DNA of 36,107 nucleotides from Rhodoferax sp. (GTDB lineage Bacteria; Pseudomonadota; Gammaproteobacteria; Burkholderiales; Burkholderiaceae_C): NCBI GenBank assembly GCA_044344025.1, contig JBIJDQ010000001.1, positions 1 to 36,107 of the forward strand, written 5' to 3'. The notes below the pieces were generated by a model. The model saw nothing but the letters and a program-made list of their open reading frames with translations, searched no databases and was not told the DNA's origin. A program made the position numbers and the translations under genes. Positions within the stretch are counted from its first letter, which is position 1, and every line of letters starts with the position of its first letter. This document shows, piece after piece, positions 1 through 36,107 of the stretch.

Positions 1-13
1 CGGCACGTTGCTT

Positions 14-382
14 TCAGTAATTCGCCCGCCAAATAACTTTGATGGGCAGTGTCGCAAGACAAACCGTAGCCGCCATGCGCGAAGCCAGTTTTCCATCAAC
101 TTGCATTAAAGTTCTGAAGCCCAGCAGATTAGCCAGCAACAGGGCTGATTCTTTGTCCCGTTTTGATAACTCCTGCAACGGTTTCAGTAAAACATGAGCC
201 GTCAATGCGCGCAAGTGCTGATGCATGGCCTGTTGTGATGGCCCCGCAAAATAGCGGGTGTTGGAATTGGCGTTCAGAAACAAAGCCACAGGGGCGAGCA
301 AAGCGGCCAAAAACACCAACTTCTTGTGATGCTCTGTGTCAGCTTCGATAAGGCCCATTGACTGCGCAGCATCAGCTGCCCG
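14..382 (-). pseudogene. 3' remnant of a hypothetical (helical) protein gene whose 5' part is cut off by the IS21 element
   Basis: Open frame ending at stop 14 runs into the IS21 terminal repeat at 383; residues upstream of ...RAADAAQS in the ORF track are IS sequence. Family not recognised; an intact short gene starting at MGLIEAD cannot be excluded. Confidence 0.5.
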
Positions 383-417
383 TGTTAGCGGCTGTGTAAT
401 AGAGCGCAAATTTGGCG
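383..417. repeat. IS21 right terminal inverted repeat (IRR)
   Basis: TGTTAGCGGCTGTGTAATAGAGCGCAAATTTGGCG aligns without gaps to the reverse complement of 3784-3818. Confidence 0.8.
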
Positions 418-446
418 AAGTTTTATGCTGGCGACGTCCAATAGCA

Positions 447-466
447 AAGGGGCCGATAGGCCCCTT
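447..466 (-). terminator. Hairpin downstream of the IS operon, probable intrinsic terminator
   Basis: AAGGGGCC-GATA-GGCCCCTT perfect 8-bp stem ~30 bp after the last IS ORF; only a weak U tract. Confidence 0.5.
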
Positions 467-494
467 GTTGTTATCGAATAGTGAACAACTCAAC

Positions 495-731
495 TCAAAA
501 CGGCACACCCTCATCGTCGTTGGAGCCGTCAATCTCTGACTGAGTGATCCGTGTGGCCTCCCAATATGCGTAAAGCTTGCCCTGATAACGGCTGTGAATC
601 ACATGCAGCAAATCCTGCAGCAACTCAGCCACGGCCACCACCTGCTCGGTGCTCCAGTCATCGTCAATCACCATAGGCAGGCCCGATTGCAGCCCTGAGG
701 GCAATTGCAAATGTTTCATGACGTGCTTCAT
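495..731 (-). CDS. Small acidic hypothetical protein of the IS21 element (78 aa, ends DDEGVPF)
   Basis: ATGA overlap with istB stop (728-731); lies inside the IS ends; fills the space between istB and the hairpin. Confidence 0.7.
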   Translation of the reverse strand: MKHVMKHLQLPSGLQSGLPMVIDDDWSTEQVVAVAELLQDLLHVIHSRYQGKLYAYWEATRITQSEIDGSNDDEGVPF

Positions 732-1483
732 GATTTGGCCCTTTTACGTTTTGATGTCAAATCAGCAGCACGCTCCTGCGCCTCCTTGAGGCGATAGGAC
801 TCCCCCTCTATACCAATCACCTCAGAGTGATGCACCAAACGGTCAATCAAAGACACCACGCAAGCAGCATTGGGAAACACCTCACCCCAATCGGCAAACG
901 CCTTATTGGTGGTCACAATCGTGCTCTTGGACTCATAGCGCCGGTTCACCAGCTCGAACAGCAAGTCGGCATGGCGGTTCGAATACGACAAATAACCGAT
1001 CTCATCAATCACCAACAAATCCGGATTGACGTAGTGACGCAGACGCCTGCGCAATGCCGCATCACTGTCCATGGCGGCCAACTCCCCCAGCATCTCACCC
1101 GCCGTGGTGAACCGCACCGTATAGCCCTGCACCAGAGCCTGGTGTGCCACATTTTTGGCCAACATCGACTTACCCACCCCGTTGTTGCCACGCAGCACCA
1201 CGTTGACAGACTGCGCCATGAACTCCAGCGTCATCAACGCTTCAATGGCCGCACGGTCGCACTGTTTGGGCCACGCCCAATCAAAGTCCGCCAACGCCTT
1301 AAAGCGTCCAATGCGTGCGCCACTCAAGCGTCGCTCAAGGCTGCGCTGGGCACGCGCTTGCTCCTCCCAGTCAATCAAACTGGGCAGCCAATCGGCATCG
1401 TTGAGTTCAGACCAATGTGCGAGCACGCCGTGCATGCGCAAATCGGCCGCACGTTTGCGCAGCCCCTCATTTTTTGGACTCAT
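728..1483 (-). CDS. istB: IS21 helper AAA+ ATPase IstB
   Basis: Walker A GNNGVGKS, Walker B LLVIDEIGY, TTN..F..W and DRLVHH motifs; start MSPKNE after AGGAGA RBS, overlapping the istA end. Confidence 0.95.
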   Translation of the reverse strand: MSPKNEGLRKRAADLRMHGVLAHWSELNDADWLPSLIDWEEQARAQRSLERRLSGARIGRFKALADFDWAWPKQCDRAAIEALMTLEFMAQSVNVVLRGNNGVGKSMLAKNVAHQALVQGYTVRFTTAGEMLGELAAMDSDAALRRRLRHYVNPDLLVIDEIGYLSYSNRHADLLFELVNRRYESKSTIVTTNKAFADWGEVFPNAACVVSLIDRLVHHSEVIGIEGESYRLKEAQERAADLTSKRKRAKS

Positions 1484-3020
1484 CACTGTCTCTCCTTGGG
1501 GTTTCGGGTTCAGTTTGGGATTGGGCTTGGGAGTCAGAGGCCGTGCTGCCCAATTGGTCGTAGCTGGCCAAGGGGTGGGCATGAATCACCGTGTCACGCA
1601 ACCTGACTTTTTCGCTCAACTGCACTGCCACTGGCGCCGGTTCTTGACGTGCTTCACGCTGGGCCTCCAGTGCCAGGCGAACCGCATTGGGGTGGGGAAC
1701 TTTGCGAGCCAGCGCTGTCAGCACCGCCGTCTGTACCTCGGTGGCTCCATAACGATCAACCAAACGCATCAGTGCTGAGGTGATTGAGCCCAAGTTCTCA
1801 CCGCGAGCGCCTGCCTGAGTGAGCAACTCCACGCTGGCGGGTACCGCCTGACGCAGGCGACCCATCCCGCGCTGGGCGTGCGCCTGGGCCTTGCGTTCAA
1901 CCAAATCTGTGATGTGTGACTCAGTCTCGATTTGTTGATCTTTGTCAAAGCTGCGCACATGGCTGGCCACCACCACAGAGCCATCCAGGATACGCACCGC
2001 CCTGGTGTCAGCCAGCACCGTGAGTGCTTTGCGCACCAGGGTGTGCGGGACCGAATAGTCATTGAGATCGAACCGCACATAGGGGGTCTTGCCGACCGTG
2101 ACCACCACCCGTTCTTCAACGGGATAGGGGTTTGCTGGCAAGGCCAGCAGGCGTGGCTTCTCCTGCACAAAGGCCTGTCCCACCGTCAGGGTCTTGTCTT
2201 GCGGACAAAGCCGCTCATCGGCGGGACCATTCACCCACGCATCGGCTTGGGCGTTGAGGTCATAGAGGTCGGTGAACGTGCGTGCGCAGAAGAAGTTGTC
2301 GCGGATGTAACGAATGGCACGCTCGACCCGACCTTTCTCGTTACCACGGGCCACCGCCACCGGACGGGGTTCGAAGTGGTAGTGCGCGGCAAACTCCAGC
2401 AGTGCTGGTGAGAAGCGAATCGCATCGCCCTGGCGTTCAAGGACTGCACTTTTAAGATTGTCATACAGCAGCACCCTGGGCAAACCACCCCAGGACTTGA
2501 AGGCCTCGACATGGCCACGCAGAAAGCTCTCCATGCGTGCATCCAGCGAGAAGCGCAAAAAAATGCGCCGAGACCAGGACAAGACGGCCACGAAAGCCAT
2601 CAGGGGGCGTTTGGCTTGGCCGATTTGCAGGTGGCCAAAGTGACCCCAGTCAATCTGGCCTTGTTCACCAACGAACGTGACCAAACGCAGGTACGCCTCA
2701 GGCAGAGCACGGGGTCGGTGCTGAGAGATGAGGTGGCGAAAGTGGTCAGGGCCGCCTTGGTAACCACGTACTTTGACCATGGCGTACAGGCGGCTGGCTC
2801 TGAGGTCTGGAAACTTCTTCAAAGTCTCCAGAATGAAGGGCAAGTAGGCATCGATGCGTGAGGCGCGCGCAGTGCCGATGCGGGGCAAACCTGCTTGGCG
2901 CAAGGCTCTCTCAACGGTGCCGTGGTGCACCTTCAATTGCCGGGCAATGGTGCCCACTCGCCATTGCTCGACATGGTAATAGCGCAGTATCTGGGCTCTG
3001 AGTTCAGGGGGCACGGGCAT
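1467..3020 (-). CDS. istA: IS21 DDE transposase IstA
   Basis: N-terminal HTH, GEQGQIDWG, LYDNLK and EKGRVER catalytic motifs, VRFDLNDYSVP beta-barrel; intact 517 aa. Confidence 0.95.
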   Translation of the reverse strand: MPVPPELRAQILRYYHVEQWRVGTIARQLKVHHGTVERALRQAGLPRIGTARASRIDAYLPFILETLKKFPDLRASRLYAMVKVRGYQGGPDHFRHLISQHRPRALPEAYLRLVTFVGEQGQIDWGHFGHLQIGQAKRPLMAFVAVLSWSRRIFLRFSLDARMESFLRGHVEAFKSWGGLPRVLLYDNLKSAVLERQGDAIRFSPALLEFAAHYHFEPRPVAVARGNEKGRVERAIRYIRDNFFCARTFTDLYDLNAQADAWVNGPADERLCPQDKTLTVGQAFVQEKPRLLALPANPYPVEERVVVTVGKTPYVRFDLNDYSVPHTLVRKALTVLADTRAVRILDGSVVVASHVRSFDKDQQIETESHITDLVERKAQAHAQRGMGRLRQAVPASVELLTQAGARGENLGSITSALMRLVDRYGATEVQTAVLTALARKVPHPNAVRLALEAQREARQEPAPVAVQLSEKVRLRDTVIHAHPLASYDQLGSTASDSQAQSQTEPETPRRDSDESKK

Positions 3021-3435
3021 GGTGTGGCTCTTTCTGGTGTGTCAAACGGGTAAGGCGACGGATGCGACGGCGTAGAAAGTCAATGCGCACAAACTCGACA
3101 CAGTCGCAGCCACAGAAATGGCACCTCCAGGGCTGCTGTGGCGCATCAACTTTGATTGCCATCACCTCGGGGGGCAGTAGAGCAGGCAGGCTTAAGGGTG
3201 GGGAACCCTGATGCGTCACTTTCGCGCGTTTTGCCAGCCAGCGGCGCTGTCTTTGGGCGTGGGCATGACGTCCACGCCTGCTGGCTTGGTAGCGTTTTCC
3301 TGCTGCGCGCACGCAGCAGGAACGTTGCTTGGGAGCGCAGTCTTCGCAGTAGCGGTTGCCATGATCACAATGGCTGCATATCAGCACCGGGGTGTGGCAA
3401 CAAGCGCACAGGTAACGCCTGGCAGGTGGCTCCAT
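3004..3435 (-). CDS. Cys-rich putative zinc-binding basic protein of the IS21 element (143 aa)
   Basis: ATG at 3435 (MEPPARRYLC); four CxxC pairs (CACC, CSHC, CEDC, CHFC) and an Arg-rich helix; overlaps istA start by 17 nt. Confidence 0.75.
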   Translation of the reverse strand: MEPPARRYLCACCHTPVLICSHCDHGNRYCEDCAPKQRSCCVRAAGKRYQASRRGRHAHAQRQRRWLAKRAKVTHQGSPPLSLPALLPPEVMAIKVDAPQQPWRCHFCGCDCVEFVRIDFLRRRIRRLTRLTHQKEPHHARAP

Positions 3436-3464
3436 CGGTAAATGGTGGCCGACGGGGGTTGGGC

Positions 3465-3494
3465 TAGACAGGGCCTGGTGTTTCGTGAAATACT
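3465..3494 (+). promoter_or_regulatory. Candidate outward-facing sigma70 promoter inside the IS21 left end
   Basis: TAGACA (3465-3470), 18-bp spacer ending in TGn, then AATACT (3489-3494). Confidence 0.4.
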
Positions 3495-3694
3495 GACACC
3501 GGCAACGTCGCCCTCCCGGGCTCGGGGCACGACATCGGTTGGAACTTGCGACGTTATTGGCCGGTGTCGTGCCTGCTTCATGAGCTTTTACGGCAAGGTC
3601 GGTTTTTACTCTCTCTTGGGCTGCTTGGCTACTGGATTCGATGCCAGTCAGGTGCGCCCACACATCAATTCACAACACCCTAATCACCAGCGCC

Positions 3695-3755
3695 GCGCGC
3701 CATGGGGGTGTTTGCACTCGCCCTTCGGGCTCCTTCCAACACCCCCATGGCGCGC
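3695..3755. repeat. Perfect 18-bp inverted repeat with inner GCCC-TTC-GGGC hairpin, near the IS21 left end
   Basis: GCGCGCCATGGGGGTGTT (3695-3712) / AACACCCCCATGGCGCGC (3738-3755). Confidence 0.9.
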
Positions 3756-3783
3756 AAATGCGAATTCCGTCAAATACCTTGGC

Positions 3784-3818
3784 CGCCAAATTTCCGCCTA
3801 TGTTGGTAGCCATTCACA
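3784..3818. repeat. IS21 left terminal inverted repeat (IRL)
   Basis: Reverse complement TGTGAATGGCTACCAACATAGGCGGAAATTTGGCG; IS630 coding sequence begins right after it. Confidence 0.8.
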
Positions 3819-4116
3819 ACAGGGCGAGTACCCCGGTATCGAGCAGCGGGCCAAGCGCGAGGGTGCAGAAATTCACTGGGGCGATGAAACAGCCCTGACC
3901 AACACCGATGTGCGAGGAAGAAGCTACGCGCCTGCAGGCAAAACACCTGTGGCACTGACCGTAGGCGGCACACGCCAAAAAATTTTCATGATCGCCACTG
4001 TCACCAACCAGGGCAAGACCCGCTAGATGATCATTGAGGAATCATTTCATGCCGACAAATTCTGTGAATTTCGGCAAGCGCTGATCAAGGACACAGGAAA
4101 AAAGGTGTTCCTGATC
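3819..4116 (+). pseudogene. IS630-family transposase internal fragment
   Basis: GEYPGIEQRAKREGAEIHWGDET...GRSYAPAGKTP...VTNQGKTR*MII...KKVFLI; in-frame TAG at 4024-4026; truncated at both ends. Confidence 0.85.
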
Positions 4117-4470
4117 ATGCTGACCGATATTGAGAGCGTATTTCGCAGTTTGAAGGGGGAACTGGGGTTGCGCCCGGTGTTTCACCAAACGCTAAACCGC
4201 GCCGATGGGCATTTGTTCATCACGGTGTTGGCGTATTAGTGCGTGCAGGTGGTTCGCAAGACGCTCAAGGCGGTGGCAATCCATGACAGTTGGAGCATCT
4301 TGAGGACCACCATGTCTGTGCAGCAGCGTGTGACCGCGAGCATGCAGCGCAGCGATGGGCGCACCATTCATATGCGCATGAGCACCAAGGCAGAGCCTGC
4401 GTTGATGCGCATTTACCCGGCACTGGGCATTAGTGCAGCGCCCGGGGGCACCAAAAAACTTGTCTTTTGA
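4117..4470 (+). pseudogene. IS1634-family transposase C-terminal fragment
   Basis: MLTDIESVFRSLKGELGLRPVFHQ...ADGHLFITVLAY*...DGRTIHMR...IYPALGI; in-frame TAG at 4237-4239; element end probably near 4563 (TGTTAAAGACCGG). Confidence 0.85.
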
Positions 4471-4651
4471 TGCGGAACATACGAGAAACATCAGAAGCTA
4501 AAAAAAAGTACGCTCTAAACTGATGATTTTCAGAGGTATTTTTTGAGGGATGTTAAAGACCGGTTAAATATCAAGCAGCAGGATTCGACGTTTTGGTGGG
4601 GTTTCCGTTCAGGCACTATGTAAGTACCATTCACCTTAGGAACATTATTTT

Positions 4652-5728
4652 TCAGGCGGTTTCCGCCTGGCTTTTGCTCCGACGTTTGGCTGCAAAGAAC
4701 ACAGCAACCAGACCAGCCAACATCAGGGCATAGGTTTCTGGCTCTGGCACAGCGGCAATGTTGCCCCTGAAAGCCACATCATTGATCTGGGCTGCGCCTG
4801 ACCAGTTAGCCACAATTACTTGGCCGTTGATCGTGCCGCCGCTGGTGCTGAAACTAGCCAGAGGGGCCAAAAACGACGCATTGAGGTAGGCACCGAAGGT
4901 GATTTGTTTGGCTTCCGGTAAGTTAAACAACACGCGACCTGAGGCAAAGTTACCGTAACTGTGTGCACCGAAGTCAACACTTTGGCCATGCACGTTGATC
5001 ACCACCGTGGTGTTGGTAGTTAAGCCTTCCAGGTTCAGATTGCCCGCCAAATCGGCACTGCTGAGGTCAAACACGGCGAGGCTTGCACCGTTGGCATTCA
5101 GAGAGAGGGTACCCCATGAATTGAGCACACTGCCGGTATTGGCCAATTCGTCAAAGGTTTGAGACAAATCAGTTGTGCGGGCGCGCTCGGCAGCAAAATC
5201 CATACCCAACACCATGCTGCCAGGGGCGGCTTTGATCGCTGTGCCTTCTTGATAATTGCTCAGCCCTGTTGCCTTACCACCGTAAGTAATGGAATTGGCA
5301 ACCAGCCACTGGTTACCCGCATTCAAATCACCTATCACCTTCAGGTTTCCTCCGAAACTACCCGTGCTGCTACTCAACAGGTTGCCACCCACAATGGTGT
5401 CGCCCAAGATGTTGCCGCTGATAAAGTTGAGATTGCCGCCGACAGTCAGACCCGTGCCGCTGTAGAGCGCGTTGTAACCGTTTTTGGTGTTGATTGAGTA
5501 ACCTGAAATGTTGGCGTTGCCACCAATGGCCACGCGGCCCTCCACGTCTGAGCTTGGAACCGAGAAATTGTCGAAGGCCAAAAGGTTAAGGCCAGCCGAC
5601 AAGCCCAAGGGGTTGCTTGGGTCGTAAGCCATGGCGGCGGGGGAGGAAAACAGCGCCAAAAGCACCAAGGCGGTAGCGAAGGTGTGCTGACGTTTCTTTT
5701 GGCTTTTGGCGGTGTCAACGGTGTTCAT
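4652..5728 (-). CDS. PEP-CTERM surface protein with choice-of-anchor A (collagen-binding-like) domain
   Basis: Signal peptide (..FATALVLLALFSSPAAMA), SDVEGRVAIGGN and VLFNLPEA motifs, C-terminal VPEPETYALMLAGL-TM-KRR; start chosen at MNTVDT. Confidence 0.9.
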   Translation of the reverse strand: MNTVDTAKSQKKRQHTFATALVLLALFSSPAAMAYDPSNPLGLSAGLNLLAFDNFSVPSSDVEGRVAIGGNANISGYSINTKNGYNALYSGTGLTVGGNLNFISGNILGDTIVGGNLLSSSTGSFGGNLKVIGDLNAGNQWLVANSITYGGKATGLSNYQEGTAIKAAPGSMVLGMDFAAERARTTDLSQTFDELANTGSVLNSWGTLSLNANGASLAVFDLSSADLAGNLNLEGLTTNTTVVINVHGQSVDFGAHSYGNFASGRVLFNLPEAKQITFGAYLNASFLAPLASFSTSGGTINGQVIVANWSGAAQINDVAFRGNIAAVPEPETYALMLAGLVAVFFAAKRRSKSQAETA

Positions 5729-5963
5729 TGGGGGTGTGCGCCGGAACGAACCGGCACTTTTATTCGTACCAATATTGTCAATTGGTAGGCGAAAAAATAG
5801 GGCACCAGCGGGCACCAGTGTTCTTTGGTGTCCGTGACAAATTCACGCTTTTTTCGGATAGATCAGGGGCCTGTGCCAGACGGGGTTACCGCCATAAGTC
5901 TGGCTGCTGTCAGGTCACGGTATGCCGTTACGTGATTGCTGGGATTGTCCAATTTTTGGTCTG

Positions 5964-6104
5964 TTCTCCGTCGGCTTCGGCACCGATCAACATGGAAATT
6001 TTGTCGCCCAGGCGTTGTGGAAGGCTGAATCAGTCAGCCGTGTTCCAGGGGTCAATCAAGCCGTTTCCCCATTCCTGGGCGACCACTTCGGCAACTTGTA
6101 CAGG
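5964..6104 (-). pseudogene. kynU: Kynureninase relic (47 codons, internal stop)
   Basis: Manual translation [46 protein letters not shown] resembles the KynU segment EWG.GLI.SWN.AGW..LP.R.GDKIA.LIGA; TGA at 6030-6032 replaces the conserved Trp. Confidence 0.8.
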
Positions 6105-6112
6105 TCAGGCCA

Positions 6113-6304
6113 TCAGCGATTGCTGCGAAGCGGCGAGTCTTTGGAGATGCCCCATGAGGTGTCAGGTGGTGGCCCCTCTGGCTCATAGGTCTTGTATTTG
6201 GCGGTGAAGTAAAGACCCAGGCCAAAAAAGACAATCAGTAGCACGGCACCTATCGCCAGCTTGAGTACAGTAATCCAGAGTTTCGGTTCCTTGTCATCAT
6301 CCAT
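6113..6304 (-). CDS. Small single-pass membrane protein, hypothetical (63 aa)
   Basis: GAGG RBS before ATG, one hydrophobic helix, Pro-rich tail, 21 bp downstream of YkgJ gene. Confidence 0.65.
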   Translation of the reverse strand: MDDDKEPKLWITVLKLAIGAVLLIVFFGLGLYFTAKYKTYEPEGPPPDTSWGISKDSPLRSNR

Positions 6305-6325
6305 GCCAACCCCTCAATCTGTTCC

Positions 6326-6628
6326 TCATAAGGCCGACAAACCATGACGGTGACGTGCCATTTGGCAGGCATCGCTGCATTCGGAAAACTCCCGGCAAGG
6401 TGAAGGGCGCCATTCGTAAATGCTGCAAACTACTTTTTCGCCGAGTTTGCCACTGAGTGCAGAACAGCGTGCTGGCTGGTGGTCGGTACCGCGCATACGG
6501 CAAGTTCCAGGCGTGACATCCACAGTGAGGCCAATCGGCACCTGTCCACCTGAGTCCGAGCGTTCTTCAACCGAAAAATCAACCCGGAAACTTGCGCAAC
6601 ATACGCCGCAGTTTGTGCAGGCGCTCAT
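6326..6628 (-). CDS. YkgJ-family cysteine cluster (CxxCxxCC) protein
   Basis: CTNCGVCC...CSIYEWRPSPCREF...ACQMARHRHGL. Confidence 0.9.
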   Translation of the reverse strand: MSACTNCGVCCASFRVDFSVEERSDSGGQVPIGLTVDVTPGTCRMRGTDHQPARCSALSGKLGEKVVCSIYEWRPSPCREFSECSDACQMARHRHGLSAL

Positions 6629-6643
6629 GGCGATGTGGCTGAC

Positions 6644-7618
6644 TCAGGACAGGCGTCCGAGCAGCAAGTACTCCATCAGCGCTTTTTGCACATGCATGCG
6701 ATTTTCTGCTTCGTCCCAGACCACACTTTGCGGGCCGTCGATCACGTCGGCATCTACCTCTTCGCCACGGTGGGCGGGCAGGCAGTGCATGAACAGCGCC
6801 TCGGGCTTGGCCGCAGCCATCATGTCGGTGCTGACACGCCATGCGGAAAAAGCCTGTTTGCGAATCGCGTTCTCGGCCTCATAACCCATGCTGGTCCAGA
6901 CATCGGTGGTGACCAAGTCGGCCCCCTCGCATGCCGCCAGTGGATTGCTATAGCTTTGGTAGTGTCTAGCGCTTATCCCTTCTGGGCTAACGGCTACTTT
7001 TTCGTTCACTTCGTAGCCGCTGGGGGTACTGACGTTGACCTTGAAGTCCAGCAGCTTGGCAGCCTGCAACCAGGTGTTGGCCATGTTGTTACCGTCACCC
7101 ACCCAGGCTACCGTCTTGCCCTGAATTGGGCCACGGTGTTCGATAAAGGTGAAGATGTCAGCCAGGATCTGGCACGGGTGAAATTCGTTGGTCAGACCAT
7201 TGATTACAGGCACGCGGGAGTATTCGGCAAAGCGCTCGATCTTGGTTTGCTCATAGGTGCGGATCATCACCAGGTCGGCCATGCGGCTGATAACCCGGGC
7301 GCTGTCCTCAATCGGCTCAGCCCGGCCCAGCTGGCTGTCGCCAGTGGTCAGATGCACCACGCTGCCACCCAACTGGTACATGCCTGCTTCAAAGCTAACT
7401 CGCGTGCGGGTAGATGCTTTCTCAAAAATCATGGCCAGCGTGCGGTCCACCAGTGGTTGGTGCCGGGTAAATGTTTTGAACTTGGCCTTAATGAAAGCGG
7501 CACGTGCCAGCAGATAGTTGTACTCGTCGGCCGTCAGGTCAGAAAACTGCAAATAGTGCCGCACAGGTGGAGCGCCTTTGGGGAGGGTGCTGGGAATGCC
7601 TTCTTTTACAGATTTCAT
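6644..7618 (-). CDS. argF: Ornithine carbamoyltransferase
   Basis: STRTR, HPCQ, DVWTSMG and HCLP motifs; ATGA overlap with argD stop. Confidence 0.96.
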   Translation of the reverse strand: MKSVKEGIPSTLPKGAPPVRHYLQFSDLTADEYNYLLARAAFIKAKFKTFTRHQPLVDRTLAMIFEKASTRTRVSFEAGMYQLGGSVVHLTTGDSQLGRAEPIEDSARVISRMADLVMIRTYEQTKIERFAEYSRVPVINGLTNEFHPCQILADIFTFIEHRGPIQGKTVAWVGDGNNMANTWLQAAKLLDFKVNVSTPSGYEVNEKVAVSPEGISARHYQSYSNPLAACEGADLVTTDVWTSMGYEAENAIRKQAFSAWRVSTDMMAAAKPEALFMHCLPAHRGEEVDADVIDGPQSVVWDEAENRMHVQKALMEYLLLGRLS

Positions 7619-8835
7619 GTGGCTTCTTTCAACAGGGCAGAAATCAAGGGGCACAGCAGGGAAACAATTTCATCTGCCTCAGCATGGCTCAAAATCAGTG
7701 GTGGCACGAGGCGTACCACGCTTTCGGCGGTGACGCTGATCAGTAAGCCGTTGTCTGCCGCCTGTTGCGTGAGCACGCCGCAGGGCTTGCAGAGATCAAT
7801 GCCCAGCATAAGCCCCTGGCCGCGTATCTCTTTCACGGCACCGCTGGCAATCTCTGGTGCCAATGCCGCATGCAGGCCCGCCTTAAGGTGCGCGCCCACA
7901 ATGGCGGCATTGGCCAGCAAACCATCTTCTTCGATAATGCGGATGGTTTCCACACCGGCGCGCATGGCCAGTGGGTTACCTCCAAATGTGGTGCCGTGGT
8001 CGCCAGGGTGGAAGATATTGGCGGCTTTGGGACCCGCTACCACCGCACCTACGGGTACGCCTGAGCCCAAACCCTTGGCCAGCGGCATCACGTCTGGCAG
8101 AATATCTGCCCACTGGTGGGCAAACCACTTGCCTGTGCGGCCCATGCCGCACTGCACCTCGTCAACCATCATCAGCCAGTCGCGCTGGTCACACAACGTG
8201 CGCAAATCGCGCAGGTAGTCCAGATGCATTGGGTTGACGCCACCTTCGCCCTGAATGGCTTCAAAAAAAACCGCAACTACGTTGGGATTGTTGGCGGTCG
8301 CAGCCTTGAGTGCGCCAATGTTGTTGATGGGGACGCGAATAAATCCTTCTACCAGAGGACCAAATCCAGCCTGGATTTTGGGGTTGCCCGTGGCGCTGAG
8401 GGTGGCGATACTTCGGCCGTGAAAGGCTTTCTCGTAAACCACGATTTCGGGGCGCTCAATGCCCTTGTTGTGACCGAACTTGCGTGCCAGTTTCAGTGCG
8501 GCTTCATTCGCTTCAAGTCCGGTGGAACAGAAAAACACATTGGTCATACCCGAAAGTTCAACCAGCCTTTTCGCCAGCTCTTCCTGGTTTGGGATATGGT
8601 AATAGTTACAGCTATGAATGATCTTGCTGACCTGGTCTTGCAACGCAGGCACCAGTTTGGGATGGTTGTGCCCGAGTGTGTTGACAGCAATGCCAGCCAA
8701 CGCGTCCAGGTAGCGCTTGCCGTTCACGTCCCACACATGGCAACCCTGGCCATGGCTGATCGCCAGGGGCAATCGCCCGTAGGTGTTCATCACGTGGGGG
8801 GAGCTGGCTTCTATTTTCGGGCTTGCAGAAGGCAT
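7615..8835 (-). CDS. argD: Acetylornithine aminotransferase (class III PLP)
   Basis: FHGRS, DEVQCGMGRTG, LAKGLG, HGTTFGGNPLA; GGAG RBS before ATG 8835; adjacent to argF. Confidence 0.93.
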   Translation of the reverse strand: MPSASPKIEASSPHVMNTYGRLPLAISHGQGCHVWDVNGKRYLDALAGIAVNTLGHNHPKLVPALQDQVSKIIHSCNYYHIPNQEELAKRLVELSGMTNVFFCSTGLEANEAALKLARKFGHNKGIERPEIVVYEKAFHGRSIATLSATGNPKIQAGFGPLVEGFIRVPINNIGALKAATANNPNVVAVFFEAIQGEGGVNPMHLDYLRDLRTLCDQRDWLMMVDEVQCGMGRTGKWFAHQWADILPDVMPLAKGLGSGVPVGAVVAGPKAANIFHPGDHGTTFGGNPLAMRAGVETIRIIEEDGLLANAAIVGAHLKAGLHAALAPEIASGAVKEIRGQGLMLGIDLCKPCGVLTQQAADNGLLISVTAESVVRLVPPLILSHAEADEIVSLLCPLISALLKEAT

Positions 8836-8858
8836 GGGGTAGGTCTCCAGAACGGATG

Positions 8859-8887
8859 AAAAAAAGAGGCCCAACGCAGGTTGGGCC
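8859..8887 (-). terminator. Terminator-like hairpin plus U7 in the argD leader
   Basis: Minus strand GGCCCAAC-CTGC-GTTGGGCC-TC-TTTTTTT, between a TAAAAT -10 (8899-8904) and the argD RBS. Confidence 0.55.
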
Positions 8888-8977
8888 GTTGAAGTGCGAT
8901 TTTAGACCGATCAAATTGGCAGAAAAAATTACCTTTCTATTCGATGAAACCTTGTGTTGTATCAATGGTATTGACAA

Positions 8978-9003
8978 GAACAAGTCTTGTATAAGACATA
9001 AGA
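8978..9003. promoter_or_regulatory. SdhR-like (GntR family) operator
   Basis: GTCTTGTATAAGACATAAGA matches 19/20 of the right part of the palindrome TCTTATGTCTTATATAAGACATAAGA, recalled from Burkholderiales TCA-gene promoters. Confidence 0.6.
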
Positions 9004-9015
9004 TGAGGCTAGAAT
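8987..9015 (+). promoter_or_regulatory. sigma70 promoter of the DUF3579 gene
   Basis: TTGTAT-N17-TAGAAT. Confidence 0.6.
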
Positions 9016-9017
9016 CA

Positions 9018-9030
9018 TGCTGCGACGCAA
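9018..9030. promoter_or_regulatory. PhaR/PhbF-type box
   Basis: TGCTGCGACGCAA fits TG-N-TGC-N3-GCAA and overlaps the predicted transcription start. Confidence 0.55.
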
Positions 9031-9066
9031 CAACCCAGCCCGCTGCCTCAAAACAACCTCCACCCG

Positions 9067-9405
9067 ATGGTTACACACACTTCAAAAAAAGTTTACATCC
9101 TGGGCCTCACGCTCGCCGGTCGCGCTTTTCGCCCCAGCGATTGGGCTGAACGACTGGCTGGCGTAATGAGTCAGTTTCGCCCGGGCGGGGCACAACCAGG
9201 ACGCTATTTGTCGTATTCGCCTTGGTGCGTGCCCACAAGTGTCAATAACGTGCGTTGTGTCATCGTTCACGAAGACCTACGTGCCCACAACGTCATGGCC
9301 TGGGACTTTGTAATGAATTTTGCCAAAGATAACGAACTGCAGGTGCACCATGGGGAGCCTCCTCAAAAAGGATCACATTCTCCTCATGGACACCACAAAC
9401 ACTGA
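9067..9405 (+). CDS. DUF3579 domain protein
   Basis: G.T..GR.FRPSDWAERLAG...YSPWCVP...FVMNFAKDNEL signature; His-rich tail. Confidence 0.88.
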   Translation: MVTHTSKKVYILGLTLAGRAFRPSDWAERLAGVMSQFRPGGAQPGRYLSYSPWCVPTSVNNVRCVIVHEDLRAHNVMAWDFVMNFAKDNELQVHHGEPPQKGSHSPHGHHKH

Positions 9406-9439
9406 AAACCTGCCGGCGTGATATCCAGAAGCATAGGCG

Positions 9440-9471
9440 TAAAAAAGCCGTTCAGTTGAACGGCTTTTTTA
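9440..9471. terminator. Bidirectional intrinsic terminator between DUF3579 and rpsT
   Basis: TAAAAAAGCCGTTCA-GT-TGAACGGCTTTTTTA between convergent genes. Confidence 0.9.
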
Positions 9472-9545
9472 CTTTTGCTGACAGCGCACCCGTTACAAAC
9501 GGCGTTGTCCTGATCCCTCAGGGCAACGTGCGATTTGCCTAAATG

Positions 9546-9845
9546 TTAGGCGGCGAGAGCCAGGGCTTTCACCTTGGCAGACAGACGGCTCTTGTCACGA
9601 GCAGCCTTGTTTTTGTGAAAAATGCCCTTGTCAGCCACGGTGTCAACCACGGCTTGCATTTTGGCAAACAGTTCTGCAGCTTTGACTTTGTCACCACCCA
9701 GAACTGCTTTTTCCACGTTTTTCACTGCGGTGCGGTACTTTGAGCGCAACGAGGTGTTGGCTGCATTGATTTTGATGTCCTGACGGACGCGTTTACGGCC
9801 CGACGCCAAGCGCGGGTTCTTTTTCTTTGGTTTTCCAGATGCCAT
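9546..9845 (-). CDS. rpsT: 30S ribosomal protein S20
   Basis: [19 protein letters not shown]...[16 protein letters not shown]. Confidence 0.97.
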
Positions 9846-9952
9846 GATTTGTGTTCCTTGAGTCTGTGGATGTTGTCAGCAAAGCCTGCGATTCTAGCAG
9901 TGACATGCGTAGCTGTCTTGCTCAACCGGCCAGCGCAGCTACACTTTGCAGC

Positions 9953-11518
9953 GTGAGTCTCTTTAAATCCGCCTCTGTTGTCTCTTTGTTGACCTTGCTC
10001 TCACGCATCACCGGCTTGGTGCGCGAGCTTTTGATCGCGTCGACTTTTGGGGCATCGGCCATGACCGATGCCTTCAATGTGGCGTTTCGTATTCCCAATC
10101 TGTTTCGTCGTTTCTTTGGCGAAGGTGCTTTCAGTCAGGCTTTTGTGCCCGTGCTGGCTGCCACCAAGGCGCAGCATGGGGAGTTGGCAACCCGGGTGTT
10201 GATCGACCGGGTCGCTACCGTGCTGGCCGTTGCATTGCTTGTATTGAGTGTCTTGGGGGTGTTGGGCGCAGGCGGGTTGGTTTGGGTTATGGCCAGTGGC
10301 TTGAAGCAAGACCCACGCGGGTTTGAGGTTGCCGTTGTGATGACGCGTTGGATGTTTCCGTACATTGCATTCATGTCACTTGTGGCACTCGGTGCCGGTG
10401 TGCTCAACACCTGGAAGCGGTTTGCCGTGCCAGCTGCAACACCCGTCTTGCTGAATATTTGTATGATTTTCGCGGCTTGGCTGGGCGCGCCATGGTTCAA
10501 GTCAATGGGGTTGGAGCCGATTTACGCCTTGGCAGGTGGTGTTTTGCTGGGCGGTAGTCTGCAACTGGCGGCGCAATGGCTGGCGCTCAAAAAACTTGAT
10601 CTTCATCCCAGAATGAATTGGCGATGGTCCGCGTTGCAAGTGGCCTGGGCCGATTCGGGGACAAAAAACATCTTGCGCCTGATGGGGCCGGCCTTGCTTG
10701 GGGTCAGCGTTGCACACATTTCCATGTTAATCAATACCCAAATTGCATCCCATTTGGCACCTGGCAGTGTGAGCTGGATTACCTATGCCGATCGACTTAT
10801 GGAGTTCCCCACGGCCATGCTTGGGGTGGCATTGGGCGTGGTGCTGATGCCCCAATTGGCCGGTGCCCGAGCCAACAACGACGCCGCCAGCTACTCGGCT
10901 ATGCTTGATTGGGGTTTGCGTCTGGTGGTGGTGTTGTCCGTGCCCTGTGCGGTGGCGCTGCTGGTGTTTCCGATGCCTTTGGTGGCCGTGCTGTACCACT
11001 ATGGCGCCATGACCGCCTTCGATGTGCGCCAGGTCACGCTGGCCTTGATGGGGTGGGGCGTAGGACTAATTGGTTTGGTGGCTTTAAAGGTGTTGGCTCC
11101 CGGATACTATGCCAACCAGGATACGAAGACACCGGTCAAGGTTGCCTTGGTGGTGCTGGTGCTCACCCAGCTATTGAATTATTTTCTGGTGCCAATTTTT
11201 GCCCATGCCGCGCTCACCTTGTCCATTGGCATCGGTGCCATGGTGAACGCGGTTTGGCTGCTGCTGGGTTTGCTCTGGCGCGGCAGCTACAAACCGCTGG
11301 CGGGCTGGGGCGTGTTCATCTTGCAGGTTGTGGCGGCTTGTGTGTTGTTGCTGGTATTTTTGATGTGGGCCAACAGCAGCGTTGACTGGATTGCCTTGCG
11401 AGCCCAGAGTTTTATGAGAATTTGGCTTCTGGTCCTTGTTCTGATTGGATCAGTAGCTATTTATTTTATAGCATTGTGGGCAACGGGAATGAAGCTTAAG
11501 CAGCTGATACGTCGGTAA
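9953..11518 (+). CDS. murJ: Lipid II flippase MurJ (MviN)
   Basis: SRITGLVRE, AFRIPNLFRR..EGAFSQAFVP, YADRLMEFP; divergent from rpsT; GTG start giving MSLFKS. Confidence 0.96.
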   Translation: MSLFKSASVVSLLTLLSRITGLVRELLIASTFGASAMTDAFNVAFRIPNLFRRFFGEGAFSQAFVPVLAATKAQHGELATRVLIDRVATVLAVALLVLSVLGVLGAGGLVWVMASGLKQDPRGFEVAVVMTRWMFPYIAFMSLVALGAGVLNTWKRFAVPAATPVLLNICMIFAAWLGAPWFKSMGLEPIYALAGGVLLGGSLQLAAQWLALKKLDLHPRMNWRWSALQVAWADSGTKNILRLMGPALLGVSVAHISMLINTQIASHLAPGSVSWITYADRLMEFPTAMLGVALGVVLMPQLAGARANNDAASYSAMLDWGLRLVVVLSVPCAVALLVFPMPLVAVLYHYGAMTAFDVRQVTLALMGWGVGLIGLVALKVLAPGYYANQDTKTPVKVALVVLVLTQLLNYFLVPIFAHAALTLSIGIGAMVNAVWLLLGLLWRGSYKPLAGWGVFILQVVAACVLLLVFLMWANSSVDWIALRAQSFMRIWLLVLVLIGSVAIYFIALWATGMKLKQLIRR

Positions 11519-11567
11519 TTTGGTTGGTTGAAATGGACATTGCTCACCCTGATGGACAATCGCACAC

Positions 11568-12419
11568 ATGAACCTCAGTCTGAACCTGCCTACACCACTT
11601 GAGTATTTTTCTGCTTTGGTACACGCCGACGCAGATTTTCCGCTCCTGGAAGCAGCCATTAGTCTCGCTCAAGACGAATATCCTGAGTTGGATGTGCAGC
11701 AAGTACTGGGTGACGTGGATCAGCTTTTGGCGCGTTTGATGCGCCGTTTGCCTGCCGATGCCGGTCCGCTTCAAAAGCTACGTGCGTTGAATCAGTTTGT
11801 TTACCGTGACCTAAATTTTGCGGGAAACTTCAACCACTACACCGATCCAGATAACAGTTTTGTGCACGTGGTGTTGCGCACTCGACTGGCCATACCGATT
11901 TCGATGGCCGCGATCTGGCTTGAGCTTGCGCAAGGTATTGGGTTAGCTGCTCGGGGCATCTCATTTCCTGGTCATTTTTTGGTCAAAGTCAATTTGACCG
12001 AAGGCCAGGTCGTGATTGACCCGTTGACTGGCCAGTCGCTCAGCCGTGAGGATTTGGCGGAGCGACTGGCACCTTTTAGGCAGCACAGCGGCCTGGTCGA
12101 CGAGCAGGAGGTGCCCTTGGGCTTGTACTTGCAGGCGGCGCAACCGCGCGAAATCATAGCCCGCATGCTGCAAAACCTGAAGGAAATTCATGCAGCTCAA
12201 GAGGACTGGACGCGTTTGATTGCTGTCCTGGATCGCTTGATTGTGTTGTTGCCTCAGGCATGGAGTGAGTACCGTGACCGTGGTCTGGCGCATGCTGAGG
12301 CAGGCCACCGCGGGCATGCGCTAGAGGACCTTGAAACCTATCTTGCCAACACGCCAACCACCTCTGATCGAGCAGCGATCTCTGCCCGTTTGGCAGAACT
12401 GCGTCGGACAACGCACTAA
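11568..12419 (+). CDS. SirB1/YchA family protein (transglutaminase-like core plus TPR)
   Basis: Y.DPDNSF..VL..R..IPIS, FPGHFLV, IDP, RMLQNLK, RDRGL. Confidence 0.9.
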   Translation: MNLSLNLPTPLEYFSALVHADADFPLLEAAISLAQDEYPELDVQQVLGDVDQLLARLMRRLPADAGPLQKLRALNQFVYRDLNFAGNFNHYTDPDNSFVHVVLRTRLAIPISMAAIWLELAQGIGLAARGISFPGHFLVKVNLTEGQVVIDPLTGQSLSREDLAERLAPFRQHSGLVDEQEVPLGLYLQAAQPREIIARMLQNLKEIHAAQEDWTRLIAVLDRLIVLLPQAWSEYRDRGLAHAEAGHRGHALEDLETYLANTPTTSDRAAISARLAELRRTTH

Positions 12420-12562
12420 GCTCTAGCGGCCATTTTGGATCTTGTGAGTTGTGAGTGGGGGGATTGTTCCACCAGCGTTTGCCTTCTTGGTTAACTGCCA
12501 AGGACGGCGCGGAGATATATCATCATTTGATTTGCTTTTGAAGCCTCCCCTTATGCCTTGGT

Positions 12563-12649
12563 TATAATGGCTCGCTGTGCATATTGCACCAGTGCACGTT
12601 AGGGGCAGTTCCAGCGCCTAACGCAAGTTCTACATCTACAGGAAATAAA
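12563..12649 (+). promoter_or_regulatory. rpsO promoter (-10 TATAAT) and structured leader, candidate S15 autoregulatory RNA
   Basis: TATAAT 12563-12568; stem CGTTAGG (12597-12603) / CCTAACG (12617-12623). Confidence 0.5.
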
Positions 12650-12916
12650 ATGATTGCATCCAGTATCAAAGCTGCCGTTGTCAAAGACAACGCACGACAA
12701 GCCGGCGACACCGGTAGCCCTGAAGTTCAGGTGGCCCTGCTGACCGCCCGTATCAACGAGCTCACCCCCCACTTTAAAACCCATGCCAAAGACCATCATG
12801 GTCGCCGCGGTTTGCTGCGCATGGTGAGCCGTCGCCGCAAGCTGTTGGACTACCTCAAATCCAAAGATGCTGACCGTTATGTGGCCCTGATTGCCAAGTT
12901 GGGTCTGCGTAAGTAA
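12650..12916 (+). CDS. rpsO: 30S ribosomal protein S15
   Basis: [13 protein letters not shown]...[13 protein letters not shown]...LGLRK. Confidence 0.98.
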
Positions 12917-12935
12917 TTGGTTGGCAAAGCATGAC

Positions 12936-12972
12936 AAACGCCTGAGTTAGGTTACTAGCTCAGGCGTTTTTT
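12936..12972 (+). terminator. Intrinsic terminator after rpsO
   Basis: AAACGCCTGAGTTAG-GTTA-CTAGCTCAGGCGTTTTTT. Confidence 0.88.
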
Positions 12973-13013
12973 ACTTCGGTTTACGTCGAAAGTGGCAAAA
13001 ACGGATCGAAGCT

Positions 13014-13067
13014 GTGTCATTCCAAAGCCGTACTATCCCAAGTTTGGGTGTGGCTTTGGAATGGCAT
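13014..13067 (+). promoter_or_regulatory. Long stem-loop in the pnp leader, likely RNase III processing site
   Basis: GTGTCATTCCAAAGCCG pairs with TGGCTTTGGAATGGCAT (17 bp including GU pairs); position matches the known pnp leader architecture. Confidence 0.65.
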
Positions 13068-13139
13068 CGTGTTCTGTGTTGCAGCTTCCGGGCTCAAGTG
13101 GGGTGGCCTGCATCCCTCGATTTTCTAGGATATACCAAA

Positions 13140-15254
13140 ATGACGATGTTCAATAAAGTAACCAAAACGTTCCAGTGGGGTCAACACAAGGTGACCATGG
13201 AAACGGGCGAAATTGCCCGCCAAGCCACTGGGGCTGTGCTGCTCGACATGGATGGCACTGTGGTGCTTGCCACTGTGGTGGGCAAGACCGAGTCCAAGGC
13301 TGGGCAGGACTTTTTTCCCCTGACGGTGGACTATTCTGAGAAATCCTACGCTGCTGGCAAGATTCCAGGCAGCTTTTTCAAACGGGAAGGCCGCCCCAGC
13401 GAACTGGAAACCCTGACGTGCCGTCTGATTGATCGCCCGATTCGGCCCTTGTTTCCCGAAGGCTTCTTCAACGAAGTGCAGGTCATCATCCATGTGGTGA
13501 GCCTGAACCCCGAAGTGCAGGCTGACATCGCGTCCATGATCGCTACCAGCGCAGCCTTGTCCATCAGTGGCATCCCGTTCAACGGTCCGATTGGTGCTGC
13601 CCGCGTGGGTTACATCAATGGTGAGTACGTGCTCAATCCGGGTCAAACCCAACTCAAATCCAGTCAACTCGACCTGGTTGTGGCCGGTACCGAAGCTGCA
13701 GTCTTGATGGTGGAGTCGGAAGCAGACCAGCTTCCGGAAGATGTGATGCTTGGTGCCGTGGTGTTTGGCCACACCCAGGGGGCGATTGCGATTAACGCTA
13801 TTCACGAACTCGTGCGTGATGCCGGTAAGCCAGTATGGGACTGGCAGGCACCGGCACGTGACGAAATTCTGATTGCCAAGGTCGGTGCGTTGGCTACTGA
13901 TAAGTTGACTGCCGCTTACCAGATGCGTAATAAGCAAGTGCGCACACAAGCCTGCCGGATGGCCTATGCCGATGTTATGGCTGGCCTTAAGGCTGATGCT
14001 GTCGTGTTCGATTCTGTCAAGGTCGAAGGCATGCTGTTTGACATTGAGGCGCGTTTGGTGCGCGGTCAGATTTTGTCCGGCGAGCCGCGTATTGATGGTC
14101 GCGACACACGCACAGTGCGCCCAATTGAAATTCGCAACAGTGTATTGCCACGCACCCACGGCTCTGCGTTGTTCACTCGTGGTGAAACCCAGGCACTGGT
14201 CGTGACCACGCTGGGCACGGAGCGTGATGCACAACGCATTGATGCGCTGGCGGGTGATTTTGAAGACCGCTTCATGCTGCACTACAACATGCCTCCCTTT
14301 GCCACGGGTGAAGCCGGTCGTTTTGGTACGCCAAAGCGTCGGGAAATCGGCCACGGTCGTCTTGCCAAGCGTGCGCTGATTGCCGTGTTGCCCAACAAGG
14401 AAGACTTCCCTTACACCATGCGTGTAGTGTCTGAGGTGACCGAGTCTAACGGTTCGTCGTCGATGGCATCGGTGTGCGGTGGATGTTTGAGCCTAATGGA
14501 TGCAGGCGTGCCTTTGAAGGCCCATGTGGCGGGTATCGCCATGGGTTTGATCAAGGAAGAAAACCGTTTTGCGGTGCTGACCGATATTTTGGGCGATGAA
14601 GATCACCTAGGCGACATGGACTTTAAGGTGGCGGGTACCACTAGCGGTATCACTGCCTTGCAGATGGACATCAAGATCCAGGGTATCACCAAGGAAATAA
14701 TGCAAGTGGCCCTGGCGCAAGCCAAGGAAGCTCGCATGCACATTTTGGGAAAAATGCAAGAAGCCATGGCTGAAGCCAAGACTGAGGTGTCTAACTTTGC
14801 GCCTCGTCTGTTCACGATGAAGATTAACCCCGAGAAAATTCGTGACGTGATCGGCAAGGGCGGGTCGGTGATTCGTGCATTGACAGAGGAGACCGGAACG
14901 CAGATCAATATTGATGAAGATGGAACCATTACCATTGCATCTTCTGACCCGGCCAAGGCTGAAGAAGCCAAGCGCCGAATTGAGCAGATTACCGCTGAAG
15001 TTGAAATTGGCAAAGTCTATGAAGGCCCAGTTGTCAAAATTCTTGACTTTGGTGCACTCATCAATCTGCTGCCTGGCAAAGATGGTCTATTGCACATTAG
15101 CCAGATTGCTCATGAGCGGGTAGAAAAGGTTACCGATTACCTCTCTGAAGGGCAGATTGTCAAAGTTAAGGTCATGGAGACCGATGAGAAAGGCCGTATT
15201 AAACTGTCCATGAAGGCACTTCTTGAGCGTCCCGCACAAGAGAATCGTTCTTGA
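13140..15254 (+). CDS. pnp: Polyribonucleotide nucleotidyltransferase
   Basis: [35 protein letters not shown] and S1 domains. Confidence 0.98.
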
Positions 15255-15323
15255 TAAGCAATTGGCGCTCTCGAATTAATAGCATATAACACTTTATTCA
15301 TGGGCTCTACCGGCTGTAAGTAT

Positions 15324-16322
15324 ATGAAAGTCATTGAAATCACAAGTTTTGGTGCACCACATGTCTTGCGTATGGGAGAACGCCCTGTTCCGGTACCTGG
15401 TGTCGGGGAGCTGCTCATTCGCGTCAGCGCAAGTGGCGTCAACCGGCCGGATGTCTTGCAGCGCATGGGTTTGTATCCTGTGCCGACAGGAGCGAGCGAT
15501 GTTCCTGGGCTTGAAGTCGCTGGTGTGATTGTCCAGGGAGACGCAGTTGCTTTGGCGACTGCTGGTCTCCGTTTGGGTGACAGGGTTTGTGCTTTGTTGG
15601 CGGGCGGTGGTTATGCGCAATGGTGTGTGGCACCAGTAACTCAGTGTTTACCCATTCCCGAGGGCTTCAGTGACGTTCAGGCAGCGAGCTTGCCAGAGAC
15701 CTTGTTTACGGTTTGGAGCAATCTGGTTGATCGGGGACACTTGGTTGCCGGTGAAACGGTATTGATTCAGGGCGGTAGCAGTGGTATCGGGGTTATGGCA
15801 ATACAGCTTGCGAAAGCCCTGGGCGCCAGGGTATTTGTGACCGCTGGGAGCGATGACAAATGTGAGGCCTGTTTGGCGCTTGGTGCGGATGCTGCTATCA
15901 ACTACAAGACCCATGACTTTCAGGTTGAAATCGCCCGTTTGACCGATGGACAGGGTGTAAATGTTATTTTGGATATGGTTGCAGGCAGTTATGTTGCCAA
16001 AGAAATTCAGAGTTTGCGCGAAGATGGACGACTCGTCATCATTGCGGTGCAAGGTGGTGTAAACAGTCAGTTCAATGCGGGATTACTGCTACGTCGTCGA
16101 TTGACGGTAACCGGTTCGACACTTCGCCCCCGATCCGTGGCATTCAAAGCACTTATCGCGCAGGCGTGTTTGAAATCGGTTTGGCCTCTTTTGTCCAGTG
16201 GACGCATAAAACCTGTTATTCACCGCACGTTTGGTGCTGTCGACGCGGAATACGCGCATGCCTTGATGGAATCAAACCTGCACATAGGAAAAATTGTTTT
16301 GACTTGGGAAAATTCACAATGA
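15324..16322 (+). CDS. NAD(P)H-quinone oxidoreductase, PIG3/MDR family
   Basis: GVNRPD..QR.G.Y, GLEVAG, GGSSGIG, GSTLRPR, HIGKIVL. Confidence 0.92.
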
Positions 16323-17059
16323 AGAAGCTAATCGCTGGCAATTGGAAGATGAATGGCAGCATCGCTGCGAATGAACAACTCATCAAGGACATCCTGATGG
16401 GAATTGGGCACCCGGCTTGCCAGATCGCTGTTGCGGTACCTGCCGTGTACCTGGCTCAGTGCCAAGCATTGCTGGCAGGGACAGCAATTCAACTTGGTGC
16501 ACAGGATATTTCTTCCCAGGAAGGTGGAGCCTATACCGGGGAGATATCAGGTGCCATGCTGAAAGAATTTGGGGTGCGCTACGCGTTAGTGGGCCATTCT
16601 GAACGTCGACAATACCATGGCGAAACAGATCAAGTTGTTGCTCGCAAAGCGCAGCTGGCACTGGGTTGCGGCATCATCCCGATTGTTTGTGTTGGTGAAA
16701 CCCTGGCAGAGCGCGAAGCTGGAAATACCGACGAAGTTGTAAAACGCCAGTTGGCAGCGGTTATCCATGCCAACGGTCATTGCATTAGCGAGATCGTGTT
16801 GGCTTATGAACCTGTTTGGGCCATTGGTACGGGAAAAACAGCAACGCCTGAAATGGCGCAACAGGTACATGCCGTGTTGCGGTCACAGTTGAAAGCAGCA
16901 TCGGCTCACGCGGATCGAATCAAGCTGCTTTATGGTGGCAGCATGAATGCAACGAACGCAGCATCGCTTATGGCTCAACCCGATATTGACGGTGGACTAA
17001 TTGGCGGCGCTGCCCTGAAGGCGCAGGATTTTTTAAAGATTATTGCTGCTGCGGTCTAG
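16319..17059 (+). CDS. tpiA: Triosephosphate isomerase
   Basis: [24 protein letters not shown]; ATGA overlap with upstream gene. Confidence 0.98.
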
Positions 17060-17097
17060 TTTCTGGCGACTGTTCCAGTATTTATTTGGAGTGATTC

Positions 17098-17451
17098 ATG
17101 AATGTTTTGTTAACGATTTTATTGGCTGTGCAGATGATTTCTGCAGTTGTCATGGTAGGACTTATTTTGGTTCAGCATGGCAAGGGCGCTGATATGGGCG
17201 CTGCGTTTGGCAGCGGTGGATCTGGCAGCCTTTTTGGTGCGAGTGGAAGTGCCAATTTCTTATCACGCACCACCGCAGTTTTGGCGACTGTCTTTTTTGT
17301 TAGCACCTTGTTGTTGGCCTATGTTGGCACTCCCCGTGAAGCCAACAAGTCAGGTAGTGTGCTTGAGAATCCAGCAATTTCAACGCCACCGCTGGTGGCT
17401 CTCCCACCTGTCGTGTCGGCATCAGGCGCAGCGCAAATTCCGGTCAAATAA
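17098..17451 (+). CDS. secG: Preprotein translocase subunit SecG
   Basis: QHGKGADMGAAFGSG.SGSLFG..NFLSRTT; tpiA-secG-tRNA synteny. Confidence 0.96.
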   Translation: MNVLLTILLAVQMISAVVMVGLILVQHGKGADMGAAFGSGGSGSLFGASGSANFLSRTTAVLATVFFVSTLLLAYVGTPREANKSGSVLENPAISTPPLVALPPVVSASGAAQIPVK

Positions 17452-17565
17452 TTGCCTTGGAATTTCTTATGGTTCCATGGAACGCGAGGGATTCAGGGTA
17501 AACTCTAAGCTCTCCGGGCGATTCGAAGTCTGTAAAGCAGAGCGAGTTAAACCGGTAAAAAGGAA

Positions 17566-17650
17566 GCCGTCGTGGTGAAATTGGTAGACACGCTATCTTG
17601 AGGTGGTAGTGGCGAAAGCTGTGCGAGTTCGAGTCTCGCCGACGGCACCA
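17566..17650 (+). tRNA. tRNA-Leu (GAG)
   Basis: GCCGTCG/CGACGGC acceptor stem, anticodon arm CTATC-TTGAGGT-GGTAG, variable arm, TTCGAGT T-loop, encoded CCA; 85 nt. Confidence 0.97.
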
Positions 17651-17709
17651 ACTTAATATGTTTAACGCATAGCATTGCGGTAAGCAATCAATTGAATCAG
17701 ACTCTGCAG

Positions 17710-18069
17710 ATGAACCTTGATCAATATTTGCCAGTTCTCCTATTTATCTTGATAGGAGTTTCAGTGGGTGTCATGCCTCAGGTAATTGGCTACGTTCTCG
17801 GGCCAAATCGTCCTGATCCTGCAAAAAACTCCCCGTACGAATGTGGTTTTGAGGCGTTTGGCGATGCCCGAATGAAGTTTGACGTCCGCTACTACCTGAT
17901 TGCTATTCTTTTTATCTTGTTTGATCTTGAGACGGCGCTTCTTTTTCCTTGGGCGTTAACTCTTAAGGAGTTGGGTTTTTTTGGTTTTCTTATCGGCTTA
18001 GAAATCGTAACCATTTTGACAATTGGTTTTGTATACATGTGGTTGAAGGGTGCCCTGGATTGGGAGTAG
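17710..18069 (+). CDS. nuoA: NADH-quinone oxidoreductase subunit A
   Basis: PYECGF, FILFDLE, KGALDWE. Confidence 0.96.
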
Positions 18070-18073
18070 CAAA

Positions 18074-18553
18074 ATGATTGAAGGTATTCTCAAAGAGGGG
18101 TTTGTCACCACAAGCTACGACAGTGTGGTGAATTGGGCCAAGACAGGATCTGTCTGGCCGATGACTTTTGGTCTGGCCTGTTGCGCCGTCGAGATGATGC
18201 ATGCCGCTGCCGCAAGGTACGATATCTCCCGTTTTGGGGCTGAGGTATTTCGTCCTAGCCCGCGTCAGTCCGATTTGATCATTGTGGCCGGTACGCTCAC
18301 AAACAAAATGGCACCCGCTTTTCGCAAGGTGTATGACCAGATGGCCGAGCCTCGCTGGGTAATCAGTATGGGATCTTGCGCGAATGGTGGTGGTTACTAT
18401 CACTACAGCTACTCAGTGGTTCGCGGTTGCGACCGGATTGTTCCGGTAGATGTCTATGTCCCAGGTTGTCCTCCGACGGCTGAGGCACTTATTTATGGGA
18501 TCCTTCAGTTGCAACGCAAGATCCGTCGTACACAAACCATCGCACGGGCCTGA
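18074..18553 (+). CDS. nuoB: NADH-quinone oxidoreductase subunit B
   Basis: [20 protein letters not shown]. Confidence 0.97.
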
Positions 18554-18556
18554 GGC

Positions 18557-19180
18557 ATGACTATGACAACATTTTCTGTTCGACCTGAGCATATTCAGGC
18601 TGTAGTGGTTGATGCACTTGGTGACAAAGTCAAGCGGATTTCTATTGCCCTTGGGGAGGTAACTGTTGAAGTTGCTGCTGAAAATTATTTTTCTGCCACC
18701 CTGTCTCTACGTGATCACGCAGCTTGCCGTTTTGAACAACTGATGGACTTGTGTGGCGTTGATTATTCCGAGTTTCCAGGCGGCACGCCAGATGGATTTC
18801 GTTTTTGCGTCGTTCTCCATCTTTTGTCTGTCAGCCTGAACCAGCGGTTGCGTCTGAAAGTTTTTGTGCAAGACGACAACGCACCCATGTTACCAAGCTT
18901 GATCAGCGTCTGGAGCGCTGCGAACTGGTTTGAGCGTGAGGCTTTTGATTTGTATGGGATCGTGTTTGAGGGTCACGACGACTTGCGACGAATCCTTACT
19001 GATTATGGTTTTATTGGCCATCCTTTCCGGAAAGACTTTCCTTTGTCTGGGCATGTTGAGATGCGCTACGACGCTGTGCAAAAGCGTGTTGTGTACCAAC
19101 CGGTCACTATAGAGCCACGTGAAATTACACCGCGTATTGTCCGTGAAGAAAACTACGGGGGCTTGCAAAAGGCAGATTGA
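18557..19180 (+). CDS. nuoC: NADH-quinone oxidoreductase subunit C
   Basis: [20 protein letters not shown]. Confidence 0.96.
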
Positions 19181-19183
19181 GCT

Positions 19184-20437
19184 ATGGCGGAAATAAAGAA
19201 CTACACCCTCAACTTCGGACCGCAACACCCTGCGGCACATGGCGTCTTGCGATTGGTGTTGGAGCTTGATGGTGAAGTGATTCAGCGGGCTGATCCTCAC
19301 ATTGGCTTGCTCCATCGAGGCACGGAGAAGCTGGCCGAGAGTAAAACGTACTTGCAGACCTTGCCTTATATGGATCGACTTGATTACATGTCAATGATGT
19401 GTAATGAGCAGGCTTATTGCCTTGCAATCGAGAAGATGCTTGGTTTGGAAGTGCCGTTGCGCGCTCAATACATCCGGGTAATGTTTGCTGAGATTACCCG
19501 GTTGCTGAACCATTTGTTGTGGGTAGGTGCACACGCTATCGATTGCGGCGCGATGACCGTTATGTTGTTTGCATTTCGTGAGCGCGAGGACCTGTTGGAT
19601 GTTTACGAAGCGGTCAGTGGTGCCCGAATGCATGCTGCCTATTTTCGTCCGGGTGGCGTGTACCGTGATTTGCCTGAGACCATGCCGCGCCATGTATCTA
19701 ACAAGATCCGCAGTGCGAAATCCACGGAGGCTTTAAATCGCAATCGAAACGGTAGTCTGCTGGATTTCATTGACGATTTCACTCAACGATTTCCAACATA
19801 TCTTTCTGAATACCATACTTTACTGACTGACAACCGAATTTGGAAACAGCGTACGGTTGGTATAGGCGTAGTGACACCAGAGCGTGCATTAAATTTGGGT
19901 TTTTCTGGTCCTATGTTGAGGGGTTCAGGGTTTGCCTGGGACTTGCGCAAGTCTCAGCCCTACGAGATATATGACCGCCTTGACTTTGACATTCCGGTGG
20001 GCAAGACGGGTGACACCTACGATCGTTATTTGGTTCGTATGGAGGAAATGAAGCAGTCGAACCAGATTATCAAACAATGTGTGGATTGGTTAAGAGTCAA
20101 TCCTGGACCGGTAATTACTGACAATCGTAAAGTTGCTCCGCCAGACCGCGAAGCCTTAAAGTCAAACATGGAAGACCTAATCCATCACTTTAAGTTGTTT
20201 ACTGAAGGGTTTTGCGTGCCAAAGGGCGAGGTTTATTCTGCGATTGAGCACCCAAAAGGTGAATTCGGAATATATCTTGTCAGCGATGGTGCCAATAAGC
20301 CGTATCGAATGAAAATTCGTCCTCCTGCTTTTGTCCATTTGGCTGCATTGGACGAGATGGGTAAGGGGCACATGATTGCTGATGCAGTAGCAATCATTGG
20401 AACGATGGATATTGTTTTTGGGGAAGTTGACAGATGA
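19184..20437 (+). CDS. nuoD: NADH-quinone oxidoreductase subunit D
   Basis: [28 protein letters not shown]. Confidence 0.97.
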
Positions 20438-20925
20438 TTTCTGATGCAACAAAAGCACGCTATGCGAAAGAAGCTGCCAAGTATCCAAGTACTCAAAGGC
20501 AATCCGCTGTGATGGCTTGTTTGGCGATCGCTCAACAAGAACAGGGTTACGTCAGTGAAGATGCTGAGCGTGACATTGCGGTATTTCTTGGAATGCCTGT
20601 GATGGCAGTGCATGAAGTCACAACCTTTTACAACATGTACAACCAGCAGCCTCTTGGAAAATTCAAACTGAACGTTTGTACCAATCTGCCTTGTCAGTTG
20701 CGGAATGGGGTGGATACGCTGAAATATCTGGAGAAAAAGCTTGGGGTCGCTATGGGTGAAACCACACCTGATGGCATGTTTACGCTACAGCAGAGCGAAT
20801 GCCTAGGGGCTTGCGCCGATTCACCGGTTCTGTTGGTTAATGACCGCTCAATGTGCAGTTTTATGACTGCTGAAAAATTGGATCAGTTGCTAGATGGCTT
20901 GCGCGCAGTAGGAGACGAGCAATGA
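20434..20925 (+). CDS. nuoE: NADH-quinone oxidoreductase subunit E
   Basis: CTNLPC...ECLGAC 2Fe-2S ligands. Confidence 0.96.
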
Positions 20926-22274
20926 TGGCGCAAAAAATCCTGGATCAGTTTCGTTCCTCAGGCATAGAGACCTGTTTTCATGGCCGTCATATTGAGCCCC
21001 AGATTTTGGCCGGTTTGAATGGGTTAAATTGGCATCTGAAAGATTACGAAAGTCGTGGTGGCTACCAAGCTTTGCGAAAGATTTTGGGCAAGGATGGTGG
21101 TGAAGCCATGACTCAAGACCAAGTCATTGCCACAATCAAGGAATCATCCTTACGCGGGCGTGGAGGTGCTGGGTTTCCTACGGGGTTGAAGTGGAGCTTC
21201 ATGCCCCGTCAGTTTCCTGGCAACAAGTACCTTGTGTGTAATTCTGATGAAGGCGAGCCTGGGACTTGTAAAGACCGTGAGATTCTTGAATTCAACCCAC
21301 ATATTGTGATCGAGGGCATGGCAATTGCTGCATTTGCCATGGGTACTTCAGTAGGTTACAACTACATTCACGGTGAAATATTTGCGACTTACGAGCGTTT
21401 TGAAGAGGCTTTGGAAGAAGCCCGGGCCGCCGGATATCTTGGTGACAATGTGTTGGGCAGCGGGTTCAACTTTCAGCTGCATGCTGCTCATGGATTTGGG
21501 GCTTATATCTGCGGTGAAGAAACGGCTCTGCTGGAATCTCTCGAAGGAAAAAAAGGTCAACCGCGCTTCAAGCCACCGTTTCCAGCCAGTTTTGGTTTGT
21601 ACGGTAAACCAACGACGATAAATAATACCGAAACCTTTGCGGCGGTTCCATGGATTATCAGAAATGGTGGGCCAGCGTACCTTGCGTGCGGAAAGCCAAA
21701 CAACGGCGGGACGAAGATTTTTTCGGTCAGCGGTGATGTGGAGCAGCCTGGTAATTTTGAGGTTCCAATGGGGACCCCATTTGCAAAACTGCTGGAGTTG
21801 GCAGGCGGGGTGAGAGCTGGCCGGAAGTTGAAGGCGGTGATACCGGGTGGGTCATCGTCACCCATACTGCCTGCCTCTTTGATGATGGAATGCACTATGG
21901 ACTACGACTCAATTGCTAAGGCTGGTTCCATGTTGGGTTCTGGCGCCGTAATTGTGGTTGACGACAGTCGCTGCATGGTCAAGAGCTTGCAAAGGTTGAG
22001 CTACTTCTACATGCATGAGTCGTGTGGACAGTGCACGCCCTGCCGCGAAGGTACTGGCTGGCTATGGCGTGTTGTTGACCGGATTGAGAATGGTCAGGGA
22101 CGCGCTGGCGATATGAATTTGTTGGATAGCGTGGCCGAGGATATTCAGGGGCGTACCATTTGCGCTTTGGGTGATGCTGCTGCGATGCCGGTGCGCGCCA
22201 TGTTGAAGCATTTCAGGCATGAATTTGAATACCATATTGAGCATAAGACTTGTATGGTCCCCGCATACGTTTGA
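20922..22274 (+). CDS. nuoF: NADH-quinone oxidoreductase subunit F
   Basis: [25 protein letters not shown]. Confidence 0.97.
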
Positions 22275-22286
22275 ACGAGTCCCAAG

Positions 22287-24431
22287 ATGATTGAAATCGA
22301 ACTCGACGGCAAGAAAGTTGACATTGCTCAGGGCAGCATGATCATGCATGCAGCCGAAAAGGCTGGTACCTATATTCCGCATTTTTGTTATCACAAGAAG
22401 CTGAGCATTGCGGCAAGCTGCCGCATGTGTTTAGTTGACGTGGAGAAGATGCCAAAGCCGATGCCTGCATGTGCTACCCCAGTCACTCAGGGTATGGTTG
22501 TACATACCAAAACTGACAAAGCGATTAAGGCGCAAAAGTCAGTTATGGAGTTTCTGTTGATTAACCATCCGCTAGATTGTCCTGTTTGTGACCAAGGCGG
22601 CGAATGCCAATTGCAAGATTTAGCAGTGGGTTATGGCGGAAGTTCCTCCCGTTATCAGGAAGAAAAACGCGCCGTTTTCCATAAAGATATTGGTCCTTTG
22701 GTTTCGATGGAAGAAATGAGCCGCTGCATTCACTGTACTCGTTGCGTTCGCTTCGGTCAGGAAATTGCAGGGGTAATGGAACTTGGTATGTCCAATCGCG
22801 GGGAGCACGCCGAGATTGAAACGTTTAACGGCCAGTCTGTGGACTCAGAGTTGTCTGGCAACATGATTGATATATGCCCTGTCGGTGCGCTTACCAGCAA
22901 GCCGTTTCGCTACAGCGCGAGAACTTGGGAGTTGTCGCGGCGAAAATCAATTAGCCCCCATGATTCAACCGGCACCAACTTGATTGTTCAGGTCAAGAAC
23001 AACAGAGTGATGAGGGTCGTACCGTTTGAAAATGAGGCCGTCAATGAGTGTTGGATTGCAGACCGGGACCGTTTTTCATACGAAGCTTTAGGCGGTGATG
23101 ATCGTTTAAGCACACCGATGCTTAAACAAGGTGGTGAGTGGAAAACTGTGGACTGGAAGACGGCGCTGGAATATGTAGCGAACGGTTTAAAGTGCATCAA
23201 AGACAGCCATGGGGCTGGATCTATTGGTGCATTGGTCAGCCCACATAGCACGCTTGAGGAACTCTATTTGGCAGGTGAGTTGATTCGCGGCTTGGGCAGT
23301 GAAAACATCGACCATCGGCTTCGCAATGCCGAGTTTGAATCCACCTCGGGCATTGCACATTTTCTCGGCATGACTATTGCTGACCTTTCAACCCTGCAAC
23401 GGGTGTTAGTGATAGGTTCTAATCTCCGCAAGGACCATCCGTTGTTTGCACAACGTATCCGCCAGGCAGTGAAAGCTGGTGCTGAGGTTAATGTTGTCAA
23501 CGCACAGATGACGGATTGGGCGATGCCTTTGACCAATGTCGACTTGACCTTAAGTGACAAGTGGGTGGAGAGTTTGGCAAATGTAGCTAAGGCAATCGCT
23601 ACGGAAAAGGGAATATCGGCCCCGCAACCCGGGCAGATTACCGAGGTGGCGCTAGCGATCGCCAGATCTCTGGTGGGTGGAGAGCGTTGTGCGTTGCTGC
23701 TTGGTAACGCGGCAGCTCATCATCCACAAGCAAGTCACTTGCTGGCTTTGGCGAATTGGATTGCTGAACATACGGGTGCGTCTGTTGGGTATTTGACTGA
23801 GGCCGCAAATACTGTGGGTGCGCAGTTGGCTGGTGCATCACCGGTTAGAGGAGGTTTAAATGCTTCTCAAATGTTGTCTGGGGGAGCGCTTCAGGCCGTA
23901 TTACTGCTGAACAACGAACCTGAGTTCGACTCCGCAGCTGGTGGCCTTGCTGTAGCGGCATTAAAACGAAGTGAGATGGTTGTCACTTTGAGTCCGTTCA
24001 AGGCAAATTTGGAAATGAGTGATGTTCTTTTACCAATATCGCCATTTACTGAGACATCTGGGACATTCGTGAACGCTGAGGGACGCATTCAAAGTTTTCA
24101 TGCGGTTGTGAAGCCGCTTGGTGACACACGCCCAGCGTGGAAAGTTTTGCGTGCTCTTGGAAACATGATGGGCTTAACAGGGCTTGAATTTAACTCTTCA
24201 CAAGATATTCTTGAACAGATGGCGCTAATTGGGACAGATGGGCCGTTGGAATTTGTTCCAGCAAAGTTGCTGGGCAATGTTGGCTGTATTCCTTCAAGTG
24301 AAGTCGCTGTAATGGCAGCGGAGCCTTGCGTAGCCAGTATTTACCAACTTGACGGTCTAGTTCGCCGTTCACCATCGTTGCAATTGACCGCAGACGCAGT
24401 GACAACTGCGACTCAGGAGATGACGGTATGA
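22287..24431 (+). CDS. nuoG: NADH-quinone oxidoreductase subunit G
   Basis: [31 protein letters not shown]. Confidence 0.97.
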
Positions 24432-25510
24432 GTGATATCTTATTTAATTTTGGCCAACAGCTTTTGGTCGCGCAATGGTGGGGCACGATAGCTTGGCCGA
24501 TCATCTGGGCGTTGATCAAGGTCACTATTGTTTTGATGATTGTGCTGACGGCCGTTACCTATGCGACGTTGTGGGAGCGAAAGTTGTTAGGGTGGGTACA
24601 GATTCGCCTTGGTCCCAACCGGGTTGGACCTTGGGGTCTCCTGCAACCCATTGCAGATGCATTGAAATTGATGACTAAAGAAATTGTCAGACCAGCAATG
24701 TCGGATAAGTTTCTTTTCTACCTCGGTCCCGTGCTGACAGTAGCACCGGCTTTGGCTGCATGGTCAGTGATTCCTTTTGGGCCCGAGATTGCAGTTGCAA
24801 ACCTAAACGCCGGGCTGCTGTTTTTAATGGCAATTACGTCCATGGAAGTTTACGGAGTGATCATCTCAGGTTGGGCATCAAACTCAAAATATGCTTTTTT
24901 GGGTGCGTTGCGTGCATCAGCGCAGATGGTGAGCTATGAAATCGCAATGGGCTTTTGTTTCTTGATTGTGTTGATGATCTCGGCAAGTTTAAATTTGTCT
25001 GATATTGTCGCCGGCCAAGCGCAAGGGTATTTTGCTCAAAAGGGTCTGTCCTTTCTGTCTTGGAATTGGTTGCCGTTGTTGCCGATCGTTGTCGTCTATT
25101 TTGTATCGGGTTTAGCAGAGACCAATCGGACACCTTTTGATGTGATTGAGGGTGAGTCAGAGATTGTGGCTGGTCACATGGTTGAGTATTCAGGGATGTC
25201 TTGGGCAATGTTCCAAATGGCAGAGTATGCAAGTATTTGGTTGGTCTCGATCCTTGCGGTAACTATGTTTTTTGGTGGTTGGCTGTCCCCGATTGACAGT
25301 GTATTTTTCAATTGGATTCCCGGGTGGATATGGTTGGGAATAAAAACGTTTATGGTCATGACCACATTTATTTGGGTTCGGGTGACATTCCCAAGATTCC
25401 GATACGACCAGATCATGCGTTTAGGCTGGAAGATATTTATTCCTGTCACATTGGTGTGGTTGGTCGTCATTGGGGTTTGGATGCAAACACCCTGGAATAT
25501 TTGGAAATAA
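24428..25510 (+). CDS. nuoH: NADH-quinone oxidoreductase subunit H
   Basis: [26 protein letters not shown]. Confidence 0.97.
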
Positions 25511-25522
25511 TTCAAAGTGTCT

Positions 25523-26056
25523 ATGTCTACCCCAACCTCGAATTCAGTTGAAGGCTTGCCTGTAAATTCCTTCTCTTTGAAAGACTTTTTTTCAAGCTTT
25601 TTCCTTGTTGAGTTACTCAAGGGCATGCGATTGACAGGCAAGTATGCCTTTCGCAGCAAAATCACGCTTGAGTACCCGGAGGAAAAAACCCCATTGTCAC
25701 CACGGTTTCGTGGCTTGCATGCGTTGCGCCGGTACGAAAACGGGGAAGAAAGATGCATTGCCTGCAAGCTGTGTGAGGCAGTCTGCCCTGCGATGGCGAT
25801 TACCATAGAGTCTGAAGTACGGGATGATGGGTCACGGCGAACTACTCGGTACGATATTGACTTAACAAAGTGTATTTTTTGTGGTTTTTGCGAAGAAAGT
25901 TGCCCTGTTGATTCTATCGTCGAGACTAATATTCTCGAATACCATGGGGAAAAACGGGGTGACCTGTATTTCACCAAGGAAATGTTGCTTGCGGTTGGCG
26001 ATAGATACGAGTTTGAAATTGCAGCGAATAAGTTGGCAGATGCCAAGTACCGTTGA
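25523..26056 (+). CDS. nuoI: NADH-quinone oxidoreductase subunit I
   Basis: [12 protein letters not shown] and [12 protein letters not shown] 4Fe-4S motifs; start uncertain by a few codons. Confidence 0.96.
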
Positions 26057-26081
26057 TCAGTCGCTAGAAAGAATCTGAATC

Positions 26082-26741
26082 ATGAGTGTTACGACCGGTC
26101 TTTTTTATCTTTTCTCGGTAATTTTGTTGTTTTCAGCGTTTAGGGTGGTCACTGCTAGAAATCCAGTCTATGCGGTTTTATTTCTTGTGCTGACTTTTTT
26201 TCAGGCAGCCATGATATGGATGTTGTTGAAAGCCGAGTTCTTGTCCCTTACATTGGTTCTCGTGTATGTTGGCGCAGTCATGGTGCTTTTTCTTTTTGTT
26301 GTAATGATGTTGGAAGTGAATATCGAGAAAGTGCGGCTTGGATTCTGGAAACACTTTCCAATGGCCGCTGTTGTCGGTGCGCTTATTATTTTGGAAATGT
26401 CCGCACTTTTAATGGGGGGATTTCGGGTTAGCGAAGAGCCCCGAGCAGTTGTGGCTGTTTCCAAAACAGCGGCCGAGTTTTCAAATCCGAGGGAACTTGG
26501 TTTGTTGTTGTATACCCATTATTTGTATCCCTTAGAAGTAGCAGCGGCTCTTTTGTTGGTCGGCATGATCGCTGCGATTGCTCTTACTTTACGCGAGCGC
26601 AAAGATAGCAAAGCAATTGATCCTGGCGAGCAAGTCCGGGTGAAGTCTAGAGATCGAATGACTGTGGTCAAGGTGAACGCCACCAAACCTGCTTTGGATG
26701 CAAATGGTGGAGCAGTTTCAGCAGAGGGGAATAAGGTATGA
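26082..26741 (+). CDS. nuoJ: NADH-quinone oxidoreductase subunit J
   Basis: [15 protein letters not shown]. Confidence 0.96.
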
Positions 26742-27046
26742 CACTCACTCTCGGTCACTTCCTTTCACTGAGCGCGATGTTATTCACGCTTTCTGTAATC
26801 GGTATTTTTTTAAACAGAAAAAACTTGATTGTTTTGATGATGGCAATTGAGTTGATGTTACTTGCGGTAAACACAAATTTCGTTGCATTTTCTCATTATT
26901 TGGGTGACCTACATGGGCAGATATTTGTGTTCTTCATTTTGACTGTAGCCGCGGCTGAAGCTGCTATCGGACTTGCAATTTTGGTTTTGCTGTTCCGTAG
27001 CAAGTCGAGTATCAACGTAGACGAACTTGATTCGTTGAAAGGGTAA
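26738..27046 (+). CDS. nuoK: NADH-quinone oxidoreductase subunit K
   Basis: [16 protein letters not shown]. Confidence 0.96.
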
Positions 27047-27052
27047 GTTCAA

Positions 27053-29071
27053 ATGAGTCAAACCCTTTCTGTTTCTACACTTTTGGCAGTGCCACTGGCA
27101 CCGTTGGTGGGCGCCCTTGCTGCGGGCATCATGGGGACCAAATTTGGAGGCAACACCATTGGTCGGAGGATGTCTCACACGCTAACTATTTTGGGCGTTT
27201 TTGTGTCATTCTTGTTGTCGGCTTCGGTTTTGGCAAGCGTGGTTAATGAAGGAGCACGCTTTAACGAGACCATTTATACCTGGATGGTTGTCGGTGGTCT
27301 CAAGATGGAAGTTGGATTCCTCGTGGATGGGTTATCCGCCATGATGATGTGTGTGGTGACCTTCGTGTCGTTGATGGTGCATATTTACACGGTTGGTTAC
27401 ATGGAGGAGGACGAAGGTTACAACCGGTTTTTTGCTTACATCTCTTTGTTCACATTTTCAATGTTGATGCTGGTCATGAGCAACAACATGTTGCAGCTGT
27501 TTTTTGGCTGGGAGGCGGTTGGCCTGGTCTCATATCTTTTGATCGGTTTCTGGTTCAACAAGCCGACCGCAATATTTGCCAATATGAAAGCTTTTTTGGT
27601 CAATAGGGTAGGTGATTTCGGTTTCATTTTGGGTATTGGGCTTTTGGTGGCTTACACCGGTACACTAAATTACGCGGAGACATTTGCCAGGTCGACTGAA
27701 TTGGCCAAGCTCACTTTGCCTGGCACAGACTGGATGTTGGTCACCGTCATTTGTATTTGTTTGTTCATCGGTGCGATGGGAAAGTCGGCGCAGTTTCCTT
27801 TACATGTCTGGCTTCCTGATTCAATGGAAGGTCCGACCCCGATCTCTGCGTTGATTCACGCTGCCACCATGGTGACAGCTGGGATTTTTATGGTGGCCCG
27901 TATGTCGCCATTGTTTGAGATGAGTGAAGCCGCCCTCAATTTTGTTCTTATCATTGGCGGCATTACTGCGTTGTTTATGGGTTTTCTAGGCATCATTCAA
28001 AACGACATAAAACGCATTGTGGCCTATTCAACGCTGTCCCAATTAGGGTACATGACTGTTGCTTTGGGGGCTTCAGCCTACTCCGTTGCTGTTTTTCATT
28101 TGATGACACACGCGTTCTTTAAGGCATTGCTATTTTTAGCTGCTGGCTCTGTGATTATGGGAGTTCACCACAATCAGGATATCCGCTGGATGGGTGGTCT
28201 TAGGAAGTACATGCCAATCACTTGGTTGACTTCGTTACTGGGTTCTCTCGCGTTGATCGGTACGCCATTTTTCTCAGGCTTTTACTCTAAAGATGAAATT
28301 ATCATGGCGGTTCATGCCAGTACCCTTCCGGCTGCTGGATTTGCCTACTTTGCCGTGCTGGCAGGCGTGTTTGTAACTTCTTTTTATTCTTTCCGTCTTT
28401 ATTTCCTGGTGTTTCACGGGAACGAGCGTTTTGATCAAAATCCTGATGCCCATCACGGCCACGATGCTGACCATAGCGGTCACCACGCAAGTCATCCACA
28501 TGAGTCGCCTTGGGTGGTGACAGTTCCTTTGGTTCTTTTGGCTATACCTTCAGTGTTGATTGGTTTTTTGACGATTGGGCCTATGCTTTTTGGCGACTTC
28601 TTCAAAGACGCGATATTTGTGAATGGCCAGATTCACCAGGCGATGGAATCGCTTCGTAACGAATTTCACTCACCTGTTCAAATGGCTATTCATGGGTTGA
28701 CCGCCGCCCCATTCTGGCTCGCGTTGAGTGGTGTATTGACGGCCTACTATATGTACATGATTAATCCAGCTTTGCCAGCTGCCATCAAGCGTCGTGTTCA
28801 GCCGATATATACCTTGCTTGAGAATAAGTACTACATGGATTGGTTCAATGAAAAAGTGCTGGCACCCGCTGCGAGAGGGCTTGGTGTCGTGCTTTGGAAG
28901 GTTGGTGACCAGGGCGTAATTGACGGTGCGGTGGTCAATGGTTCATGGCGGGTGGTAGGCTGGATTTCAGGTGTTGTTCGCAAGGTGCAAACTGGTTATC
29001 TCTACGACTATGCCTTGGCCATGATATTGGGAATTTTTGTTTTGATGACGTATTTCGTCTGGCTCAAATAG
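27053..29071 (+). CDS. nuoL: NADH-quinone oxidoreductase subunit L
   Basis: GKSAQFPLHVWLPDSMEGPTPISALIHAATMV, HAFFKALLFL. Confidence 0.97.
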   Translation: MSQTLSVSTLLAVPLAPLVGALAAGIMGTKFGGNTIGRRMSHTLTILGVFVSFLLSASVLASVVNEGARFNETIYTWMVVGGLKMEVGFLVDGLSAMMMCVVTFVSLMVHIYTVGYMEEDEGYNRFFAYISLFTFSMLMLVMSNNMLQLFFGWEAVGLVSYLLIGFWFNKPTAIFANMKAFLVNRVGDFGFILGIGLLVAYTGTLNYAETFARSTELAKLTLPGTDWMLVTVICICLFIGAMGKSAQFPLHVWLPDSMEGPTPISALIHAATMVTAGIFMVARMSPLFEMSEAALNFVLIIGGITALFMGFLGIIQNDIKRIVAYSTLSQLGYMTVALGASAYSVAVFHLMTHAFFKALLFLAAGSVIMGVHHNQDIRWMGGLRKYMPITWLTSLLGSLALIGTPFFSGFYSKDEIIMAVHASTLPAAGFAYFAVLAGVFVTSFYSFRLYFLVFHGNERFDQNPDAHHGHDADHSGHHASHPHESPWVVTVPLVLLAIPSVLIGFLTIGPMLFGDFFKDAIFVNGQIHQAMESLRNEFHSPVQMAIHGLTAAPFWLALSGVLTAYYMYMINPALPAAIKRRVQPIYTLLENKYYMDWFNEKVLAPAARGLGVVLWKVGDQGVIDGAVVNGSWRVVGWISGVVRKVQTGYLYDYALAMILGIFVLMTYFVWLK

Positions 29072-29084
29072 GAGAAATATAAAA

Positions 29085-30560
29085 ATGGGTTTGCTGAGCC
29101 TGGCTATTTGGACACCGATTGCCTTCGGTGTGGTGTTGCTTGCGTTGGGTCGAGACGATCAGGCGAAAGCAGTTCGTTGGATTGCGTTATTGGGTGCGGT
29201 AGTTAGCTTGATCGTCACGCTGCCCTTGTATGTGCGGTTTGATCTCACAACCGCTGCGATGCAGTTTGTTGAAAAAGCACCCTGGATCGAACGCTTCAAC
29301 GTCAATTACCACCTTGGGATTGATGGGATTTCCGTATGGTTCATTTTGTTGACTGCATTCATCAATGTGATCGTCGTCATCGCCGGCTGGGAGGTGATTA
29401 CTCGCCGGGTGAACCAGTATATGGGTGCGTTCCTGATCCTGAGTGGCTTGATGATTGGCGTGTTCTGTGCGCTTGACGGGATGTTGTTTTATGTCTTTTT
29501 CGAGGCAACACTGATTCCGATGTACTTGATTATCGGGATTTGGGGTGGGGCTAACAAGATCTACGCTGCGTTCAAGTTTTTCTTGTACACGTTGTTGGGC
29601 TCTCTGCTGATGCTGGTTGCGTTGATTTATCTTTACTCAACCTCGGGCGGTAGTTTCGACTTGGCAACTTGGCATAAATTGCCACTTGGTGACACCGCGC
29701 AGACATTGCTGTTTTTTGCATTCCTTTCGGCTTTCGCGGTGAAGGTGCCGATGTGGCCAGTGCACACTTGGTTGCCTGATGTTCACGTTGAGGCCCCGAC
29801 TGGGGGGTCAGCTGTGTTGGCCGCGATCATGTTGAAGCTTGGTGCCTATGGTTTTCTGCGGTTTTCTTTGCCAATTGCTCCTGACGCTTCTCACGAATGG
29901 GCGGGCTTGATGATTGGTCTGTCGCTTGCAGCGGTGATTTATGTCGGTTTTGTGACCTTGGTGCAGAAAGACATGAAGAAGCTTGTTGCTTATTCGTCGG
30001 TTGCTCACATGGGGTTTGTGACCTTGGGTTTCTTTATTTTCAACGATCTGGGTGTCGCTGGCGGTATCGTTCAAATGATTTCGCACGGATTCGTTTCTGC
30101 TGCGATGTTTTTAGGCATAGGCATTTTGTATGACCGTGTTCATTCTCGTGAGATTTCGAGCTATGGCGGTGTGGTGAACACGATGCCCAAATTCACTGCT
30201 TTTGCATTGTTGTTCGCGATGGCCAACTGTGGACTGCCTGGTACAGCTGGTTTTGTGGGAGAGTGGATGGTGATCCTCGGCGCTGTAAAGTTCAATTTCT
30301 GGATTGGTATGGCCTCCGCGAGCGCCTTGATTTTTGGTGCGGCTTACACCCTATGGATGTTCAAGCGTGTTTACCTTGGACCTGTTGCGAATGACCACGT
30401 AAAACAGCTGAAAGATATTAATTCACGCGAGTTTTTTTACCTTTCGTTGCTCGCCATTGCGGTGCTTTTCATGGGCCTTTACCCTAAACCTTTCACCGAT
30501 GTGATGGACGTTTCAGTGGTTGAGCTACTTAAGCATGTGGCCCAGTCCAAACTGCATTGA
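29085..30560 (+). CDS. nuoM: NADH-quinone oxidoreductase subunit M
   Basis: VKVPMWPVHTWLPDVHVEAP, AYSSVAHMG. Confidence 0.97.
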   Translation: MGLLSLAIWTPIAFGVVLLALGRDDQAKAVRWIALLGAVVSLIVTLPLYVRFDLTTAAMQFVEKAPWIERFNVNYHLGIDGISVWFILLTAFINVIVVIAGWEVITRRVNQYMGAFLILSGLMIGVFCALDGMLFYVFFEATLIPMYLIIGIWGGANKIYAAFKFFLYTLLGSLLMLVALIYLYSTSGGSFDLATWHKLPLGDTAQTLLFFAFLSAFAVKVPMWPVHTWLPDVHVEAPTGGSAVLAAIMLKLGAYGFLRFSLPIAPDASHEWAGLMIGLSLAAVIYVGFVTLVQKDMKKLVAYSSVAHMGFVTLGFFIFNDLGVAGGIVQMISHGFVSAAMFLGIGILYDRVHSREISSYGGVVNTMPKFTAFALLFAMANCGLPGTAGFVGEWMVILGAVKFNFWIGMASASALIFGAAYTLWMFKRVYLGPVANDHVKQLKDINSREFFYLSLLAIAVLFMGLYPKPFTDVMDVSVVELLKHVAQSKLH

Positions 30561-30597
30561 TCAGTTTGCGTTGACTATTCAGAGATAAGAGATTTCT

Positions 30598-32085
30598 ATG
30601 ATTGACAAACTCAGTTTGATCGCCGTTATTCCCGAAATAATTTTGCTGGTTATGGGGTGTGCGATCGCCTTGTTTGACATCAGCGTAAAGAGTCGGACTC
30701 GAACCCCCACTTATTTGCTGACGATGTTGACATTGGCTGTTGTTGCGGCATTAGAAGCCAACTACGCGATGGCTGCAAACACCATTTATGGTTTTGGGAA
30801 TATGGTGGTAAATGACGGGATGGGTAGTTGGCTCAAATGTTTCGCATCCCTGGCCGTGATGGTGACCTTGGTGTATGGGCGGCCTTACTCTGCGGATCGT
30901 GATATGTTGCGGGGTGGTGAACTGTTCGTTCTCAGCATCTTTGCGTTGCTAGGTATGTTCGTGATGATTTCCGGGAATAATTTTCTGGTGATTTACATGG
31001 GCATTGAGTTACTGACGTTGTCAAGCTATGCGTTGGTTGCGCTTCGAAGAGATCATGCGGTATCAATTGAGGCCGCAATGAAGTATTTTGTTTTGGGGGC
31101 TTTGGCTTCCGGTTTCTTGTTGTACGGCATGTCCATGTTGTACGGTGCCACCGGTTCGTTGAACTTACAGGAAGTGTCTAAGGCCATAGGTTCGGGTCAG
31201 ATCAAGCATCAGGTGCTGGTTTTCGGACTGGTTTTTCTTGTCTCTGGTTTGGCATTTAAGCTTGGCGTTGTTCCATTCCACATGTGGATTCCTGACGTCT
31301 ATCAGGGAGCACCTACAGCTGTTACGCTGTTGATCGGCGGCGCGCCTAAATTGGCTGCGTTTGCAGTGATGGTTCGGTTGCTGGTTGAGGGTTTGTTTCC
31401 GCTTGCGTTTGACTGGCAACAGATGCTCATGCTGCTTGCGGTGGGATCACTCGCTATTGGTAACCTGGCGGCGATCGCTCAGACAAACATCAAGCGAATG
31501 CTTGCGTATTCGACCATCTCACATATGGGTTTTGTTTTGATTGGCATGATGTCCGGCGTTGTGGTTGGGCACGGAGAGGCAGCGGGTAATGCCTACAGTT
31601 CTTCCATGTTTTACGTGGTGTCTTATGTGCTGACCACTTTGGCCAGTTTTGGTGTAATCCTGTTATTGGCACGGAACGGATTTGAAAGTGAAGAAATATC
31701 CGACTTTGCTGGCTTGAATCAGCGTAGCCCTTTCTATGCAGGCATCATGGCGATGTGTCTTTTTTCGCTGGCGGGCATTCCACCCATGATTGGTTTTTAC
31801 GGAAAATTAGCTGTGTTGCAGGCGTTGGTGGCTGCGGGTGGAACCATGCACATGGGTTTGGCGGTGTTTGCAGTGCTGATGTCGCTAATCGGTGCGTTTT
31901 ATTATCTGCGTGTGGTGAAAGTGATGTATTTCGATGCGCCGATCACCGCAGTTGAAGTTTCCGCGCCTTTTGATGTCCGCGCTGTGCTGTCACTGAACGG
32001 TGCCTTGTTATTAGTGCTTGGCCTTTTGCCAGGTGGTTTAATGGCCTTGTGCGCCAGTGCGGTCGTACAAATGTTGGCTAACTGA
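30598..32085 (+). CDS. nuoN: NADH-quinone oxidoreductase subunit N
   Basis: [38 protein letters not shown]. Confidence 0.97.
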
Positions 32086-32113
32086 TAGCACGGCTTCTGT
32101 ATTTGGCTTCTGT

Positions 32114-32713
32114 ATGAGTGGCGATTGTGGTGAGTACCTTTTTGAGGAAAAGCTTGGCAGTGTAGAGTTGTTCAAAGGGAAGTTCCTTCACGCCTTTCGC
32201 GACGAAGTTCTTTTGCCTAACGGTGCACATGCTAGCCGTGAGTATGTAGTTCACCCCGGTGCGGTGATGGTCATCCCATTGATTGAGCTTGCTGGCGAGC
32301 CCTTGCGTGTCGTTATGGAACGGCAGTACCGTTATCCTATTGGGCGAGTGATGATCGAGTTTCCGGCGGGGAAGCTGGATCCTGGTGAAACATGTTTTCG
32401 GTGCGCTCAGCGGGAGTTGAGCGAAGAAACTGGCTATACCGCTGCTGAATGGGCTCATGCAGGTGTGCTGCATCCTGTAATTGCCTACTCCACAGAGTTT
32501 ATTGACATCTGGTTCGCGCGCGATCTGACCTCGGGTCTTCGGTGCCTGGACGATGGTGAATTTTTGGAAGTGATCACCGCAACACCGGCAGAGTTGTTTG
32601 GGTGGTGTCAGGATGGCCGGGTGACTGACGGAAAAACCCTTGCAGCGGCCTTTTGGCTGCAAAATCTCGTTACAGGCGCTTGGTACCCTGATTGGCAGCC
32701 TGTTTTCGGTTGA
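32114..32713 (+). CDS. NUDIX hydrolase (ADP-ribose pyrophosphatase-like)
   Basis: Nudix box GKLDPGE...AQRELSEETGY; HPGAV, RQYRYP, LDDGEFL. Confidence 0.92.
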   Translation: MSGDCGEYLFEEKLGSVELFKGKFLHAFRDEVLLPNGAHASREYVVHPGAVMVIPLIELAGEPLRVVMERQYRYPIGRVMIEFPAGKLDPGETCFRCAQRELSEETGYTAAEWAHAGVLHPVIAYSTEFIDIWFARDLTSGLRCLDDGEFLEVITATPAELFGWCQDGRVTDGKTLAAAFWLQNLVTGAWYPDWQPVFG

Positions 32714-32824
32714 GGTCATCATGCATTTTTTGCATGTGTCGATGATTGCAGTACTAAACAGCAATTGATTGGGATGCTAGTGCCTAGAATCTTTGGTATC
32801 TCATAAGACCAACCGGAGACTTGC

Positions 32825-35800
32825 ATGACCCATTCCATTCTTACTGCCTTGCGCGCTTATACCTTGGAAAACGCTGGAGCGGGATCGACAGAACTGTCTG
32901 ACTTCGTTTCGGCCTACTTTGACAATACCGATCCAGATGAGTTGCAGACCCGTGGTGCGTCTACTCTGTTGGCAATTGCCAGTGCACATCGCCGGTTAAT
33001 GGATGCTGCGCCCGATGAGGCGGGCGTTCGTATTCGTGTCTTTAATCCAACCCTTGCGGAAGATGGCTTTGTTAGTGAGCATACTGTCGTACAGATTGTT
33101 CACGAGGATATGCCTTTTTTGGTTGACTCGGTGACCATGGCCGTCAACCGCACGGGTCGCATTGCACATTGGATCGTTCACCCTTTGCTGGCTGTGACCC
33201 GAAATTCGGGTGGTCAGGTTGTCCACGCATCTTCTGCAATAGCCGAGCAAGGCCACCTGCATCAAATTTCATCCTTAATTCTGCTTGAATGTGACAGGGT
33301 GGCCTCTACCAATGATTGCGCTGCGCTGACAAACGAACTGCTGCGGGTATTGGGTGATGTCCGGGCCGCGGTGACCGACTGGTCATGCATGCTGGGGCGT
33401 TTGCAGTCGGTGAGGGAAGAGTCTGCACACTCCAGCTTGTCAGTAACCGGATTACAGGAAGGGACCGAGTTTTTGGCCTGGTTGGAACGTCAGCACTTTA
33501 CTTTTTTGGGCGCCCGTGACTACCAATTGGTGCGTGATGATGATGGCGTGAGTCTTTTGGCGGTTCCCCAGACGGGTCTTGGGATTATGAGGGGTGAGCC
33601 GAAAACACCCATGAGTCGTTTGCCGCTCGATGCACACGATTTTTTGGATTCTGACCATTTAGTTTTGGTTACTAAAGCCATGACTCGGTCCACGGTTCAC
33701 CGCCCGGCCTGGCTGGACTGCCTCACTGTCAAGCGTTTTGACGTCGCAGGAAAAGTCATTGGCGAGGCCAGGTTCCTGGGCCTGTACACCTCAAAAGCAT
33801 ATGCCGCCTCAGTAAATGATATTCCTCAGATTAGACGGCGGGCTGCAGAAGTCATGGCAGCGGCAGGTGTTCTACCGGAAAGCCACGCGGCGAAGGCGTT
33901 GCAGTCGATTCTTGACGCGTATCCGCGTGACGAACTGTTTCAGGTAGACACCGCCACCTTGACGGACCACGCGCTGGGGATATTGCGCCTTCAAGAGCGG
34001 CAGCGTTCACGGGTTTTCTTGCGTCGTGACCCGTTTGGGCGCTTCACTTCTGCCCAGGTGTTTGTGCCCCGTGACCGCTACAACACCGAGCTCAGAAGCA
34101 AAATCGGCGATGAACTATGTCGCGCGTTGGATGGTCAATCCATCGAGTTCACCCCTATGCTGACCAACAGTCCCTTGGCGCGTATTCATTACCTTGTCAG
34201 GGCTCGTCAACAGGCACCCAAGAACATCGATATGTCAGCACTTGAGGCGCTCGTTACTCGGCTGGCACAAAGATGGGAAGACGACTGCAAGCGAGTTTTG
34301 TTACAAGTGCACGGGGAGGTTCGTGGCTCTGCATTGGCAAACCGTTTTTCTGGCGGTTTTCCTCCTGCGTACAAAGATGATTTCCCAGGTCCGATGGCGG
34401 CCGATGATGTTAATGTGCTTTCGGGCTTGACGGAGGCGGCACCCATGGCGGTCCGGCTGTACCGTCCCGTGGACAGCACTGGCGGTTTGGTTCGATTCAA
34501 GGTGTTCAGCCTGCGCAAAGTTGCGTTGTCAGATTCACTCCCGGTACTTGAACGCATGGGTGCTCGCGTACTTGACGAACATCCCTATCACGTCAAAGAC
34601 ACAGAAAGCGGCGCGGATTCAGTGGGCTACTGGATACATGACTTGGGCTTACAACTGCCGACAAGCTCAGAATTTTCATTGATTCGTGACCGCTTTGAAG
34701 CCCTTTTTGCGCAGGTTTGGTGCAATGCGTTTGACAGCGACGATCTCAACAAATTGGTGCTAGTCACCACACTGGATGCGCGGGCCATTGCTGTGTTGCG
34801 GGCCTACACTCGTTATTTCAAGCAACTTGGTTTTCCGTACAGTCAAAGCTACCTTGAGGCGACGTTACAAAAAAACGCAACTTTGACACAGCACCTGTAC
34901 CAACTTTTTGATGCCCGCTTTAACCCGCTTCAGACCATCGGCAGTCAAGCGGCGCAAGACAAGCAGACTTTGGCCATTGAGGCCCAACTCGCTGCTGTCC
35001 CCAGCTTGGACGAGGACAGAATTCTGCGCCAGTATTTCAAGGCCATTTTGGCGACAGTGCGCACCAATTTCTGGCAGCTTGCCAAGACCGGTGGCAACAA
35101 GCCCTACATGAGTTTCAAGTTTCATTCCAAGGATGTGCCCGGCATGCCGGACCCCAAGCCCTTGTTTGAAATATGGGTCTATTCGCCACGGGTGGAAGGC
35201 ATTCACCTGCGTATCGACAAAGTTGCCCGAGGTGGTCTGCGGTGGTCAGATCGACGCGAGGACTTTCGCACCGAAATTCTTGGGTTGGTCAAGGCGCAGC
35301 AGGTCAAGAATACGGTCATCGTGCCGGTGGGTTCAAAAGGTGGTTTTGTCCTCAAGAACGCACCAGCGGCCAGTGACCGTGATGCCTACATGGCTGAGGG
35401 AATTGCCTGTTACAAGTTGTTTCTCTCCGGGCTGCTTGATTTGACCGACAACCTGGTCAAGGGGCAGATCGTGGCACCGACTCAAGTGGTACGTCACGAC
35501 GCGGATGACCCCTATCTGGTGGTTGCTGCAGACAAAGGGACGGCCAGCTTTTCCGATACCGCCAACAGCGTGTCAGCAGACTACGGGTTCTGGCTGGGAG
35601 ATGCCTTTGCGTCTGGCGGTTCAGTGGGCTATGACCACAAGAAAATGGGCATCACCGCCCGTGGTGCATGGGAGTCAGCCAAACGCCATTTCCGGGCCTT
35701 GTCGCGCGACATCCAAACCACTCCCTTCACAGTGATGGGAATCGGTGACATGTCGGGCGATGTTTTTGGCAACGGCATGTTGTTGTCTCCACAAACAAGG

Positions 35801-36107
35801 CTGTTGGCTGCCTTCGACCACCGTCATATCTTTATTGACCCGAATCCAGATGTGACCTGCAGTTTTGCCGAGCGCAAGCGCCTGTTCGATTTGCCCCGCT
35901 CCAGTTGGGACGATTACGACCGTGCTGCCTTGTCTGAGGGTGGTGGCATCTACGCGCGGTCAGCCAAGTCGATCAGTCTTTCACCTGCGGCCTACATTGC
36001 CTTGGGCTTGGAAGCCAGAGAGTTTTCGCCAGCGGATTTGTTGCATGCCTTGTTGATGGCACCGGTTGACATGATTTACAACGGTGGCATTGGCACCTAC
36101 GTCAAAT
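32825..36107 (+). CDS. gdhB: Large NAD-specific glutamate dehydrogenase (partial, runs off the window)
   Basis: GGAGA RBS and ATG at 32825; motifs DMPFLVDSV, ARGGLRWSDRREDFRTE, VAADKGTA, GIGDMSGDVFGNGML; last motif NGGIGTYVK is in frame with the start. Missing from the ORF track because no stop is in the window. Confidence 0.95.
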   Translation, partial: MTHSILTALRAYTLENAGAGSTELSDFVSAYFDNTDPDELQTRGASTLLAIASAHRRLMDAAPDEAGVRIRVFNPTLAEDGFVSEHTVVQIVHEDMPFLVDSVTMAVNRTGRIAHWIVHPLLAVTRNSGGQVVHASSAIAEQGHLHQISSLILLECDRVASTNDCAALTNELLRVLGDVRAAVTDWSCMLGRLQSVREESAHSSLSVTGLQEGTEFLAWLERQHFTFLGARDYQLVRDDDGVSLLAVPQTGLGIMRGEPKTPMSRLPLDAHDFLDSDHLVLVTKAMTRSTVHRPAWLDCLTVKRFDVAGKVIGEARFLGLYTSKAYAASVNDIPQIRRRAAEVMAAAGVLPESHAAKALQSILDAYPRDELFQVDTATLTDHALGILRLQERQRSRVFLRRDPFGRFTSAQVFVPRDRYNTELRSKIGDELCRALDGQSIEFTPMLTNSPLARIHYLVRARQQAPKNIDMSALEALVTRLAQRWEDDCKRVLLQVHGEVRGSALANRFSGGFPPAYKDDFPGPMAADDVNVLSGLTEAAPMAVRLYRPVDSTGGLVRFKVFSLRKVALSDSLPVLERMGARVLDEHPYHVKDTESGADSVGYWIHDLGLQLPTSSEFSLIRDRFEALFAQVWCNAFDSDDLNKLVLVTTLDARAIAVLRAYTRYFKQLGFPYSQSYLEATLQKNATLTQHLYQLFDARFNPLQTIGSQAAQDKQTLAIEAQLAAVPSLDEDRILRQYFKAILATVRTNFWQLAKTGGNKPYMSFKFHSKDVPGMPDPKPLFEIWVYSPRVEGIHLRIDKVARGGLRWSDRREDFRTEILGLVKAQQVKNTVIVPVGSKGGFVLKNAPAASDRDAYMAEGIACYKLFLSGLLDLTDNLVKGQIVAPTQVVRHDADDPYLVVAADKGTASFSDTANSVSADYGFWLGDAFASGGSVGYDHKKMGITARGAWESAKRHFRALSRDIQTTPFTVMGIGDMSGDVFGNGMLLSPQTRLLAAFDHRHIFIDPNPDVTCSFAERKRLFDLPRSSWDDYDRAALSEGGGIYARSAKSISLSPAAYIALGLEAREFSPADLLHALLMAPVDMIYNGGIGTYVK

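What the first reader, a model, noticed from the sequence alone, without database searches (positions are those of the whole stretch)
383..3818. Four-gene IS21 element: istA-istB flanked by two coupled accessory genes and a long structured left end
Seen: within one pair of terminal IRs lie a Zn-finger ORF, istA, istB and a 78-aa ORF. Each overlaps the next (17, 17 and 4 nt), preceded by ~380 bp of non-coding, hairpin-rich DNA. Known: canonical IS21 elements encode only IstA and IstB and are usually shorter, while Mu/Tn7-type systems add target-selector and host-factor adaptors to a DDE plus AAA+ core. Inference: this may be an IS21 subgroup with dedicated accessory transposition factors rather than passenger genes.
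Basis: partly seen in the sequence, partly recalled or inferred. Interest (0 to 1): 0.8.

Follow-up and report, generated by a model that had tools for sequence, protein, structure and literature searches.

The report
Four-gene IS21 with antisense switch
This jumping gene of the IS21 type carries two extra, conserved genes beside its transposase and helper ATPase, plus a predicted antisense-RNA switch in its left end; one extra protein ends in a tail like that of the cell's single-strand DNA-binding protein and likely recruits host DNA-repair proteins, which would add built-in helpers to a machine described as needing only two genes.

Summary
In detail: ends at 383 and 3818, four genes overlapping by 17, 17 and 4 nt, and a 383-nt non-coding left end. 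The extra genes belong to the element. In IstA-selected relatives orfZ (8 Cys, basic helix) is present in 108 of 110 assessable loci and orfS in 88 of 95. Both are under purifying selection (dN/dS 0.36, 0.29). Relatives make 5–8-bp target duplications at 27 unrelated sites, so there is no sign of a Tn7-like target selector. New here: the left end holds two conserved convergent σ70-type promoters and a hairpin selected to fold on the antisense strand, a predicted ~80-nt antisense RNA, and a hairpin burying orfZ's start codon. OrfS is a predicted tetramer ending in an SSB-like acidic-Phe tail (73 of 86), and it also follows the ATPase of an unrelated DDE/ExeA-type transposon. Functions are untested. 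The scan noted this gene order (e1-9780663) and an SSB-like tail (e1-8060503) before on other DNA. No paper found; ISfinder could not be searched.

The parts
3783..3818 (-). Left terminal inverted repeat (TGT...)
   Evidence: 22 of 36 nt match the right end; same consensus in 63 relatives with well-scored ends
3695..3755 (.). Long hairpin (29-nt arms), present only in close relatives; possibly blocks read-through from outside (inferred)
3603..3632 (-). Predicted inward promoter pIN: -35 (3632-3627), 18-nt spacer, -10 TAAAAA (3608-3603); predicted start near 3596
   Evidence: -10 T 34/36, A 34/36; TGAC core of -35 conserved; not found by the generic scan
3501..3583 (+). Predicted antisense RNA of about 80 nt; main hairpin 3526-3573 followed by a pyrimidine-rich tail
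   Evidence: 98.4% of cells paired and 10 of 12 pairs with compensatory change on this strand; 56 A-C versus 1 G-U on the sense strand
3465..3494 (+). Predicted outward promoter pOUT: -35 TAGACA, 18-nt spacer, -10 AATACT
   Evidence: the only promoter-like site in the generic scan (0.9 expected by chance, so not evidence alone); -10 A, A and T invariant in 36 of 36, spacer 17-18 in 36 of 36
3434..3453 (-). Short hairpin that buries the orfZ start codon
   Evidence: pairing >0.6 around the start in 53 of 61 elements versus 42% of 328 internal ATGs; SD-like motif in 11 of 61
3004..3435 (-). orfZ, 143 aa: six N-terminal and two C-terminal Cys with an Arg/Lys-rich helix between; no known family
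   Evidence: 8 Cys conserved in 79-82 of 82; dN/dS 0.36; model; no hits
1467..3020 (-). istA, IS21 DDE transposase, 517 aa
   Evidence: NF033546 222 bits, cut-off 160; D124, D187, E233 in 82 of 82
728..1483 (-). istB, AAA+ helper ATPase, 251 aa
   Evidence: NF038214 218.7 bits, cut-off 200; PF01695
495..731 (-). orfS, 78 aa: one long helix and an acidic tail ending DDEGVPF; predicted homotetramer
   Evidence: dN/dS 0.29
447..466 (.). GC-rich hairpin after orfS, candidate terminator
   Evidence: listed for the + strand; similar hairpins in close relatives
383..418 (+). Right terminal inverted repeat

Best explanation
It is an IS21-type insertion sequence with four overlapping genes, in which the two extra genes are conserved parts of the element: the zinc-finger gene likely forms a control module with a predicted antisense RNA in the left end, and the small last gene likely makes a tetramer whose SSB-like tails would recruit host DNA-repair or replication-restart proteins. 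Shown: gene order, co-inheritance, purifying selection, recent multi-copy spread with 5-8-bp duplications, no fixed target. Inferred from conservation: an inward promoter makes an mRNA with a ~160-nt leader whose last hairpin buries the orfZ start; an outward promoter makes an ~80-nt antisense RNA complementary to most of the first ~95 nt of that leader, which would damp expression as copy number rises; overlapping stops and starts would pass that control to istA, istB and orfS. Weakly inferred: a GCCR motif at the mRNA 5' end competes for the hairpin's 5' arm and would open the start codon; OrfZ binds nucleic acid in the left end. Inferred: OrfS acts at or after strand transfer by docking SSB-interacting proteins; it is helpful, not essential.
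For: orfZ directly upstream of istA in 108 of 110 assessable IstA-selected loci, orfS after istB in 88 of 95 (114 loci examined). The 25 four-gene rows in the tree fall, with two orfS-less rows, in one clade (SH-aLRT 100, quick tree). dN/dS Z 0.36, S 0.29, IstA 0.13, IstB 0.11 over 26 disjoint pairs, with similar synonymous divergence; tree distances correlate with IstA (rho 0.72, 0.66; shuffled maxima 0.16, 0.23). Duplications in 6 of 7 intact copies of G178 and 8 of 8 intact copies examined in G271. Antisense hairpin and promoters; the model built from 36 leaders scores 32 of the 56 other loci searched on the expected strand, among them a Z-ParB-IstA element of another IstA lineage (45.9 bits), but not the canonical IS21 or ExeA-type loci. 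OrfS ends in F in 73 of 86 complete copies (68 with at least 2 acidic residues in the last 10), against 58 and 12 of 1,404 long ORFs of the own genome; the own SSB ends DDDIPF. Homotetramer score 0.82, best control 0.01; the mark was reached by 20 of 30 solved pairs and 1 of 23 single chains; contacts agree 93%, pLDDT at least 75. OrfS also follows an ExeA-type ATPase in 6 loci of 4 genomes.
Against: No transcript, strand or start was observed: only contigs were available. The antisense RNA would end 66 nt short of the start codon, so simple ribosome-site blocking as in IS10 does not apply; the long-range switch rests on 4 base pairs, one with 6 compensatory cells that may be one event. The tail after the hairpin averages only 4.6 T in 10 nt, a weak terminator. 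OrfS is cleanly lost in L126 and L134, and the L134 contig runs exactly from end to end of the element, as multi-copy repeats do. The window's own tail (EGVPF) and many others (PPF, PSF) depart from DDDIPF; 13 of 86 lack the final F. No OrfS partner and no OrfZ ligand was tested. The 80 metagenome loci are the best 80 of 587, include near-duplicates, and the profiles were built partly from these loci.
Confidence: 0.5

Rival explanations
1. OrfZ is a TniQ-like target selector that steers IstB to particular DNA sites or structures.
For: Small zinc-binding protein with a basic helix beside a DDE/AAA+ pair; G at position 4 in 15 of 17 five-bp duplications; PMC10293859 notes that TniQ contains a zinc finger.
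Against: 27 sites share no flanking sequence; 13 head-on versus 8 co-directional insertions (terminus assumed opposite dnaA); no TniQ-family hit; orfZ travels with the leader cassette onto a different IstA lineage, which fits a regulatory module better.
Confidence: 0.15
2. OrfS is a decoy rather than an adaptor: it soaks up SSB partners (exonucleases, helicases) to protect transposition intermediates or slow the host's forks; in the strong form the antisense RNA and one small protein form an addiction module.
For: OrfS has the tail but no recognisable DNA-binding fold; antisense control of a buried start codon is also the design of type I toxin-antitoxin loci (recalled).
Against: orfS sits fourth in the operon, coupled to the ATPase in two unrelated transposon types (68 of 82 four-gene elements have the 4-nt overlap), not next to the antisense RNA; clean losses exist.
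Confidence: 0.17
3. OrfZ matters mainly as a translated leader that couples the RNA switch to istA; the protein has little role.
For: Start codon buried, SD-like motif in only 11 of 61; orfZ overlaps istA in 66 of 82; highest dN/dS of the four genes.
Against: Eight Cys and the basic helix are kept in 79-82 of 82 elements; N-terminal core dN/dS 0.27; a ParB-like gene separates orfZ from istA in two loci.
Confidence: 0.1
4. Both genes are passengers captured once and carried along without serving the element.
For: No known function; canonical IS21 transposes in vitro with IstA and IstB alone (PMC10122671, passages); orfS can be lost.
Against: Fixed positions across Alpha-, Beta- and Gammaproteobacteria; reuse of orfS beside another ATPase type and of orfZ beside another IstA lineage; every orfZ or orfS hit whose neighbourhood could be read lay in or beside transposon genes, apart from a few weak hits or short contigs (L082, L190, L187, L194).
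Confidence: 0.08

Closest known systems
Prototype IS21-family elements (IS21, IS5376; PMC10122671 and PMC12486865, passages read)
   Same: IstA DDE transposase, IstB AAA+ ATPase, TG...CA ends, about 5-bp duplications, no strong target specificity.
   Different: Two extra conserved genes, about 3.3-3.6 kb, a 300-400-nt left end with a predicted antisense cassette; IstA about 30-35% identical to plasmid IS21 outside the clade.
IS10 RNA-IN/RNA-OUT and IS200 art200 antisense control (PMC4513863, passages read)
   Same: Cis-encoded structured antisense RNA opposite the transposase leader; as in IS200, an mRNA hairpin that hides the translation start.
   Different: No Rfam match; the predicted RNA stops 66 nt before the start codon instead of covering it; it would control a four-gene operon headed by an accessory gene; not shown to be expressed.
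Bacterial SSB C-terminal tail (DDDIPF; PMC5872125, passages read)
   Same: Acidic residues and terminal Phe on a flexible tail; predicted tetramer showing four tails.
   Different: No OB fold; a helical bundle instead; tail more variable; partner binding untested.
Tn7-like transposons with TniQ/TnsD/TnsE (PMC10293859, passages read; it states that IS21 has not been reported with a target selector)
   Same: DDE plus AAA+ core with an added zinc-binding protein.
   Different: No TniQ similarity detected, no attachment site, no orientation bias.
Phage Mu Com (recalled, from no call)
   Same: Small zinc protein beside a leader whose hairpin hides a start codon.
   Different: No hit to a Com family in Pfam or PHROGs; analogy only.

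Membership tests
IS21 family (transposase, ATPase, ends) | IstA-type DDE transposase | tested here: met
   NF033546 above cut-off; DDE in 82 of 82
IS21 family (transposase, ATPase, ends) | IstB AAA+ helper directly downstream | tested here: met
   NF038214 above cut-off; Walker motifs located
IS21 family (transposase, ATPase, ends) | Terminal inverted repeats ending in CA | tested here: met
IS21 family (transposase, ATPase, ends) | Short target-site duplication | tested here: met
   5 bp (17), 6 bp (8), 8 bp (2) in relatives; absent in the window's own copy
IS21 family (transposase, ATPase, ends) | Repeated transposase sites (L1/L2, R1/R2) in each end | not tested
   Ends were aligned but not searched for the second repeat
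Prototype two-gene IS21 | Only istA and istB between the ends | tested here: not met
   four genes; hence filed as a variant
Tn7-like elements with target selector | TniQ/TnsD-family protein | tested here: inconclusive
   no Pfam, NCBIfam or fold match for OrfZ; absence from these lists does not exclude it
Tn7-like elements with target selector | Fixed attachment site or oriented insertion | tested here: not met
   27 unrelated sites; 13 versus 8 orientation
IS10-type antisense control | Convergent promoters and a structured antisense RNA | tested here: met
   by conservation only
IS10-type antisense control | Antisense RNA covers the ribosome-binding site | tested here: not met
   predicted 5' end near 3501, start codon at 3435
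IS10-type antisense control | RNA is made and represses | not testable with these tools
   only unstranded contigs
SSB proteins | OB-fold ssDNA-binding domain | tested here: not met
   OrfS model is a single helix; no Pfam hit
SSB proteins | Acidic C-terminal tail ending in Phe | tested here: met
   73 of 86; 123 of 150 (profile-selected)
SSB proteins | Tail binds SSB-interacting proteins | not testable with these tools

The most novel reading that the evidence does not exclude
DDE/AAA+ transposons of at least two unrelated lineages carry a portable, DNA-binding-free SSB mimic, a four-helix bundle with four DDIPF-type tails, that brings host repair and restart proteins to the transpososome; and a portable antisense-RNA plus zinc-finger module sets copy-number control in IS21 elements. 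This would be a new class of transposition accessory factor and, by my searches, the first antisense control described in IS21.
Probability: 0.35. Interest if true: 0.85.

Novelty: new variant of a known kind. Interest (0 to 1): 0.66.

Why it matters
IS21 is the minimal structural model for transposases that use an AAA+ ATPase (Mu, Tn7, CAST) and is described as a two-gene system. A large, active clade with two selected extra genes shows that the natural machine can have more parts. How host repair is brought to the post-integration gaps, and how these elements limit copy number, become directly testable with a 78-aa protein, one terminal residue and one promoter mutation. An SSB-tail scaffold that aids resolution would also be of use for transposon-based integration tools.

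Tried and rejected
OrfZ and OrfS: no hit in Pfam; none in NCBIfam except E 0.074 for OrfS; none in PHROGs; ESM Atlas gave only unnamed clusters; Foldseek no match at E 0.001 and VIA best Z 3.0 for OrfZ, best Z 3.4 for OrfS; no PDB sequence match for OrfS. One ribosomal uS14 sequence matched the OrfZ profile at E 1.1e-5 over the basic stretch and last CxxC; no other uS14 did, so I treat it as compositional. Rfam: no match to E 1. Expression: relatives' contigs in four RNA runs cover the element but give no strand, start or level. Orientation bias relative to replication: none (G178 6 vs 2, G271 contig C2 7 vs 6). Overlapping gene inside orfZ: unlikely, synonymous divergence equals that of istA. 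The 3695-3755 hairpin as the conserved element: rejected. A viral-contig scan with the OrfS alignment could not run. A leader z-score survey timed out and was dropped. The careful IstA tree did not finish; the quick tree was used, L182 was left out, two partial rows have very long branches. Literature: ten searches showed no description of this element type in their listings; ISfinder, TnCentral and subscription reviews were not searchable, and no supplements were read.
Full report
Observation. The element spans 383-3818 on the minus strand, between ends that begin TGT and share 22 of 36 nt. Four frames follow each other: orfZ 3435-3004, istA 3020-1467, istB 1483-728, orfS 731-495, overlapping by 17, 17 and 4 nt, after 383 non-coding nt. 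IstA and IstB pass the NCBIfam IS21 cut-offs. This copy has no target duplication, touches an IS630 remnant and is the only near-identical copy in a 68%-complete assembly; a second four-gene relative (62% IstA identity) lies on C276.

Are the extra genes part of the element? I collected 114 loci by IstA alone: 29 from GTDB genomes, the best 80 of 587 confirmed metagenome stretches, and 5 viral contigs. OrfZ lay upstream of istA in 108; 4 were too short to tell; 2 lacked it (a degenerate fragment, L025, and a 29%-identical outgroup, L027). OrfS lay after istB in 88; 19 were too short; 7 lacked it. Of those 7, L022 has a divergent S-like frame ending PPF, L112 is broken by another gene, L021, L175 and L027 lie outside the core clade, and L126 and L134 are true losses within it. 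The set contains near-duplicates and the profiles were partly built from it. Among 82 complete four-gene elements, 26 disjoint pairs give dN/dS 0.36 (orfZ), 0.29 (orfS), 0.13 (istA), 0.11 (istB), with similar synonymous divergence. Gene-tree distances agree (rho 0.66-0.83; shuffled maxima at most 0.24). Named hosts include Aromatoleum, Alicycliphilus, Paraburkholderia, Methylotuvimicrobium and Mesorhizobium, where orfS is annotated 'hypothetical' and orfZ is missed or mis-called. OrfS has 1,212 relatives at the 50% cluster level.

Activity and targets. G178 holds 7 intact copies at 99.97-100% identity, 6 with duplications, plus one interrupted copy; G271 holds about 19 copies, and all 8 intact ones examined have duplications. 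The 27 sites with duplications of 5 bp or more (17 of 5, 8 of 6, 2 of 8 bp) share no flanking sequence; G stands at position 4 in 15 of the 17 five-mers. Many short metagenome contigs show no duplication (25 of 49 with both flanks), as expected when repeats collapse, though that cause was not tested. Orientation to the fork is 13 head-on versus 8 co-directional, taking the terminus opposite dnaA. There is thus no sign of a site-specific or fork-oriented selector.

The left end. The 3695-3755 hairpin is lineage-specific; the ~200 nt before orfZ are conserved. In 36 aligned leaders, chosen from 45 non-redundant ones as those that visibly carried the motifs, there is an inward -35/-10 pair (window 3632-3603) and an outward pair (3465-3494) whose -10 has A, A and T invariant in 36 of 36 and a spacer of 17-18 in 36 of 36. 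Between them a 13-bp hairpin shows 56 A-C and 1 G-U cells on the sense strand; on the antisense strand 98.4% of cells pair, 10 of 12 pairs show compensatory change, and slid controls pair at most 49%. The antisense fold is the more stable in 35 of 36. A model of this region scored 32 of the 56 other loci searched on the expected strand, including clade members not in the alignment and a Z-ParB-IstA element on C260, but not canonical IS21 loci, the ExeA-type loci, L181, L021, L022, L023 or several others. A second hairpin buries the orfZ start in 53 of 61 elements against 42% of 328 control ATGs. A GCCR motif at the predicted mRNA 5' end is complementary to that hairpin's 5' arm (95.8% of cells over 4 pairs); four pairs are weak evidence. 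Rfam has no match. No stranded data were available, so both RNAs are predictions.

OrfS. The model is one helix (28-68) with a loose acidic tail. Four copies are predicted to assemble (0.82, best control 0.01; the mark was reached by 20 of 30 solved pairs and 1 of 23 single chains; the job was unlike the calibration). The tail ends in F in 73 of 86 complete copies from IstA-selected loci, PF in 52, against 58 and 4 of 1,404 long own-genome ORFs; the own SSB ends DDDIPF. PMC5872125 (passages) describes that motif as the docking site for more than 14 replication and repair proteins, through the acidic residues and terminal Phe. OrfS homologues also follow an ExeA-type AAA gene in L212, L213, L193, L198, L201 and L188 (four genomes); in L212 and L213 the whole element is visible, with an IS481-like DDE gene and a further upstream frame. 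Against an essential role: L134 lacks orfS and its contig runs exactly end to end, as multi-copy elements do.

OrfZ. Eight Cys are kept in 79-82 of 82 elements, around a helix with 14 Arg/Lys and no acidic residue. No family or fold was found. It also precedes a ParB-like gene plus IstA (L031, L217), and a weakly similar frame heads another IS21 type (L181; hhalign 74.5%, E 2.7e-5). That it moves with the antisense cassette onto another IstA lineage favours a regulatory role; its ligand is unknown.

Comparison and novelty. PMC10122671 and PMC12486865 (passages) define IS21 as istA plus istB; PMC10293859 (passages) states that IS21 has no reported target selector; PMC4513863 (passages) describes antisense control and start-hiding hairpins in IS10 and IS200; PMC3281130 (passages) reports adjacent deletions by an IS21 member, one possible reason for the missing duplication here. 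Ten searches (listings and abstract starts only, apart from the papers named) showed no account of this type; ISfinder and TnCentral could not be searched. Clade IstA proteins on plasmids carry only the generic IS21 name, while some outgroup ones carry allele names, a weak sign that the clade is unnamed. Earlier scan notes report the same gene order and an SSB-like tail on other DNA; none of those listed describes the antisense cassette in IS21.

Verdict. A real, active, widespread four-gene variant of IS21. That both genes serve the element: about 0.85. That the left end makes a regulatory antisense RNA: about 0.8. That OrfS works through SSB-like docking: about 0.55. The combined mechanism: 0.5. 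Interest 0.66.

Noticed in passing
L212 (G745:C62:1-3518), L213 (G071:C102), L193, L198, L201, L188: A second transposon type with an upstream frame (Cys-rich in L212), an IS481-like DDE gene, an ExeA-type AAA gene and orfS; no NCBIfam family above cut-off fits its transposase.
   Followed up: partly
L031 (G000:C260), L217 (G249:C81): IS21-type elements with orfZ, a ParB-like gene and IstA; L031 carries the same promoter/antisense cassette.
   Followed up: partly
L181:678-1548: IS21 on a Caballeronia plasmid with two upstream frames: a Z-like Cys/basic protein and a 132-aa frame with a faint replication-initiator hit.
   Followed up: partly
L175:2206-2637: A different small frame with no family hit replaces orfS after istB, just inside the right end.
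   Followed up: no
L015:3225-6630: A four-gene element inserted into a CRISPR-like repeat array directly after a repeat, with a 5-bp duplication.
   Followed up: no
L073, L074 (G271): Two copies are interrupted at the same point of istA by another insert with repeated ends.
   Followed up: no
window 3820-4470: Degraded IS630 fragment followed by another transposase remnant that resembles IS1634 (name recalled; no Pfam hit).
   Followed up: partly
window 4652-5815: Choice-of-anchor A, PEP-CTERM protein next to the IS cluster; the rest of the window is housekeeping (murJ, pnp, tpi, nuo operon, NAD-GDH).
   Followed up: no
P0200, P0201, P0205, P0213: OrfS relatives of 122-135 aa with two tandem copies of the helix and a single acidic-Phe tail.
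   Followed up: no
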